A DNA stretch of 64,000 nucleotides from a virus, in the IMG/VR virus record IMGVR_UViG_3300050120_000012, positions 7,813 through 71,812 of that record; one strand, 5' to 3'. Below are positions 1-64,000 of this stretch, piece after piece (position 1 is the first letter of the stretch; the number at the start of each line of letters is the position of its first letter). The notes under the pieces are model-generated. The model did no database searches. It saw nothing but the letters and a program-made list of their open reading frames with translations, and was not told the DNA's origin. The translations under genes and the position numbers were made by a program.

Positions 1-335
1 ATAAGAAACCCAAGCTTGATTGGAGTTCCATCGTCATTGTCAGAATGTGATCCAGTAGCCACAGCTTGGAGACGCTTGGCCGATTCTATTCGAGCAGAGA
101 AGTTGAACTCAACCCATGTCACAGGAAAAGGGGGATCACCTAAACGAAGATAGCTCAACAGACGTTTGCTCAACGTACTGGAGCATGACACTTGCATAAT
201 GTAATCCACAATATCATCGTCCAAGGTGAACGGAATTGCCTTCTTCATTTGCTCGCGATAGAGCTTCATTCCCGCTTTGCCATGAGACTCAACTATAGCT
301 CGATTGTAGAGATCAAGATTGCGGGTGTTCTTCAT
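1..335 (-). CDS. hypothetical protein, truncated at the window edge (MKNTRNLDLYNRAIVESHGK...)
   Basis: Hand-translated open frame from ATG at 335, which overlaps the upstream stop as ATGA, to position 1 with no stop. Not in the ORF track. Confidence 0.7.
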   Translation of the reverse strand, partial: MKNTRNLDLYNRAIVESHGKAGMKLYREQMKKAIPFTLDDDIVDYIMQVSCSSTLSKRLLSYLRLGDPPFPVTWVEFNFSARIESAKRLQAVATGSHSDNDDGTPIKLGFL

Positions 336-559
336 AGTATGTCCCAATCATCATCATCTATGGGTTTATCGCCGGGGCGTCCAAGTTCACACCATAAAAG
401 GTAGGCGGCTTTGCGATCCCATGACGCATCACTGATCTTGCCGCCGTTGGCGAACACGGCTTCATCACCGACGTTGTTCAGAGACGTACCGAAGTGGCGT
501 TCGAAGTAAATCTCGAATGGCGTCACAGCGCCGTCCTTCGGTCGATCCTTTACAGCCAT
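332..559 (-). CDS. hypothetical protein ending in DDDDWDIL
   Basis: 75 aa ORF tightly packed between its neighbours; carries the shared C-terminal motif. Confidence 0.75.
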   Translation of the reverse strand: MAVKDRPKDGAVTPFEIYFERHFGTSLNNVGDEAVFANGGKISDASWDRKAAYLLWCELGRPGDKPIDDDDWDIL

Positions 560-822
560 GCCAGCCCATTCCTTGTGATGCTGTACCGTCCGAACGGATG
601 CTTGGCGATCCAGTAGCGTCCGTGGCAGACCATCATCCCGGACAGCGCACCTTGGACGGAGGATTCGGTGACGATGAAGTGTGTGCCGTCCGGCCTTAGC
701 ACATGGGACAACACCTTGGCGATGTCTTTGGCGTACAGCGGCCCTAGCTCCTGAATCCGCGCCGCGTGCAGCACCATGAGAACCTGACGCTGGAGCGGCC
801 CCGGCTTGCCTTGCTTCGCCAT
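550..822 (-). CDS. putative winged-helix DNA-binding protein
   Basis: From MAKQGKPG: LQRQVLMVL..AKDIAKVL..VTESSVQGALSGM..YSITRNG resembles a wHTH pattern. Confidence 0.5.
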   Translation of the reverse strand: MAKQGKPGPLQRQVLMVLHAARIQELGPLYAKDIAKVLSHVLRPDGTHFIVTESSVQGALSGMMVCHGRYWIAKHPFGRYSITRNGLAWL

Positions 823-872
823 GGATTGCTTGCGGTGGCGCTCGCCGTTCTTCGCTGGATCGCGACGACGGC

Positions 873-1022
873 TCACGATCCTATCCAGCACGGCGACGAG
901 ATGATCTCGATCAGGCCGAAGAACAGGCACAGCATACGCGCCGAAGCGTCCATGCGGGGATTGCGGGTGAAGACGCCCCATATGAACAGGACCATGAAGA
1001 AGATCGCGATGAACCACTTCAT
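873..1022 (-). CDS. small membrane protein
   Basis: Two hydrophobic stretches, MKWFIAIFFMVLFIWGV and MLCLFFGLIEII. Confidence 0.5.
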   Translation of the reverse strand: MKWFIAIFFMVLFIWGVFTRNPRMDASARMLCLFFGLIEIISSPCWIGS

Positions 1023-1085
1023 GACAGGTACAGCGCCAGTGCGCCACACAGGACTGCGCCAGCGATGCACAGTGCGATTGCGAGA

Positions 1086-2144
1086 TTAGTACGAGAAGTC
1101 ATCATCGGATACCTCCTGAAGGGCTGTTTTGGCTTGTTCGATGCCGTGTTCGATCTGTTGACGTTGGACGCTTTGCAGACGGACACGTTCGGCATTCAAA
1201 GCCTCTACAGGATCGACCTTTTCAGTTGGTGGAGAAAGAAGGTCAATGCCGAGTAACTTTGCAGCCATGAAGATGCCTTGACGTTGGTAGTTTGACAGCA
1301 ACGTCTCATCGTCAATCATCTGACGGAACGCATCTTCGACGTGGCCTTTGTCGGCCTGCATCTCGCGAAGTTTCTTCTCACGCTCGACGCGCCGGGCTTC
1401 GTCTTCGACCACACGGCGAGCCTTGGCCGTCGTATGCAGTTCCATGTCCGCGCGGTCTTTGTTGATGATGTCCTGACGCAGCGGCACAAGTCCATCTGCG
1501 ATCATGGATGGAATTTGCATGAGCGCGTATTCCTTCGACGCAAACCGCTTGGCGTCGGACTTCGTTTCGCGCTTCTCGCCGCTGATCTCATAGCGCCGAA
1601 TGTAGTTCAGCGTGTCACCCATCCTCGGATCGGGCATGTCGCCCTTCTCATAGTCGCCGTAGCGAGCGGCGGACTCAAAGCCCCTGATCTCCCACGACTT
1701 GCCCCATCCGCTTTCGATGCAGACGAAGGCGACAATCCGATTGGGATCATCGGCGTCGGCCAAGACGCCCGTATCGATGACGGGATAGACGGACTTCCAT
1801 GTGTATTTGGAAATGCCGAATGGCTTGGAATCGTTGAGCGCGAACCGTTCGCCGAGGACATAGCCGATGGGTTCAGCCTTCAGCTTCTTCGCCAGATACT
1901 TCGATTGGCAAGCGCCACACACGTCATGCGCCCATTCGAACTTTGTGAACTGCGAATAGGAGCCGGTGTCGCAATAGACGCGCTCAATCCGGTCGCGGTT
2001 ATCGGTTTGGGAGTAGGCGACGGCGTATTTGTCGCCACAGAGAGATTTGACAGACCACCGCGCTTCACCTTCGCGTCCGGGTGACGCCGGTTCGATAGCT
2101 CCGATCAGATGCTTTTGGTGAGAAGACCGTTGTGAACGCGCCAT
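1086..2144 (-). CDS. hypothetical protein (352 aa, coiled-coil C-terminal half, acidic tail DDDFSY)
   Basis: Long ORF; AGGAG-type RBS upstream on the minus strand. Confidence 0.8.
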   Translation of the reverse strand: MARSQRSSHQKHLIGAIEPASPGREGEARWSVKSLCGDKYAVAYSQTDNRDRIERVYCDTGSYSQFTKFEWAHDVCGACQSKYLAKKLKAEPIGYVLGERFALNDSKPFGISKYTWKSVYPVIDTGVLADADDPNRIVAFVCIESGWGKSWEIRGFESAARYGDYEKGDMPDPRMGDTLNYIRRYEISGEKRETKSDAKRFASKEYALMQIPSMIADGLVPLRQDIINKDRADMELHTTAKARRVVEDEARRVEREKKLREMQADKGHVEDAFRQMIDDETLLSNYQRQGIFMAAKLLGIDLLSPPTEKVDPVEALNAERVRLQSVQRQQIEHGIEQAKTALQEVSDDDFSY

Positions 2145-2183
2145 TATTGCAGGCTCCTATGTGAGACGATTGAGAAGTACGTT

Positions 2184-2531
2184 CTAGTCGGTCTTTTCAG
2201 GATAGTCAACCGGCCTGTGAATGGAAACAATCTTCGGCCCTTCGATTGCTTCCACCGCCGACGTGTAAGACCGGAATACCCCATCTTCGCCCCAATTCCG
2301 GCACGGACGCCATCCCCGAACTGTCTTGCCGTCCTCTATGCGAGGGTCTTTCATGTCGCCGTACCACTCAACGCGAAAGCGATGTGGCTCATAGATCGGA
2401 AGTTCTATGATCCTCATGTCGCCAAGCTTAGGCTCAGTTCGATAGTCTGAGATAAGCTCATAGGAAAAGTTCTTATCCCGATCCAGCATGTAGTCCGGCT
2501 TCTCAAAATGATTTGAGCCGATCTCTTTCAT
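2184..2531 (-). CDS. hypothetical protein
   Basis: ORF from MKEIGSNH, fits the operon packing. Confidence 0.65.
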   Translation of the reverse strand: MKEIGSNHFEKPDYMLDRDKNFSYELISDYRTEPKLGDMRIIELPIYEPHRFRVEWYGDMKDPRIEDGKTVRGWRPCRNWGEDGVFRSYTSAVEAIEGPKIVSIHRPVDYPEKTD

Positions 2532-2550
2532 GGGGCGACGTGTGAACATA

Positions 2551-2757
2551 CTAGAACTGGCCTTTGCTGTTGCGCGACAGGACGCGATATTGATTGTGGG
2601 GATTTGTCTGGCCGCAGGACTTCGCGTATTGCTCCGCGACCGGCTTGCTGTTGAAGGCGCAGATCGTCTCCCATCCGGCAAAGCCGGACGGGGTTTTCAC
2701 TTCGACGATATGCTCCAGCGTGTAATACCGGCTGGACCGCTTCACAGCTTCACCCAT
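2551..2757 (-). CDS. hypothetical protein
   Basis: Short ORF abutting the upstream gene; start uncertain. Confidence 0.55.
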   Translation of the reverse strand: MGEAVKRSSRYYTLEHIVEVKTPSGFAGWETICAFNSKPVAEQYAKSCGQTNPHNQYRVLSRNSKGQF

Positions 2758-3356
2758 ACAGGTTCGTTGAAACCACCCTTGCGGAAGGATGTCTCCCAAT
2801 CCTTCATGCGATGTTCCTGATAGGTGATGTAGTCCGTGGTGCGCTTGATCTCGCCGTCACGCTGGCGCAGATCGGACGCCATAGCATCTTCGAACTGATA
2901 CATCGAATAGGTGCGGAAATTGGCGGCGTGTTCAGCCTTGACGGCTTCAAAGTTCTCGCGAGTGAGTTCATGTCGCATAGGCTTGCGACCACTCGGGCAG
3001 TCAGACGAACGGGCGACCCGGAGGGAGTAGCAGAACTGGACCGGCGCGGTTTCAGCCGCCACCGCAGCCCGCGCCGCCGTGATGCGCTCCAGACGGTCCT
3101 TCTGGCCTGCCACATGGTCCTCCAGCACGGTCTTCTCAACCTCAAAGGGGAGACGGCGAGCGCCGGGGCAGGAGGCCGTTTGCCAGCCCTCGCCGGGCCG
3201 CTCATAGCCGTGGTGGGCGATCACGCCGGACTCGGCGAAGATGCGCCGGGCGCATATCTGACAGGTCTTAGCCTGACGGTCCTTTTCGGCCTTCTCGGCG
3301 GCGATCTCAGCCGCAGGACGGGGAGGGGATTTGCGTTGACCGTAGCGACTAAACAT
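2742..3356 (-). CDS. hypothetical protein with putative Zn-binding motif
   Basis: CQIC...HHG...C pattern, 204 aa. Confidence 0.75.
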   Translation of the reverse strand: MFSRYGQRKSPPRPAAEIAAEKAEKDRQAKTCQICARRIFAESGVIAHHGYERPGEGWQTASCPGARRLPFEVEKTVLEDHVAGQKDRLERITAARAAVAAETAPVQFCYSLRVARSSDCPSGRKPMRHELTRENFEAVKAEHAANFRTYSMYQFEDAMASDLRQRDGEIKRTTDYITYQEHRMKDWETSFRKGGFNEPVWVKL

Positions 3357-3425
3357 GAGCGAGCTTTCCTATAGCGGTTGCTGATAGGAGAACTTCTAAA
3401 TCGTCTTTTCGTTGCAGTCAACAGG

Positions 3426-3953
3426 TTATTTTGGACCCGGACTAGACCGCTCTTTTTCGATCTCCGCGTGGTAGTCGTGCTTCTTCAAACGCCCCTTGGC
3501 CGCGTTGGATAGAAGCTGTGTGAAGCCGTAGTCGTGCAGCACCGGCTTGCCGTCGATCAATCCCCAATTCTTCAAGTCCATGTCCACGATCCACGACGGG
3601 ACCTTCAGCGGCATATCCTTGATCTCCATCGGCTTTGTCTTGTGCTGGATCAGCACCATGCCGTTGTCAGAGATGTATTCGCACGGCGCGATCCACTTGG
3701 CCGCTTCCGGCTTATCTTTGATCGCCTGCCATAGCTCCCATTCCATCACGTTCTGGAATGTGTGGACGTTGGTCTCAAACTTGAACACCCATCGCGGGTT
3801 TTGATTGCAGCTATAGACGTGACGCGAGATGCCATAGCCGATCTTGTCACCAATGATGAGATGACAGAAGTCCATCGATAGTCGGCCTGTGAAGTAGTCT
3901 TCGATTTCCACGATTCTATCCCCGTTGGCTATCGATGTCCGAATCGCCGTCAT
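3426..3953 (-). CDS. small protein-kinase-like (Ser/Thr kinase fold) protein
   Basis: IGYGISRHVY Gly-loop, VFK lysine, NVME helix-C Glu, DMDLKNWG catalytic loop, HDYG (DFG-like). Confidence 0.7.
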   Translation of the reverse strand: MTAIRTSIANGDRIVEIEDYFTGRLSMDFCHLIIGDKIGYGISRHVYSCNQNPRWVFKFETNVHTFQNVMEWELWQAIKDKPEAAKWIAPCEYISDNGMVLIQHKTKPMEIKDMPLKVPSWIVDMDLKNWGLIDGKPVLHDYGFTQLLSNAAKGRLKKHDYHAEIEKERSSPGPK

Positions 3954-4197
3954 CGTCTTCATCCTCTGGCGAACATTCGTCGCAATAGAGTTCGCCGTTC
4001 TTATCTTTGCCGAGATCGGATACGTCGGACCACCAGCTACAGCCGGTGCAGCAAAACACGCGATCATCCAACTCTTGACAAAATGTTATGTCATTCTCTT
4101 CTCCGTCTTCACAGACTTCGTGGATCGACTTGCACGTTCCGACTAGATCGTTGGCGACGACTTCGGCTCGCGCCTTCATCAATTCAGAGCTTGGCAT
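3916..4197 (-). CDS. hypothetical Zn-finger protein
   Basis: CTGC...CDEC motifs, acidic. Confidence 0.7.
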   Translation of the reverse strand: MPSSELMKARAEVVANDLVGTCKSIHEVCEDGEENDITFCQELDDRVFCCTGCSWWSDVSDLGKDKNGELYCDECSPEDEDDDGDSDIDSQRG

Positions 4198-4414
4198 TCT
4201 CACACTCCAGACTCACAGGCGGATGGACTTCGCCCAAGATGCGCAGATGGACATAACCACCGGCCAAGAGACAGGCGATCTCATCGTCAGATGGACGCCA
4301 GCGCGTCACCATGCACGGAATGCCGCCAAGGTCTTCATCGCGAATGTGGAGTGGCTTATAGCCCTGATCCAGCCCGACGCAGCGCGTGTGATTGGGGATA
4401 CGTTCTGAGTTCAT
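4184..4414 (-). CDS. conserved phage hypothetical protein
   Basis: WRPSDDEIACLLAGGYVHL...HPPVSL, a pattern I recognise from phage proteins; ATGA coupling. Confidence 0.7.
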   Translation of the reverse strand: MNSERIPNHTRCVGLDQGYKPLHIRDEDLGGIPCMVTRWRPSDDEIACLLAGGYVHLRILGEVHPPVSLECENAKL

Positions 4415-4875
4415 CTGGAGACTACCCATGTCCGCCGTGCGAGGCCACAGGGGCGTAGCTCATAGCGTTTGACGGCCTCCAGCTTATCATCGTCGAGCTT
4501 CACTTGCCAGCTATCGTACACCGGGTTCCACGGCTCTTGCCCTTGGTGCGTCACGGCGCTGGAGATCACGCGCCCACGCACGTCTCTATCGACGGTCATC
4601 CCCATGCCATCGATATAGAGGAAGATCACGACATCACCTTGGATCGGTGTGTGATTGGATTGACCATTCAGATCACCAATCATGTAGTCCATCGTGATCT
4701 GTTTGCCAGTCATGTCATCCACAGCCCACATAGGCTGATCTTCATATAGATGCTCTTCGTTCGACCCATCCCACATTTTCTCCCACTTGCGATGAGTGTA
4801 CCACAGGAAGCATGTGATAAGCAGACCGACGAAGTAGAAGACGATGATCTGTAGCCAGTGTGGGGTGTGTATCAT
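4411..4875 (-). CDS. membrane-anchored hypothetical protein
   Basis: N-terminal TM segment; ATGA overlaps at both ends. Confidence 0.7.
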   Translation of the reverse strand: MIHTPHWLQIIVFYFVGLLITCFLWYTHRKWEKMWDGSNEEHLYEDQPMWAVDDMTGKQITMDYMIGDLNGQSNHTPIQGDVVIFLYIDGMGMTVDRDVRGRVISSAVTHQGQEPWNPVYDSWQVKLDDDKLEAVKRYELRPCGLARRTWVVSR

Positions 4876-5225
4876 CGTGATCCTCTTTGATTGACGCTAA
4901 GAAACATCGCGTGCATTGGACCACCGTCCTGTGATATGCTTAGCGGGTATGTGGACGCTCTTTCCATATCCACATATGACTTCTCCCCATGACATCTTGT
5001 GCCAAATCCGACTTCGATGCACCGGAAGAATGGATTTTCTGTGCTATGGTCACAGATGATCGTTGGCTTGGTGTAATGCTGGTATTGGCTCCAGCGCCAT
5101 TCCTTTAGATTGTTGAACTTCCAACGTGTCCATGTCGCACGTTGAAAGCATGTGCCGGGGCTCTTGTGGTTCAGCCTGCGTTGCTTGCGCTTGGCGTTGT
5201 TATTAGACTTGCGGATGCTACCCAT
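4872..5225 (-). CDS. hypothetical basic protein
   Basis: ORF overlapping both neighbours. Confidence 0.6.
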   Translation of the reverse strand: MGSIRKSNNNAKRKQRRLNHKSPGTCFQRATWTRWKFNNLKEWRWSQYQHYTKPTIICDHSTENPFFRCIEVGFGTRCHGEKSYVDMERASTYPLSISQDGGPMHAMFLSVNQRGSR

Positions 5226-5430
5226 CGTTCTTCAAGTCCTTTAGGTATTTGATGACATCGGACGCTTCACCGATGCCGAGATTGTCGAACCACGCTTGGA
5301 CGGTGGTGTATGCCATGTCGAAGTGTGGAAGGTCTTCATGGTCACGGTTTGTCGCGAACGTCGATATACCACAGTCGATCATAAGACCGCGAATGTAGGA
5401 CAGTTGCTTGTCCGTTGCCATGATCGCCAT
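5218..5430 (-). CDS. hypothetical protein
   Basis: ATDKQLSYI...EASDVI pattern typical of small phage proteins. Confidence 0.7.
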   Translation of the reverse strand: MAIMATDKQLSYIRGLMIDCGISTFATNRDHEDLPHFDMAYTTVQAWFDNLGIGEASDVIKYLKDLKNDG

Positions 5431-6179
5431 TAGAAACTGAACCCATCATCGTCGGTTGCTGGAGCATCTTCTTCGAAGCCGAAGTCTGGCTCTAGCTCTT
5501 CGACATCATCTGGACCGAAGTCAGCATCGTCTTCAGCTTCTCCGCCGCCTCGCGCTTCCCGGTGTGTCTTGAGGTAGGCTGACAGATCACCGACAGAAAG
5601 CTCGCGAACGTCGGCGGCGAAGTCTCCAGCGGCGTCGGACGCCACAGTGAAATCAACGGATCGTTCCGGCCAATCCACAAGTTGGGGCGGGAGCTTGCCT
5701 GTGTATGGGGATGCAGCCCACTTGCGCCCGTCCGCATTCGCCCGAATACGGTCTCGGACATAGCTTTTGACGGATTCATCAAGGGGGAACTCCAACTGAA
5801 AGACGCTCATGAAGTTGATGACTGTATGCTCGGATGGAGCTTCGCGCAACTGGTGAGATCGTGCGGACGCAGCTTCGATCCATTCGATGGGCCAGATGTC
5901 CATGACCTGCCATAGCGGAAAGAAGTTGAAGGACTGCGCAGCAAGTTTGTCCACAACGTACATGCCAAGCTCAGTGATCGTGACGGACCCGTCATCGTCC
6001 ACGCCTTCGATGATCCCGGCCCATATCAGTTTGTAGGCATGGTTCAGATAGATCGGCGCAACTTGGCCGACATCACCGATGGAGTTCTCCAGCCATGAAC
6101 GCATAAACATGATCGACCGGCGATCCATGTACGCGGGATCATAAAGCATTGGCATCCAATCTCTCCATTGTATTTTCAC
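5430..6179 (-). CDS. hypothetical protein, possible wHTH, long acidic tail (EPDFG...DDDGFSF)
   Basis: Long ORF; probable GTG start overlapping the upstream stop; start uncertain. Confidence 0.7.
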   Translation of the reverse strand: MKIQWRDWMPMLYDPAYMDRRSIMFMRSWLENSIGDVGQVAPIYLNHAYKLIWAGIIEGVDDDGSVTITELGMYVVDKLAAQSFNFFPLWQVMDIWPIEWIEAASARSHQLREAPSEHTVINFMSVFQLEFPLDESVKSYVRDRIRANADGRKWAASPYTGKLPPQLVDWPERSVDFTVASDAAGDFAADVRELSVGDLSAYLKTHREARGGGEAEDDADFGPDDVEELEPDFGFEEDAPATDDDGFSF

Positions 6180-6484
6180 GACACACCGTTGTCGTATATC
6201 CACGTTGTGTTATCGCCGTCGATCCTGCCTAGCGCGAACGCAAACCAATCTTCGACGAAATCGTCACCGACTTCATATCGCTCGACGACGCAGACCATAT
6301 AGTTCGTCTTTTGCTCAGTCGAATCTTCGATCAGCATAGCAGTACCGATCTGTGTCACGACTGAGTTCAACTCATCTATGGTCATCTCTTCTGGAAATGA
6401 CACATAGAGTTCCTGTAGCAGTTCACCGTAATTCTCAAGCGACGGCGGGCTATCGAACATTGTGCTGATCGATAGCCTATTCAT
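6176..6484 (-). CDS. hypothetical acidic protein
   Basis: ORF from MNRLSIST overlapping the upstream gene. Confidence 0.6.
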   Translation of the reverse strand: MNRLSISTMFDSPPSLENYGELLQELYVSFPEEMTIDELNSVVTQIGTAMLIEDSTEQKTNYMVCVVERYEVGDDFVEDWFAFALGRIDGDNTTWIYDNGVS

Positions 6485-6743
6485 CGCGTATCCGAATGTC
6501 TGGATTGATACCGCGTACTTGAACTGCGCCACAGGTGTCGCATGTACGGGTTTGATGGAACGACTGCCACCGACTGATCCGCGTGTCTTCCATATCGTAC
6601 ATATCGATGATCTCGCGCTCGCGGTTCAACGCATAGGGCTTTGACCACTTGCCCCATTGGTGGTGATGCTTGAACTTCCACCACAAAGACGCGATGGCTG
6701 CGATCACAAAACCGGCGATGAACATCATCTGATTGATGGTCAT
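6477..6743 (-). CDS. membrane-anchored hypothetical protein with CxxC
   Basis: N-terminal TM, H-x-W-x-KWS and RTCDTCG. Confidence 0.7.
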   Translation of the reverse strand: MTINQMMFIAGFVIAAIASLWWKFKHHHQWGKWSKPYALNREREIIDMYDMEDTRISRWQSFHQTRTCDTCGAVQVRGINPDIRIRDE

Positions 6744-7201
6744 AGCGTTACCCTTGGCTGAAACAGCTTTGGCATCTTCAGCCGGTCAAACCGGCCAAGT
6801 TCATCAAACATGATGGTCGGACGAACGTACAGCCGTGGATGGTGGGGCCAGATATGCACATACAGCGTCATATCCTCTTCCGTCTCTGTATGGAAGACGT
6901 TTGATGATAGACGCAGATAGATACCACCCTTCTTATGACGGAAGAGAAAGCCCTTTTGCGGACGGATGACCGGCGGTGGCATGTAGTCGGTGAAGCCTCC
7001 GAAGTCCCACTCCAGACACAGATACCGCACGGCGCGGTACTCTTCATCGGTTGCGTGCTTCTCCGGTGGATTGAACCACTCCCAACGATTCGTCAGGACG
7101 TACCCGGCCTTCTGTAGAAACTGGATAGCGTTCTGATCCGCACAGTTGGTCGGACCTAGATTGGTGAAGAACTCATGCTCTTCTGGCGGACCACTAGGCA
7201 T
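6740..7201 (-). CDS. DUF1653-like domain protein
   Basis: C-terminal LFRHKKGGIY...HTETEE...Y...YVRP..MF matches DUF1653. Confidence 0.65.
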   Translation of the reverse strand: MPSGPPEEHEFFTNLGPTNCADQNAIQFLQKAGYVLTNRWEWFNPPEKHATDEEYRAVRYLCLEWDFGGFTDYMPPPVIRPQKGFLFRHKKGGIYLRLSSNVFHTETEEDMTLYVHIWPHHPRLYVRPTIMFDELGRFDRLKMPKLFQPRVTL

Positions 7202-7535
7202 CGATCAGTTCCTTGTCCACCTTGAGACGTCTTCGCTCCCGTGACTTCAACGCCTTCTTTATGATCTTGAACCCGGCCTTCATGACAGTGACGGCCTTGT
7301 CCAGACGTTTCAGGTCTTTCTCGGTCCATCGGTCATCGTTCTCAACGGACTCGATTAGGCATTCGAGTTCATGGACTTCATGGCGCAGATTGCCATAGTT
7401 GATCCACGCCATCTGATCCTTGATCGGCGGAAACTTCGTCGGACCTGTGTCCGGGAAGATTTCGCCTTGCGGACGCTCTTTGGAGCCCGGCTTTGGCCGT
7501 GGTGGCTCATAGTATCCGCCGCCCCATCCACCCAT
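7194..7535 (-). CDS. hypothetical protein
   Basis: ORF from MGGWGGG, TAATG coupling. Confidence 0.65.
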   Translation of the reverse strand: MGGWGGGYYEPPRPKPGSKERPQGEIFPDTGPTKFPPIKDQMAWINYGNLRHEVHELECLIESVENDDRWTEKDLKRLDKAVTVMKAGFKIIKKALKSRERRRLKVDKELIDA

Positions 7536-7816
7536 TACGTTTGCCTCCAGAATGGACATGCGCCGCGTTTGCCGAAGCATTGCGCACACGTCTTGCCGCC
7601 GTACACGCCACTATGGCGCTCGACATCAACTTTGCATAGCTCGCGACGGTGGACGCCGATGTCCACACCACGCTTCTGATCCAGCGTGTATTGATCGAAC
7701 GCAGCGCGCTTATGCTTGTCTTTGTTCGCCGCCGCATGTTGACCGGGCAACGGCTGGAAATCCGGGATGCTATAGCTGAAACCGGCGTACACATAGACTA
7801 GGTTATTCGCCATCAC
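7535..7816 (-). CDS. hypothetical protein with Cys-rich C-terminus
   Basis: GGAGG RBS; CAQC..C. Confidence 0.65.
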   Translation of the reverse strand: MMANNLVYVYAGFSYSIPDFQPLPGQHAAANKDKHKRAAFDQYTLDQKRGVDIGVHRRELCKVDVERHSGVYGGKTCAQCFGKRGACPFWRQT

Positions 7817-7958
7817 ATGCCTCCATAAGCCATTGCTCGCACTTGTTCACGCGAGCTTCACGTTCCTCTTGGGATTGCTTGGGCGGCCACTTGCGGCTTT
7901 CGTCGATCATCGCGACCATGAGTTGGCGGACTAGACGGGCTTGACGTTTGGTCATCAT
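7803..7958 (-). CDS. small hypothetical protein (51 aa, MMTKRQARLV...)
   Basis: Hand-translated; ATGA coupling to the upstream gene; fills the gap. Confidence 0.55.
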   Translation of the reverse strand: MMTKRQARLVRQLMVAMIDESRKWPPKQSQEEREARVNKCEQWLMEACDGE

Positions 7959-8173
7959 TGTTCTTTGAACCTGTCTTCTTCCGGGATTTGATCCAGAATG
8001 GATTGTAGCCGCTTCTCTGTCTTTCTGAGATCACGGACGCAGTTCTGCCAATCGCCTCTGACCCATATCCTACCTTCGCCGCGTTCAATCATGTCCGCGA
8101 TGGTTTTGATGGTGCGGACATCGCGCGATCCGAGGACGATGCAAACCGTTGCGTTGGTCTTCTCATTGCTCAT
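7955..8173 (-). CDS. hypothetical protein
   Basis: ORF from MSNEKT with GAGG upstream. Confidence 0.65.
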   Translation of the reverse strand: MSNEKTNATVCIVLGSRDVRTIKTIADMIERGEGRIWVRGDWQNCVRDLRKTEKRLQSILDQIPEEDRFKEQ

Positions 8174-8762
8174 CGTAATCCCTCGGATTGTCATGCGGAC
8201 AGATGGGCTTGTAATTGCCCTCTACATGCTGTGGACAGCGGACGAACTCGCAATCGCCGTCCTTCTGAGCTTTGCAATGGATTGGACCATCGTCGAGCCC
8301 ATTACGGACAGCTTTTGGACATTTGGCGAGGACTTGGCCGTCGCCTTCGTCACGCCAGAACGCGCCAGTGCAGATCGCCTCTTCACGACTGCACTTGCCG
8401 TCTTTGTAGCTCCAGCCGCAAACGTCATAGAATGCAGGACGCGGGCCTGACATCGGATATGTCGTGACCGTTGCTTTCTCATCCTTGGCGTTGGGAATAG
8501 TGTGTCTATCAATGAACGGATCATTCTCGCCCCCGAAAATGGTGGTTTTGACTTCGAACGCACCAACGCGCTCGACGTGTTGTTGAAGGATTGGCTCCAT
8601 GGACGCTTTCAACGCCTCCGAATGCCGATCCATGGCGTCGTTATGCCATGACATTGCTTCGATCAGACGTTGGTTCGACTCTTGGATCGTGTGAGCCGCA
8701 CGTTGCATGTCTTCAGCGGCGGACTGCATCATGCGAGCCGCGCGAATTGCATCTTCGCTCAT
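8163..8762 (-). CDS. hypothetical protein, coiled-coil N-terminus and Cys-rich C-terminus
   Basis: ORF from MSEDAIR, ATGA coupling; CKAQKDGDC..CPQ..CP. Confidence 0.7.
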   Translation of the reverse strand: MSEDAIRAARMMQSAAEDMQRAAHTIQESNQRLIEAMSWHNDAMDRHSEALKASMEPILQQHVERVGAFEVKTTIFGGENDPFIDRHTIPNAKDEKATVTTYPMSGPRPAFYDVCGWSYKDGKCSREEAICTGAFWRDEGDGQVLAKCPKAVRNGLDDGPIHCKAQKDGDCEFVRCPQHVEGNYKPICPHDNPRDYDEQ

Positions 8763-9307
8763 TTGCGATACCGATCTGTATTGAGAAAACCGGGAGTGGT
8801 TTCTTCGGTGAATTTGCACGGTTCATCGGTCATCGCGAACCTATTGGTTTCAATCATTTCATCAATGATCTTGGCCGCATCTTCCGCATCATGCTCCATG
8901 CCCTTTGACGGGCGCGATTGCAGTTGCTTCATGATCTCGCTGGCTCGGTATATGTACCCCGATCCTTCAACTTTCTTGAATGCTAGGTCTTCTAGGATCG
9001 CGTTGGGTTCCATCGCTTGCTCATAGGTCATGCCCTGCGACTTGTGAGAGACCATGACGGTACTCCAGATCACTTCGTCGCCGTTGAGGATGGCTACACC
9101 GACCGGGCCATAGCTCATCATGCCGGTGCGGCTCTCCAGCGCGACCCGGTGGGCGTCAACGTCGCCAAAGATGGCCTGTGAGCCCGCGAGGTAAGCGACG
9201 GCGTGTGACCGGGCTGTGGCGTCGTCTGGCGCGGCGAGGAACACCGTGCCGATATGCCAAGAGATGGTCCCGTCCTTACCGTGGATGGAAGCGTGGTAAA
9301 TGTTCAT
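8759..9307 (-). CDS. hypothetical protein
   Basis: 182 aa ORF downstream of a promoter-like element. Confidence 0.7.
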   Translation of the reverse strand: MNIYHASIHGKDGTISWHIGTVFLAAPDDATARSHAVAYLAGSQAIFGDVDAHRVALESRTGMMSYGPVGVAILNGDEVIWSTVMVSHKSQGMTYEQAMEPNAILEDLAFKKVEGSGYIYRASEIMKQLQSRPSKGMEHDAEDAAKIIDEMIETNRFAMTDEPCKFTEETTPGFLNTDRYRK

Positions 9308-9328
9308 GTGAAACCCTGTGAAGTCGTC

Positions 9329-9358
9329 AGATTAGGCGGACTAGACCGGCTTTGTCAA
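9329..9358 (-). promoter_or_regulatory. sigma70-like promoter TTGACA-N18-TAATCT
   Basis: Minus strand reads ttgacaaagccggtctagtccgcctaatct, upstream of 8759..9307. Confidence 0.5.
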
Positions 9359-9504
9359 TCACCTTCAATGACGATTCCGCCACCCTTGCCTGCAACGAAG
9401 ATGCGTTCGGGTTCGGAGAATTGCTTATCCGTCTTACTTGTCATGAACACGTCTTCGTCTTGATCGTGCTTTTCCAGTTCAGCAACTAGATCACGGACTT
9501 TCAC
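9355..9504 (-). CDS. small hypothetical protein (MKVRDLVAELEK...)
   Basis: Hand-translated 49 aa; GTGA overlap; MxVxxLxxxL start is typical of phage microproteins. Confidence 0.65.
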   Translation of the reverse strand: MKVRDLVAELEKHDQDEDVFMTSKTDKQFSEPERIFVAGKGGGIVIEGD

Positions 9505-9788
9505 CACAAATCCTCCGAACAGAGTTCAGCATGATCTTTGCGTTCGTCGGTTATGATTTGACCGGCGGCGATTGCGACCTTCTTCGCCCAAGTTCGATTA
9601 ATGAATGGAAAGCGATTCGTGCTGAAGCCTTGCATTCCACCGATGGTCTCACCATATCGTTCATGCAGGGCTTTGATGAGATCACCATGCCGGGCAGGCT
9701 TTGGCATCACGACGGCGCGTCCACGGTGAATGATGCTGACGCCAGTGATCCGTTCAGTCGTGTGCGTGAGATCAATGACAACCGCCAT
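9501..9788 (-). CDS. conserved phage hypothetical protein
   Basis: PARH...QGF...FINR..A..AGQI...SEDLW, a family pattern I recognise. Confidence 0.8.
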   Translation of the reverse strand: MAVVIDLTHTTERITGVSIIHRGRAVVMPKPARHGDLIKALHERYGETIGGMQGFSTNRFPFINRTWAKKVAIAAGQIITDERKDHAELCSEDLW

Positions 9789-9912
9789 TGGTCATCCTTC
9801 CTATGTAAAATGCGATGGCTTCACCGACACATAGCAGGACAGCCGTTGCGATGGTGGTGAGGATCGCCCTGATCTGGAGACCATTAGGGGAGTTCCAACG
9901 TGGGAGCTTCAT
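9772..9912 (-). CDS. small membrane protein (46 aa)
   Basis: Hand-translated MKLPRWNSPNGLQIRAILTTIATAVLLCVGEAIAFYIG...; ATGA coupling. Confidence 0.55.
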   Translation of the reverse strand: MKLPRWNSPNGLQIRAILTTIATAVLLCVGEAIAFYIGRMTNGGCH

Positions 9913-10187
9913 TCAGCGTGATCCTTATAGTACCACACCCATTTGGTGATCGGCTTGAACTTGGCGAATGTCACAAGTGACCATAGTCCGGTCTCCTGAT
10001 CTTTCGCAACGATGTCGATCCTGATCTGATCCAATGAAATCGACTCCAGCCGGATCAATGAGAGGAAGTCGCGCAAGGCGTACACCTTCACTTCGTCGAG
10101 ATCAGGATTGGTGGAGACCTGTGATTTGATGACCGTCCTGCCAACTTGGGCGCGGATCATGAACCATTCTATAGGTGTGTTAGACAT
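9909..10187 (-). CDS. hypothetical protein
   Basis: ORF from MSNTPIEW. Confidence 0.6.
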   Translation of the reverse strand: MSNTPIEWFMIRAQVGRTVIKSQVSTNPDLDEVKVYALRDFLSLIRLESISLDQIRIDIVAKDQETGLWSLVTFAKFKPITKWVWYYKDHAE

Positions 10188-10449
10188 CGGTGATCGGCTC
10201 CACTCGCGGCTCATCGGTTTGGGGCCAGCACGTTGTATGGGGAATCTCCGAAATGTCCATCTTGGTTTTCCAGTGTGAACCACAGACTCGGCACATGAGG
10301 TAGGACATTGCAGACCATCGTGGCTGATAACCATTGAACGCCGATCTGGATTCATGGTCGATCAGTACCACCCATTGCCTCGGGCGCTGATTTGATCCAG
10401 CCGGTACGATCTGTGGCCGGTTTCGTTCCGTGCAGCGACAGGCGCTCAT
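10180..10449 (-). CDS. hypothetical Zn-ribbon protein
   Basis: MSACRC...SAFNGY...S...CRVCGSHWKTK; ATGA coupling. Confidence 0.75.
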   Translation of the reverse strand: MSACRCTERNRPQIVPAGSNQRPRQWVVLIDHESRSAFNGYQPRWSAMSYLMCRVCGSHWKTKMDISEIPHTTCWPQTDEPRVEPITDV

Positions 10450-11087
10450 ATGATGTCCCAATCCAAAGAAGGATCGTCGAAGTCCGGTTCGGGTTCTTCA
10501 GTCTTACGGATCGGATCGCCGAACCCGTCTGTCTCGCCGGTCCACATAGACTCGACGGTCTTACGGAAGAGTTCGATGCGGTCTTTGTCAGGCTGGCGTA
10601 GTTCCGCTCGCGCTTGGATTGATCCGGGGGGTGGTAAAGAGGGGGTGCGCTCTAACCACTCCACGACAGTTTCAGTGTCGAGCGCGAGATCGACGATGCC
10701 GGTACGCGGACGTATGGTGAGGAAGTCTAAATCCTTCAGTGGCTTCATCCACCATCGCTCAGTCTTAGCGGGCATGGTCAAAAGACCGACGATGATCTCT
10801 TCGCCTAAACCGTCCAAGAAACGATCTGGACTGAACTCGCCGGTCGATTTGATGAGTGAATGACGCAAGGCTGCACCGACGACAGTCAGGCTATACATGC
10901 CATCTAGCTCGCGCCGCATGAGGCCATTCTTGACGCATAATTGTAGGGCTCGGGAGCGATTGACTGTGACAGCCGACTCCGATTTGCGCCCGCCTGACTT
11001 GGGCCGGTACATGGGGGATGAACCCATCTCATCCACAAGCTCAGCAAAGCCGGGATAGATTCTATGGGGCAGAGATCGGGGTTCCAT
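10446..11087 (-). CDS. hypothetical protein, possible wHTH, ending EPDFDDPSLDWDII
   Basis: First gene of the leftward operon; LQLCVKNGLM..DGMYSLTVVG looks like a wing. Confidence 0.75.
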   Translation of the reverse strand: MEPRSLPHRIYPGFAELVDEMGSSPMYRPKSGGRKSESAVTVNRSRALQLCVKNGLMRRELDGMYSLTVVGAALRHSLIKSTGEFSPDRFLDGLGEEIIVGLLTMPAKTERWWMKPLKDLDFLTIRPRTGIVDLALDTETVVEWLERTPSLPPPGSIQARAELRQPDKDRIELFRKTVESMWTGETDGFGDPIRKTEEPEPDFDDPSLDWDII

Positions 11088-11575
11088 GAAGCGTGAATCC
11101 TGTGAAGAATGTATGCTTAGAGGGTATTTTATCCTCTGTCAAATGGGCTAAAACCTTGGGGACAAATCCGGCGGAGTTTCACACGGCATACATATTCGGT
11201 TTATGTCAGCATATACAGTATGCGAGCATATGCAATGTCCTACATATTTGGTATTATACTGTTTTGGGGTACATTTTCATCATTCATCTCAGCGCATCAA
11301 ATCAACTCACTTACAATGTGTACCTTTTAAGTGTGCTAACGGCCTAATTGAACACTCTTATCTACTAGATAAATAGATAAAAGGATAAAAACAGCCCTCG
11401 ATTTGATCGGAAATGGCCCTAATCGTCCATCTGCATGGGCTCTCCCTTGGCCGTTTCAGGAGCCAACCGTTGCAGATCGACTTTTCGGATCGGGTTTCAT
11501 TTTGAAGAGTGGAATCGCACTAAGGAATGGCTCAAAAGTGGATAAAAACAGCACAGGATGGACTGCGCAGCCTCA

Positions 11576-11802
11576 TTAACCTTAACGGACGATTAACCTT
11601 AATGCCATGTTAAGGTTGACGCTTCATTAGGGTTAAGGGTCGGTCGATAGACATGAACAACACGTTAAGGTTAATTCTGGATAAATCTTACGATGGTGTT
11701 AAGGTTGATGGATCATTAAGGTTAATTCTGGATAAAACCTAACGAGCGTTAACCTTGATGAAAATACACCTTAAGAAAGTTCGATTGTTAGTGACTTGTT
11801 AG
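11576..11802. promoter_or_regulatory. tandem array of CtrA-box-like sites (TTAA-N7-TTAA, 17 bp period)
   Basis: Perfect boxes at 11582-11596 and 11599-11613; degenerate boxes at 11616, 11654, 11671, 11688, 11705, 11722 and 11788. Confidence 0.7.
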
Positions 11803-11819
11803 GAAAGACGCTATAGATT
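11788..11819 (+). promoter_or_regulatory. putative promoter with a CtrA-like box at the -35 position and GCTATAGA -10 element
   Basis: TTAG-N7-TTAG at 11788-11802, then GCTATAGA at 11810-11817, similar to the Caulobacter sigma70 -10 element. Confidence 0.45.
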
Positions 11820-11853
11820 GACGCCATAGGGGAACGACGCCCGCCGCGATCTT

Positions 11854-11930
11854 TGACATTGTGAATCCCCGTCTCGCGCTATAAAGGCGCGACTGATGAG
11901 CCTCAGTTAAGGCGAAACGGGAATATGTCA
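11854..11930 (+). ncRNA. type III hammerhead ribozyme
   Basis: GUC cleavage triplet 11871-73; stem I 11874-80/11886-92; core CUGAUGA 11893-99; stem II GCCU/AGGC 11900-03/11910-13; GAAA 11914-17; stem III CCCGU/ACGGG 11868-72/11917-21. Confidence 0.88.
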
Positions 11931-12088
11931 TGTTCGGCAAAACTAACATGCAAACGAAAATGGCGACCTTCAATCAAAGGTCGCTGAATGTGTCGCCAGC
12001 GTGGAACGGCATTTATGAACTGCGCAACTATCGCCGCTCGCAATCGCTGGCGGGTCGCCTCGCGGCTCTTCTCGGAAAGGTCGCCTAA
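11930..12088 (+). CDS. small hypothetical protein (52 aa, MFGKTNMQTK...)
   Basis: Hand-translated; GGGA upstream; TAATG coupling to the next gene. Confidence 0.6.
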   Translation: MFGKTNMQTKMATFNQRSLNVSPAWNGIYELRNYRRSQSLAGRLAALLGKVA

Positions 12089-12279
12089 TGGCTCGCACCT
12101 TTCATCACGACATGATGGCGGCGCTAGACGCCGAAACCTACAGCGGTCGGACGACTCCCGACAAAACGCATTACGCCATGCGCCGCGCTCTTCGTAAGGC
12201 AAACATGCGCGGTTCTGCGATCATGAATGACAAACAACTCGCAATGGCTACCTTGGCCGAATTGGCGGAGTGGAAATAA
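12088..12279 (+). CDS. small hypothetical protein
   Basis: TAATG coupling at both ends. Confidence 0.7.
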   Translation: MARTFHHDMMAALDAETYSGRTTPDKTHYAMRRALRKANMRGSAIMNDKQLAMATLAELAEWK

Positions 12280-12743
12280 TGGGCTATTTCGGACGCGCTG
12301 GCGACGCTGGACGCCTTACCAAAGACGATATGACTCCGGTGAACGCGGTTAGCTCGCGCAAGGCTGGACATAATCGCATCACTTGGACAAATGATCGCGG
12401 CTTCAAGCATTTTCGCTTGATACAAACCGACGTTGTTTCGACTACGCCGGACGGTCAAGAAATCATGATCGATACGAACGGCTTTGATAGTCGCACGACT
12501 TCCACCGCGATCATGCAAGCCGTCGATTTGTTCTACTTCGGACGCATGAGCGTGGCTAATGGTTCGTGGTATATCGGCAATGTGTGGATGCGGTCTAAGA
12601 CGCGCGAAACAAACACGCTCTTATTGATCCGCTACAATGCCGGAACTGCGACCTATGAACGTGAGGAAATCGCGTTCGATGAAAAGATCGAAGTGAAGCG
12701 CGACCCGAAAACGGGCGATCTCACTTGGAAATCTGATCTCTAA
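12279..12743 (+). CDS. hypothetical protein
   Basis: ORF from MGYFGRAG with GGAG upstream. Confidence 0.75.
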   Translation: MGYFGRAGDAGRLTKDDMTPVNAVSSRKAGHNRITWTNDRGFKHFRLIQTDVVSTTPDGQEIMIDTNGFDSRTTSTAIMQAVDLFYFGRMSVANGSWYIGNVWMRSKTRETNTLLLIRYNAGTATYEREEIAFDEKIEVKRDPKTGDLTWKSDL

Positions 12744-12786
12744 ACTTAAACCGCGCGAGATAGCGCAAACCTGAAAGACTAAACAA

Positions 12787-13245
12787 ATGACCTATTACGT
12801 TTTCGACAATGGCGAAGCGATGGAAGCCAGCCATGAAATCAAAGACGCGAAAGCCGTTTCTAAAGCGGTCTATCTCAAGGCTCGCGCTGAATATGCCAAA
12901 AAGCGGCTTCTGACGATGATCTCGCCCAAAGACACGATTTATTGCGTCCTGAAGCATCGCGCGCCGTCCGGCATGTCGCGGAGTATCGAGTTCCTGATAA
13001 CGTGGTCTAAGGACGGCAAAACCGGCATACAGTCGATCACTCATTATATGGCTGATCTTGGCTGGAAATTCGATCAAACACACGGCGGTTTGAGGATCGG
13101 CGGTTGTGGGATGGATGCGGGTTTCGGCGCGGTCTATAGCTTGGGTCGCATCTTGTGGACGAACGGTACAGACAAGCCGCACGGCGTGCGCAATGGCGAA
13201 CCTGATAGCGATGGCGGTTACGCTATCGGTCATAGCTGGCTTTAA
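12787..13245 (+). CDS. conserved phage hypothetical protein
   Basis: DTIYCVLKH..PSGMSRSI...GGCGMDAGF..VYSLGR pattern. Confidence 0.8.
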   Translation: MTYYVFDNGEAMEASHEIKDAKAVSKAVYLKARAEYAKKRLLTMISPKDTIYCVLKHRAPSGMSRSIEFLITWSKDGKTGIQSITHYMADLGWKFDQTHGGLRIGGCGMDAGFGAVYSLGRILWTNGTDKPHGVRNGEPDSDGGYAIGHSWL

Positions 13246-13259
13246 TCGGAGTTCATGCA

Positions 13260-13670
13260 ATGACAATCAAAGACGAACTAATCAGCGCCGAAACCGCAAC
13301 GCAAATCCGCGCCAATGTTGACACGTTCAACGCTTGGCTTGGTGATCGCCGCTCATGGCGACCTGAAGAAGTTCCTTCGCATATCGTCCAAGTGACGAAC
13401 GATCAAAAAGGCGAACTAGAACGTTTTGAGACGTTCCGCGATATGCCGTCCAAGTTGTTCGTATATGTGAAGATATATGGTGCGAACGATGTAACTGCGA
13501 CCGTCTGGACTGGTCAACCGCTTGGACATGGCAAAGCGTCAACTGCATATCGCAGCAACTTCGGAGATCGTCGCCGCTCGATAACCATTACGATCAACGG
13601 CCAAAAGTACCACGGAACGGCATACGTTGACGCTGGCGACTATGCGCGATTAACGAAGTCCAAGCGATGA
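13260..13670 (+). CDS. conserved phage hypothetical protein
   Basis: GGAG RBS; TVWTG..LG...RSNFG..R...Y.G pattern. Confidence 0.75.
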   Translation: MTIKDELISAETATQIRANVDTFNAWLGDRRSWRPEEVPSHIVQVTNDQKGELERFETFRDMPSKLFVYVKIYGANDVTATVWTGQPLGHGKASTAYRSNFGDRRRSITITINGQKYHGTAYVDAGDYARLTKSKR

Positions 13671-13864
13671 GCGAACGCTTTAACAGGTGCGCAGCACGAA
13701 CAAGCGTCATCATCCATCATAATCAATCAACGGTTAAGCATCTTCGATGGCATGTGCTGATGCACAGACTAGACCATATGATCGTTAACGCATTTATACT
13801 GTCGTTAGTCTTTCATCATCACAGACACCATCAACACAACGGCCATTAGACAAGTAAAACGAAG

Positions 13865-13925
13865 TCAGTACCTCGCCCCTATGCTTTGAAGTTTGTGTAT
13901 AGGGGCGAGGATGACTGATTTATTA
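13865..13925 (+). terminator. strong hairpin closing the small-gene cassette
   Basis: CCTCGCCCCTAT (13871-82) pairs with ATAGGGGCGAGG (13899-910), with flanking TCAGT/ACTGA, followed by TTTATT. Confidence 0.5.
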
Positions 13926-14224
13926 CTGTCTCTTTCCCCCAGACCCCCGTTAACCATTTTGCTACGGCGGGTATCTCAACGGTCGCGCCGATCCAATTTC
14001 CCAAATAGTGCATCTCAACGTAGTCCATCGAAAAATGGATAAAAAAGTAGCCCAATACAGCGTTTTTATCCAGAAATCCTCAAATCAGAGCCCGATCAGA
14101 GGAAAACTCGATAAAAACGTCATCGGAGGCCACTTCCCCACTCAGCACACCATAAAATGCGACAAATCGGAAAATTCCAGAAAAATTCTGGAAAAGTGCA
14201 TCCCAACCGGCTATCTCATTAACC

Positions 14225-15010
14225 ATGGCGCTTGGACCCGCACAAAAAGCCGAACTGATCGACGCGATTTACGTCAAGCTAGGCGTTCCTGCGGCTGCGG
14301 AACACTGTCATCTGAAGCTCCGCGACGTTCTGACGGAGATGGATGACGATGAGGACTTCGGAGCCGCCGTAGAGCAAGCTATGGCTCACCTGACACCCTT
14401 GGCCGAACAAGAGCTATTCCGCCGGGCAGTCCATGGGACGGAGAATTACGTCGTCAATCAGGGCCGCGTGGTCTTCCTCACCAATTCAGACGGCATATCG
14501 AAGCCTCTGATAGAGAAGAAGTATAGCGATGGCCTCCTGACGAAGTTCCTAGAGGCACGCAAGAAAGACGTTTTTGGAGCCAAAGTCGAAGTTGCTCACA
14601 AGCATAGCGGCTTTATTGCCGTCCCGGTCATGTCCATGGAGGAAATCCAGAACATGCTCGACTCTCCGGGAGATGAAGTGACCTTTATCGACGCCAGCTA
14701 TCAAGAGATCGTCGGTCAACGCCCCTTGGCCGTTGCAGATGCCGATGTTGAGGCCGATTGGCCGCCTCAGAGCGCGGATAGCGAGCCTCGGGCCTCACAA
14801 GCTGTTATCCAAGAGCGTGTCCGCGCTCTGACGACGCCCCGGCAAGAGCCCGAACTGATCGACTTCGACCCTCGGGACGACGCCATGGAGTTCGTCATGG
14901 ATCGGCTGGAGGATGAGCCGGACTTTGAGTTCGTCACGGCTGAGATCGAAGACACCGCCGAAGAGCTTAAGACGTTCGACGATGACGATGAACCGGACTT
15001 CGGCGTCTAA
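14225..15010 (+). CDS. terS: terminase small subunit (putative) with long acidic C-terminal extension
   Basis: Directly before terL; E.ELFRRAV.G...KYSD.LL..FLEA pattern. Confidence 0.7.
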   Translation: MALGPAQKAELIDAIYVKLGVPAAAEHCHLKLRDVLTEMDDDEDFGAAVEQAMAHLTPLAEQELFRRAVHGTENYVVNQGRVVFLTNSDGISKPLIEKKYSDGLLTKFLEARKKDVFGAKVEVAHKHSGFIAVPVMSMEEIQNMLDSPGDEVTFIDASYQEIVGQRPLAVADADVEADWPPQSADSEPRASQAVIQERVRALTTPRQEPELIDFDPRDDAMEFVMDRLEDEPDFEFVTAEIEDTAEELKTFDDDDEPDFGV

Positions 15011-16608
15011 TGGCTCAAGTTGCAACCGCACTCAAGCCCGTAGGCTCCCAATCTTATGTCAATCATAAGAAGCGCCTGACGAAGGACGCCACTTGGAAGC
15101 CCCAAGGTAAGGCCCAAGCCATCGCGCTCGCCTGTACGATGGTCAACGAAGTCCTCATGGAGGGCAATCGCGGCGGCGGTAAGACTATCACCCTCATCAT
15201 GACCTACGTCTCCCAAGTCGGACGCGGATGGGGTGCGAACTGGCGCGGCGTGATCTTCCGTCAGACCCATCCCGCGCTGAAGGACATCATCAAACAATCC
15301 AAGCAATGGATTCCGCTGATCTATCCCGGCGCGAAGTTCACTCACAATGATAGCACATGGACTTTCCCTGAAGGCGAACAACTGACATTCAGCCACTTCG
15401 CCAATCCCGACGACTATAAAGCATGGCACGGCCAAGAGCTTCCATTCATTGGATGGGAAGAACTCACCAACTGGTCTAACGATGAATGCTATTCCGTTAT
15501 GCTGTCCTGCAATCGTTCCTCGGCTGCGCCAAATCCTCTCACAGGCGAAGAGATGCCCCGGATCGTTCGCTCGACCACAAACCCATACGGCCCCGGACGG
15601 CTATGGGTGAAAGAACGGTGGGAACTCCCCGACATGCGCGGGAAGATCAGGACCGGGCTTGTGAACGACAAAGGCGAATCTCTTGGGGATCGCCTCGCTA
15701 TCCAGTTCTCGCTCGAATCTAACAAGATCATGCTCGACAATGACCCGAACTATCGGGCCAAGGTGCGCGCCGCGACCCAAGGCAATGAGGCCATGGAGAA
15801 GGCGTGGCTCGACGGGGATTGGGAGATCAGTGTCGGGGGCATGTTTGACGACCTGTGGGACCGTAAGGTACACGTCGTGGAACCCTTTGACCTACCCGGC
15901 GGTTCTACTCGTGGCGGCGGTGGCTGGAAGCTCTATAGGGCCTTCGATTACGGTTTCAGTAAGCCTTACTCCATAGGTCTTTACGCGGTATCCGATGGGA
16001 CACCATATCATGATCGTCAAGGCAATCTTCACACTTCTATTAACGGTGACGTATATCGCGTTGCCGAAATCTATGGTTGGGACGGGAAACCTAATCATGG
16101 ATGCAGGGAAGAGCCCGGCGAGATCGCCCAACGCCTGCTAGACTTTGAGATTGCTTGGGGAATACATGGGCTAGTCCAGCCCGGCCCCGCCGACTTGAAC
16201 ATCTTCTCTCGCGAACAAGGCAAGGCGATGCACGATGAGTTCGTGTCTCGCAAGGTCAACTTCCGCAAGGCGGCCAAGGAACCCGGCTCGCGCGTCCGGG
16301 GATGGATGCTGATCCGTCAGAAGCTCCTGAACGCCCTCCCGCGCTACCTCAATCCCGATGGGACGATTGTGTCGTCCAAGGATCGGAAGAAGGTCCACCC
16401 GGACGCCAAGCCTCTGCGTCGGGAAGAGCCTGCATTGTTCTTCTTCGGTGAAGACCGTAACAAGCATTTGCTGCGGACGATGATTGGTGCGCCGCGAGAT
16501 GAGAAGAACCCGGACGACATTGACACAGACTATGAAGATCACGCTCTGGACGAACTTCGATACTATATGACAACGAAGAAGATAGAGATCAAGCAAAGCA
16601 ACTATTGA
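15010..16608 (+). CDS. terL: terminase large subunit
   Basis: Walker A GNRGGGKT, Walker B FIGWEE, TTNP coupling motif, AFDYG and DHALDELRY nuclease motifs. Confidence 0.95.
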   Translation: MAQVATALKPVGSQSYVNHKKRLTKDATWKPQGKAQAIALACTMVNEVLMEGNRGGGKTITLIMTYVSQVGRGWGANWRGVIFRQTHPALKDIIKQSKQWIPLIYPGAKFTHNDSTWTFPEGEQLTFSHFANPDDYKAWHGQELPFIGWEELTNWSNDECYSVMLSCNRSSAAPNPLTGEEMPRIVRSTTNPYGPGRLWVKERWELPDMRGKIRTGLVNDKGESLGDRLAIQFSLESNKIMLDNDPNYRAKVRAATQGNEAMEKAWLDGDWEISVGGMFDDLWDRKVHVVEPFDLPGGSTRGGGGWKLYRAFDYGFSKPYSIGLYAVSDGTPYHDRQGNLHTSINGDVYRVAEIYGWDGKPNHGCREEPGEIAQRLLDFEIAWGIHGLVQPGPADLNIFSREQGKAMHDEFVSRKVNFRKAAKEPGSRVRGWMLIRQKLLNALPRYLNPDGTIVSSKDRKKVHPDAKPLRREEPALFFFGEDRNKHLLRTMIGAPRDEKNPDDIDTDYEDHALDELRYYMTTKKIEIKQSNY

Positions 16609-16648
16609 CACCTTGCTTTCAACCCCTGTCCCGAAGTAGCTTGACCCT

Positions 16649-18220
16649 ATGGCCCGCGCACCCCGACCCACAAAAGCCAATGCCGCTTCGGTGAATCCGA
16701 ACACCAAGTCGCTCGAATGGCAGTCTATGAGCTACAAGTGGTGGCTCATGGCGACATGCTGGAGCGGAACGGCTTCGATGCGTGACGCCGGGCAAATCCT
16801 ACTCCCGAAACACCAAGGGGAATCGATCCTCCGCTATAATGATCGTCTCCAGAGCGCCGTCTTCACGAACTACGTCCGACTGACGGTTGAGTTCCTAGTC
16901 GGCAAGCCATTCTCTGAGAAGGTGGTCTTCCGCGATGGAACTCCACAGTCTTTGCTCGATCTCGAATCGGACGTGGATGGGACCGGAAACGATCTCACCA
17001 CCGTTTGCATGGACTTCTTCCAACGTGGCTACAAAGGCGGTCACTCATGGCTCATGATCGACTATCCGTCTGTCATGAACCCCGACAACGTGACGCTGGC
17101 GGACAAGGATAAGCTGAACCTCCGTCCGTACTGGATCGTCATGAATGGCGATGAAGTGCTGGACGCCGATGGGGCGCTGATCGAAGGCAAGTTCTGTTAT
17201 ACCCATATGCGGGTGTCGAAGTCCATCATCGTCAAGGATGGCTATTCGCAATCCATCGTCCGTCAGATTTGGGAATACAATCTCAAGGATCAGAACGTCG
17301 ATCCCGATCCGAACCATGAGCCTGACTATCGCGTCGTGGTGACGATCCACCAAGAGGAAAAGCCCAATAACGACAAGTGGACTATCGTATCGAACACTGT
17401 CACCACAGGTACGCGGATCACCGCCGTCCGTTTCAATAGTGCGCCCGATGGCGACATGACGTTGGAAGACCTTCTCTATCAGAATGTGGCGCACTGGCAA
17501 TCCACCGCCGATCAAAAAGCGTGTCTCGTTATGGCCCGCTTCCCGATCTTGGCCGCCGCCGGGGTTGACGATGACAAGACGTATGTCATCGGCTCCTATG
17601 AACTACTCCGCTCCAGCGATCCGTTGAGCAAGTTCTATTACGTTGAGAACAACGGTACAGCCATCGGCGTCGGATCGAAGGATATTGAGTCCATCGAAAC
17701 CCATATCGCCATGTATGGCGCGACCATGCTGAAGAAGAAGCCGGATCGTCAGTCCGCCACGTCGGCAACGCTCGACGAAGCGCAGAACATGGCTCCGCTC
17801 CAGATCATGGTCCTACAGTTCATGTCCGCCATGGAGCAAGTGTGTGACTACACGCTACTGTGGCTGAACGATCCGGCGGCGACTGACGACAAGACCTATG
17901 GCGTCAACGTCAATCTGGACTTTGCTCTGTCCGAAGAGCAACAGAAGCAAATGTCGTTTATCGAGAATGCGCGTCTTCAAGGCGACATCTCACGCATCCA
18001 ATACTTCACCATGGCGATTGAGCTTGGATATATCCCGTCCAGCTTCCCCATCGCCCTCAATCAGACGCAGATCGAAGCTGAACAAGCCGCCGATCAAGCG
18101 AACCAACTTGCCATCGCCTCTGCAAAGGGTGCGCAAGGAAACAACGGATCGGGAACCGGCGACCCGCTCAACAATCCGAATGATCCCAAGATCACGAAGA
18201 AGAACGTCCCCGCCGTTTAA
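16649..18220 (+). CDS. portal protein (DUF4055-like)
   Basis: Follows terL; 523 aa; LLPK..E...Y..RL..A.F.N and L.DL...N.AHWQS.AD motifs. Confidence 0.88.
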   Translation: MARAPRPTKANAASVNPNTKSLEWQSMSYKWWLMATCWSGTASMRDAGQILLPKHQGESILRYNDRLQSAVFTNYVRLTVEFLVGKPFSEKVVFRDGTPQSLLDLESDVDGTGNDLTTVCMDFFQRGYKGGHSWLMIDYPSVMNPDNVTLADKDKLNLRPYWIVMNGDEVLDADGALIEGKFCYTHMRVSKSIIVKDGYSQSIVRQIWEYNLKDQNVDPDPNHEPDYRVVVTIHQEEKPNNDKWTIVSNTVTTGTRITAVRFNSAPDGDMTLEDLLYQNVAHWQSTADQKACLVMARFPILAAAGVDDDKTYVIGSYELLRSSDPLSKFYYVENNGTAIGVGSKDIESIETHIAMYGATMLKKKPDRQSATSATLDEAQNMAPLQIMVLQFMSAMEQVCDYTLLWLNDPAATDDKTYGVNVNLDFALSEEQQKQMSFIENARLQGDISRIQYFTMAIELGYIPSSFPIALNQTQIEAEQAADQANQLAIASAKGAQGNNGSGTGDPLNNPNDPKITKKNVPAV

Positions 18221-18229
18221 GGATTTCAC

Positions 18230-18418
18230 ATGAACATGACCGCTGCAATCTGCATTCTGATCTTTGCGAACATCGTCCTCGCAAAGGTGCGCCTGTCGCG
18301 CTATGTCGCAAGAGAACAACTCCGGTGGGATTCGATGAACCGCCAAGAGCAAGCGGCTGAACAATACATCATCGATAACCACGGAATCGACGAAGATTGC
18401 GCTTCCGACTATTACTGA
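18230..18418 (+). CDS. small membrane protein, possible lysis accessory
   Basis: AAGGA RBS; N-terminal TM. Confidence 0.6.
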   Translation: MNMTAAICILIFANIVLAKVRLSRYVAREQLRWDSMNRQEQAAEQYIIDNHGIDEDCASDYY

Positions 18419-18429
18419 AGGACTACACC

Positions 18430-18564
18430 ATGTTCCTACTCTGGATTTTGCTCGGGTTCATCCTCGGAACGATCTTCGGTGGCGGCGTCGTCACTTGGAC
18501 CAAGTCCAAGGAAGCTGTCGTGAAGTCGGACGTTCAGTCCGCCGAAGAGAAGTTGATCCCGTAA
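18430..18564 (+). CDS. small single-TM protein (44 aa, MFLLWILLGFILGTIFGGG...)
   Basis: Hand-translated; AAGGA RBS; TAATG coupling to the lysozyme. Confidence 0.65.
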   Translation: MFLLWILLGFILGTIFGGGVVTWTKSKEAVVKSDVQSAEEKLIP

Positions 18565-19370
18565 TGTGGGGCCTGCCATCGCTGTCCACGGTACTTGAGA
18601 CCCTGCGCCTCAAGCCCTTACCCGCGCCAGCGATGGCGGAGCCGCGCCCTACCGTGACGGAGCCGCCCCCTGCGGCCCCTGTCACCCCTGCGGTGGTGCT
18701 GGAGACGGCCCCTGCGCTGGTTGTGGCGGGCCTGACGCTATCGAGCGACTATGTGGGGCTCCTGAACAAGCTGGAGGGCCTGTCCGGCGCGGTGAAGGGC
18801 AAGCCGGGCATCTTCACATGGTTCTTCGACAACGTGGGAGTGGCGACCCTCGGATACGGGCATGTCCTGCATCATCCGGTCAACGGAGGCCAGATCACAA
18901 AGAAGCTTTATGGTGATGCCTGTACGTCTCTCGCCAATCAGGCGATGATGAAGTATTACGGCGAGACTGAAATCACCCTCCAGCAAGTCCTAGACCTTAA
19001 AAAGCAGGACATGCAGAACTACGCGAACAACGCCATCCCCCACATTCGAGCGGACACCATCCAATGTCAGTTTGATATGCTGGTGGACTTCGCGTACAAC
19101 GTCGGCGAACACAGTCTGGAGACTTCCACGTTACTGCGGCTTCATGACGCGGGGGATTGCCCCATCGGCGTACTGGACCCGGCAACCCTCTGTGCTAATT
19201 CGAAGTCCAAGGCTCCGATCACCACGATTGGCGGCGCATTCTGCGCATGGTCAAATTCCGGCGGTGCATGGACCTTGGGCGTTTTTCACCGTAGGCTTTG
19301 CGAAGTGCTGGTGTATTCCGGCATGGACTATAGTAAGGCATACACCACAGCGTGGCTCTTCCGCGATTAA
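18564..19370 (+). CDS. endolysin, GH24 (T4/P21-type) lysozyme with Pro-rich N-terminal extension
   Basis: LEG...D-x5-T-LGYGH, QFDMLVDFAYNVG and G...RR..E motifs. Confidence 0.88.
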   Translation: MWGLPSLSTVLETLRLKPLPAPAMAEPRPTVTEPPPAAPVTPAVVLETAPALVVAGLTLSSDYVGLLNKLEGLSGAVKGKPGIFTWFFDNVGVATLGYGHVLHHPVNGGQITKKLYGDACTSLANQAMMKYYGETEITLQQVLDLKKQDMQNYANNAIPHIRADTIQCQFDMLVDFAYNVGEHSLETSTLLRLHDAGDCPIGVLDPATLCANSKSKAPITTIGGAFCAWSNSGGAWTLGVFHRRLCEVLVYSGMDYSKAYTTAWLFRD

Positions 19371-19397
19371 CCCCCTCAAAGGATCAAGGGATCAAAA

Positions 19398-20219
19398 ATG
19401 TTCTACTTCAAAGACAATGCCGAACTGGACAACCTCGACGGGGTTCCGGCGGAGTATAAGAGCTTCTACGTCCAAGCTCAGAACGGCGGCAAGTGGACCC
19501 TTGTCGAAGGCATGAAGCCGCTGGCGACGAACATTGACGGCCTGCGCACCAATCTGACGCAAGCTCAGTCCGCCACCACCCGCGCCAATACTGAGTCCGC
19601 CGAACGCCGCGTCCAGTTGGAAGCCTACCAAGCCTTGAATCTCGGCACGACGCCGGAAGAAGTCAAGGCGAAGGTCGATCAGATGACCAAAGACCTGACG
19701 GACGGGAAGAAGATCAACCCGGAGACGATCCGTCAGGAGATCACCGCCCAATTCCAAGCCCGTCTCGACGAATCGACGAAGGTCTCGACCGATCTGGAGG
19801 GCGAACTGAATAGCGTCTTGGTGGACGACGCCATCACACGCGGCATCGTCGAGAACAAGGGCAATCTGGCGCTCTTGTCTCCCATCGTGAAGTCCAAGGT
19901 CGCCGTCATCAAAGACCCGATCTCCGGGAAGCGCGTGGCGGTCGGCGTCAATGAGAAGGGCGAAGCTCTTCCCGGCGTGGATGGCGGCTTCCTGCCCGTC
20001 GCCAAGGTCATCGAAAGTCTGAAGACTAATAAGGACTTCGCCGCCGCCTTCGAAGGTCCCAAGCAATCCGGCGGCGGAACGCCTCCCGGTGGTGGCAATC
20101 GTCCGTTCGTGAAGACGCCCGCTCAACAGCAAGAGGGCGGCGGCCAGCAACAGAAGACGCCCATGAACAAGATCACCGCCGGTCTCAATGCGCGAGCCCA
20201 AGGCGGCGTGCGTCAATAA
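19398..20219 (+). CDS. capsid scaffolding protein
   Basis: Upstream of MCP; coiled coil; F...SGGG motif near the C-terminus. Confidence 0.8.
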   Translation: MFYFKDNAELDNLDGVPAEYKSFYVQAQNGGKWTLVEGMKPLATNIDGLRTNLTQAQSATTRANTESAERRVQLEAYQALNLGTTPEEVKAKVDQMTKDLTDGKKINPETIRQEITAQFQARLDESTKVSTDLEGELNSVLVDDAITRGIVENKGNLALLSPIVKSKVAVIKDPISGKRVAVGVNEKGEALPGVDGGFLPVAKVIESLKTNKDFAAAFEGPKQSGGGTPPGGGNRPFVKTPAQQQEGGGQQQKTPMNKITAGLNARAQGGVRQ

Positions 20220-20264
20220 ATCGTCTGATAGGGCTTGCAAACGCCCTAGAGGTTATAGTTAATG

Positions 20265-20295
20265 GGGGCGCGCTCAAAACGCGCCCCTTCCTTTT
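20265..20295 (+). terminator. intrinsic terminator-like hairpin
   Basis: GGGGCGCG-N7-CGCGCCCC followed by TTCCTTTT. Confidence 0.55.
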
Positions 20296-20402
20296 GTGTG
20301 GATTCCAAAGGGGAGTGGGTTTCAGGACCGCGCCGGACAGGATTGTCGGCGGTACTAGAGCGATCTTGAACACCCATTCCTCCATTAAGGGACACCATTC
20401 AA

Positions 20403-21383
20403 ATGGCCTCCGTTACTCTCGACGAATCCGCCAAGCTGGCGCAGGACGAACTCATCTCGGGCCTGATCGAAACCATCGTCACGGTCAATCCGTGGTTCGA
20501 ACTCCTGCCCTTCGAAGGGATCGACGGCAACTCCCTCGCCTACAACCGCGAAGCCCTGCTCGGCGGCGTGATCGTGGCCGGTGTCGGCACCGATCTCTCC
20601 AGCGCCCAAGGCGGCGAGGCCAAGCGTCCGGCCACCTTCACCCGCGTCAACTCCAACCTCACCAAGATTCTCGGTGACGCGGAAGTGGACAACCTGATCC
20701 AAGCGACCCGCTCTTCGGAGAACGATCAGAAGGGCATCCAGATCGCGTCCAAGGCCAAGGCGTCGGCCCGGCAATATCAGGACATGCTCATCAACGGCAC
20801 CGGCCAAGGTGACGAGTTCATGGGCCTCTTGGGCCTCTGCGCCGATTCGCAGATCGTGCAGTCCACCGTGGACGGCACGGACTCCGGTGCGGCCACCAAC
20901 GGCGGTCGCATGTCCTTCGGCCTTCTGGACGCCTTGCTCGACAAGGTGACGGACAAGGACTCCGCCCCGGACTATATCATGATGAACGCCCGCGATCTGC
21001 GGTCCTATCGTGGTCTTCTCCGCTCGCTCGGCGGCACGCGCCCCGACGACGTTTACACCATGCCTTCCGGTCGCGAAGTCATGGCCTACAACGGCGTCCC
21101 CATCTTCCGTAACGACTACATTCCGATCAACCTGACCACCGGCTCGGCGAACAATACGTCCGTCATCTTCGCCGGGACGCTGGACGACGGTTCGCTGTCG
21201 CACGGCATCGGCGGTCTGACCGCTCGGGATGCGGCTGGCATCTCCGTCGTCGAAGTCGGTCAATCCGAGTTCCGCGACGAAGAGATCACCCGCGTCCGCT
21301 GGTACTGCGGTCTGGCGAACTACAGCCAACTCGGTCTGGCGATGATGACCGGCGTCCTGCCGGGTTACATCACCGGCACCTAA
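20403..21383 (+). CDS. major capsid protein (YuA/M6-like HK97 fold)
   Basis: MASVTL.ESAKLAQDEL...GNSLAYNRE...PIFRNDYIP...WYCGLA closely resembles my recollection of the Pseudomonas phage YuA/M6 MCP; strong codon bias. Confidence 0.93.
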   Translation: MASVTLDESAKLAQDELISGLIETIVTVNPWFELLPFEGIDGNSLAYNREALLGGVIVAGVGTDLSSAQGGEAKRPATFTRVNSNLTKILGDAEVDNLIQATRSSENDQKGIQIASKAKASARQYQDMLINGTGQGDEFMGLLGLCADSQIVQSTVDGTDSGAATNGGRMSFGLLDALLDKVTDKDSAPDYIMMNARDLRSYRGLLRSLGGTRPDDVYTMPSGREVMAYNGVPIFRNDYIPINLTTGSANNTSVIFAGTLDDGSLSHGIGGLTARDAAGISVVEVGQSEFRDEEITRVRWYCGLANYSQLGLAMMTGVLPGYITGT

Positions 21384-21423
21384 GTCCTCTGTAGGGCGAT
21401 CTGATCCACCGTCTGAAAGAGAG

Positions 21424-21458
21424 GGGGTTTCCCGGTCTAGGCCGGGGAACCCCTTTTT
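21424..21458 (+). terminator. intrinsic terminator after MCP, containing the CCGGTCTAGGCCGG element
   Basis: GGGGTTTCCCGGT-CTAG-GCCGGGGAACCCC-TTTTT. Confidence 0.8.
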
Positions 21459-21515
21459 CTTGACGGGTCCATTCCTCTAGTCCAAGGTCCAATCCTTCAC
21501 TGAGGATCATTCACC

Positions 21516-22028
21516 ATGTTCGAACAGACCAAAGCATTTCGCATTCGTTTTCAGCTTCCCGAAGAGCAACGTGGCAAGATTCGTGAGATCAGGACCATCG
21601 CCTTCGATGCCGCTGGAATACACACCTTCGAAGGGACTTTTGAAGAGTTCCAAACTAGAGCGCGCTATCTGAAGAACTTCGGCGCATTGCCTCTTGAACT
21701 TCCTGATATGACTATTGCGCCGACGCGGCCTTTGCCTACCGGCGTGGGGACTCACAAGGTTGCAAACCCGACCCGGACAAGCGATGATCTTGACGATCTC
21801 TCTGAGTTCAAGGTGAAGCCCAATGTCGCTCCCGTCAGTCCCGCCCCTCAAGGGGACAGGCAACCCGCACCGGATAACGGTTCGGGGGCCAAAGCCGCAA
21901 CCGATCTTCTCGAACGGAGCGCAGCAAATGGTCCTGACGGTCCAGCCTCGCGGCCTAGTTCCACAGGGCCAAGCCTACGGACCCAAGATCAAGTAAAGCC
22001 GGAAGACGACGCCGACTTTAACTTCTAA
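21516..22028 (+). CDS. hypothetical protein, disordered C-terminal half ending EDDADFNF
   Basis: GAGGA RBS; follows MCP. Confidence 0.75.
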   Translation: MFEQTKAFRIRFQLPEEQRGKIREIRTIAFDAAGIHTFEGTFEEFQTRARYLKNFGALPLELPDMTIAPTRPLPTGVGTHKVANPTRTSDDLDDLSEFKVKPNVAPVSPAPQGDRQPAPDNGSGAKAATDLLERSAANGPDGPASRPSSTGPSLRTQDQVKPEDDADFNF

Positions 22029-22065
22029 ACAGTCGTACATCGCAGTCCAGCTTAGGAGAAGTACC

Positions 22066-22206
22066 ATGAAGGGCATGAACAAGGGAACCCGTTCCATCCC
22101 GCAAGGGAAGAAGAGCGGTTCGACGGTCCAGCCTAAGCCGCACACCGGCAAGGGATCGGGCTCCAGTCAATGGGGTGGGTCCAAACCAACCGGCGGACGT
22201 GTTTAA
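22066..22206 (+). CDS. 46 aa Lys/Gly/Ser-rich basic peptide
   Basis: Hand-translated MKGMNKGTRSIPQGKKSGSTVQPKPHTGKGSGSSQWGGSKPTGGRV; AGGAG RBS. Confidence 0.65.
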   Translation: MKGMNKGTRSIPQGKKSGSTVQPKPHTGKGSGSSQWGGSKPTGGRV

Positions 22207-22255
22207 TCACGGACGACGTTAACCTCGGAACAAGCAACGCTTAGAAGGCATCCCA

Positions 22256-22672
22256 ATGGCGTCCCTCAACTATGACAACTATTTCTATCATCTGGCGCGG
22301 GGCGAGATCAATCCTCTGACGGATACCTTCAATGCGTTGCTTGTAACGTCGTCCTACACTCCGAACAAGGGAACGCACAATTCGCTGTCCGACATCACCA
22401 ATGAGGTTGTCGGGGCAGGCTACACGGCGGGCGGCGAGGCGGTGGCGGCCTCAGTCAGTCTCGACGCCACGAACCACCGTGTGGACGTTTCCTTCGCTGG
22501 CGCGAGTTGGTCATCTGCGACCATCACGGCGAGAGCCGCCGTCATCTATAAGGTGGGTTCCGATGCTGCGCATAGCTGGCTTGTCGGTTATGCGGACTTT
22601 GGATCAAATGAAGTCGACTCGGGCGGCACTTTTGCGGTGTCCTTCACGACGCCGCTCCGCATTCAAAACTAA
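22256..22672 (+). CDS. putative virion structural protein
   Basis: Beta-rich; NEV.G.GYTAGG...W..ATITAR.AVIY pattern of phage structural proteins. Confidence 0.7.
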   Translation: MASLNYDNYFYHLARGEINPLTDTFNALLVTSSYTPNKGTHNSLSDITNEVVGAGYTAGGEAVAASVSLDATNHRVDVSFAGASWSSATITARAAVIYKVGSDAAHSWLVGYADFGSNEVDSGGTFAVSFTTPLRIQN

Positions 22673-22703
22673 TCAGGAGCCGGTCTAGGCCGGGTTATAC
22701 ATC

Positions 22704-23255
22704 ATGGTGGCTCCTGATTTTTTCATCCTTCAAGACGATGGCGGTATCACACCCGATGCGAATAGCTATGCAGATATTGACTTCTTTGTTGACTACTGTG
22801 CATCTCGCGGACGGATCATCGTTGATCCGCTCACGACGGCGCAATACACCGACGCGCAAATTGCTGTGGCGCTCATCCTTGGCCGTGACTATATGGATGG
22901 CCGGTGGGGCTGGATCGGCTTTCGCCAACAAATCGATCAAACAACTGAGTGGCCTCGACTCGACGCTTTCGATTCATCGAACAGCTACGTCAATGGGATC
23001 ACTGATACTCTCCGCCGGGCTCAATGTGAGTATGCCTTTATTGCCCTGACTTCTGGCGTTGACTTGAACCCGGCTCCAGATCGCGATACCACAGGTGTCG
23101 CCGTTCAATCGAAGACGACGCAAGTTGGACCGATCCTCGAATCGATCCACTACGTTGCCGGTGCTGTATTCGTCAATCCCTCCTATCCGGCTGCGGACAA
23201 TATCCTCAAGAGCCGTGGGTACACGATCAACCGCTCAACCCTCATGAGGGGGTAA
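22704..23255 (+). CDS. head-tail adaptor (DnaT-like family)
   Basis: DANSY......Y...RG, DY.D, Q..EWPR and AQCEYA motifs. Confidence 0.8.
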   Translation: MVAPDFFILQDDGGITPDANSYADIDFFVDYCASRGRIIVDPLTTAQYTDAQIAVALILGRDYMDGRWGWIGFRQQIDQTTEWPRLDAFDSSNSYVNGITDTLRRAQCEYAFIALTSGVDLNPAPDRDTTGVAVQSKTTQVGPILESIHYVAGAVFVNPSYPAADNILKSRGYTINRSTLMRG

Positions 23256-23256
23256 G

Positions 23257-23646
23257 ATGGCGGATGCGTTCTACGATTCTCTAATCAAAACCGCCGATGC
23301 TTTGATTACGAAGCGCGGACGCCAAGTATCCATCATCCATCCTACGGACGCAACTGCGCCTGATCCGACCAAGCCGTGGGACGGCGCAGTCGGCCAAGGT
23401 GCGCCACTCACCAATACCACGTTCGCTGTGTTCACTCAGTTCGACCGCAAGTCGGTGGATGGTACTCAGATCAAGGCGACTGATCTGAAGATGATCTTCA
23501 CCGCCTTAAAGATCGTTGACTTTGACATCTCCAGCCGTGACGTGGTTCAAGATACCATTTATGGAAAGCTGGCGATCATTGACGTTGGTTTGATCCAACC
23601 CGGTTCGACGAAGGTGCTATACACCCTTCAAGTGCGGAGGGCGTAA
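23257..23646 (+). CDS. head closure/head-tail joining protein
   Basis: Position; A..LI...G, DGT.I...D and P....LY.LQVR motifs. Confidence 0.75.
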   Translation: MADAFYDSLIKTADALITKRGRQVSIIHPTDATAPDPTKPWDGAVGQGAPLTNTTFAVFTQFDRKSVDGTQIKATDLKMIFTALKIVDFDISSRDVVQDTIYGKLAIIDVGLIQPGSTKVLYTLQVRRA

Positions 23647-24179
23647 TGGCGAACCCGAATGCCAAGGGGAATTACTCCTATACCCCCGGCGATGCGCGTG
23701 AAGCGATGTACGCCACCTTCTGGAATACTTGGGACGATAGCCTGCTAGGCTGGCGCGCTGTTCTGCCCGGCGTGATGCCCGATGATCCTTTGCTCGCCCC
23801 CACGGTGGCATGGGACGCTGAAGAGCCCGAAGACGATGCTGCGATCACCGCTCCTGTGGTCTATGCCTACGTCCGCCACACCACCGGCAAGCAAGCCAGC
23901 CTGTCGGCCCGTCAGGACCCGACTACAGAGCAATGGATAGGCCGCCGCTGGCAAAGGACCGGGTTCATCTTGCTACGGCTTGACGTGCCTCAGTCTATGC
24001 AGTTGAAAACCGGGGATGCCCTCGCTAAGGTGATCGTTAACGCTTTCCAAGGGAAGCGCGGCGTCGGTTCGGGCGCGGGTATCATCTTCCCCTCTGTTCG
24101 TCCTATCGAGCAAGGCAATTTGAAGTCCCGCTATCGGATCGACATCAACGTCAGCTTCCAATACGACGAACTCGTTTAA
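23646..24179 (+). CDS. tail terminator protein
   Basis: Immediately before the major tail protein; ends F.YDEL. Confidence 0.7.
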   Translation: MANPNAKGNYSYTPGDAREAMYATFWNTWDDSLLGWRAVLPGVMPDDPLLAPTVAWDAEEPEDDAAITAPVVYAYVRHTTGKQASLSARQDPTTEQWIGRRWQRTGFILLRLDVPQSMQLKTGDALAKVIVNAFQGKRGVGSGAGIIFPSVRPIEQGNLKSRYRIDINVSFQYDELV

Positions 24180-24206
24180 CGTCCCTCCAGTTTAGGAAAC
24201 CGGAAA

Positions 24207-25727
24207 ATGGTTAACAAGATTGACTCCAATTTTACCGGCCTCCGGTACACGCTGGAGGTCCGTGGATCGCCGAAGACTCTTCCCGGTGATCCGGCGTGGC
24301 TGGAGCTTGAACCGAACTCCTATGCGGACTTCGGTGCGACCACCACTCTGAAGGCCCGCAACCCCATCGTCGCCAATCGTCAGCAACGCAAAGGCCGCGT
24401 TGTGGACATCGAAGCGAAGGCCGGGTTCAGCATTGACTTCACGTCGGATAATATGCTGGAGTTGATGCCGTGTTTCTTCTTCGCCGATTGGCGCAAGGCG
24501 TCCGTCGCGGAGATCGATGCTCCTACGTCCGTCGTCGCCTACAATGCGACGGGTCCTGTCGCCGGGGCCTTCGACAAGGTGGCGAGCTTCGGCGGCAAGG
24601 CCGTCGCCGGATCGTTGATCTCCACCAGCGGCTTCACCAACGCCGCGAACAACGGCATCTTCCAAGTGAGCGCCGTCGCTGCGGATAGCCTGTCCGTCAC
24701 GTCCCATGCCATCGTCGCCGAAGCCGGTCCCCCGGCAACGTCGGTTATCAAGGTGGTGGGCTTCGTCGGCGCGGCTGGCGATCTCACCATTGACGCCAGC
24801 AACGCCGCCGCCCCGGCTCTTCTGTCCACGGTCTTCGACTTCACCACTCTGGAGTTGATCCCCGGTCAATGGGTCTATATCGGCGGCGATGCCGGTACGT
24901 CCGCGTTCGCCGACGAAGGGAACAACGGCTTCGCCCGTATTCAGGCGATCTCCGCCCATCGGATGACGTTCGACAAGACGCAGAATACGATGGTCACGGA
25001 CAACGGTGCGGGCCAGAGCATCGAAGTCTTTATGGGCGACTTCCTGAAGAATGAGAACGACCCGACTCTGATCGTCACTCAGACGATCCAGTTGGAACGG
25101 TCTCTGTCGTCCGCCGGGTTCCAATACCTTCCCGGCACGTTCTGCAACGAACTGACGATTGACATGAAGTCCGCCGACAAGATCGAACTGGCGATGACCT
25201 TCATCTCGCTCACCGAAGAAGACTTGGACTACGGTGATCGGAAGACCGGGACGTTCCCCGACATCGCCACGGACCCGGAAGCCTACAATACCTCTTCCGA
25301 CCTGATCCGCATCCGTTCGGCGCTTCAAGGGACGGCCTCTCCGCTGTTCGCCTTCATGCAAACGATGTCGCTGAAGATCGCGAACAACGTGTCGCCGCTG
25401 AAGGCCCTCGGCGTCCTCGGCGCGTTTGATACCACCATCGGGGACTTCATCGTCTCCGGTGACATCACCGCGTACTTCTCCGATCTCGCCGCCGTCGAAG
25501 CCGTCCGCTTGGCCGATTCGGTGTCGGTGGACTTCGTTCTGGCGCTCGACAATCGCGGATGGCTGTTCGACATTCCCGAACTCACCTTCGACAAGGGTAC
25601 GTTGACCGTGACCAAGGATCAGCCGATCACTATCCCGGTCGGCATCAATGCCGCCGAAGACGATACGCTGAAGACGACGCTCATGGCGACCTACTTCAGC
25701 TATCTCCCCGACGCCGCGACCGCTTAA
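24207..25727 (+). CDS. major tail (tube) protein, YuA-like
   Basis: NKIDSN.TGLRY..E...W..LEPNSY.DFG...RNPI...RQ..KG N-terminus; 506 aa; strong codon bias. Confidence 0.88.
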   Translation: MVNKIDSNFTGLRYTLEVRGSPKTLPGDPAWLELEPNSYADFGATTTLKARNPIVANRQQRKGRVVDIEAKAGFSIDFTSDNMLELMPCFFFADWRKASVAEIDAPTSVVAYNATGPVAGAFDKVASFGGKAVAGSLISTSGFTNAANNGIFQVSAVAADSLSVTSHAIVAEAGPPATSVIKVVGFVGAAGDLTIDASNAAAPALLSTVFDFTTLELIPGQWVYIGGDAGTSAFADEGNNGFARIQAISAHRMTFDKTQNTMVTDNGAGQSIEVFMGDFLKNENDPTLIVTQTIQLERSLSSAGFQYLPGTFCNELTIDMKSADKIELAMTFISLTEEDLDYGDRKTGTFPDIATDPEAYNTSSDLIRIRSALQGTASPLFAFMQTMSLKIANNVSPLKALGVLGAFDTTIGDFIVSGDITAYFSDLAAVEAVRLADSVSVDFVLALDNRGWLFDIPELTFDKGTLTVTKDQPITIPVGINAAEDDTLKTTLMATYFSYLPDAATA

Positions 25728-25763
25728 CACCTTGCCTCTGTGGAGGCATTCGAGCTAGTGTCT

Positions 25764-25793
25764 AGGGCCGTCCCATCGGGGCGGCCCTTTTCA
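25764..25793 (+). terminator. intrinsic terminator after the major tail gene
   Basis: AGGGCCGTCCC-ATC-GGGGCGGCCCT-TTT. Confidence 0.75.
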
Positions 25794-25810
25794 TTGGAGT
25801 TACCCGGATC

Positions 25811-26272
25811 ATGAGCCCCTACGCCTCTTACAAGATGGACCGCGACAAAGAGAAGTCCGGCGTCGTCATCGTCGAAAACGAGTTCTTCCGCATCACAGGT
25901 GCGCGGGCTGGCGGTAAGAACGTCGCCTATGAAGACCTTCGTGAAGCCCTCACCAAGCCCCATCGCCGGGCGATCCAGACGGGGACTCTCCCCAAGGAAT
26001 TGCAGGATCGGCTCAACGCCGAACTCGCCGCCGGGGCGCTGGTGAAGTTGTGGGAGACCAATGAGAATGCCGGTACTCCCGGCGCGGCTCCGAAGTGGAA
26101 GCCGAACACCATCCACGATCCGGTGAGCGGCAAGGTGGAGAAGATCACGCCCGAACTGATCGTGGCGACCTTCCTCCAGTTCGACGAACTGTACGATCAG
26201 TTCTCGCGCGGCTGCGTTGATGTCGAGAACTTCCTTGATAAGGAGGCAATCGAGGCCGACGTAAAAAACTAG
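25811..26272 (+). CDS. tail assembly chaperone (G-like)
   Basis: Between the tail tube and tape measure genes; ends on a slippery heptamer. Confidence 0.85.
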   Translation: MSPYASYKMDRDKEKSGVVIVENEFFRITGARAGGKNVAYEDLREALTKPHRRAIQTGTLPKELQDRLNAELAAGALVKLWETNENAGTPGAAPKWKPNTIHDPVSGKVEKITPELIVATFLQFDELYDQFSRGCVDVENFLDKEAIEADVKN

Positions 26273-26691
26273 AGGCCCATCTGGAATACAGGTTTTTACA
26301 TGGAGAGGGTGAAGAGACAGTTCTCAAATCCGCGTACTCCAGTATAAAGACCATCCGGGGAAAGGTAGTCGGAGAAGTCCGGCTACCTGATTTCCTTAAG
26401 AATGCCCCGGAACTGTATTTCTGGCTTGCCCCATACTATGAGGCATTCCAGACCCTATCCTCTACTCGCCGTGTGGATGGGATGACCGGATCAATCGGGC
26501 GGATTCCTTGGACGGCGGTGGACCAATATGCGAAGAGGTATCCAGTATTTGAAGAGGACTTCGAAGTCTTTGAACTCTACATCAAAGTCCTAGACGAAAA
26601 GCTTCTCCAGCTAGTCAAAGACAATAAGCCAAAAGGCAATCGTCCAGAGCGGCCACCGCTCACACCGAAGTCGAAGATAGGAAGAAGCTAA
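26263..26691 (+). CDS. tail assembly chaperone GT extension via -1 frameshift
   Basis: A-AAA-AAC at 26263-26269; the -1 frame is open from 26269 to the stop at 26691 (PEL...Y..AF..LS..R..G.IPW..V.QYA). Confidence 0.8.
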   Translation, partial: KKLEAHLEYRFLHGEGEETVLKSAYSSIKTIRGKVVGEVRLPDFLKNAPELYFWLAPYYEAFQTLSSTRRVDGMTGSIGRIPWTAVDQYAKRYPVFEEDFEVFELYIKVLDEKLLQLVKDNKPKGNRPERPPLTPKSKIGRS

Positions 26692-27137
26692 TGGTTGACC
26701 GCCGGGGTTCGAATCAGTTCACACGGCGACTCAAGCTCAACGCAGATAAGTTCGAACGCGGCGCTCAGAAGATGATACAAAACGCGGCCAAGGCCGCGCT
26801 TGAGGTAGTCGTCTTAGGTTCTCGCGTTGATACTGCAACCTCTCGCTCTAACTGGATCGTCACAAGAGATGCCCCCAATAGTGGGACGATCTCGGCGTAC
26901 TCTCCATATCCTAAAGGATCGAAAGGCGGCGGTGAGGGATCGGCTGAGACGGCCAACGCAGCTACGGCTCTAGCCAACGGATTCGCCATCATCGAAGAAT
27001 ATCAGCTAGGCGTCGATCCCGATCTATTTATCACGAACAACGTCAGATACCTTCGCTATATCCCGGAGATGGGGGCCTTGACTACAGAGGCCGCCGACGC
27101 AGCCCGGCTAGTTCTTAGAGCGGTGAAATTGCTGTGA
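26691..27137 (+). CDS. tail completion/neck protein (HK97 gp10-like)
   Basis: VDT..SRSNW...FITNNV.Y pattern. Confidence 0.7.
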   Translation: MVDRRGSNQFTRRLKLNADKFERGAQKMIQNAAKAALEVVVLGSRVDTATSRSNWIVTRDAPNSGTISAYSPYPKGSKGGGEGSAETANAATALANGFAIIEEYQLGVDPDLFITNNVRYLRYIPEMGALTTEAADAARLVLRAVKLL

Positions 27138-30100
27138 GCGACGAACAGTTTAATATCCGCTTTAATGAGCAAGGCGCTTCCGATGTAATCAAGCGGATGC
27201 GCGAAGTCGTGTCCTCCGCTGGAGACGCGGCTGAAGCCACTGAGAACTTGAACGATCAGCTTGGGAAGGTCCAAGCTAAAGCCAACCCGGCTCAAGCCGC
27301 CTATGAAAAGCTGGCGTCCGGGATCGATGTATTGGGCCGGGCTCAGAAGGCCGGTCTCATTACTATGGATCAGGAGGCCCGTTCGCGGACTAACCTGATC
27401 GGTCGGATGGAAGCACAGGTCCGTCCGTTTTCCACTCTCGTCTCCAATATCCAGAATGAGACGCGAGCCCTCAGTCTAAATCGGACTGAACGGGATGCGA
27501 CACTTCGCACCATGCAACAGATGCAATCGTTGCAGTCACGCGGCGTAGCTCTGTCTGCGCAAGAGCGTGAACAACTTGCGGCGACGAACCTTGCGTATGT
27601 CCGTCAACGCGAAAGCATCGCTGCAACTGCGGCTGCGGAACGTGAGCGCGTCGTCGCTGCGCAGACCGCCGCTCGGGAAGTAGCCGCCGCTGCACGTCAG
27701 GAAGAACAAGCCAAGATCGCCGCCGCCCGCCAAGCTGCGGCTGAGAAGGCGCGTATCCATCGCGAGTCTCAAACGCAGCAAGCCCAAGGCGCTCGCCGGG
27801 ATAGCATCGTCGGTTCCGTGGTTCCGAAGATCGAAGCGGAGACCGCCGCGTATCGTCTGAACACCGTCGAGCGGAATGCCAATCTGCGGACGATCCAGCA
27901 ATCCGAAGCTCTGCGCACGTCTGGCATCACGCTCACGGAAGAAGAGACGGCGGCGATCCTGTCCGCCAACGTCGCGCTTGCTCAGCAACGTGAAGCGAAC
28001 CAACTTCTGGCGTCCACCGAACGGGAGCTTAATAGCGTCCGCTCGCGCACGTCCACCAATCCCGCTCAAGCGGCGCAGAGCCGCCTTAATGCCGACCGCG
28101 CGACCGTGGGGAGAGCGGGAGCCGTTGGTCTTATTTCGGGTTCGGAACAAGCTGCGCTGGAGCGCCAGTTGGGTCTAGCCTATGAGGCTCAGATCAATCC
28201 GCTGATCCGCACGAACGAACTCCTGCAACAGCGCGCGTCCTATCAGTCAGGTCTCTTCGAATCGGGCCGGGCTCTGGCGCTTGTGGAGCGTGATGTCGCC
28301 GCCGCTGAAGAAGCCGGGATCGCCGTCAGCCGTGAACAGATCGCCAGCCTTCGGGCGCAGGCTCAACAGATCGACCGCGTTGAAGGGGCTTACCGTTCGC
28401 TGAAGACCGCCAGCGGTTTGCTTGGCAATGTCATCGGTGGCTTTGCTCTGGCGGGTGGTGCGGGTGAACTCGGCAAGTCTATCGATGAGACCACGAACGT
28501 CCGCAACTTGGTCGGGGTTACTTCGACGGGTCCGCAAAATCAGCAAGACGCTACACAAGGCGTTTACAAGGTCGCTGAAGATACTCGCTCCAGCGTCGAA
28601 GATACCGCGAAGCTCTACTCCCGTCTGGAGCTTGCGGCTCAACGCTTCGGCATTGGTCAAACGCAAGTCTTGGGTCTCACCAAGGAAGTCAACGAACAAA
28701 TCCGTTTGTCGGGTACTTCTGAAGGTGAAGCCACTCGGGCGGTGATCGACTTCGCCCACTCCATCGGTTCGGGCAATGTCCAGTTCCGCGAACTCCGTGC
28801 GCTCACTCAGCAAGCGCCGTTTGTCGCGGTGGAGATCGCCAAGGGTTTGACCGCGCTCGCCAAAGAAGGAACCGCCCAAGGTGAGGCGTTCAAGCAACGT
28901 GCGTCGAAGGCTGGCATCAATGTCGATCAACGTGACATCGGCATTGGCGATCTGAAGGAACTGACTTCGAAGAAGGCGCTTGGATCGAATGACATCATCG
29001 CCGCCCAAGCTCTTGAGGCGGACGATACCCAAAAGCGATTTGAGAAGCTGACGCCGACCATCGCCCAAGCCGGTGTGCAACTGAAGGACTTCTTCCTCCA
29101 GTATGTCGATAGCGCAAACCAATCGACCGGCGCAGGCCGTAACATCGCTGAAGGTATCGAGTTCATCGGGAAGAACCTCTCAACGATCATCCCCATTGTC
29201 CTGATCGCCGGTTCGGCGCTCGCCGGTCTATTCATTGCTGAGAAGCTGATCCAAGGTGCGACCTTGATTGGCGTCCTCTTTGAAAAGGTCGGAATTGGCA
29301 TCGGCGTAACGAAGACCGCTACTGGCGCGACCGCCGGGAATACAACTGCGATGGATAAGAACACCATCGCCCAAGGCGTCAATGCCAAAGAGGTTGACGC
29401 TGTGACGGCGGCGCTCGCCCGGCAAACCATCGCCCGGCGCGAAGCCTCTGGCGCGGCTGCACCTAAGCCCGGCGTCGGTGCGGCTGGCGCTGGAGCGGCG
29501 GCTGAAGAGGTAGGCGTAGGGGTTGCCGCCGTCGAAGGCGAGGGAGCCGCTGTGGCGGGCTCTGCGGCGCTCGGCATCGGTGCTGTGGCGACCGGGTTCA
29601 CGGTGGTCATCCCACTCATCCTCGCGGCGGCTGCGGCCTATGCGTTGCTGAAGGACAATGTGAACCTCGCCACCGATCAAACCATTGCGTACTCCGATGA
29701 TGGGGTGACGAAGGCGATCCAAGGCAACATCACGCTTGGCGACGTTGCCGGTGCGATCTTCAGCAATATCCAGACGGGTGCGACGGAAACCGCTGGCGTC
29801 CAGAAGAAGGCGTCCGACGATACGGCGGCGACTGATAAGAAGAACTTGGATGATCGTCTAAACCACGCCAAGGCGAACTTCGATAAGACGCACACCTACT
29901 ATAACCAAATGGCGTCCGGCATCGTCAAAACGAGTATCGATGTCGCGACCTTCCTTGAGACGACTCAAGATCGTATCTTGCTTGGGTTCGATCTCTTGGC
30001 TGGTGGTATCGAAGTCGCCTTCGCAAATGCTTTCGATTATGTGGCTAATAAGTTCGGCGATCTTCTGAACGCGACTGTCATCCCCGGTCTGAATCTGATC

Positions 30101-32398
30101 GCTAAGGCGGACGGTGCTAAGGGCGTTGGGAATGTTCCGAAGGTTAACCTGACGGGTGCTGCGGACGCGGACAATGCTCAACGCAAGCTTCGCGATCAGA
30201 AGAAGTTGGATGACGATCAGAAGAACTACGCTGAAGGTCTAGCGAAGGCCGTCACTGATCGCTTTGTCAAGCGTAACACTCCAGCCGTCTCCACTTTGTC
30301 GAATAGCGCAGGCAATGGTGATGATGGTCTTCCGCCTGACAAGGCGAAGAAGGAAAAGAAGGACCCGCTGATCGCGGAGTTCGACGAACTTCTGAAGAAG
30401 ACGTTCCCGGCTGTAGAGGCGATCCGTAGCCTCAACAAAGAACTCGACGTGCTGGCTAAGGCGTCTGTTGCTGACAAGGAAGGGGTTGTGCTTCTCGCTC
30501 AAGCGGCGAAGCAAATCTCTGACTATGATAAGCAATACGGCGTCAACATTGCCGGGACGAAAGACGGTGCGATCACCGCCGGTCAACTGAAGGGCCAGAT
30601 CACCGACCGTCTGAAGGATCAAACGCTCGACGCCATTGACCCGGATCGTTCATTCCAACGGGATCAAACGGCCAAGCAACAGTCGTTCAACTTCGACGCC
30701 AATAGTACGGCGACGAACCCGTTCCAACGCACCATCGATAACAAGGTCTTCGAACAAGAGCAAAAGGAAGCTCAGCAACGCAAGGTCAACATCTCCGTCA
30801 TCCAAGAGGAAGAGGGTGCGAAGATCAGGCTGGCGGTTACGAATACCTCGCTTGCCGAACAAGCTGCGAAGGTTCGTGAAGCCATTGTAACGGAGAGCGC
30901 GGATCGCACTCGCCAGATCAGTCAGCTTGGTCAATCGACGGCGTTCATCAAAGCCCAAGATGATGCCTACAAGGTGTACGGCGTGAGCATCTTGGCCGGG
31001 GTGGCTGGATCGAAGGAAGCCTATGACGCGCTTGTGGCGCAGAACGTCGCTTTCGAGCAACTGAAGACGCGGGTTGATTCGGCCAAGGCTTCCTATGAGA
31101 CGATCATTGGCCCGGCGAAAGAGTTCAACTCTGGCGTCCAAGCTCTGAACGATCTCATGAGCCAAGGGCTCATCACTATCGATCAGTATGATAAGAAGGT
31201 CCGCGATCTGAACTCTTCGTTCCTCGCAACGAAGACTGACGCCGGTTCGGGCATTCAGCGTGCATTCCTAGACATCTCCAAAGAGGCGGACGATTCAGCC
31301 GCCGATATGGAACGTACTTTTAAGGATGCCTATAACAATATCGAGTCGGGTTTTTCCAGCCTGTTTACCGGGGGCGATCCCAAGGCGGCCCTCCATAAGG
31401 TCTTGGAAGGCGTCACGAATGATCTGTCGAAGACTCTCTTTCATAATATCACGGATGGACCTGTAAAGAACATTGCCAATAGTCTTGGTATCAAAGGCTT
31501 TGGCGATAAGGCGATCCAAACCCAACGCACTGATATTACGGCGACCAACGTCTATGTGAATGGTCAACAAACGGGCCAGCTTGGTAACGGCGGAGCGGGC
31601 GGTGGGTTGCTTGGTGGATCGACGCCGGGCGCAAATCCCTTGGGTCTCGGCTCGACGGGCGTCAATCCTTTGACGGGTGCGGCGAACGATAACAGCGTGG
31701 CCTCGATCCTGTCCGGCGGCGGTGGTCAAGGCGGCGCGGCTGGCCTGCTAGGTGGGAGTAACCCGCTGGCGGGTCTCGGCCTGCCTACCGACCCTCTAGC
31801 CTCGATTCTCAGCCCTTCCCCGTCGTCGGCGCTGTCCTCGCTCTTGAACCCCGGCTCAGCCTCCAGCCTGCTAGGTGGCGGCGGAGGGCTTGGTGGCCTG
31901 CCATCCCTGCTAGGCGGTGGTGGAGCGGCGGCTGGAGGCGGTGGTGGCCTGCTAGGCGGCCTCTCGGGCATTCTAGGCGGTGGTGGCGCGGCTGGCGGCG
32001 GTGGGTTGCTTGGGGGCCTGTCCAGCCTGATCGGCGGCGGTGCGTCGGCGGCTGGTGGTGGGATCACGTCGCTGATCTCCAGCATCCTTCCCTTCTTCGG
32101 CTTTGCGACCGGCGGGTCCTTCAATGTCGGCGGCGCTGGCGGTACGGACTCGCAAGTGGTGAGCTTCAAGGCTACACCGGGTGAGAACGTCTCTGTCGGA
32201 ACGCCTACACAGCTTCAAGCCGCACATGATGCTGCGGCCAACGCTGGACAGGCCGCTCCGCAAGTCAATCAGAAGATCGTCAATGTCATGGACCCTCAAG
32301 CGGCCCTAGACGCGATGGGTACACAAGCGGGCTTCAAGGTAGTGCTTAATCACATTGCCTCTAACCCGGAAGCAATCAAAAGGGCTCTTGGCGGATGA
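27134..32398 (+). CDS. tape measure protein
   Basis: 1754 aa, Ala-rich helical; tape-measure domain (LYSRL..A...ELRAL.QQAP); C-terminal FATGGSF.VGG.GGTDSQ..ATPGE.V. Confidence 0.93.
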   Translation: MSDEQFNIRFNEQGASDVIKRMREVVSSAGDAAEATENLNDQLGKVQAKANPAQAAYEKLASGIDVLGRAQKAGLITMDQEARSRTNLIGRMEAQVRPFSTLVSNIQNETRALSLNRTERDATLRTMQQMQSLQSRGVALSAQEREQLAATNLAYVRQRESIAATAAAERERVVAAQTAAREVAAAARQEEQAKIAAARQAAAEKARIHRESQTQQAQGARRDSIVGSVVPKIEAETAAYRLNTVERNANLRTIQQSEALRTSGITLTEEETAAILSANVALAQQREANQLLASTERELNSVRSRTSTNPAQAAQSRLNADRATVGRAGAVGLISGSEQAALERQLGLAYEAQINPLIRTNELLQQRASYQSGLFESGRALALVERDVAAAEEAGIAVSREQIASLRAQAQQIDRVEGAYRSLKTASGLLGNVIGGFALAGGAGELGKSIDETTNVRNLVGVTSTGPQNQQDATQGVYKVAEDTRSSVEDTAKLYSRLELAAQRFGIGQTQVLGLTKEVNEQIRLSGTSEGEATRAVIDFAHSIGSGNVQFRELRALTQQAPFVAVEIAKGLTALAKEGTAQGEAFKQRASKAGINVDQRDIGIGDLKELTSKKALGSNDIIAAQALEADDTQKRFEKLTPTIAQAGVQLKDFFLQYVDSANQSTGAGRNIAEGIEFIGKNLSTIIPIVLIAGSALAGLFIAEKLIQGATLIGVLFEKVGIGIGVTKTATGATAGNTTAMDKNTIAQGVNAKEVDAVTAALARQTIARREASGAAAPKPGVGAAGAGAAAEEVGVGVAAVEGEGAAVAGSAALGIGAVATGFTVVIPLILAAAAAYALLKDNVNLATDQTIAYSDDGVTKAIQGNITLGDVAGAIFSNIQTGATETAGVQKKASDDTAATDKKNLDDRLNHAKANFDKTHTYYNQMASGIVKTSIDVATFLETTQDRILLGFDLLAGGIEVAFANAFDYVANKFGDLLNATVIPGLNLIAKADGAKGVGNVPKVNLTGAADADNAQRKLRDQKKLDDDQKNYAEGLAKAVTDRFVKRNTPAVSTLSNSAGNGDDGLPPDKAKKEKKDPLIAEFDELLKKTFPAVEAIRSLNKELDVLAKASVADKEGVVLLAQAAKQISDYDKQYGVNIAGTKDGAITAGQLKGQITDRLKDQTLDAIDPDRSFQRDQTAKQQSFNFDANSTATNPFQRTIDNKVFEQEQKEAQQRKVNISVIQEEEGAKIRLAVTNTSLAEQAAKVREAIVTESADRTRQISQLGQSTAFIKAQDDAYKVYGVSILAGVAGSKEAYDALVAQNVAFEQLKTRVDSAKASYETIIGPAKEFNSGVQALNDLMSQGLITIDQYDKKVRDLNSSFLATKTDAGSGIQRAFLDISKEADDSAADMERTFKDAYNNIESGFSSLFTGGDPKAALHKVLEGVTNDLSKTLFHNITDGPVKNIANSLGIKGFGDKAIQTQRTDITATNVYVNGQQTGQLGNGGAGGGLLGGSTPGANPLGLGSTGVNPLTGAANDNSVASILSGGGGQGGAAGLLGGSNPLAGLGLPTDPLASILSPSPSSALSSLLNPGSASSLLGGGGGLGGLPSLLGGGGAAAGGGGGLLGGLSGILGGGGAAGGGGLLGGLSSLIGGGASAAGGGITSLISSILPFFGFATGGSFNVGGAGGTDSQVVSFKATPGENVSVGTPTQLQAAHDAAANAGQAAPQVNQKIVNVMDPQAALDAMGTQAGFKVVLNHIASNPEAIKRALGG

Positions 32399-33336
32399 CG
32401 TGGATCAACGGAACTGCAACTGACTATCTGGACATGCTTTCACAGATTGAAAGTGAAGCGGTTGCTCATGGGTGGACGAATAAGAGGTACACCACGTCCG
32501 GCGAGACTGCGCCGTACACGGCTGAACTGATCCTTGAAGGTCCGGGGTTTGGCGCGGGCTATGAAGTCTATATTGGCGTCCGCGCTCGGCAAGACGCACC
32601 GAACAATATCTTCAGCTTGGAAGGCCGTGGGTTCACGTTCTACAATGCCGCCCAAGTGTTCGACAATCAGCCGAACATCTCGCCTCCGGTCTATTGCAAT
32701 CTATGGGACTCGGCGATCACATATTGGATGAGCATTTCAGATCGGCGTATCTTGCTGGTGGCGAAGTGTTCGAACACCTATCACTCGCTCTATCTCGGGT
32801 ACTTCGCGCCGTTCACCGATCCGACCGAATACCCGGCTCCAATGTATATCGCCGCTGATGGTCCGAACATCGATACATTCGGTAACACCGATGCGTTCCA
32901 ACGGAGCATAGCAAACCCCGGTCTAGGCGGCGCTTATATTCGCGATCCGGCTGGCAACTGGATTACGGTTGCCGTCTATACCAATCAGACCTTTGGCTTC
33001 AATGGTTATGGTCTGAACAACTATACTATCTATCCATACCACCAAGGACAACCGACGAACGATAATCCTCCGGGGAACTACACAGTTCCTCTTGGGGCTC
33101 GCTTCGAACCTAACCCTGCGGTGGCGGCTTCCCTTCCATTCTTTCCAACGTACATTCAAGCCATGTTCAACAAAGGTGGCTTCCTTGGCGTTCTGGAGGG
33201 TGTGTTCTGGAGCCCCGGCAATACCCTCTCCGCTGAACAAGAGATCACCTACGGCGGCGACACTTATCAACTGTTCATCGCGATCTCCCGTTCGCTTGAA
33301 CAGCCCTCCCAATTCTATGCCGTGAAGGAAGCGTAA
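32395..33336 (+). CDS. virion structural protein (tail tip region)
   Basis: Follows TMP with ATGA coupling; YuA-like gene order. Confidence 0.75.
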   Translation: MTWINGTATDYLDMLSQIESEAVAHGWTNKRYTTSGETAPYTAELILEGPGFGAGYEVYIGVRARQDAPNNIFSLEGRGFTFYNAAQVFDNQPNISPPVYCNLWDSAITYWMSISDRRILLVAKCSNTYHSLYLGYFAPFTDPTEYPAPMYIAADGPNIDTFGNTDAFQRSIANPGLGGAYIRDPAGNWITVAVYTNQTFGFNGYGLNNYTIYPYHQGQPTNDNPPGNYTVPLGARFEPNPAVAASLPFFPTYIQAMFNKGGFLGVLEGVFWSPGNTLSAEQEITYGGDTYQLFIAISRSLEQPSQFYAVKEA

Positions 33337-34391
33337 TGGCCTATCTTAATGGAGCCTTCTCTGGCGGTGATACCTTCGCTACTGTGATGTCCAAGCTGCA
33401 CGACTTCTGTGTGACGGCGGGCTGGACTATCAATCTGAACTCATTCCCTTCCTTGGCCGTTTCCAAAGGGACGACGTTCGTCAATATCGCATTCAATGAG
33501 ACTGTTACGGTGGATGACACCTTGGGCTCGGGCAACGCTCATGCGCCGGATTTCGGTATCTCATCCTATCTGTCAAATGCCTATCCCCCGTCCTCTGACT
33601 CAAATCGCATCACCGATCTGTCATTTGATCCGGTGTTTCACAATGACTTAAACGGACCCTATAGCCAGTATTGGTTCTTCTCCGGTGGGGACGATGATCC
33701 GCCATACATCTATATGGTGATCCAGAAGGCCAACGGTAGCTACTCCTGCTATATGTTTGGCAGGATCGATAAGAAGGGTGTGGACTATGATGGTGGGGAC
33801 TTCATTACTGGTGTGAACTGGCATTGGAATTTCCAGAACAATACTGGCGTTCCCACGAATGGTTTCCAAGGGTCCGGTCAAGGCTCTGATCCAATGTCAG
33901 GCGCTCATGGGTGGCCCGGCGACGGCGCTGCGCAATACCAGTTGCGTCTTGGTGATGTCCTGACTTCACACCCCTATACGTCGAACTTTGGTGGTGCTGG
34001 CGGACGGCCCTATGCCAACGCTCTTGTCGGGATGATGTTTCGAGGCGATCAAGTTGCAACTCAACTTGAAAATTGGAGCCAAGAGAATCTTGGCTGGATT
34101 GGACAGGTGGCTTGGCTTGGCCCATCTCCGATCAACGGTGCAACGCCTTTGTTTGAAGTTCCGGTCTTCTACAATGACGCTGCGCAGTCGCGGATGATCT
34201 CCATGGGCTCTTACCCGAACTACCGTCATTGTTCGATGCTGGGGCGAGTAGAGGCTGAAGAGATCACCTTTGGTTCGGACAACTGGATTGTGTTTCCGAT
34301 GAAACGCGCTCTTCCTTGGAACCCCGAACCCTTCACCGCGAAGACTCTTACGTCTGCGCAATATGGACATGCTTTTAAGGTTGTCACCTAA
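33336..34391 (+). CDS. virion structural protein (tail tip region)
   Basis: TAATG coupling; C-terminus EEITFG.D.W resembles that of the previous gene. Confidence 0.75.
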   Translation: MAYLNGAFSGGDTFATVMSKLHDFCVTAGWTINLNSFPSLAVSKGTTFVNIAFNETVTVDDTLGSGNAHAPDFGISSYLSNAYPPSSDSNRITDLSFDPVFHNDLNGPYSQYWFFSGGDDDPPYIYMVIQKANGSYSCYMFGRIDKKGVDYDGGDFITGVNWHWNFQNNTGVPTNGFQGSGQGSDPMSGAHGWPGDGAAQYQLRLGDVLTSHPYTSNFGGAGGRPYANALVGMMFRGDQVATQLENWSQENLGWIGQVAWLGPSPINGATPLFEVPVFYNDAAQSRMISMGSYPNYRHCSMLGRVEAEEITFGSDNWIVFPMKRALPWNPEPFTAKTLTSAQYGHAFKVVT

Positions 34392-36127
34392 TGTTCCTCC
34401 AGAACGATGTCGTTTACGGTCGCGGCACAGTCACGTCGCCGCACGGTACGCCCGTTCTGGACGCGCCGTCCGTTGGCGTGGATATGGATGGCCTTGGAAT
34501 CTATACCAAAGGCACACAAGCTGGCGGATCGCATTCAGCTAAAGCCTCACAAGCTGGCGCTCTATATGCTGGCTTCTTTGGTGACTACTTCAATAAGGTC
34601 TATATCGTTCCCGGTGTTCTGTCGCTGATCGATCCTATATTGGGTACGCCTGTCCCATTCAATTTCTGGAATACAAACTTCAATGATGGGACTGTAACGG
34701 GCGTTACTGGAGAAAACTCTGTCGGTTTGACCATCAATGCAAACTACCCTCTTACCATTGGTGGTCTGAAGCTCACGCCTGCGGCAATCACCGTGGACGA
34801 TTCGGCTCCCGATTCTGAGGAAGCGATCTTCACCTTTGGGCTCGGCGGCGGTCTTACCACAAAGTGGACTGTTGAACTTCTCCGCACGAACCTACTGAAC
34901 ATCGCTGTTGAAGCGCCGCTAATCGAGACGCTGAAGTGGAAGACCGATGTTCTCGGCTCAAAGGAAGGGCAGGAACAACGGATCGGACTTGCTCAGTTCG
35001 TCCGCGTTGAACAGACGCTCAAGTATGTCATCACGGATGATGCCGATCAGAAAAACATCTTCGAACAATTCTTCGCCCTATCCAATGGGAGCTTCAGCTT
35101 GCCGTTGTGGATGGAACAAACCCGGCTGGAGGGTAACGTCACCGCCGGGACTGCAACGGTCCTGATCGACGTGACAAAGTTCGATCTTCAAGTGGGAGAT
35201 CAAATCCTCTTGAGCAAGTCCGACGAAAGCGTCCAAGAATCGGTGAAGGTTGACTTCATCAATCCTGACAATGTGACTGTCACACTTCTGTCCGTACTGG
35301 CGAACGATTGGACCACCGACGATCTGATCTTCCGTGTCACCACCGCTCTGTTGCCTGCCAAGCCTGAGATTGACCGTGGCAACTATGGCTATCTGGAGAT
35401 CAGCGCCGTCGCTCGCATCCAAGAGTTCCGTACACTGTTCAGCGCCAACGCTGCGCCGGTCGAACTCGTTAAGGCCACGGTGGTTCAAGATCGTGTCCTA
35501 TCGACGACGGTCTATACCCTGTCTGGCATTCCGATACTTCATGCTCGACCGATTGTGGATGAGAAGGTGAAAGAGACCTTTGATTGGGACATCGAAGTGA
35601 TTGACTTCGACATTGGTGCTTTTGAGTATTTCACCGACCGCCAACTGTCATCTCCTTCCTATGATCGCAAGTTCTACATTAAGAACCTAACGCAGAAGTT
35701 CTATTGGAATTGGGTACTCGAATGGATGCACGGCCAACGTCGTCCTGTGTGGCTTCCTACATGGGTAAATGACCTTGGACCCGACGTTGTGACTATCGGT
35801 GGTGCGACGATCACCACCAATTCGGAGAAGTTCTTCACCTACTATGGAGCGCAAGGTCTCCAATCCGTACAGGGCATGTGGTTCACTCATCCGAACGGAT
35901 GGTTCGCCCGGCGGATCACCGCTATCTCTCGGGACGGCTTAGGCCATACCCTGATCCAACTAGATGAGGCCGTTCCCGACGATTTTCCGGTTTCTGGCCC
36001 CTATGAGCTTGGATTACTGATCTTGGCAAGGCAAGCTGTTGATGAGGTTACGCGGGAGTGGCATCCGCTCTATTCGTTCCTTTCAACATCGTTCATCGGA
36101 ACGAAGTCAACGCCAGAGATCACATGA
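34391..36127 (+). CDS. minor tail/distal tail protein
   Basis: ETL.WKTDV.....G.EQRI and GQRRPVWLPTW motifs. Confidence 0.75.
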   Translation: MFLQNDVVYGRGTVTSPHGTPVLDAPSVGVDMDGLGIYTKGTQAGGSHSAKASQAGALYAGFFGDYFNKVYIVPGVLSLIDPILGTPVPFNFWNTNFNDGTVTGVTGENSVGLTINANYPLTIGGLKLTPAAITVDDSAPDSEEAIFTFGLGGGLTTKWTVELLRTNLLNIAVEAPLIETLKWKTDVLGSKEGQEQRIGLAQFVRVEQTLKYVITDDADQKNIFEQFFALSNGSFSLPLWMEQTRLEGNVTAGTATVLIDVTKFDLQVGDQILLSKSDESVQESVKVDFINPDNVTVTLLSVLANDWTTDDLIFRVTTALLPAKPEIDRGNYGYLEISAVARIQEFRTLFSANAAPVELVKATVVQDRVLSTTVYTLSGIPILHARPIVDEKVKETFDWDIEVIDFDIGAFEYFTDRQLSSPSYDRKFYIKNLTQKFYWNWVLEWMHGQRRPVWLPTWVNDLGPDVVTIGGATITTNSEKFFTYYGAQGLQSVQGMWFTHPNGWFARRITAISRDGLGHTLIQLDEAVPDDFPVSGPYELGLLILARQAVDEVTREWHPLYSFLSTSFIGTKSTPEIT

Positions 36128-37209
36128 CTACCTTTGAGCAAGATGACACCGGCTTAGACTCCAGCAATCCCATCGAACTCTACAGGTTCTATGGGATTGA
36201 TGGTTCGTACACATACACGTCCGGCAATCGCCAGATGAGTTATGCTGCGCCGTCCTCGGAAAGCACTGAGGTCTATAAGCCGATCCCCATGTCCAGATCG
36301 GAAGTCGTCTTGGGCGATGTCACTGAGAAGAATCAACTGACGATCACCATCCCGAAGAACCTGTCATTGGTGAACGACTATGTGTTTGACATCTCACCGT
36401 GCGACGATCTGCTATTGGAGATTTACCGTCTTAATGGTTCGACCGGCGCAATCCAACTGATCTTCTATGGTATCGTCGCCAGCTTCAACGTCCAAGATAA
36501 CAAGGTCACTGTCGTCTGTCCGTCCACCTTCACGAACTATCTACAAACGGACTTCCCGAACATCTATTATCAGTCGGCGTGTAACCACGTCCTCTATGAC
36601 AATGGCTGCACCGTAAATCGAGCGGACTTCCTTGTGCTGGCGAACATCATGACGGTGAGCGCCGATGGCTTGACGATCACCTTTGAAGAGACTTCTGGAC
36701 CGATCTCCGGTTACGGTTCTCTGAGTAACACCGTCAAGACGTTGACTTACGGTGGGATCACATATGACTACTCGGATACTGAAGAGTGGGATACCTATCT
36801 TGCCAACTATCCCGATGTCGTCGAAGCCGCCATCAAAGCCATTGCCGCTGATACTGTTCACTTCCCTACACAGGAAGCCTATGCCGCTTGGCATTGGCTG
36901 AAGTTCGGTCGCTATGAAGGTCGGATCGCGCCTGTCCCGACTCTGTTCAACTCCGAATTGCCGGATGCTTGGCTGACGCCGGGTGAGATCGTGATCGGAA
37001 GTGAGCGCCGGTTGATCCTCCAGCAAGTGGGGACTTCTATCATGCTCAACTATCCTTTCCGCGCCATCAATGTAGGTGACGCTGTGGAGATGGCGGCGGG
37101 TTGCCTTCACACGTCGGACGCTTGTCGTGAGAAGTTCAACAATGGTGATAACTTCCTTGGATTTGAGTTCATCCCCTATATCAACCCGTTCCTTGTAGGG
37201 GTGCAATAG
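36124..37209 (+). CDS. tail tip/hub protein (DUF2163/GTA BR0599-like, lambda gpL-like Cys cluster)
   Basis: PIELYRF, C.H.LYD..C and GC.....C..KF.N..NF.GF.FIP motifs. Confidence 0.85.
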   Translation: MTTFEQDDTGLDSSNPIELYRFYGIDGSYTYTSGNRQMSYAAPSSESTEVYKPIPMSRSEVVLGDVTEKNQLTITIPKNLSLVNDYVFDISPCDDLLLEIYRLNGSTGAIQLIFYGIVASFNVQDNKVTVVCPSTFTNYLQTDFPNIYYQSACNHVLYDNGCTVNRADFLVLANIMTVSADGLTITFEETSGPISGYGSLSNTVKTLTYGGITYDYSDTEEWDTYLANYPDVVEAAIKAIAADTVHFPTQEAYAAWHWLKFGRYEGRIAPVPTLFNSELPDAWLTPGEIVIGSERRLILQQVGTSIMLNYPFRAINVGDAVEMAAGCLHTSDACREKFNNGDNFLGFEFIPYINPFLVGVQ

Positions 37210-40200
37210 ATGTTCGCGCTATTCCTTATCACCATATTCTTCTCTGTCTTGACGAGTTTGCTTGCGCCGACGCAAAAGGCTCAACGTGGCAATCTGAAGG
37301 ACTTCAGCTTTCCTCAAGTGCAGGACGGTGATCCTATTGCCTATGCAGTCGGTCGCGTAAAGATCGCCGGTACTGGCCTGACGTGGTATGGTGATTTCCA
37401 AACTAAGGCGATTAAGAAGTCCACCGGCCTCTTCACGACTTCGACCGTGGGCTATAAGTATTATCTCGGATGGCAGTTGGTTATCGCCATTGGTCCGAAC
37501 GTCATGCTTCGGAACCTGTGGTTCGGAACGCCGCAAGGCCAGACGAATACCGCTAACGGTTTCGAAGATGACACCTACATCGAAGAGAACAACCCGAACT
37601 TCACCAATGCCAATGATACGAAGATTCCTGTCCCTGTATGGGGTGTGGGGATTGCTTCTTATCCCGGCGGCCCGATCATCACTGAACCGACCGGGACTGC
37701 GATCTTGGACGTTTCCAATGTCAAGGCGTTCGGCGGTGATAACGGCGGCGGTGGTTTTGATCTGTCTGTAGAGTTCTATGGTGGTGAGAACTCACAAACC
37801 TCCAGCGTCTATCTCCAAAGCCAAGTCAATCAAGCTTTCGTTCCACCTTATCGCGGCGTCTCCCATCTGATCTGTCATGGCTACATCGGCAACAGCGCCA
37901 GCCTCCAAAACATGACGGTTGAGATCGACCGTATCTATGATCCGCTAGAGCTTGGCTCCCAAGCTATCATTGGTCAAGAGGGTGACGCCAATCCGGCCAA
38001 CGTGATCTATGAGCTTCTGACGAACAACTTTGGTGCGGCCTCTATTCCGCTCCCTCGGATGAACTCGGCGTCATTTGTCACCGCTGGCGGCATCCTGTGG
38101 ACTGAAGACGAAGGTATTTCCATCGCTTTTGGATCGTCTCCCACGGCGGTCTCCAATGTGCTGAAGGACATTCTGCGCCAGATCGACGCCACGTTGTACG
38201 AAGACCCGACCGATGGTCAAATCTATCTGAAGCTGATCCGTGCCGACTACGTTCTCGCTGATCTTCCTGTTATCGATCAGACGAACATCTTGTCCGTCCA
38301 GAGCTTCACCACGAATATGTGGTCCGATACGAAGAACCGCATTCGGGTGTCCTATGAGGACCGCTCGAAATACTATGATGATCGTGTCGCCGTTGGTGAA
38401 GACATGGCGAACGTGGCCTTCCAAGGTGGACAGGTCAAAGCGATCACTGTTCAGCATCCTTATATCAAGCGGGCTGAACATGCGAACCGCAAGGTCGCTC
38501 AAGAGATGGCGATCTATACCACGCCGCTGTCAAAGCTTACCGTCACAACGCAGCGGTTCACGACTTCGCTTCGCCCCGGCTCCGTCATTAACATGGTCTA
38601 TCCGGCGTACAAGATCGCCTCGATTGCCTATCGTGTGACGAAGGTCTCCATGGGTGATCTGACGAACAACCGTCTGTCACTGGAGCTTGTCCAAGATAAG
38701 TTCGCCACAGTGCAGTTCGTGTTCGCTGCGCCTGTGAACTTCTGGCAAAAGCCCAATACCTCTGCGGTTAACATCGTGACCTATAATGCTGAAGAAGCTC
38801 CCCGGTTCTTCAACGCACTTCAGCCTACTATTGTGAATGTTGATAACTCGCGCCTTTTCGTTCAGCCGATCCAGCCGAACATTGCGCAGAGCGGCTATAA
38901 CATTTGGGCTAAGATCACAACTGAGACGGACTATGCTCAGATTGACTATGAACAGAGCTACGCCACACTTGGGACGCTCCAGAACAACCTTGCTATGGAG
39001 CTTCTGTCCACCGTCACGCTCGCGTCGATCAGCGACATCGATTCTTTGGCCGTCGCCAATCAGGCGCAGATCAGTTCCGGCCTGAATCTGATCCAGATCG
39101 ACGATGAGATCATGGCCTATGAGAGCTATGTCCTCGCCGCCGGGCTCTACACCCTAGAGAACGTCCACAGGGGCTTGCTGGACACCGTACCGGCCACTCA
39201 CGCCGCCAGCGCCAACGTGGTCTTCCTGACGCCCGACACGGTGGGTACGCGCGAGTTCGCCGGGACTGAGGCCGTGGACGTTCTCATGGGCTCCTACAGC
39301 TTCAGTGACGAACAGACTCAGGACGAAGCGACTCACGTTGGCGTCCAACTCATGCAGCGCCCACAACGGCCATATCCTCCAGCGGACGTGATGATCGACG
39401 GGGTTCTATATAACCCGAACGTGGATAACACGTCCGGCTGCACAGTCACGTTCAAACGCCGGTCTAGGTTGAACCTTGGCGTGCTTTATCAGACGGACGC
39501 CGATGAAGCCCCCGAAGCCGGGACGACGTACATTGCTCGCGTCGGCATCCCCGGTCATACGGTTGACCATGCACTCGGAACGGCGGACACCGGCACGTTC
39601 ACCTTCGACTTGGCCGGTTCCAATGTGGTTCAGATCATCGCGGTTCTGGACGGGCTCGAATCTCAGCCGGTTCAATGGGACACGACTGTCGCTCATGCGG
39701 CGGGTGTCTCCGTTGGTGTGGCGCTTGCCGCTGCGGCGACGACGGTTGCGATCACACCGGAAGAACTCCTATCCCATGACGCCGGGCTGGCGACCGCGAC
39801 GACTTCGCCCATAGTTGCCATCGCCACCATCGCGGGTGCTGTTGCGACCGGCGACCTTGGAACGCCTGCCACGACTGTTGCGATCACCCCGACGACTACC
39901 GGCGGTGGGGGTGTCATTGAAACGACGCCTCATAGGTATTGGGGTATCCGTTTGAACACTCCGCAAACGAGTGGGACGAACTTCGCCTTTGGTGAACTGG
40001 AGATGTACGAACACGATCTCTCTAGTGGAAATGCTGCACTCGGTATCACCGCATTCGCTGATGGCTCTTCCTTCACTGGAGCCGATCAAGGCTTGACGCA
40101 TGTGTTTGACGGTAAAGTTGGTGCAAACGTCGGCAATGTCGGGATAGGGTCTTCGGCGGCTGGTTACAAAGTATGGGGCGACTTTGTTACTCCCATTGCT

Positions 40201-41832
40201 ATTGACTGTATTCGACTTGCATGTGTCGAAAGCCAGTACGCAATATCTATGCCTTCAGACTTCGATGTCATCTCTTCAGATGATGCCATGACGTGGAATA
40301 CTGAATGGTCTGCAACCCCGGCAACTTGGGGTGAGCCTGCGTTCGAATATCGGGCCTTCATGCGTCCCGGCAAATCACTTGCCTACAGCGGCTCGCCGTG
40401 GGGCGCACATGCCTATTGGCGGATGGTTATGGTGGATAGCCAAGACACGTCAGGGTGGGGTGCTGCGGAGATTTCCATGCGCGCAACGGCGGGTGGATCA
40501 AACCAATGCACCGGGGGAACGGCGACCACGAACAACGCCTATGCCACGCCAACGTATGATGCGCCCATGGCCTTTGACGGAAACCCTGCAACGCTATGGG
40601 GCTCAAATGGTCATGGAGAAGTTGGGGATGAGGGCTTTGGTGGCGGCGGGGGCCAAGTGTGGATTCAATATGAGTTCGCTGCACCTGTCTCTGTCGGGGA
40701 GATTGCGATCACCGCCCGCAATGATAGCTTCTTCGGTCAATCCCCTTATACCTTCCTTGTGGAATACTCGGACGATGGGACACTGTTCAAAGAGGCTTGG
40801 ACTGCATACGCCGGTTCCCTGACGCCGTATAGCTCGGGAAGCACTGTCGTCTTTACCGATCCAAACTTGATCTCTGACTCGCTCACGGCGCTTTCCGATG
40901 GTGAAGGTGGTCTCTTGGACGATGGTACGGGTCAAAGCCTTGAGAGCCTTTTGGATGAATCAACGGTACTTGTTCCGCTTGGTCCGCGTGTCTTGACTTC
41001 GGCTATTGTCCCGGAAGTGACGATCTCCGGTGAACCGACGTTTGAAGGTGTTCTCGACGGACGTACAGATGTTGCAGCGGCGTATGGCTTCCGTCGTATG
41101 GCGACAAGTTATACTGGCCCTCTGATTAAGATCAGAAACCAAGACACACTTTCTAGTATGGACATCGGTTATATCGACAATGGCGAACTCGATCAGGCTA
41201 CTATGCTTGCATTCCTTGGCTCGGCAAATGGTACGATCTCCACTTGGTACGATCAATCCGGCAACGGACGGGATATAGGCGGCGGTCTTCCTTCTCTCGT
41301 AAGTAGCGGCACGGTTGATAGTGTGAATGGCTACCCTGCGGCGGCCTTCAACGCTACACCGCAATCGAACTCGGGGTGGCAACTTACAGACTCCGCCTTC
41401 TCAGCTATCATTGCGGGTCAAAGGACTAGCGGTGGATATAATGCGTTTGTATCTCAGTCGATCTCCAGCCATTCGTTGTCTTTAGGTATCGATCCTTCAG
41501 GCAAATTGGATATGATGCGTAATGGCGTTTCAGACGTTAATGGACAATCGACTTCGGATGACTTCTGTATTGTGTCTTGGGTTGGATCGGCTGGAATGTC
41601 GGCCTTCGTTCCGTTCAATGTCACAGGGTACTTGAATAGTGATGGTGGAACTTCCTTCACCTTGACTTATGGTGAAAGCCTCCTGAATGGCGTCTCTATT
41701 GGTGGTGCGTATGCCGGTGGTGATACAGTCACAGGGATCATCGCTGAAGTCGTTCTACTGAATGACGCGATTGCTGACGTGTATCGCGAAAACATTGAAA
41801 GCAACATGAAGACCCGGTTTGGTGTCTCTTAA
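37210..41832 (+). CDS. central tail tip/host-specificity protein with C-terminal carbohydrate-binding modules
   Basis: N-terminal GDPI....G...WYGD and GTA-type tail domains, then two discoidin-like repeats and a ConA/arabinofuranosidase-B-like domain. Confidence 0.85.
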   Translation: MFALFLITIFFSVLTSLLAPTQKAQRGNLKDFSFPQVQDGDPIAYAVGRVKIAGTGLTWYGDFQTKAIKKSTGLFTTSTVGYKYYLGWQLVIAIGPNVMLRNLWFGTPQGQTNTANGFEDDTYIEENNPNFTNANDTKIPVPVWGVGIASYPGGPIITEPTGTAILDVSNVKAFGGDNGGGGFDLSVEFYGGENSQTSSVYLQSQVNQAFVPPYRGVSHLICHGYIGNSASLQNMTVEIDRIYDPLELGSQAIIGQEGDANPANVIYELLTNNFGAASIPLPRMNSASFVTAGGILWTEDEGISIAFGSSPTAVSNVLKDILRQIDATLYEDPTDGQIYLKLIRADYVLADLPVIDQTNILSVQSFTTNMWSDTKNRIRVSYEDRSKYYDDRVAVGEDMANVAFQGGQVKAITVQHPYIKRAEHANRKVAQEMAIYTTPLSKLTVTTQRFTTSLRPGSVINMVYPAYKIASIAYRVTKVSMGDLTNNRLSLELVQDKFATVQFVFAAPVNFWQKPNTSAVNIVTYNAEEAPRFFNALQPTIVNVDNSRLFVQPIQPNIAQSGYNIWAKITTETDYAQIDYEQSYATLGTLQNNLAMELLSTVTLASISDIDSLAVANQAQISSGLNLIQIDDEIMAYESYVLAAGLYTLENVHRGLLDTVPATHAASANVVFLTPDTVGTREFAGTEAVDVLMGSYSFSDEQTQDEATHVGVQLMQRPQRPYPPADVMIDGVLYNPNVDNTSGCTVTFKRRSRLNLGVLYQTDADEAPEAGTTYIARVGIPGHTVDHALGTADTGTFTFDLAGSNVVQIIAVLDGLESQPVQWDTTVAHAAGVSVGVALAAAATTVAITPEELLSHDAGLATATTSPIVAIATIAGAVATGDLGTPATTVAITPTTTGGGGVIETTPHRYWGIRLNTPQTSGTNFAFGELEMYEHDLSSGNAALGITAFADGSSFTGADQGLTHVFDGKVGANVGNVGIGSSAAGYKVWGDFVTPIAIDCIRLACVESQYAISMPSDFDVISSDDAMTWNTEWSATPATWGEPAFEYRAFMRPGKSLAYSGSPWGAHAYWRMVMVDSQDTSGWGAAEISMRATAGGSNQCTGGTATTNNAYATPTYDAPMAFDGNPATLWGSNGHGEVGDEGFGGGGGQVWIQYEFAAPVSVGEIAITARNDSFFGQSPYTFLVEYSDDGTLFKEAWTAYAGSLTPYSSGSTVVFTDPNLISDSLTALSDGEGGLLDDGTGQSLESLLDESTVLVPLGPRVLTSAIVPEVTISGEPTFEGVLDGRTDVAAAYGFRRMATSYTGPLIKIRNQDTLSSMDIGYIDNGELDQATMLAFLGSANGTISTWYDQSGNGRDIGGGLPSLVSSGTVDSVNGYPAAAFNATPQSNSGWQLTDSAFSAIIAGQRTSGGYNAFVSQSISSHSLSLGIDPSGKLDMMRNGVSDVNGQSTSDDFCIVSWVGSAGMSAFVPFNVTGYLNSDGGTSFTLTYGESLLNGVSIGGAYAGGDTVTGIIAEVVLLNDAIADVYRENIESNMKTRFGVS

Positions 41833-41846
41833 AAGGATAGACTGCT

Positions 41847-42563
41847 ATGTCCACGAAGATGAGCGATATTGTTACGGCGGGACACTTGGCCGCTCCCATT
41901 GCGAAGGACGATAAGATTTATGTGGTTCAAGCCGGAACGGGTGACATCGTTCTCGCCGGAACGGCTCTTCAGCTTCGCGCCTTTACATCTCGTTTTCAGC
42001 CTCCCAAGGCGGCTGACTTCGGGACGCTTGTAGGGACGGTGCATCCCACTCTGACGGATGACGATGACGTTGGATTGATGGTGAACTGTGGCGCTGTAGC
42101 GACGGGAGATGCCAATAGATTCGCTTACAAGGCTCTTCCGGGTGGAGACTTTGATGTAAGCATTCACATGAATGCTACGCTGACTTTAACATCATTCAAT
42201 GCCATGGGTTTGATGTTGCTGGAATCGGCTACAAATAAGTTGATGATAGTTGGTTCTGAATGGGGCTCCGCCGCTGCAAACTATCGTGTCGGACGATTGA
42301 CTTCACCAACTGGCTTCGTCAGCAATCCCGCTGATCCGGGTCAAGGTGGAACGGGATTTGAATGGTTCCGTATCCAGCAAACGGGATCGACGTTGAACTT
42401 CTATATGTCGAAGGACGGCAAAAGCTGGCTTCTGATATACACTGAAGCTCTGACGGCCTTCTTCACGACTGCGCCGGATAGCATTGGTCTCGGGTTCTCC
42501 ATCAATATGTCGAGTGGTGCTAATCCTCAGTTTTCGGTGGATTACTGGAATCAAGACTTCTAA
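41847..42563 (+). CDS. putative receptor-binding/lectin-fold tail protein
   Basis: WFRI...G..L.FY.S.DG..W ConA-like pattern; AAGGA RBS. Confidence 0.6.
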   Translation: MSTKMSDIVTAGHLAAPIAKDDKIYVVQAGTGDIVLAGTALQLRAFTSRFQPPKAADFGTLVGTVHPTLTDDDDVGLMVNCGAVATGDANRFAYKALPGGDFDVSIHMNATLTLTSFNAMGLMLLESATNKLMIVGSEWGSAAANYRVGRLTSPTGFVSNPADPGQGGTGFEWFRIQQTGSTLNFYMSKDGKSWLLIYTEALTAFFTTAPDSIGLGFSINMSSGANPQFSVDYWNQDF

Positions 42564-42645
42564 ATGGTGCGGCGGGGAGTCGCGCTATAGACGCACGCCG
42601 CCCCGCCCTCTAGCATTCAATCGCTTCACAGGGGATAACCGCATC

Positions 42646-42993
42646 ATGGACTCACAGACCATAGTACGCGATACGCCGCCGGTCTCCAGCGTCACCACGA
42701 CAACGGGGAGTAACACGGACGGGTGGAAGTATCGTCGCCGTTTTATGTTCGCGATCACCGTCTTCGATATGGCGGTTGTCATCGTCGGACTTCTCTTCGC
42801 GAAGCAAGAGAGCGTTGCGCAGATCGGCGTCATAATGGCCTTTGGGTCATTGACCGCGATCTTCGGGTTCTACGTTGCCGGTGCGGTATGGGATGACCAT
42901 TCGATTCGAACGACGCAGATGCAGGGGTTGTCCATGCTTCGCGGCGGCCCGCCCCCCGGAGATGGCAAAGATGACGGACACGATGGCCCCTAG
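42646..42993 (+). CDS. holin-like protein with 2 TM segments
   Basis: WKYRRR followed by two TM segments and YV.GA.WDD. Confidence 0.6.
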   Translation: MDSQTIVRDTPPVSSVTTTTGSNTDGWKYRRRFMFAITVFDMAVVIVGLLFAKQESVAQIGVIMAFGSLTAIFGFYVAGAVWDDHSIRTTQMQGLSMLRGGPPPGDGKDDGHDGP

Positions 42994-43267
42994 AAAGGCC
43001 CCATTCCTCTTCCGCATGGAAGTCCTGATCGTTTTGCTGGCGTTCATGTTCCTTGGCGGCACAGTGATCTATGCGGTGTACGTCATCACGACGCACCAAA
43101 CGGAACATCTGGATCGCGAGCGAGCGGAACGACTGAAGAAGCACGACGCCGAACAGAACGTACACAATAAGCTTGTGGAGAAAGACCTACAGGCTATCCT
43201 CAAACATGAAGGCATCACCGATGTTGAAGTTCCTATCGTGGTTCACGCCGGGCGGCGCGGCTCTTAA
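42983..43267 (+). CDS. single-TM membrane protein in the lysis region
   Basis: One TM and a charged tail; overlaps both neighbours. Confidence 0.55.
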   Translation: MAPRKAPFLFRMEVLIVLLAFMFLGGTVIYAVYVITTHQTEHLDRERAERLKKHDAEQNVHNKLVEKDLQAILKHEGITDVEVPIVVHAGRRGS

Positions 43268-43799
43268 CGTCCTCGGCGTCATCTTCAAGCCAGCGAACGT
43301 CATCATCTGGCTTCCATTGGTCTTCTTGGCCGGTTCGCTTGGGTTCGCCGGTTGGAAGGTGGATCAGTTCATCGTTGCAGACAAGGCCGCTAAGGCGCAA
43401 GTTGTGGCGCTCGGCGGACAGGTCAAGCAACTGACTACCAGCGTCCAGACCGAACGCGATTCGGAGGTTCTTATCACAAAGAACCTTCAGAGCTATGTGA
43501 AGGAAGTCCAACTCTATTCGTCACAGCAATCGCAATTCCAGCAACAGATCAAAGGTCTTCGGGTGAAGCTCGCCCCGGCCAAGATCATCAAAGAGGCTCA
43601 GACCAATGCTCCACAAGCTTCCGCCGATGCTACTAGCAACTATGCTGATCTGCTCGGCATGTTCGACTCTACAACCGGCTCCGGTTCAAGTCCTGCAAAC
43701 GCAGTACCTACCGGCAAAACAACCGTTACCACTACCACAACCCATAAGGACACAACCCGTACAGTGGCAAGTCCTCAAAAAGGGAACACCGGCCCCTGA
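43221..43799 (+). CDS. inner-membrane spanin (Rz-like)
   Basis: N-terminal TM and long coiled coil; overlapped by a lipoprotein gene. Confidence 0.7.
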   Translation: MLKFLSWFTPGGAALNVLGVIFKPANVIIWLPLVFLAGSLGFAGWKVDQFIVADKAAKAQVVALGGQVKQLTTSVQTERDSEVLITKNLQSYVKEVQLYSSQQSQFQQQIKGLRVKLAPAKIIKEAQTNAPQASADATSNYADLLGMFDSTTGSGSSPANAVPTGKTTVTTTTTHKDTTRTVASPQKGNTGP

Positions 43800-43953
43800 C
43801 GACATTTACACGTTGTCCGCCAGCGCCTATACAGCGTTGACGAACAACGAAACGGACTTTCTACGGTGGATCAAAGAAGCAGTCGTGCAGTTAGCGTATT
43901 ATACGGAGCCACCGAAACCCGATGCCACCGCCGGAACTACACCAAAGCGATGA
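43606..43953 (+). CDS. outer-membrane spanin lipoprotein (Rz1-like)
   Basis: Signal peptide with lipobox (LICSAC), Pro-rich; GAGG RBS; overlaps the i-spanin 3' end in another frame. Confidence 0.75.
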   Translation: MLHKLPPMLLATMLICSACSTLQPAPVQVLQTQYLPAKQPLPLPQPIRTQPVQWQVLKKGTPAPDDIYTLSASAYTALTNNETDFLRWIKEAVVQLAYYTEPPKPDATAGTTPKR

Positions 43954-44212
43954 CATTGACGCGATTGTAGCGGCGTCTGTTCGTCAGACGTTGCTACAGA
44001 TCGGCCTTGTCACTACGTCCGACGCCGACATGCGCGAGACACAGAAGGACTTTGCCTATTTGCGTGATCTGCGGATCGGCTCTTCGGCGATGAAGTCCAA
44101 AGGCGTCCTCGCGGTGATTGGGATCATCGTCACAGCGTTAGCAACCTTGATCTGGCTTGGATTGAATGCTCTATTCCATGCAGGCGGAACGCCGCCTGTC
44201 TTGCCTCATTAA
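43922..44212 (+). CDS. membrane protein with C-terminal TM (holin/antiholin-like)
   Basis: E.QKDF.YLR.LR followed by a C-terminal TM. Confidence 0.65.
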   Translation: MPPPELHQSDDIDAIVAASVRQTLLQIGLVTTSDADMRETQKDFAYLRDLRIGSSAMKSKGVLAVIGIIVTALATLIWLGLNALFHAGGTPPVLPH

Positions 44213-44224
44213 GGATTGAAGACC

Positions 44225-44467
44225 ATGCCCCTGTCCCTCGCCGTCGCCTACGCCCCCGGTATCGTGAAAGCGGTCATAGGGGCGCACGACTCCGAAGAGA
44301 CGGAGGGCATGTTCCTCAAGCAAGAATCGAATCTAACGCCAGATCAAGCGCGGAAGTGGGCCGGGCTTTTGCTAGAAGCTGCGGATCAAGCCGAAGGGTC
44401 TCAGCAACCCAAGCTCGCGCTCCATGGGGGTTCCGAAGAACTGCATAGAGTTCGGAGCGACCCATAG
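44225..44467 (+). CDS. small hypothetical protein
   Basis: AAGGA RBS; LTPDQAR.WA.LLLEAADQAE motif common in phage proteins. Confidence 0.6.
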   Translation: MPLSLAVAYAPGIVKAVIGAHDSEETEGMFLKQESNLTPDQARKWAGLLLEAADQAEGSQQPKLALHGGSEELHRVRSDP

Positions 44468-44858
44468 GGGTTATCGGCACAGTCTTATATGAGAGTTCTC
44501 TGAGAAACGCGGTCTTGGCCGTGCCGATCCTCTCCATCGCCATCGCGAGCGCACCGGGGATCATATAGATTTCCGTGAACCCTTGGATCATGATCCAAGA
44601 CGTTCCACCTACTTCCCAACGCTTAGCCGCCCACTCGCGTTGCCCGACTTGGAACTTGAGCCTACCACCTTCGTTCGGTTTGCCGATGTAGGTCCGGTCC
44701 CGTAGAACTTTGAGTTCGATATGGAAGTGATGCTCAAATAGTTGGCCTTCAACGTCCGGCGTGCTAAGCGCGACGACATTCTCGACTCTCTCCATGTGAA
44801 GGCCAGCCATCGGGAGCTTGCCTTTGAACCACTTCCACAGCGCCGATTCATTTGCCAT
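44316..44858 (-). CDS. PD-(D/E)xK nuclease (VRR-NUC/Holliday junction resolvase-like)
   Basis: MANES.LW...RVEN...TPDV...IELK...Q..W motifs. Confidence 0.8.
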   Translation of the reverse strand: MANESALWKWFKGKLPMAGLHMERVENVVALSTPDVEGQLFEHHFHIELKVLRDRTYIGKPNEGGRLKFQVGQREWAAKRWEVGGTSWIMIQGFTEIYMIPGALAMAMERIGTAKTAFLRELSYKTVPITPMGRSELYAVLRNPHGARAWVAETLRLDPQLLAKARPTSALDLALDSILA

Positions 44859-45057
44859 TGGGTGCGACCTTCGCTCCTAGTTTGATGGTCTCTTTCGATG
44901 AAGAGACCGGCGCTCTGTCGTCCGTACCCATAGGCCCGTCGTATGGCGCGAGATAGACCCCATGGCCGGGTTTGGCGGAGGTCTCTTTGACGATCACCGT
45001 GTGGCCGCGCACAGGCTGGCGCATGGCCTCCCTGATCTCTGCGACCGTCCGGCCCAT
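44848..45057 (-). CDS. small hypothetical protein
   Basis: Fills the gap; start abuts the upstream stop. Confidence 0.5.
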   Translation of the reverse strand: MGRTVAEIREAMRQPVRGHTVIVKETSAKPGHGVYLAPYDGPMGTDDRAPVSSSKETIKLGAKVAPNGK

Positions 45058-45702
45058 CTAGGCGATCTCCGGGGCTCTGGCGAGGGCTGCGATGGCCTCC
45101 GCCTTGGCTTGGGGCGTGCAGCCGGTCCACGGCTCCAGAGGACGCCCCGGAGCGGGTCTGGCGCGATCTGGCGGCACTTGGAAGGCCACGTCATAGATGA
45201 AGCCGTACAGCGCCTTGGTGGTGACGCCGCCACGCTCGAAATCGTTGTCCAGCGCGAAGTCCGGCACGACGGTTTCAACGGCGTGATCGGAGGCGACTCG
45301 CGGCTCCCGACCCGGCACGATCAGCTTGAACACCTTGCCGCCGAGTTCGTGGATCGCTTCGACTTCGTTGGGATAGCGGACATCATCCACGATCACGAAC
45401 TTCATCTTCAGCGCCTTCAGCCCGAAGTGTCCGACCCAAAACTGAGGGTGCATGGTCTCGCGGCCCCAAAGCCCTCCCAAGGTCTCCATCGCAAAGCGTG
45501 GTGAGCGACCCATGAGAAGGTCATGCGGTTGTTCCTTCTTCACTGGATCGCGAAGGGTTTCCTCCGGGATGCCAAGCGCCATGACCATAGCTCTGATTGG
45601 GTCTGCGAAGCTCGCCCGCTTGAAGCCGTGGTTCTGGAGAAACCAATCTGAGACCGTTGTCTTACCCGATCCGACGAAGCCGCTGATTCCGATGATGACC
45701 AT
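45058..45702 (-). CDS. deoxynucleoside monophosphate kinase
   Basis: IIGISGFVGSGKTT, FADPIR, SPR....LG..WGR and DDVRYPNE motifs. Confidence 0.9.
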   Translation of the reverse strand: MVIIGISGFVGSGKTTVSDWFLQNHGFKRASFADPIRAMVMALGIPEETLRDPVKKEQPHDLLMGRSPRFAMETLGGLWGRETMHPQFWVGHFGLKALKMKFVIVDDVRYPNEVEAIHELGGKVFKLIVPGREPRVASDHAVETVVPDFALDNDFERGGVTTKALYGFIYDVAFQVPPDRARPAPGRPLEPWTGCTPQAKAEAIAALARAPEIA

Positions 45703-45717
45703 GTGATTCCCTGTGAG

Positions 45718-46068
45718 TTAGAATGGTAGCGCGATCTCAACCTCTGAGTAGGTGTTCGCCCGGCGATCCCACTTGAGCATCTTGAGCTTGTCGTCGGGCG
45801 ATAGCCGATTGGCCGCCGCCAGAACAGCTTGCGCGCACAGGATAGCATCACCGGACGGCAATATGAAGTCGTCCTTTGTGAAGTCCGCCAGCTTCTTCTC
45901 CAAAAGCTTTTCGACGTTCCCACCCCAATCCTGTTCGACGATGTTCCACGTCGGGATCAGAACAAAGATGGGTCCGAACACCACAGCGGAATCGTAGTTA
46001 TGGACGGTCATCGCCCCACTATCACGATCCTTACGCATGTGCTGTTGAACGATGAATACTCTGGACAT
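45718..46068 (-). CDS. hypothetical protein
   Basis: MSRVFIVQ...A..FG...DDFIL.SGD...LKWD..Y conserved phage pattern. Confidence 0.75.
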   Translation of the reverse strand: MSRVFIVQQHMRKDRDSGAMTVHNYDSAVVFGPIFVLIPTWNIVEQDWGGNVEKLLEKKLADFTKDDFILPSGDAILCAQAVLAAANRLSPDDKLKMLKWDRRANTYSEVEIALPF

Positions 46069-46069
46069 A

Positions 46070-47578
46070 CTAACCGTCGCCAATCTCTCGTAAAAGCTCT
46101 TGAAGACCTGTTCTGCTAATGCGTTCGGAAACGTCTTCTTTGTTGCCTAACAGGTTTAGAATGTAGTCGTCATTCGCATTGTTAGCTATGATGTCGATCA
46201 GGTCAACGGCCTTCTTTCCTAAAGCTGTGGCCCGGTCGCTCGCCTGATTGCGCTGGATCAGCGAAGGCGTATGCGAACTCCAGATCAGCGTCCCGGCAAC
46301 GGACATATCAACGCCAGCGCCGCCGGACTGCGGTTGGCCGATTATACCGGCGACTTCTGGATCATCCCTCAGATCGCGGAGGTTTTGGAATTTGATCTTC
46401 TGAGAAACGCCGCCGTACATCTGGAGCATACGACGGCCAAAGCCTTCTTCGACCAAGAGTTCTTCCAACATCTCAGTCATCTTCACGATGTCATACTTGA
46501 ACCGACACCATATGATGAACTTGCTATCGGAGTTCATCGCCTCATGGATCGTCAGGAGGAATCGTGGGTTATCCTTGGGCTTGACTAGCTCATGCAGAAC
46601 CTTGTTCTCATCCACTAGGAAGCCGGAACTGATCTGTTGAAACTTCAGCATGAGAGTACCGCCGTCCAAGGCTCGCCCTCCCATCACAGGTTCCTTCTTC
46701 AGCGCACGCCAGACCTTGATCTGATTATCGGTCATCTCGAAACGACGCTGCGTATCGATGGGCTTCAGAAGTCCAGCGTCCTCGCGCGTCACTACAGAGG
46801 CGTACTTCGCAATCGCCGTCTTGAGTTCTTCTTCGTTCTTCGGTCCAAGGAACTTCTGATATTTCCGATTGTTCTTTGTGGTCTTCGTCTCCCATATGCC
46901 GAAGTGATTCTTGAACGTCTCAGACGTGTCAAACCCTAGCGCGCCTTCCTCCAGTATTTCGAACTGTGAGTAAGCCTGCATCGGCGACTCATCAATCGCC
47001 GTCCCTGATAGGATGCGTCTGAAGTTCGACGCATTACGAATGGCCTTTGTTGCGCCGGTTCTAGCAGAACCCGGTGCGCCGTATTGATGGCTTTCATCCG
47101 CGACTAAGAAGACCTTCCCCTTGTGATACTTGAGAAAAGTCTTCAGAAAGGCGCGACACACCTTAGACGCCAACGACTCACTGTTGACGGACAGGATCAT
47201 GAGCTTATCGCGACCGCGACACACCCGCTCAAACTGCGCCATGTACGCCTTTTGCTTGGTGCGAGCGCGGTTGGCATTCCAAATCATCCCTTCCCATGGG
47301 ACTTGATCTGGCATGTGCCGGGGGATTTCCTCCAGTATCCAGTTTTGGTGTGCGATGTTCGGCGCGAGGATGACGACGGCGGTGATCCGTCCGACGTGAT
47401 AGTTGAAGGCGAAGGTATCGATGACCGCCTTGGACTTACCCGAACGCATTGACCACAGTAGAGCGCGAGCCGCGACGGACCTGTATTTGAAGAACTCCGT
47501 CCGCTGTGTGCTACGCGGCGGCGTCTTGAAGGTGAGTGGCCCAATAGGTTTGCGGGGCTTCGCGGCTGGCCTTTGCAC
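46070..47578 (-). CDS. SNF2-family DNA helicase
   Basis: MRSGKS, VADESH, ILSGT, GG.GV.M and Q..DR motifs. Confidence 0.9.
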   Translation of the reverse strand: MQRPAAKPRKPIGPLTFKTPPRSTQRTEFFKYRSVAARALLWSMRSGKSKAVIDTFAFNYHVGRITAVVILAPNIAHQNWILEEIPRHMPDQVPWEGMIWNANRARTKQKAYMAQFERVCRGRDKLMILSVNSESLASKVCRAFLKTFLKYHKGKVFLVADESHQYGAPGSARTGATKAIRNASNFRRILSGTAIDESPMQAYSQFEILEEGALGFDTSETFKNHFGIWETKTTKNNRKYQKFLGPKNEEELKTAIAKYASVVTREDAGLLKPIDTQRRFEMTDNQIKVWRALKKEPVMGGRALDGGTLMLKFQQISSGFLVDENKVLHELVKPKDNPRFLLTIHEAMNSDSKFIIWCRFKYDIVKMTEMLEELLVEEGFGRRMLQMYGGVSQKIKFQNLRDLRDDPEVAGIIGQPQSGGAGVDMSVAGTLIWSSHTPSLIQRNQASDRATALGKKAVDLIDIIANNANDDYILNLLGNKEDVSERISRTGLQELLREIGDG

Positions 47579-49755
47579 TACTTACGATACCGGAGCATGG
47601 CTGCGCCTTCGGCGGCGATGGGGAAGCCTCTGCCCCAATTCGGAAGGTGACACATGAGATCGCATAGAAGCTGCGCAGCGGCTTTGCTTCCACCTAATGC
47701 TTCGACGCGGACGATCTCCAGCGCCGTGACTAGCTCATCGTGGACGGTAAGTAGAAGCTCGAATTGACCATGACGCTTTACGACCCGCATAGCGTGCGCC
47801 ATAAGATCGCGACACAAAGCCTGTACGATGTTCTCGACTAGCTTTCCCCCGTAGGTGTAGCTCCGATCCCACTTCTTCGTGAAGCTGTTGATCTCCATGT
47901 ACGAGATCGCCAGCTTCCTCGACTTCGTGTATGTGACCTTGCCTGTCACTTCGTCCACGTCTTCCCATACGCGCTCCGTCCATTCCAGCTTGGGATAGGG
48001 ATAGGGGATCAGCCTGCCCGAAGGCAACTGGCAAAACAGGAAGCGCCCGGCGCGCTTATAGGCAATGTGCGAATTGACGCGGACTACCGATCCGGGGTTC
48101 TGCATCGCCTCGATAGCTGCGCCCTCACAGGCGTACCAAAAGGCTTTGACCGGCGCATGACGCTCACGATAGCCAAGGATGCCTTTCTTGGCCGTGTCTA
48201 GGTCAATGATGATCTTCGATTGAGCGCAGTAGTCAATGAACTTCGGAGGGCCTAGCTGATACCCTGCGCCCAAGATGATTTGCTTGCCGAACTGGCGTTC
48301 ATCGGCCCAACGGATAGACGGGGCTTTGTTCTTCTTATCTTCATCGAACTCGCGTTTGATCGTCGCGTAGTCGAGATTGTTTACGAAGGCCGCCATCTCC
48401 AGATAGGAGTCGATGCCCTGATTGAATAGCTCTACGCCGTCGTGGTGATCGCAGACCCAAAACAGACCGCGTGCTTCCACGGATGAATAGTCGGCGGTGA
48501 CAAGCATCTTATCTTTGCCGGGCAGGATCGCACCACGCAACGCGCCAGAGAAGACGCTGTAGAGATCGTCATACTCTTCTTCTAGTTCCTCTGCGTCCAA
48601 GTTCATAAGAGCAAAGACGGTATCGTCCATGTTCTTAATCTTGCCACGCGGAAGGTTCTGCGGCTGGATGCCTACTCCCGCCCACCGGGACGTGCGAGAT
48701 GCACCGGCATACATGAGAACGTCTCTACACCGCCCGTCGTCAGACGCACGGTATCGAATGGTCTTATATTTTGCTGTTGATGCGCGACCAGCCATACGCA
48801 CACGACTAACAACGCCGTGTATATGGTCTGGAAGGAAATCATCTTCCAAGAGCGCGTCGAGAGTAGCAGCCTGCGTATTGGGAAGTTCAAAGCCATTTTC
48901 TAGCATCCATTCTTTGAGTTGATTTCGCGCTGTGACTTTCGGGACTTTCCCGTCAGTTAGACGCTGTATCTCTTCTTCATACTTCCCCCGAAGGTATGCC
49001 AAGGTCTCCATTGCCTTATCGACAAGTTCAAGGTCGATAGGGATGCCGCGTTCGTTGATCTCCTGATCGATCAGCCAAATCTCTTGCTCGACCGGCGATA
49101 GATCAGGGAGGGATTGACTGAACCGCTCTTCAGCGAGAACGTCCTTCCGGCAATAGACGATCAGACGCTTGATAGATGTCGCGTCTTGAACCCATCGCTC
49201 GGGTTGCTTCTTCGTCGCCTTCTTCGGACGACACATGGTCATCATGAGCTTGTGACCTTCCTTGTCCTTCTGGACAGGGAGGTTCATGATCTCACAGCAC
49301 TTCTCCAGACCACGCGGGAGACTGTACGATGCAGCCTTGGCCGCCGAACATCTCCATTGCACGTCTGGAATGTCGGGCCAGAACTCAGGGACTAGCTTGC
49401 TGCGCCAGACGGCGCGTTCGAACATGGCATTGTGGGCTTCAACGACTCCGCCATCTTCGATCCACTTGCATAGATCGGCTGGCGGCGGCATCCGTGGGAC
49501 GCCACAGATGTCCGCGATCCAATCGGGAACCCACACCGCTGTCTTGCCCTCGGGCCAGAAGGGCAGGCGGTAGCAGAGGCACATGACCTGTGTGGAGTCG
49601 TCCGACGCATAGCGCCAAGCGCCGGACTTCTTTAGATCGATCCGCGACCTTGTTTCGAAGTCGATAGTGGCGCGTTGAAGACGTGTTTTTGCTGGAGGCT
49701 TCGGCTTGCGAACCTCTACTCCGGGACCGCCAATGGTTCCGAGATCAAAAGCCAT
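47578..49755 (-). CDS. DNA polymerase family A with 3'-5' exonuclease
   Basis: IDFETRS and AHNA.FE (exonuclease); ADYSSVEAR (motif A), RQ.GK...LG.GY (motif B), VHDE (motif C). Confidence 0.95.
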   Translation of the reverse strand: MAFDLGTIGGPGVEVRKPKPPAKTRLQRATIDFETRSRIDLKKSGAWRYASDDSTQVMCLCYRLPFWPEGKTAVWVPDWIADICGVPRMPPPADLCKWIEDGGVVEAHNAMFERAVWRSKLVPEFWPDIPDVQWRCSAAKAASYSLPRGLEKCCEIMNLPVQKDKEGHKLMMTMCRPKKATKKQPERWVQDATSIKRLIVYCRKDVLAEERFSQSLPDLSPVEQEIWLIDQEINERGIPIDLELVDKAMETLAYLRGKYEEEIQRLTDGKVPKVTARNQLKEWMLENGFELPNTQAATLDALLEDDFLPDHIHGVVSRVRMAGRASTAKYKTIRYRASDDGRCRDVLMYAGASRTSRWAGVGIQPQNLPRGKIKNMDDTVFALMNLDAEELEEEYDDLYSVFSGALRGAILPGKDKMLVTADYSSVEARGLFWVCDHHDGVELFNQGIDSYLEMAAFVNNLDYATIKREFDEDKKNKAPSIRWADERQFGKQIILGAGYQLGPPKFIDYCAQSKIIIDLDTAKKGILGYRERHAPVKAFWYACEGAAIEAMQNPGSVVRVNSHIAYKRAGRFLFCQLPSGRLIPYPYPKLEWTERVWEDVDEVTGKVTYTKSRKLAISYMEINSFTKKWDRSYTYGGKLVENIVQALCRDLMAHAMRVVKRHGQFELLLTVHDELVTALEIVRVEALGGSKAAAQLLCDLMCHLPNWGRGFPIAAEGAAMLRYRK

Positions 49756-50108
49756 TACTTATCAGACGGAGCGATCATCTCAAGCGCGGCTTCATAGAGT
49801 TCGATCAGCGCCTCTTCTTCCTGACGCTTGGCCTTGTCTTGCTTCCGGCGCGCGATGACCTTGCGCATGATCTTCACGTCAAAGCCTTCACCCTTGGCTT
49901 CAAGGAAGACTTCCTTCTTATCGGTCTTCACCGCATCTTCGTCTTCCTGAAGACGCTCGATACGCTCGACGAAGGACTTCATCCGCGTCTGCGCCGTGGT
50001 GGACATCATATCCAGCGCCACGCCTACTTCATCGCCGTTGAATGACTCTAGGCCATTGCCGAAGTCAATGTCGCCGTCTTCGGCTTCCAAATCGAAATCA
50101 CCGGCCAT
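49755..50108 (-). CDS. gapR: GapR-like nucleoid-associated protein (DUF2312) with acidic N-terminal extension
   Basis: SFVERIERL.E......D.KEVF.EAKGEGFDVKIMRKV...RKQD...RQEEEA...LY matches GapR/DUF2312. Confidence 0.88.
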   Translation of the reverse strand: MAGDFDLEAEDGDIDFGNGLESFNGDEVGVALDMMSTTAQTRMKSFVERIERLQEDEDAVKTDKKEVFLEAKGEGFDVKIMRKVIARRKQDKAKRQEEEALIELYEAALEMIAPSDK

Positions 50109-50109
50109 G

Positions 50110-50679
50110 TTAGTACGCCTCACCTTGATTGGGATCGGTGATGTCGAGATAATCTCTCCAATACACCCACTTCCATTGCATCGTCGGATTGTTGACCCGG
50201 CTTACGATGACTTCGCCGGTATCGTCTTGATAGTTCGCGGGTGGACACCAAAAGCCCCAATCCCGCTCGCGCTCGCCACGGAAGATCAGGGTGAGGACCG
50301 TCCGGGTATGCAGCCGCGTGATCCTGTGAGCGTGCTGTGGCCGCCTCGCACGGTAGCTGAGCCACCGGAGGGTGTCAGGGATCAGGAGGCCGCTAGGCGG
50401 GTTCTCCAGCCCATTGTTCGTCTGCGCCACAAGCGACTCCTGCGGCTCATGGGACACTTCATCGTACCCACCGTAAAGGATCAGCGTGCGAAAGCTCCAC
50501 GGATGATCGTGGAAGACGCGATCAGCGTCCGGTCGATAGAATTTGTGGAGATAGATGCGGAGCTTGAAAGGCCACCACTTCCACGGCGTCAGGTGCGTCC
50601 GTACAAGATAGGGTTGGCCGTTTGTGTCGATCCATTCGACGTACATGCCAAGCGGTAATTGCTTAGTACGGATACCCAT
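50110..50679 (-). CDS. cupin-like hypothetical protein
   Basis: YL.R...IYLH...D....HDHPW.F..LIL.GGY.E...HRI...WGF pattern. Confidence 0.75.
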   Translation of the reverse strand: MGIRTKQLPLGMYVEWIDTNGQPYLVRTHLTPWKWWPFKLRIYLHKFYRPDADRVFHDHPWSFRTLILYGGYDEVSHEPQESLVAQTNNGLENPPSGLLIPDTLRWLSYRARRPQHAHRITRLHTRTVLTLIFRGERERDWGFWCPPANYQDDTGEVIVSRVNNPTMQWKWVYWRDYLDITDPNQGEAY

Positions 50680-50738
50680 GTGAACCTCTGTGAAGGGAAG
50701 GTGGAACCCGGCCTAGACCGGGTTCCTTTAGCCTCAGA

Positions 50739-51380
50739 CTAGAACTGAACGTCGTCATCTCCGAAGGCGTCACCGCCCGCGTCGTCGCCGAAGCTGATCT
50801 CGTCTTCGCCCAAGTCGGTGAAGTCGTTCTCCGCGTCCGGCCCTTGATTGCCGAACTTCTCGCCGTCACCGATGAAGATGAGGTTGTGCAGATTGACCGC
50901 AACGCCCTTGGACTTATTGTCGAAGCTCCAGAACGACACGGAAGCTCGGGCGTAGCAGCCCGCGTAGAACTTGCTCCAGTCGATCTTGGTCTTCGCGCCG
51001 CCGATCATCTGGATCATGCCGGGCGGGGTTTTGTTCCCCATCCGAATGAACGTGACGCCTGCGCCGTAGCCGTCTTTGTCCGGCTTCTCCATGCCGTCGC
51101 GGAACGGCATCTTGTACGCCGGAAGAATCTTCCGGTCGGCCCCGAACGCTTTGTCGCCGAACTTCTCCCGGAGGGAGGCCACGGCGGCTTGACGCATCTT
51201 CTTCCACCGCTCCGCATCTTGCGGTGTGAAAGACGTAGCCGTGAAGAGGCCGGTCACGCCATACTTGGGATCGCTGGCGGAACCTTCCATCTTGGACGGC
51301 TTATCGAGGTTGGGATAGGACGTTCGGAAGATCGGAGTGGTGATCGTGACCTGAACGGCTTTCTCGGCTGCATCAGCCAT
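50739..51380 (-). CDS. single-stranded DNA-binding protein (DUF2815-like)
   Basis: R.SYP.L..P, PFRDG, FYAGCY.RAS and GV...L.N.....DGE.FG motifs; acidic tail DDDVQF; start at MADAAEK. Confidence 0.88.
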   Translation of the reverse strand: MADAAEKAVQVTITTPIFRTSYPNLDKPSKMEGSASDPKYGVTGLFTATSFTPQDAERWKKMRQAAVASLREKFGDKAFGADRKILPAYKMPFRDGMEKPDKDGYGAGVTFIRMGNKTPPGMIQMIGGAKTKIDWSKFYAGCYARASVSFWSFDNKSKGVAVNLHNLIFIGDGEKFGNQGPDAENDFTDLGEDEISFGDDAGGDAFGDDDVQF

Positions 51381-51450
51381 GAGGGTAGTCCTTTCTAACG
51401 TGTTAGCGTTTGAGCGTTTTAATGGCCCCATGAGGGAGCCGGGATCGACG

Positions 51451-51802
51451 CTACCGGACTCTGCGCACGTTGGCAATAGCGCGTTCGATATTGGTGAGAT
51501 TCGGAATGCGCTTGCGTTGGAAGACTTCACGCCAGAACGGAGGGACTTTTGTGTGGTCTCCAGAAGAACGGGCATAGATCAGTTGGGTAGCGGTCTGGCG
51601 CACGATTACTGCATCCATTCCAGCGATGTCGCAGATGTCCCTATACTCGTCTTGGGCTTCTATGAACCAAGCGCGAGCTTCATTTACACAACGGCGATGT
51701 TCTTCTTTGTCGTGCGGTAAGTTGGTGAAGCCGAGGGCATCGCAGAGCGCCCGGTATATGACTTGCTGACAAACCGGACGCCACTCTTCAACGATGTCCA
51801 TG
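51451..51802 (-). CDS. hypothetical protein
   Basis: W..V..Q....DA...EARAWF...Y..ICDIAGMD conserved phage pattern. Confidence 0.7.
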
Positions 51803-51830
51803 GTTAACGGACATAGCAGGGAGTTCGGGG

Positions 51831-53414
51831 TTAGAGAATATCCCATTCGTCGGCGTCGGGTGCGGCGAGTAGCAGCGGTTCCCCGTCGTCCACGACACTG
51901 AAGTCCGCGTCGATAATGCCAAGCTCTTCGTCGCCCAAGTCACTGAACGGATTGATCTCGATTGCAGGACGCGCGTCGGTGATCGGAACTAGGGTGAGCT
52001 TACCTTCCGGGTGGAAGGACAGTTGGGCCACAAGGTCTTTACCGATCTCGGGTATCTTCTCCAGTTGAGCCGGTGTCTTGCACTTCGGCTCTTTGAAGAT
52101 GTCCTTATCTGGAATACCCATGTTGCGCAGACGCTTGATCGTGTCCGCTTCATTCTTCAGCTTTCGATTAGACCGCTTGCGGACGATCTTCTGGCCTTCG
52201 ATGGCATAGCCGTTTTCAGCCTCATGCTGAGCGTAGGCTTGAACGTCGCGGATCATGGCGTCCAGCACAGGTGCGAGACGGAGGATGGTGAGCATCCGCT
52301 GGCGATCTCCGATGACGCTGGCGACCATCTTCTTCGATAGGTTCTCACCGGCTTCTGATAGCACTTGCTTGACACCTTTCTGAATGACGAACTCTTCGTC
52401 GCCTAAGTCTGTGAAGTCCTGCAAAGCAAGCGACTGAGCTTGGTCGAATAAGGCGGGACAAGGCTTCGCCTTACCATTGCAGAAGAAGCATTGGACTTCG
52501 CCGGGGACTAGCGGCGCATCCGGGTCTTCGGTCGCTATTGCAGCTTCAATGAGAGTCTTCGTGAAATCCATGACTTCATCGATAGTGTAGTCCCACGTTC
52601 TAATAGGACCGTCTCTGTGAGCCGCGCGAGGTTGAACGATAACGGTACGGACGATCTTCGGTAAGTCCCCTCGATCTCTACATATTTCGAGGATAGCCCC
52701 AAGAGCATAATACAGAAGTTGAGGATTGAATTTAGCTTCGACGACTTTACCTCTTCCGTGCTTGTAATCAAGAACGATAAGGATTTCGCCTCTGACGAAG
52801 AAGCAATAGTCATTTGTTCCGAACATGCCGGGATAGAGGCGACTGAGATCAAATCCCTTTTCAAGGAAAATATGAACGTCGTCTTTGTCATAAGTAGCAT
52901 ACAGTTCCTCCGTAATGCGGGCGATCTCTAGTGTGTATTTCGCCACGGCATCGGCCATGTCTTCATCGATCTCAAAGACGATCACGTCGTCTTCTTCCTC
53001 ATCCGGGTAGTCGTCGGTGAGGTTGCCTTTGATGTCGATAAACTGTCCGATGAACCAATGCGGATGAACGTCGGACGACAGTGCAAGCTCCGCTAGATGG
53101 TGAGCACACGTTCCCTCTTGAGCAAACCGGCTGGATCGGTTCGGCATCCCCTTGGACATGCGGACGGAGCCGGGACACTTCATCCATCGATCTGAGGACG
53201 ACGCACCTAATACGGCGTGGACCTTGCCATCCTCTGACGTGTGGCCTTCCTTCTTCCCATGGGCTTGAGGCCCTAGCACGGATAGCAGCGTCGGAACCCG
53301 ATTTTCCAGCCCCATCTCCGCAACGATGTCGTCGAAGTTTATATGGGGATTGGCGATCAGAGTTGTGACCTTGGCGATCACCTTCTCTTTGTTCTTCGCT
53401 GCGAAGTCGATCAT
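51831..53414 (-). CDS. Cas4-like exonuclease (DUF2800-like) ending DEWDIL
   Basis: HA.L.AS...RW..CPGS, EGT.AH, FGT.D, DYK.GRG, NPQL..YALG and C.FC...C motifs. Confidence 0.88.
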   Translation of the reverse strand: MIDFAAKNKEKVIAKVTTLIANPHINFDDIVAEMGLENRVPTLLSVLGPQAHGKKEGHTSEDGKVHAVLGASSSDRWMKCPGSVRMSKGMPNRSSRFAQEGTCAHHLAELALSSDVHPHWFIGQFIDIKGNLTDDYPDEEEDDVIVFEIDEDMADAVAKYTLEIARITEELYATYDKDDVHIFLEKGFDLSRLYPGMFGTNDYCFFVRGEILIVLDYKHGRGKVVEAKFNPQLLYYALGAILEICRDRGDLPKIVRTVIVQPRAAHRDGPIRTWDYTIDEVMDFTKTLIEAAIATEDPDAPLVPGEVQCFFCNGKAKPCPALFDQAQSLALQDFTDLGDEEFVIQKGVKQVLSEAGENLSKKMVASVIGDRQRMLTILRLAPVLDAMIRDVQAYAQHEAENGYAIEGQKIVRKRSNRKLKNEADTIKRLRNMGIPDKDIFKEPKCKTPAQLEKIPEIGKDLVAQLSFHPEGKLTLVPITDARPAIEINPFSDLGDEELGIIDADFSVVDDGEPLLLAAPDADEWDIL

Positions 53415-54673
53415 CCAGCTTGCTCTTTACGAACTATGGTGATGCGCTCCGCAAAGCGGGTGACGCCGGTATAGAGCCAATTCGGGTATTGGTGATCGGA
53501 ACGGCTCCATTCATCAATTAGCACGCCGTTCTTCCATTGGGAACCTTGACTCTTGTGGACGGTGATAGCGGAGCCGTAGGTCATCACAAGGCCCTCCGGG
53601 TTTCCGGTGAGCATCGGTGTCCAGAACTTCATATGATGCGTCGTCCCTTCAAGGAACGGCATGACGTGAACCATGACTCCAGTGAGCCGTTCTCCACGCA
53701 TATCCAAGCTCTGGAGATCGCACCTGTAATACTTATGTGGACCGCGCTCGACGAACTCGGCGCGAAGGACTTTCCACATGCCGCCGTTCATGACGCCGAC
53801 TTCATAGTTGTTCTGGAGACAGATGAGCTTTTCACCTTCCTCCAGAACCTTCGTCCGCTTGAGCATCTTGCGAAACGCATGATTGACGGCGATCCGCGTT
53901 GCATTCTTCCCGCAAAGGATTTGCTCATACTCGGCGTACTCCGCCGGGCGCAGCGACTTCACGATCCGGCTGTCACCAAGCGAGCCGTAGGGCAGGGTGA
54001 GCGCCCGGCCTCCGCCATCCATGTCCTTCGGGCGGATGGCTGTGGCGAGGCGCAGGACCGGGTTTCCGGCGGCCTGACGGTGGATATGGCGCAGGAGGAC
54101 ATCGGGCTTGGCGTTGGTGAAGAAGCCCTCCCCGGCGATGGGCTTAAGCTGCGCCGGATCACCTAGCACGATCACCGGGAAGCCGTAGCGCAGCATCGAT
54201 TCGCCGATGAACTTGTCCACCATCGAAACTTCGTCACAGGCGAAAGCCATGTCACGTGGGAACTCAGACAAGTCCTTCGGGATGAAGATTGGGGAGTTGA
54301 GCGATTGCTTCGAAGTCTCTAACTTGCGGCCAAGGGTGTCCTTCTCAGGACCGGCTTCCATCGCTTCCCATGTGTCGAGTTGATCCTTGTATTCCTTCAC
54401 GGCTGTACCGCGCGGAACGAAGATCGTCTTGTGGATCGTGGCGGCGTTCACGCAACCCTTGGACGCCAGCACTAGGGCGGCTTTCCCGGTATATGCCATG
54501 AACTGGATACGAAGCTTGGATCGCTTGGCGATCTCTTGAGCTAAGGTTGTCTTACCCGTCCCGGCGTAGCCGAAGATACGGAAGACTTCTTTGCGGTTGA
54601 ACTCAAAGTTGTCGAGATAGTTGACGCCCTGTTCGATGGCGTTGACTTGCTCGGGTGTGAAACCACCGTCCAT
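53411..54673 (-). CDS. Dda/RecD-like SF1B helicase
   Basis: GYAGTGKTT, TIH, DEVSMV, GDP.QL.P, HRQ, TVHKSQGS.W and YT.VTR motifs. Confidence 0.92.
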   Translation of the reverse strand: MDGGFTPEQVNAIEQGVNYLDNFEFNRKEVFRIFGYAGTGKTTLAQEIAKRSKLRIQFMAYTGKAALVLASKGCVNAATIHKTIFVPRGTAVKEYKDQLDTWEAMEAGPEKDTLGRKLETSKQSLNSPIFIPKDLSEFPRDMAFACDEVSMVDKFIGESMLRYGFPVIVLGDPAQLKPIAGEGFFTNAKPDVLLRHIHRQAAGNPVLRLATAIRPKDMDGGGRALTLPYGSLGDSRIVKSLRPAEYAEYEQILCGKNATRIAVNHAFRKMLKRTKVLEEGEKLICLQNNYEVGVMNGGMWKVLRAEFVERGPHKYYRCDLQSLDMRGERLTGVMVHVMPFLEGTTHHMKFWTPMLTGNPEGLVMTYGSAITVHKSQGSQWKNGVLIDEWSRSDHQYPNWLYTGVTRFAERITIVRKEQAG

Positions 54674-54773
54674 GTGATGCCGATCATATTAGCGTTTTAT
54701 CATGTTAGGGTAGCAGGCTTAGACCATCTGGAGAGCCCGGTCAAGACACGGCCTAGACCGGGCTCTGGATAGA

Positions 54774-55691
54774 TCAGTCAGCCGTTTTGTAGTCCGGCGC
54801 GTCGTGGCCCAATTCCTTGCGGACGGCAAGCTCGCGCTCCAGTTCGGCGTTCGTCGCCAAGCCGAGTAGCGGCCCGCGAAGCTTGTCATCGGTATAGGTC
54901 CGCATCACCCGCGAACCATCGGCTCCGATGAATGCAAGTTGGACTTGACCGAACAGACCGTGTTCGTGTGCGCCGCCTGCATAGCTTTCCAGCCATACTT
55001 GCGAGTCATCGTCGAAATGCTCCAGCATGGAGATGCCGGGGGTTTCGGGTTGTCTGTCAGGTATGGTAGAAAAGATGCTGTTGACCGCAACTGCGTTGTC
55101 GCGGTTTTGCCTGCCACCGCCGAAGACGGACACCTTGGCGATAGCCTGATCCGCCGCGATCTGTTCGGCGAGACGATCCCGGCCTTCTTCGCTGTAGGCG
55201 TCGGCGTTGAAGTTATGCGCCGTGGCGTCCGTCACCTTGTGCCGGGCGAAGAGCTTGGCGATGTTCGCCGCCATCGCCACGTCGATCCGGGAATCGACGC
55301 CGGATAGATAGCGATTGAGATACCACAGCACGTCGCCAGCTTCTTCGACCGCGTTCTTCTGATCGAAGTGCTTGCCGTAGAACCATGCGTCGATCAACGC
55401 TTCAGCGATCTCCCCACATTCGGTCGCCATCCCGATTGTGCCGTGAATGACGGCATCCGGGATCGGCATAGGGGAGTTGAAGTCAACGTCGGTCGCTGAA
55501 TGCAGCGGCGACTCAGCCGGTAGCTGGCGGCCATAGACGTAGGACTTCTTCACCGCGTCGAGAGTCTGACACGCCTTTACGACGGCGATCAGGGCGGCGA
55601 ACACTTGGCCGGGTTTGACCATCTCCAGATGAAGACGCCCTTCGGGTGGTAGCGTGCGCAGGGCTTCGCGCGAGTACGTTTCGATGTCCAT
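54774..55691 (-). CDS. MazG-like nucleotide pyrophosphohydrolase with C-terminal extension
   Basis: H..IG..TE.GE...EE.GDVLWY...NI.KL..R; start at MDIETYS. Confidence 0.75.
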   Translation of the reverse strand: MDIETYSREALRTLPPEGRLHLEMVKPGQVFAALIAVVKACQTLDAVKKSYVYGRQLPAESPLHSATDVDFNSPMPIPDAVIHGTIGMATECGEIAEALIDAWFYGKHFDQKNAVEEAGDVLWYLNRYLSGVDSRIDVAMAANIAKLFARHKVTDATAHNFNADAYSEEGRDRLAEQIAADQAIAKVSVFGGGRQNRDNAVAVNSIFSTIPDRQPETPGISMLEHFDDDSQVWLESYAGGAHEHGLFGQVQLAFIGADGSRVMRTYTDDKLRGPLLGLATNAELERELAVRKELGHDAPDYKTAD

Positions 55692-55703
55692 GATTGATCC
55701 ATG

Positions 55704-55734
55704 TGAAAAGGGCCGCCCCGGATGGGACGGCCCT
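55704..55734 (-). terminator. intrinsic terminator
   Basis: Minus strand reads AGGGCCGTCCC-ATCC-GGGGCGGCCCT-TTT. Confidence 0.75.
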
Positions 55735-55761
55735 CCACTATCGCTGATTCGACGCCGATGT

Positions 55762-56244
55762 CTAGGCGCTGAAGTCGGCGTCACCTTCCTTGGCGGCGGC
55801 AGGCGCGGCGGCCTTGTCGCCAGTGGCGGCTTCGCCTTCCTTGGCCGGGGCGTCGTTCTCGGTCGGGATCATGATGACCAGCGCCTTGTCCTCGGGATAG
55901 ACCTTGAACTTGGCCTTGGCCGACACGTCGAAGGGCAGGGACGCCGACATGACGTGCGCCGCCGTCTTCTTGCCCTTGCTGACGTAGCGCAGGGTGAGCG
56001 GGCCGTCGTCCGCCGGTTGGATCATGAGCTTGCCGCCCCACACCGCGCCGGTCCCCTTGACCGCCTTGACCTTGATGCCGTCGCCGAGATCGGTGAGGCC
56101 CATGGTTTCCAGCACGTCGGAACCGATGGTGATGACCTTCTGGCCCTTCTTCAGGCTGGAGACGCGGACGCCGGTGGTCTTGCGGCCCGTCAGGTTGACG
56201 CCGCGTTGGGGGACGATTGCTTCGCCCGAAAAGTTGAGAGCCAT
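55762..56244 (-). CDS. hypothetical protein (Lys-rich, strong codon bias)
   Basis: AAAGGA RBS; followed by a terminator. Confidence 0.8.
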   Translation of the reverse strand: MALNFSGEAIVPQRGVNLTGRKTTGVRVSSLKKGQKVITIGSDVLETMGLTDLGDGIKVKAVKGTGAVWGGKLMIQPADDGPLTLRYVSKGKKTAAHVMSASLPFDVSAKAKFKVYPEDKALVIMIPTENDAPAKEGEAATGDKAAAPAAAKEGDADFSA

Positions 56245-56307
56245 GAGATTTGATCCTTTCTGAGATCGGAGGTTGAAAGAGAGATAGACGTTGGTGTCGG
56301 ACGCGAA

Positions 56308-56868
56308 CTAGGAAGCGGCGTAGTGAGGGAACGCTTCCTTGAACTTGTTATAAGCCTCAACGGCGTTGTCGTCGGGAATGTCCGACACCTTCGAGACGCT
56401 GTAGCTTTGCATGATGGTCCGCGCAGATGCAAGCTCTTTCGCGTCCTTCTTTGCAATTACTTTTTTGGCGATCTCGATAGCGGCGGCCTTCGCTTGTTCC
56501 GGCGACAGGTCTTCGACGAAGCCGTCGAGCATGTCATCGCCTTCACCGAAGTCTCCAGCGCCGGACGACGTACCGTCGCCGAACGCCGCATCGTCATCGT
56601 CAGCCGGGGGAGTCGCGGCGGTTTTCTTGGCCGCTTCGGCTGCGGCTGCGGCGGCCTTCTTCTCTGCGGCGGTTTGTTGCTTGACGCCAGCGCCGGGCTG
56701 CGCCACCTTGCCATCCCCGGACGCGCTCGCCGCTGACGCGCCCGCTCCAGCCGGAATAGCCGTTGAGGCGAAGCGATTGGCGATAGCCAGACGCTCAGCC
56801 AACTCGACCCTCTCGCGGAGTTCTGCGAGCGGCATGGAAACGATGGTGGAGTTCAGATGATCGGTCAT
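56308..56868 (-). CDS. hypothetical protein of the replication operon (Ala-rich linker, small helical C-terminal domain)
   Basis: AAGGA RBS; C-terminal KVSDIP..N pattern often found upstream of DUF2800/DUF2815 genes. Confidence 0.8.
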   Translation of the reverse strand: MTDHLNSTIVSMPLAELRERVELAERLAIANRFASTAIPAGAGASAASASGDGKVAQPGAGVKQQTAAEKKAAAAAAEAAKKTAATPPADDDDAAFGDGTSSGAGDFGEGDDMLDGFVEDLSPEQAKAAAIEIAKKVIAKKDAKELASARTIMQSYSVSKVSDIPDDNAVEAYNKFKEAFPHYAAS

Positions 56869-56905
56869 GTTGATCCTTGATAAAAGAGTGATTAGGAAGA
56901 AGTCC

Positions 56906-56934
56906 GTCGTACACCTAGTTTTTTAGAGCGTCAA
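56906..56934 (-). promoter_or_regulatory. sigma70-like promoter TTGACG-N17-TACGAC for the leftward replication operon
   Basis: Divergent intergenic gap between 56868 and 56944. Confidence 0.4.
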
Positions 56935-56943
56935 TCACAGTCG

Positions 56944-59457
56944 ATGTCAATTTCGGGTCCAACATCTCTGCTACCCAAGCCAAGCCAGCTTACCGCATAT
57001 GGTCAGGCGAATTGGCAGTATGTACGACTCCACCATTGGTCTGAGACGAAGACCCTTCCGCCCAACGCCAAGGGTGAAGTGAAGGTGATGAAATTGGGGA
57101 AGGCCCCCATCGGGAAGAAGTGGACGCTCAACGGCGTCGATCTCGAAAAAGCCGTGGCGCACGCAAACATGGGGAAGAATGTCGGCGCGCTCATCCCCAA
57201 AGGATGGGCCGTTCTCGACATCGATCCACGCAACTTTCCGAAGGGGCGCAAGGTATGGAATGAGTTCTGTACCGCGATGGGGATTGACGAAACTGAATTG
57301 CCGTTGGTGGTCACAGGTTCGAAGGGCCGTCACTACTTCGTTAGAATCCCGGAAGACTTCAAAGGTTCCGTAGGGCATCCCGACTATCCGGGTGTCGAGT
57401 TCAAGCAAAATGGCGCGCAAGTCGTCACAGCCGGGTCCATCCATCCCGATACACAGGGCTACTATATGTGGGCGGAAGGCCGTCCCGCTATGGAAGACGC
57501 GCCGATGGCCCCGGACACGGTTCTGGAGCTATTCAAGATCAAAGCGCCAACGCTCGGCGGCGCACGCGGATCAGGATCATGGAACTCCCTGACGCTGGAG
57601 CAAATCGACGAAGCTCTTGCGGCGCTAGACGCGACCAAGTTTCGCGATCAGGACGAATGGTTCGGACTCATGTGTTCCGTACACTGGCTATCCGGTGGCG
57701 AGGGACGCGAGAACTGGATTGAGTGGTCCACCAGCGATCCCTCATATGAGGACCACCGCGAAATTATTGAGATGCGGTGGGACTCCCTTGGCCGCGATAA
57801 CGATTCGAACGCCTTGGTCGCGAAAGGCGGTTTGCTGTTCAAAGCCCTCAAAGCGGAGGGCATCTCGCCGGGTGATGCGAAGTGGAAGCTGGACCCGGAT
57901 AAGGACTTCGAAGACTATGACGAAGCTGAAGCTGAGACGGATGCAGCGAACCTCAAGCTAGTCCATGAAGCGATCACCGATAAAATCCAGAAGACCGCTG
58001 GATCACTATTGGAGGCGATGAACAATCGTCACTTCGTTCTATGGCATAAAGCGAAGGTTGTCATCGGGTCCATCGTCAAGGAAGAAGATGACAATGGTGC
58101 AGAGATCACCGTTTACAATTTCACAGACAAGACTTCCTTTGGGACCTTCTATGCCAATAAAACCATCAAAGGTCCAGACGGCCCACTACCCGTCTCGGAT
58201 TGGTGGCTGCACCATCCGGGGCGGCTTACCTATAATGGCATGGAGTTCCGACCTGACAGGACGCCCGGTGCTTACATTAACCCTCAGAATGAGAAGATTC
58301 TGAACCAATGGACCGGATGGGCGCTGAAGCCAAAGAAGGGTGATTGGTCACTCTTCAAAGACCTGATCGACAAGACGATCTGCGGAGAAGACCCGGCCAA
58401 GATAGAATATATCTATAAGTGGTTCGCCAAAGCCTATCAGAAGCCGGATGGCCCAATCGGTACGGCGATGGCGATCAATGGTCTGAAGGGTACAGGTAAG
58501 ACCACCGTATGGGAAGTCTTCAGCGCACCGTTTGGATCGTCGCACGCCATGGCGACATCACGGATGAGCGAAGTCTTCGGGGACTTCAACGGTCGGATGA
58601 TGGGTAAGATGGCCCTCTTGATCGAAGAAGCCCTCTTTGCCGCGTCCAAGACATCGAACGCCATTCTGAAGGACACCATCACAGGCGGCAAGGTGTCCAT
58701 CAATGAGAAGTTCCTACCCGCATACTCACAGAAGAATTTCCTCCGCATCCTGATCTTCACGAACAACGATCATATCGTGGAAGCGACGGAAGATGAACGC
58801 CGGTTCTTCGTTACCCGCGCGCTAACCAATCGGAAGTACGATCCGGGTTTCTGGAAAGCCCTTCGTAAGCAAATGTTTGAAGAAGATGGAGTTGCGGCCT
58901 TCTTCCACGATATGCTAGAGATGGACATCACAGGCTTTGATGCCTTTCACGATATGCCGCGAACGAAGGAATTGCTGGAGCAAATCAACATCACGCGGGG
59001 CGCGACCCTCGATTGGCTTGCCGAGAAGTTTGACTCTGGCGAAGACCAATTCGGGTACGCATGGAAAAATGCCAAGCAAGAGTTCATCCTGCCAATCCAT
59101 GAAATGTGGATGGACTTCGCCATGTGGCAGAAGAACCAATCTCACGCCCGGTACGACAATCCAATCAAGTCACAGTCAGGGTTCAGCCGCGAGCTAAAGC
59201 GCGTCTTCGATGAACTGGCGCTCACCACCGCCAGCGTCCCGGCCGAGTTCGCAGCATTCGAGATCAAGTCTCACGAACAGGTGGTCAATAACAAGACCTA
59301 CCAAATCGCCAAGGTTTATAGGTTTCACAGCTACGCAGAGTTTGAAGGTACATTCCGCAAGCGGTATGGACTAGAGATGCCGGATTACGATCCATCACAT
59401 GACGAAGCGGACGATGAGCCTGACTTCGGCACAGAAGACGAATGGGACATCATATGA
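56944..59457 (+). CDS. primase-helicase (bifunctional Prim-Pol, PriCT-2, DUF5906-like NTPase) ending EPDFGTEDEWDII
   Basis: GKAP, NVG..LDIDPRN, TGS.GRHY, GSIHP, EWS...Y...W.S, GTGKTT and N....I.TN..DERRF motifs. Confidence 0.92.
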   Translation: MSISGPTSLLPKPSQLTAYGQANWQYVRLHHWSETKTLPPNAKGEVKVMKLGKAPIGKKWTLNGVDLEKAVAHANMGKNVGALIPKGWAVLDIDPRNFPKGRKVWNEFCTAMGIDETELPLVVTGSKGRHYFVRIPEDFKGSVGHPDYPGVEFKQNGAQVVTAGSIHPDTQGYYMWAEGRPAMEDAPMAPDTVLELFKIKAPTLGGARGSGSWNSLTLEQIDEALAALDATKFRDQDEWFGLMCSVHWLSGGEGRENWIEWSTSDPSYEDHREIIEMRWDSLGRDNDSNALVAKGGLLFKALKAEGISPGDAKWKLDPDKDFEDYDEAEAETDAANLKLVHEAITDKIQKTAGSLLEAMNNRHFVLWHKAKVVIGSIVKEEDDNGAEITVYNFTDKTSFGTFYANKTIKGPDGPLPVSDWWLHHPGRLTYNGMEFRPDRTPGAYINPQNEKILNQWTGWALKPKKGDWSLFKDLIDKTICGEDPAKIEYIYKWFAKAYQKPDGPIGTAMAINGLKGTGKTTVWEVFSAPFGSSHAMATSRMSEVFGDFNGRMMGKMALLIEEALFAASKTSNAILKDTITGGKVSINEKFLPAYSQKNFLRILIFTNNDHIVEATEDERRFFVTRALTNRKYDPGFWKALRKQMFEEDGVAAFFHDMLEMDITGFDAFHDMPRTKELLEQINITRGATLDWLAEKFDSGEDQFGYAWKNAKQEFILPIHEMWMDFAMWQKNQSHARYDNPIKSQSGFSRELKRVFDELALTTASVPAEFAAFEIKSHEQVVNNKTYQIAKVYRFHSYAEFEGTFRKRYGLEMPDYDPSHDEADDEPDFGTEDEWDII

Positions 59458-60314
59458 GTATCAAGGCCGTCGTTATCGAAGACTCCATCTCTGCCATTGA
59501 TGGCAAGCGTCTAACCACCCTCCAGCTTCGATACCCTCGGTTCATCCATGCGGAGTTCATGACGCACCGCATCTTCAGTCGCAATGCGTCGTCGAGCCGC
59601 GCCATCCCGGTAAGCCGTCTGATCCAAGACATCATTGACGATCCTGCGGAGCCGGTGAAGTGGGGAACCAATCGTCCGGGGATGCAAGCCGGGGAAGAGA
59701 TGCGCGGGCTGGAGCTTGCGTCTGCTAAGGCGTACTGGCGTGAAGACCGGGAACACAGCATCCTCATGGCGCGAGCCTTGGACGGCTGTGGAGCGTCAAA
59801 GCAACTCGTCAACCGTCTGATCGAAAACCACGGACATATCAACGTCGTCTGCACCGCAACGGAGTTTGCCAACTGGTTTGCTCTGCGGAACCATTGGATG
59901 GCTGATCCGACTATCGAAGCTCTGGCGATAGCTATGTGGAATGCGATGGAGGATTCGAAGCCGGTGGAGCTTGGGCGGCGCGATTGGCATACACCCTACG
60001 TCAACGCGGCCAAGGAAGATTTGGACCGGCGCGAGGCGATCCTATGCTCCGTCGCCCGATGCGCCCGCGTGAGCTATTTGACGCACGATTTGGTGAAGCC
60101 CAAGGTCGAAAACGACTTGCGCCTAGCACACGATCTAGTAGGTTCGACGCCGAAACACGCAAGCCCTGCGGAACACCAAGCCCGGCCTCTAGCTGAAGGC
60201 GAGGGTGAGAAGCGGTTTGTGGATGGCGCTGATCTCCCGACCGGCAACTGGATAAAGAACTTCAACGGCTGGCGCATGTACCGCGCCGACATAGCAGATG
60301 AGACGGTTTGGTGA
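59454..60314 (+). CDS. thyX: flavin-dependent thymidylate synthase
   Basis: PRFIHAEFMTHR.FSRNASSSRAIP, F.LR, S.ARCARVSY and HASP.EH motifs. Confidence 0.9.
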   Translation: MSIKAVVIEDSISAIDGKRLTTLQLRYPRFIHAEFMTHRIFSRNASSSRAIPVSRLIQDIIDDPAEPVKWGTNRPGMQAGEEMRGLELASAKAYWREDREHSILMARALDGCGASKQLVNRLIENHGHINVVCTATEFANWFALRNHWMADPTIEALAIAMWNAMEDSKPVELGRRDWHTPYVNAAKEDLDRREAILCSVARCARVSYLTHDLVKPKVENDLRLAHDLVGSTPKHASPAEHQARPLAEGEGEKRFVDGADLPTGNWIKNFNGWRMYRADIADETVW

Positions 60315-60946
60315 CTTACGGGGTATCCGCTACTGGAGGCAACCCCGAAGCGGGACGGCGTGAGGCGGACTTCTACTCGACGCCCGAAGACGCCACCGAA
60401 GCGGCATCATATGGCATACCCGGTCTGGATAAAATGACCGGCGTTTGGGAGTGTGCGTGCGGCGATGGACGACTTGCGAAAGTTCTGGAGAAGCGTCGGC
60501 CCGGTTGGAAGATGGCTGCTACCGATCTCTTTGATCGCTCTTATGGTGTGGGAGGGGTGGACTTCCTGACGGCTGAGTGGCCCGACGATCTGGATAAAGA
60601 CTCGACGGTCATCTTCACCAATCCACCCTTCAGTCTATCCGAACAGTTCATCCGCCGCGCGTTGTCCCATGACGTTGCGATGGTGGTCATGTTCAGCAAG
60701 TCCACATACTATCATGCCGATGTTCGACGCAGCTTCTTCGAAGAGATGGCTCCCCAATACAAATACGATCTTACCTTTCGTGTGGACTTCTCCGGCCAAG
60801 GAAGACCAACGATGGAATGCTCTTGGCTGGTATGGGTTCGTGACGCAGACGATCCGAACATATGCCAGCTTCGACTACTGCCACGTTCGCCGCTTATGCC
60901 TTCGCGTAAGCTCGCCTTAACCGATGAAGATTGGGACATATTATGA
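60311..60946 (+). CDS. DNA amino-methyltransferase (N6A/N4C type) ending DEDWDIL
   Basis: DFYSTP, WECACGDG (SAM binding), DFL and TNPPF catalytic motif. Confidence 0.85.
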   Translation: MTYGVSATGGNPEAGRREADFYSTPEDATEAASYGIPGLDKMTGVWECACGDGRLAKVLEKRRPGWKMAATDLFDRSYGVGGVDFLTAEWPDDLDKDSTVIFTNPPFSLSEQFIRRALSHDVAMVVMFSKSTYYHADVRRSFFEEMAPQYKYDLTFRVDFSGQGRPTMECSWLVWVRDADDPNICQLRLLPRSPLMPSRKLALTDEDWDIL

Positions 60947-62910
60947 ACTACGTTGAAGGTCCGTCACCCCGCGCACAGATCACAGCCCGTCGCACCTACA
61001 ACCGTCCGCTGGACGCTGAAGGCACGGTCTTTGAGACGTGGGAGCAAACCATTGACCGCGTGATCGGACATCAACGCTGGCTTTGGGAACGGGCGCTTGG
61101 CGAAACCCTCAACGAAGAACAAGAGCAAGAGCTTTCCGATCTGAAGACGCTCATGGTGGACCGCAAGGTATCGGTCTCCGGTCGCACCCTCTGGCTTGGT
61201 GGGACTGACATTGCCAAGCGCCGGGAAGCCTCACAATTCAACTGTTCGTTCCTCCGCGTCGAGACCGTCTCTGACATCGCGGACGGCTTCTGGCTTCTCT
61301 TGCAGGGTTGCGGCGTTGGCTTCGAACCGATCCCCGGCACGCTCAACGGCTTTGCGAAGCCGCTGGAGATCGAAATCGTCCCATCCACCCGGACAGGCAA
61401 GGGCGGTCACGAACACAATAAAGAGACGATCAAGAAAGGCGTCTGGACGATCAAGGTTGGTGACAGCGCCGCCGCATGGTCCAAAGTCCCGGCAAAGATT
61501 CTCGCCAATAAGAACAGCGCCCACAAGCTGGTGATCGACTTCTCCGAAGTTCGTCCGGCTGGAGAACGCTTGGCCGGTTATGGCTGGATCAGTTCCGGCT
61601 ATGAAGGCTTCGCCAAAGCCTTGACTGCGATCTGCGCCATCCTCAATCGGAAGTCCGGTCAAATCCTCAACCGGATCGACATTCTGGACATCATGAATTG
61701 GCTCGGGACGACTCTCTCATCCCGGCGGTCTGCGGAGATTTGCGTTGTACCGTGGGGTGATCCAGAAGCCGAAGCCTTTGCCCGCGCAAAGAAGGACTAC
61801 TTCCCTGACAATGTGCAGCGTGGTCAATCGAATAACTCCCTACTCTTCTATGAACGTCCGACGAAGTACGAACTCGCCTACGTCTTCAATATGATGGAGA
61901 AGTCCGGCGGTTCTGAGCCCGGCTTCATCAATGCAGCGGCGGCCTATAAGCGTGCGCCGTGGTTCAAGGGCTGCAATCCCTGTGCCGAAATTCTACTCGG
62001 AAATAAGTCCTTCTGCAACTTGGTCGAAGTTTGCCTTCCCAAGTTCAACGGCCAAGGTCTCCAGCTATTGGAAGCTATTCGCCTAGCAGCGCGGGCGAAC
62101 TATCGTCAAACCTGTGTCGATCTCCGCGATGAAATCCTTCAAACGTCGTGGCATGAACTGAACCAATTCCTCCGTCTCTGCGGCATCGGCATGACGGGGA
62201 TTGTATCGTGGGAGTTCGACGGCAATGCGCAGTCGATCCGTCAGCTTCGCAAGGCTGCTCATGAAGGTGCGGATTCGATGGCTGATGAGCTTGGCCTTCC
62301 CCGGTCCAAAGCCAAGACGACTATCAAGCCCTCGGGTACGTTGTCAAAGGTGATGGACTGCGCTGAAGGCATCCACAAGCCGAACGGTCGCTACATCATC
62401 AACAATATGAACTTCAGCAAGCATGATCCGATCATCCCCTTGCTGAAGGCCGCCGGTTACAGGGTGTGGGAGAACCCGGTGGACGACATGAATGTCTTGG
62501 TGTCCTTCCCGGTCGCCTATGAGAATATCGAGTTCGAAACCGTCAACGGCGTTCCTGTGAACCTCGAACCGGCGGTCTCTCAGCTTGAACGCTACAAAAT
62601 GTGGATGGATAACTACGTCGATCACAACTGTTCAATCACGATCTCCTATGACTCTTCCGAAGTCGAAGCCATCATCGAATGGCTCATGGAGAACTGGAGC
62701 CACTACGTCGGTGTGAGCTTCATCTATCGAAACGATCCGACCAAGACTGCGGAAGACCTTGGCTACAAGTATCTTCCGCAGGAAGTCGTCACCGAAGAGA
62801 TTTACAGCGCCTACGCCTCAACGCTGTTGCCGGTTGACTTAGAGAAGGCGAACTCGTTTGATGAGATTATCGCGGACGAATGCGCGACCGGAGCATGTCC
62901 CATCAAATGA
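60943..62910 (+). CDS. nrdJ: class II (B12-dependent) monomeric ribonucleotide reductase
   Basis: GR.LW.GGT, FNC, NPCAEI, TTIKPSGT and C-terminal ECATGACPIK; no small-subunit gene in the window. Confidence 0.9.
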   Translation: MNYVEGPSPRAQITARRTYNRPLDAEGTVFETWEQTIDRVIGHQRWLWERALGETLNEEQEQELSDLKTLMVDRKVSVSGRTLWLGGTDIAKRREASQFNCSFLRVETVSDIADGFWLLLQGCGVGFEPIPGTLNGFAKPLEIEIVPSTRTGKGGHEHNKETIKKGVWTIKVGDSAAAWSKVPAKILANKNSAHKLVIDFSEVRPAGERLAGYGWISSGYEGFAKALTAICAILNRKSGQILNRIDILDIMNWLGTTLSSRRSAEICVVPWGDPEAEAFARAKKDYFPDNVQRGQSNNSLLFYERPTKYELAYVFNMMEKSGGSEPGFINAAAAYKRAPWFKGCNPCAEILLGNKSFCNLVEVCLPKFNGQGLQLLEAIRLAARANYRQTCVDLRDEILQTSWHELNQFLRLCGIGMTGIVSWEFDGNAQSIRQLRKAAHEGADSMADELGLPRSKAKTTIKPSGTLSKVMDCAEGIHKPNGRYIINNMNFSKHDPIIPLLKAAGYRVWENPVDDMNVLVSFPVAYENIEFETVNGVPVNLEPAVSQLERYKMWMDNYVDHNCSITISYDSSEVEAIIEWLMENWSHYVGVSFIYRNDPTKTAEDLGYKYLPQEVVTEEIYSAYASTLLPVDLEKANSFDEIIADECATGACPIK

Positions 62911-63014
62911 ACCCCTTGGCTCTTCAGATCATCATCCACGTTGTATCCCTTGTCGCGGTGATCTGTTTATGGGAAGGTGCTAAGCGGGCTTTCTTTGGTG
63001 GCAAGAGCCTCTAG
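62907..63014 (+). CDS. 35 aa single-TM peptide
   Basis: Hand-translated MNPLALQIIIHVVSLVAVICLWEGAKRAFFGGKSL; GGAG upstream, ATGA coupling. Confidence 0.5.
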   Translation: MNPLALQIIIHVVSLVAVICLWEGAKRAFFGGKSL

Positions 63015-63089
63015 CATTCGGCTCGGGTGTGGACTAGCATCTGATCCGCCGGGCCTTTGGCCCCTTCTCAGCCTTTGGAGCCAAACCCT

Positions 63090-63449
63090 ATGACCGTGAC
63101 CCCTACCATCTATCTGATCTCGCGCACCCCGCAAGGCGATGGCCCCGAAGGCTTCGTTGACGGCGTGAGCGCCGTCCTCATCAACCTCGACTCCGCCGTC
63201 GCCACCAGCGCCGCCCTCCAGAAGGCCGAAGCGGTGAAGATGTGCAACGCCACCAAGTCCACCACCGGAACCTATGAAGACCTTCAAGGCGCGAACGTCC
63301 CGGCGCAGTTCCCCGACAACTACTTCGACACGGTGCAGGAGATCGGCCTCGCCGCCGGGGGCGTTCTGGCGACGACCCTCAATACGGGGATCATCTTCCA
63401 AGACGTGAATTTCGGCGCCGTCTCTGCGATCCAAGCCGCCGTCACCTAA
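63090..63449 (+). CDS. hypothetical protein, possibly an abundant virion-associated protein
   Basis: GGAG RBS; C/G-ending codon bias like the MCP; two hairpins downstream. Confidence 0.75.
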   Translation: MTVTPTIYLISRTPQGDGPEGFVDGVSAVLINLDSAVATSAALQKAEAVKMCNATKSTTGTYEDLQGANVPAQFPDNYFDTVQEIGLAAGGVLATTLNTGIIFQDVNFGAVSAIQAAVT

Positions 63450-63477
63450 CTAACCCGGTCTAGGCCGGACTTTTTTA

Positions 63478-63514
63478 GCCCCCGTCAGATTCACTCTGGC
63501 GGGGGCTTTCGTTT
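63478..63514 (+). terminator. intrinsic terminator
   Basis: AGCCCCCGTCAGA-TTCAC-TCTGGCGGGGGCT-TTCGTTT. Confidence 0.75.
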
Positions 63515-63648
63515 GTCACATGATCTGTCTATGATCTCCGCGCCGCTGGAGCATTCTCATGAAGTTTCCTTACATCTTTGACATAAGCGAAGCCCTTGGC
63601 GAAATCCTCGGTAACACACGTCAACTCCTGAAGATAGGACTGAAGACC

Positions 63649-64000
63649 ATGGCCGAACTCGACGATTTGAACTCCGCCCTCACCGATCTCGAAACCTCGA
63701 ACACCGAATCGATGGACACCATCGAATCGGAACTCGCCACGATCCTCGCCGGATCGACCGGCCCGAACCCTGACGCCGCTGGCATCGAAGCTGGTGTGAC
63801 CCGCATCCGTGCGGTGATCGCTGCGCAGAAGAAGGCCATGGCCGACGTGGTGGCCGCCACCAGCCCGCCCGCGCCCGCTGCGGCGGCTCTGGCCCTCGCC
63901 ACGACCGAACTGGACGGCGCAGTCGTCGGACAGCCCTACACCGGCTCCCTGTCGATCTCCGGGGGCACAGCGCCCTATACGGTGAGCGCCAGCGCCGACG
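63649..64000 (+). CDS. protein with a putative Ig-like (He_PIG-type) domain, truncated at the window edge
   Basis: Hand-translated MAELDDLNSAL...AVVGQPYTGSLSISGGTAPYTV; an alternative in-frame ATG lies at 63559. Confidence 0.7.
   Translation, partial: MAELDDLNSALTDLETSNTESMDTIESELATILAGSTGPNPDAAGIEAGVTRIRAVIAAQKKAMADVVAATSPPAPAAAALALATTELDGAVVGQPYTGSLSISGGTAPYTVSASAD

What the first reader, a model, noticed from the sequence alone, without database searches (positions are those of the whole stretch)
11854..11932. Type III hammerhead ribozyme whose stem III covers the RBS and start codon of the first cassette gene
Seen: every core element is present in order. These are CCCGUC (11868-73, cleavage expected after C11873), stem I UCGCGCU/GGCGCGA, CUGAUGA, stem II GCCU/AGGC with loop CAGUUA, GAAA, and ACGGG closing stem III. 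A U at the base of loop I and an A ending loop II fit the U-A loop-loop contact of natural hammerheads. Stem III extends through UGACAU (11854-59) pairing with AUGUCA (11925-30). Its 3' strand contains the likely SD (GGGA, 11919-22) and the A of the AUG at 11930. Established: hammerheads self-cleave after NUH and have been reported in bacterial and phage DNA, mostly without a known function. Inference: cleavage releases the 5' strand, unmasks translation of the coupled genes at 11930-12743 and gives the mRNA a 5'-OH end, making the ribozyme a timer or switch for early expression.
Basis: partly seen in the sequence, partly recalled or inferred. Interest (0 to 1): 0.9.

Follow-up and report, generated by a model that had tools for sequence, protein, structure and literature searches.

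The report
Hammerhead ribozyme heading a phage operon
A complete self-cutting hammerhead RNA sits in the leader of an uncultured phage's rightward operon, with the first gene's ribosome-binding site built into its last helix; such ribozymes are already known in phages, and whether cutting controls translation here is untested.

Summary
The motif is real. Window 11866-11923 (+) is a complete type III hammerhead with every core base and all three helices in place. Rfam RF00008 matches it end to end at 44.6 bits, E 1e-8. That is below the 48.5-bit cut-off, but so were 19 of 19 RF00008 matches in other viral and metagenome contigs. A model built from 67 viral type III hammerheads scores it 56.9 bits, E 1.8e-13.

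It is the only hammerhead in a 71.8-kb viral record. It lies in the leader of a plus-strand gene block that runs into the terminase genes, so 'early' is unsupported.

The 3' strand of stem III does hold the only Shine-Dalgarno-like run, 8 nt before a coding-like 52-codon ORF. This is closer than in any of 33 or 73 comparison hammerheads.

The outer UGACAU/AUGUCA helix is not beyond chance. Folding predicts only about 2 kcal/mol of unmasking.

No relatives, variants or RNA data exist.

Verdict: a new member of a known kind, in a rare but recurrent layout. This scan has noted similar hammerheads on other DNA.

The parts
11866..11923 (+). Complete type III hammerhead ribozyme (extent of the Rfam RF00008 match)
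   Evidence: 44.6 bits, E 1e-8, model 1-54 of 54. R1 56.9 bits, E 1.8e-13 at 11867-11922.
11854..11859 (+). UGACAU, 5' strand of an outer helix beyond stem III
   Evidence: Complementary to 11925-30 and kept in the MFE fold. Not beyond chance.
11865..11871 (+). 5' strand of stem III (AUCCCCG: 4 G-C pairs, a C/A mismatch, then U-A and A-U). It is released with the 5' fragment after cleavage.
   Evidence: by eye. The alignment marks the mismatch.
11872..11873 (+). U16.1 and C17. The scissile bond is expected between 11873 and 11874.
   Evidence: Position in the RF00008 and R1 alignments. Cleavage itself was not tested.
11874..11892 (+). Stem I hairpin (7 bp, loop AUAAA). It would be the 5' terminus (5'-OH) of the cleaved mRNA.
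   Evidence: stem I = 7 bp.
11893..11899 (+). Catalytic core strand CUGAUGA
11900..11913 (+). Stem II hairpin (GCCU/AGGC, loop CAGUUA)
   Evidence: stem II = 4 bp.
11914..11917 (+). Core GAAA (G12 A13 A14 A15.1)
11918..11924 (+). 3' strand of stem III (CGGGAAU). It holds the only SD-like purine run (GGGAA), 7-8 nt before the ATG.
   Evidence: There is no SD-like run before the internal ATGs at 11948 and 11960 (read).
11925..11930 (+). AUGUCA, 3' strand of the outer helix. Its last base is the A of the start codon.
   Evidence: Not beyond chance.
11930..12088 (+). ORF1, 52 codons, no homologue. It is the first gene after the ribozyme.
   Evidence: Coding score 0.37 bits per codon in frame; 0 of 6000 off-frame windows score as high. 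The same 52-aa protein is on record and has no relatives.
12088..12279 (+). ORF2, 63 codons. It is joined to ORF1 by a TAATG stop/start overlap.
   Evidence: 0.28 bits per codon in frame.
12279..12743 (+). ORF3, 154 codons from the ATG. It is joined to ORF2 by a TAATG overlap and has no homologue.
   Evidence: (only itself among 5.8 billion proteins).

Best explanation
This is a genuine type III hammerhead ribozyme, transcribed as part of the 5' leader of the phage's rightward operon. That operon holds five or six small genes, then terminase and other long plus-strand ORFs.

Proposed mechanism:
1. The RNA folds as it is made and cuts itself between C11873 and U11874.
2. The 5' piece carries away the 5' strand of stem III (an anti-SD-like UCCCCG) and the variable leader.
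3. The mRNA that remains starts with a 5'-OH directly on the GC-rich stem I hairpin, followed by the stem II hairpin.
4. Five bases later come a now unpaired GGGAA and the AUG of ORF1. ORF2 and ORF3 are translationally coupled to ORF1.

I read it as a constitutive self-processing leader. It gives the operon a defined, structured 5' end and modestly helps ribosome loading, like the engineered RiboJ insulator. I do not read it as a timed switch.

Shown: the motif, its statistical support, its position and the SD overlap. Inferred: transcription, cleavage, fragment release, and any effect on mRNA stability or translation.

My odds: real self-cleaving hammerhead about 0.85. The processing and insulating role as described about 0.5.
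For: Motif and statistics:
- All core bases are present, and the three pairs next to the core are standard.
- RF00008 matches the full model, E 1e-8.
- The sub-threshold score is normal for this setting. 0 of 19 RF00008 matches in 16 other viral or metagenome loci reach 48.5 bits (range 30.2-47.5).
- R1, built from 67 viral hammerheads, gives 56.9 bits, E 1.8e-13. Stems I and II of those 67 covary: 271 cells change on both sides against 72.8 +/- 9.9 in shuffles, with 0 of 500 shuffles as high.

Position:
- The ribozyme is co-oriented with more than 30 kb of + strand ORFs, and all ORFs upstream of 11087 are on the - strand.
- ORF1 is coding-like and 11930 is its first possible start.
- Viral type III hammerheads generally sit just before a gene start. 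74 of 79 have an ORF start within 150 nt (median 23 nt), and 33 of 35 in a second sample (median 22 nt).
- The same tight layout recurs in metagenome contigs. In L224 the ATG is 9 nt after stem III and GGGAGG lies wholly inside a 7-bp stem III. In the L216 group the ATG is 6 nt after stem III, and in L213 it is 11 nt after.

Engineering precedent:
- RiboJ is a hammerhead plus a hairpin that normalises the 5'-UTR, and uncleaved mRNA is modelled as decaying faster (PMC7536230, passages).
- With the SD sequestered in a ribozyme stem, active twister constructs gave 5- to about 100-fold more reporter than inactive ones (PMC5052635, passages).
Against: - No cleavage, transcript or 5'-end data exist.
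- No + strand sigma-70-type promoter was found between 11087 and 11930. That scan does not cover other promoter types.
- There are no relatives or sequence variants, so there is no covariation at this locus.
- The predicted unmasking is small: the opening energy of -18..+12 goes from 14.0 to 12.0 kcal/mol, and of the SD alone from 3.4 to 1.6.
- The AUG is predicted to be paired in the cleaved RNA (unpaired probability 0.009).
- The 5' fragment is predicted to bind the 3' strand at -12.4 kcal/mol, so release may be slow.
- Unlike 70 of 79 sampled viral hammerheads, this one has no co-oriented gene upstream and no adjacent 5' hairpin. The usual 'cut a polycistronic RNA' reading does not transfer directly.
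- The MFE fold pairs part of the core with the stem III strand (-27.5 against -25.4 kcal/mol for the canonical fold).
Confidence: 0.55

Rival explanations
1. The extended stem III (the CGGG strand plus AUGUCA) keeps the SD and AUG masked until self-cleavage releases the 5' strand. Translation of ORF1-3 therefore depends strongly on cleavage, and the ribozyme acts as a switch or delay element.
For: - The SD-like run and the A of the AUG lie in the 3' strands of stem III and the outer helix, and the MFE keeps both helices.
- The start is nearer the ribozyme than in any of 33 hammerheads of an unbiased-stem sample (minimum 12 nt against 8 nt here). It is also the smallest of 74 in the first sample.
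- L224 buries a full GGGAGG in stem III.
- Engineered ribozymes built this way do switch expression (PMC5052635 passages).
Against: - The outer helix is no better than 24.7% of genomic flank pairs.
- The predicted gain in accessibility is only about 2 kcal/mol, and the AUG re-pairs downstream after cleavage.
- Nothing indicates that the cleavage rate is regulated. No aptamer-like insert was found and there is no other Rfam match in 10900-14300.
- The operon leads into packaging genes, not early genes.
Confidence: 0.2
2. The ribozyme only trims RNA. It severs the operon mRNA from whatever + strand transcription starts in the 840-nt repeat-rich region upstream. Alternatively, it marks the mRNA for decay through its 5'-OH end, as the glmS ribozyme does in bacteria with RNase J. 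Either way it has no positive effect on translation.
For: - The literature's general proposal for bacterial and phage hammerheads is transcript processing, with different stabilities of the products (PMC3088659 passages; PMC6765202 passages).
- A long non-coding region with a TTAAGGTTAA repeat array lies just upstream.
Against: - There is no co-oriented upstream gene to be separated. The upstream + strand ORFs score as non-coding, at 0.04, -0.51 and -0.10 bits per codon.
- A decay-promoting element at the head of the operon that includes the terminase genes would be costly unless it were regulated.
- The host and its RNases are unknown.
Confidence: 0.2
3. A hammerhead-like sequence that does not cleave in vivo. 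It could be a chance match, a decayed copy, or a misfolded form.
For: - It is a single copy with no conservation data.
- It scores below the Rfam gathering cut-off.
- The MFE is a partly misfolded form.
Against: - E-values are 1e-8 to 1.8e-13.
- Every core base and every core-adjacent pair meets the acceptance rules quoted in PMC3088659 (passage).
- The stem I U and the loop II A match positions conserved in viral hammerheads.
- The sequence is identical in a contig of a second sequencing run (X2, 11844-11994, 0 differences).
Confidence: 0.1

Closest known systems
Type III hammerhead ribozyme (Rfam RF00008, clan CL00010)
   Same: It has the same core (CUGAUGA, GAAA, a GUC cleavage triplet) and the same topology: stems I and II are capped and stem III is open. 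The match covers the full model.
   Different: It scores 3.9 bits under the curated cut-off, as did all 19 other viral or metagenome RF00008 matches I scored. It is DNA-encoded in a tailed-phage contig, not in a viroid-like circular RNA.
Hammerheads of phages and prophages (Perreault et al. 2011, PMC3088659; passages read)
   Same: It is a hammerhead in a phage genome, co-oriented with the genes and directly before a gene start. Its function is likewise unknown, with mRNA processing proposed.
   Different: Those are described as often multiple and as flanking single genes. In my samples 70 of 79 follow a co-oriented gene and a hairpin. This one is single in its record. It lies in an operon leader after a divergent non-coding region, lacks the 5' hairpin, and has the SD inside stem III.
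RiboJ and related ribozyme insulators (engineered; PMC7536230 passages)
   Same: A hammerhead sits between the promoter region and the RBS, and its cleavage removes the variable 5' leader. This is the closest analogue for how the element would work.
   Different: RiboJ is synthetic. It carries an added 23-nt hairpin, which the passages read say was added to stabilise ribozyme folding. Here the SD is part of stem III itself.
Engineered ribozyme switches with the SD sequestered in a ribozyme stem (PMC5052635 passages; it cites Wieland and Hartig 2008, which I did not read)
   Same: The SD is paired inside a ribozyme helix and freed by cleavage.
   Different: Those are designed and ligand-controlled. 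No ligand-sensing part is seen here, and the effect is untested.
Hammerheads in 5'-UTRs of RNA viruses of fungi and plants that are needed for translation (PMC13725137; abstract and passages)
   Same: A self-cleaving ribozyme in a viral 5' leader is linked to translation initiation.
   Different: Those are mostly type I, in eukaryotic RNA viruses, and act through cap-independent initiation. This is a different mechanism and host domain.

Membership tests
Hammerhead ribozyme, type III (RF00008) | Conserved catalytic core: C3-A9 CUGAUGA, G12 A13 A14, the A15.1-U16.1 pair, and H17 (not G) at the cleavage site | tested here: met
   CUGAUGA is 11893-99 and GAAA is 11914-17. U11872 pairs with A11917 and C11873 is H17.
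Hammerhead ribozyme, type III (RF00008) | Three helices around the core, with stems I and II closed by loops and stem III open (type III topology) | tested here: met
   Stem I is 7 bp, stem II 4 bp and stem III 4 bp plus extensions. R1 and RF00008 align all three helices.
Hammerhead ribozyme, type III (RF00008) | Standard pairs directly next to the core (10.1-11.1, 1.1-2.1, 15.1-16.1). This is the acceptance rule quoted in PMC3088659. | tested here: met
   G11900-C11913, U11874-A11892 and A11917-U11872.
Hammerhead ribozyme, type III (RF00008) | Score at or above Rfam's curated gathering cut-off (48.5 bits) | tested here: not met
   The score is 44.6 bits. For calibration, 0 of 19 RF00008 matches in 16 other viral or metagenome loci reach the cut-off. 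The E-value is still 1e-8.
Hammerhead ribozyme, type III (RF00008) | Compensatory changes in the helices among homologues at the same locus | not testable with these tools
   No relatives exist. The 26-mer has 0 hits in viral contigs. ORF1 and ORF3 have no homologues. The only other cover of the ribozyme is identical. Covariation was shown only for the family at large.
Hammerhead ribozyme, type III (RF00008) | Loop I-loop II tertiary contact needed for fast cleavage at low Mg2+ | tested here: inconclusive
   The window has the stem I U (62 of 67 in viral hammerheads) and an A ending loop II (52 of 67). A 3-bp UAA/UUA loop-loop pairing is possible by eye. No 3D test was done.
Hammerhead ribozyme, type III (RF00008) | Site-specific self-cleavage | not testable with these tools
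   No RNA run holds the region, and only DNA contigs could be laid.
Clustered gene-flanking hammerheads of phages (Perreault 2011) | Several hammerheads close together that flank single genes or short gene blocks | tested here: not met
   The 71.8-kb record has one RF00008 match, no RF00163 match, and only an E 0.85 match for RF02276.
Clustered gene-flanking hammerheads of phages (Perreault 2011) | Intercistronic position after a co-oriented gene | tested here: not met
   No co-oriented open frame ends within 200 nt upstream. 70 of 79 sampled viral hammerheads have one.
Ribozyme-gated ribosome-binding site (engineered class) | SD paired within a ribozyme helix whose other strand leaves on cleavage | tested here: met
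   The GGGAA run (11919-23) lies within the 3' strand of stem III (11918-24), and its partner 11865-71 is on the 5' cleavage fragment.
Ribozyme-gated ribosome-binding site (engineered class) | Expression depends on cleavage | tested here: inconclusive
   Only a folding proxy was available. The opening energy falls by about 2 kcal/mol and the AUG re-pairs in the cleaved RNA. A reporter test is needed.

The most novel reading that the evidence does not exclude
A natural ribozyme-gated ribosome-binding site. The 5' strand of stem III acts as a built-in anti-SD that only self-cleavage can remove, so translation of ORF1-3 requires catalysis. The same design recurs rarely but independently in other environmental hammerheads (L224, the L216 group, L213). 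If so, this would be a natural counterpart of engineered ribozyme switches, and one concrete function for some 'orphan' phage hammerheads.
Probability: 0.22. Interest if true: 0.55.

Novelty: new member of a known kind. Interest (0 to 1): 0.3.

Why it matters
The biological role of DNA-encoded hammerheads in bacteria and phages is still described as unknown (PMC6765202 passages; PMC13725137 passages).

This copy is a compact test case. It is a single ribozyme in an operon leader, and the first gene's SD lies in the helix that cleavage opens. One reporter pair, with an active and a dead ribozyme, would show whether cleavage helps translation or stability.

By itself it is one more phage hammerhead, without conservation or expression data.

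Tried and rejected
Searches for relatives that would give covariation at this locus all came back empty:
- An exact 26-mer of the ribozyme had 0 hits in viral contigs.
- ORF3 used as a locus query found 0 relatives.
- ORF3 and ORF1 searched against 5.8 billion proteins found only themselves.
- 80 TerL-related loci (44% identity or less) held no type III hammerhead by my regex.
- 50 of the 83 related records were scanned whole with RF00008, chosen as the longest. 2 had weak matches (20-28 bits), and none was like this one.
- ORF4 relatives L082-L084 were among those 50 and had no match.

Sequencing runs: no RNA holder was listed. Contigs of three DNA runs were laid. Run X2 covers 11844-11994 with no differences, and X1 and X3 do not cover the ribozyme. 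There are therefore no variants and no expression data.

Other checks:
- The Rfam scan of the weak-hit loci returned 0 matches at E <= 0.01.
- I considered a minus-strand gene over the element and rejected it. The reverse frames of the ORF1 region score -0.19 to -0.80 bits per codon.
- I considered upstream + strand ORFs (11093-11347, 11203-11376, 11403-11579) as genes that the ribozyme would separate from ORF1. They score as non-coding.
- I considered the outer helix as a designed mask and rejected it as unproven.

Rows dropped:
- One search listed only 80 of at least 119 matching stretches, and I analysed only those 80.
- In some searches I dropped 4 of 90 pattern matches whose stems did not form (L093, L118, L130, L147), and duplicates.
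- In one search I kept 35 distinct type III folds of 87 raw matches. The rest lacked stems I or III in type III register, or were duplicates.
- My filters require stems. The pairing percentages are therefore partly built in, and stem III was fixed by the pattern.
- R1 was built from sequences found with a pattern taken from this ribozyme's core and stem III, so its score is not fully independent.
- Supplements of the papers were not seen. Perreault 2011's supplementary figures and lists may hold similar leader or SD-overlapping cases.

Full report
OBSERVATION

- Stem III: CCCG 11868-71 pairs with CGGG 11918-21. It is extended by a C/A mismatch and two A-U pairs (11865-66 with 11923-24).
- U11872 pairs with A11917. 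C11873 is the cleavage-site base.
- Stem I: 11874-80 with 11886-92 (7 bp, loop AUAAA).
- CUGAUGA is 11893-99.
- Stem II: 11900-03 with 11910-13 (loop CAGUUA).
- GAAA is 11914-17.
- The outer inverted repeat is UGACAU 11854-59 with AUGUCA 11925-30.

IS IT MORE THAN CHANCE?

At Rfam's gathering thresholds the 64-kb window gives no match at all. With E-value reporting, RF00008 (Hammerhead_3) matches 11866-11923 over model positions 1-54 of 54 at 44.6 bits against a cut-off of 48.5.
- E is 1e-8 in a 401-nt search.
- E is 8.8e-8 in 3.4 kb.
- E is 4.5e-10 for this family alone over the whole record.

I calibrated the shortfall. In 16 other viral or metagenome loci that hold type III hammerheads, all 19 RF00008 matches score 30.2-47.5 bits and none reaches the cut-off. 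So 44.6 bits is at the upper end for this setting.

I then aligned 67 distinct type III hammerheads from viral contigs.
- Stems I and II covary strongly. 92.5% of cells are paired, against 28-46% when partners are slid.
- 271 cells change on both sides, against 72.8 +/- 9.9 in shuffles, with 0 of 500 shuffles as high.
- All 7 stem I pairs and 3 of 4 stem II pairs show double changes.
- The model built from this alignment (R1) finds the window element at 56.9 bits, E 1.8e-13. The next best match is 10.2 bits.

Caveats: the 67 were found with a pattern that fixes the core and three stem III pairs of this very ribozyme. I also filtered for formed stems, which dropped 4 of 90 matches. The model is therefore not fully independent.

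WHERE IT SITS

The window is part of a 71.8-kb viral record, linear and about 82% complete.
- All ORFs of 100 codons or more that look like genes before 11087 are on the - strand.
- 11087-11929 has no coding-like ORF.
- From 11930 a + strand block begins. It holds ORF1 (52 codons), ORF2 (63), ORF3 (154 from its ATG), a phrog_12365 protein, and two more small ORFs.
- Then come the terminase small subunit (phrog_4044, E 1e-15), the terminase large subunit (phrog_979, E 1.7e-30), and a long run of + strand ORFs that I did not annotate. Pfam found nothing.
- No + strand terminator-like site lies between the ribozyme and the terminase genes.

The ribozyme therefore heads the transcription unit that runs into the packaging genes, which is not evidently an early cassette.

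It is the only hammerhead in the record. RF00163 has no match and RF02276 only a match at E 0.85. No other Rfam family matches 10900-14300 apart from generic hairpin noise at 13847-13932.

IS ORF1 REAL, AND IS 11930 ITS START?

- ORF1 scores 0.37 bits per codon with a codon model trained on 11 long genes of the window. None of 6000 off-frame 52-codon windows scores as high. It sits at the 20th percentile of in-frame windows.
- The frame is closed by a TGA at 11897-99, and 11930 is the first ATG/GTG/TTG after it.
- The same 52-residue protein is on record in the protein collection.
- ORF1/ORF2 and ORF2/ORF3 overlap as TAATG.
- The only SD-like run before 11930 is GGGAA at 11919-23, inside the 3' strand of stem III. 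The internal ATGs at 11948 and 11960 have none.

HOW UNUSUAL IS THAT?

First sample (same stem III core, 80 of at least 119 stretches listed):
- 79 non-redundant hammerheads, including the window. 74 have an ORF start within 150 nt of the end of CGAAACGG.
- The median is 23 nt. The window's 9 nt is the smallest.
- 70 of 79 follow a co-oriented open frame that ends 5-64 nt upstream. The median 40-nt upstream fold is -15.0 kcal/mol, because a GC-rich hairpin abuts stem III.
- The window has neither (no upstream frame; -8.3 kcal/mol).

Second sample (no constraint on the stem III sequence):
- 35 distinct type III folds of 87 raw matches. 33 have a start within 150 nt of the stem III end.
- The minimum is 12 nt and the median 22 nt. 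The window's distance is 8 nt.

Metagenome contigs with the window's 4-bp stem III (15 loci):
- L224 has the ATG 9 nt after stem III and a 102-codon ORF. Its GGGAGG is fully paired in a 7-bp stem III.
- The near-identical L216/L222/L223/L225 group has the ATG 6 nt after stem III and a 70-codon ORF.
- L213 has the ATG 11 nt after stem III and an 82-codon ORF.
- That pattern selects a G-rich, SD-like strand, so only the start-codon distance is informative there.

The layout is therefore rare but recurrent.

DOES THE STRUCTURE MASK TRANSLATION?

- The outer helix is weak evidence. The 25-nt flanks pair at -13.3 kcal/mol. That beats 98.4% of mononucleotide shuffles. However, 24.7% of 3000 genomic flank pairs at the same spacing do as well, and 11.1% of 20000 have a Watson-Crick match of 6 bp or more.
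- The canonical fold with the outer helix is -25.4 kcal/mol. The MFE is -27.5 kcal/mol and pairs part of the core with the stem III strand.
- The energy to open -18..+12 around the AUG is 14.0 kcal/mol for an RNA that starts at 11824, and 12.0 for the cleaved RNA that starts at 11874. For the SD alone the values are 3.4 and 1.6.
- In the cleaved RNA the AUG is predicted to pair with AACAUG at 11945-50.
- The 5' fragment is predicted to bind at -12.4 kcal/mol.

Nearest-neighbour folding ignores the ribozyme's tertiary fold. The most it shows is that the predicted effect of cleavage on ribosome access is modest.

MECHANISM I THINK MOST LIKELY

This is a constitutive self-processing leader.
- Shown: a statistically solid, complete hammerhead, co-oriented with and directly abutting the first gene of the operon, with the SD in its stem III.
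- Inferred from established hammerhead chemistry (recalled): cleavage after C17 gives a 2',3'-cyclic phosphate on the leader piece and a 5'-OH on the mRNA.
- Inferred: the mRNA then begins with a flush GC-rich hairpin and a 5'-OH. From recalled work on E. coli mRNA decay, such ends are poor entry points for 5'-end-dependent decay. The SD also loses its intramolecular partner.

This is how the engineered RiboJ insulator is described. It is a hammerhead plus a hairpin that normalises the 5'-UTR, and uncleaved mRNA is modelled as decaying twice as fast (PMC7536230, passages). Engineered ribozymes with a sequestered SD give 5- to about 100-fold activation (PMC5052635, passages).

I give about 0.85 to 'real, self-cleaving', about 0.5 to this functional reading, and about 0.2 to the stronger switch model.

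WHAT IS KNOWN

- Hundreds of bacterial hammerheads, many in prophages and often flanking genes, were reported in 2011, with transcript processing proposed and function unknown (PMC3088659, passages).
- A 2019 review still calls the purpose undefined (PMC6765202, passages).
- A 2026 paper shows that hammerheads in the 5'-UTRs of eukaryotic RNA viruses are needed for translation (PMC13725137, abstract and passages).
- My four literature searches that found papers did not turn up a natural bacterial or phage hammerhead shown to gate an SD. This is not proof of absence, and supplements were closed.
- This scan's own notes list 338 findings with these words, including hammerheads that overlap ribosome-binding sites in other phages. 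These are unchecked AI notes. I did not use them as evidence.

VERDICT

This is a new member of a known kind, in an uncommon leader and SD-overlapping layout. There is no conservation or expression evidence.

Noticed in passing
window 11576-11775: An array of TTAAGGTTAA / TTAACCTTAA decamers in both orientations. There are five 26-nt copies at spacings of 17, 34 and 55 nt, and perfect 13-nt inverted repeats 11575-87/11663-75 and 11592-604/11714-26. The array lies in the 840-nt non-coding region, about 90 nt upstream of the ribozyme. It could be an origin or a regulator-binding array.
   Followed up: partly
G010 (record of L016) 38148-40243, and G024 (record of L047) 3848-4943: Two phage records with TerL about 37-41% identical to the window's carry clusters of hammerhead-like motifs, 5 and 2 respectively. 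By eye these have type I topology: stem I open, with CUGAUGA, a stem II hairpin, GAAAC, a stem III hairpin, then GUC. They match RF00008 at only 20-28 bits and RF00163 at 19-21 bits, below both cut-offs.
   Followed up: partly
L093-L172 (IMG/VR loci): A recurrent module appears in viral contigs: gene stop, a GC-rich hairpin that abuts stem III, a type III hammerhead (7-bp stem I, 4-bp stem II), then an ORF start a median 23 nt later, often preceded by an SD-like run. 70 of 79 have the co-oriented upstream frame and 74 of 79 the downstream start.
   Followed up: partly
L224 509-563 (- strand of the locus): A type III hammerhead whose 7-bp stem III pairs a full GGGAGG with a CCUCCC-like 5' strand. 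The ATG of a 102-codon ORF lies 9 nt further on. This is the clearest case of an SD inside stem III that I found.
   Followed up: partly
L157 378-543 (-): A RAGATH-14-like RNA (94.8 bits, below its 149.1-bit cut-off, E 2.1e-15) lies directly beside a type III hammerhead at 298-356.
   Followed up: no
window 13847-13932: A long hairpin lies between the small-gene cassette and the terminase small subunit gene. It matches only generic hairpin families at E 0.07-0.18 and was not called a terminator on the + strand.
   Followed up: no
window 11400-13400: The same sequence occurs without differences in contigs of two further sequencing runs labelled peat metagenome (X2, X3). A contig of X1 joins 12207 to 12744 with 67 other letters in between, at under 90% likeness. 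This is probably a different, related element.
   Followed up: no
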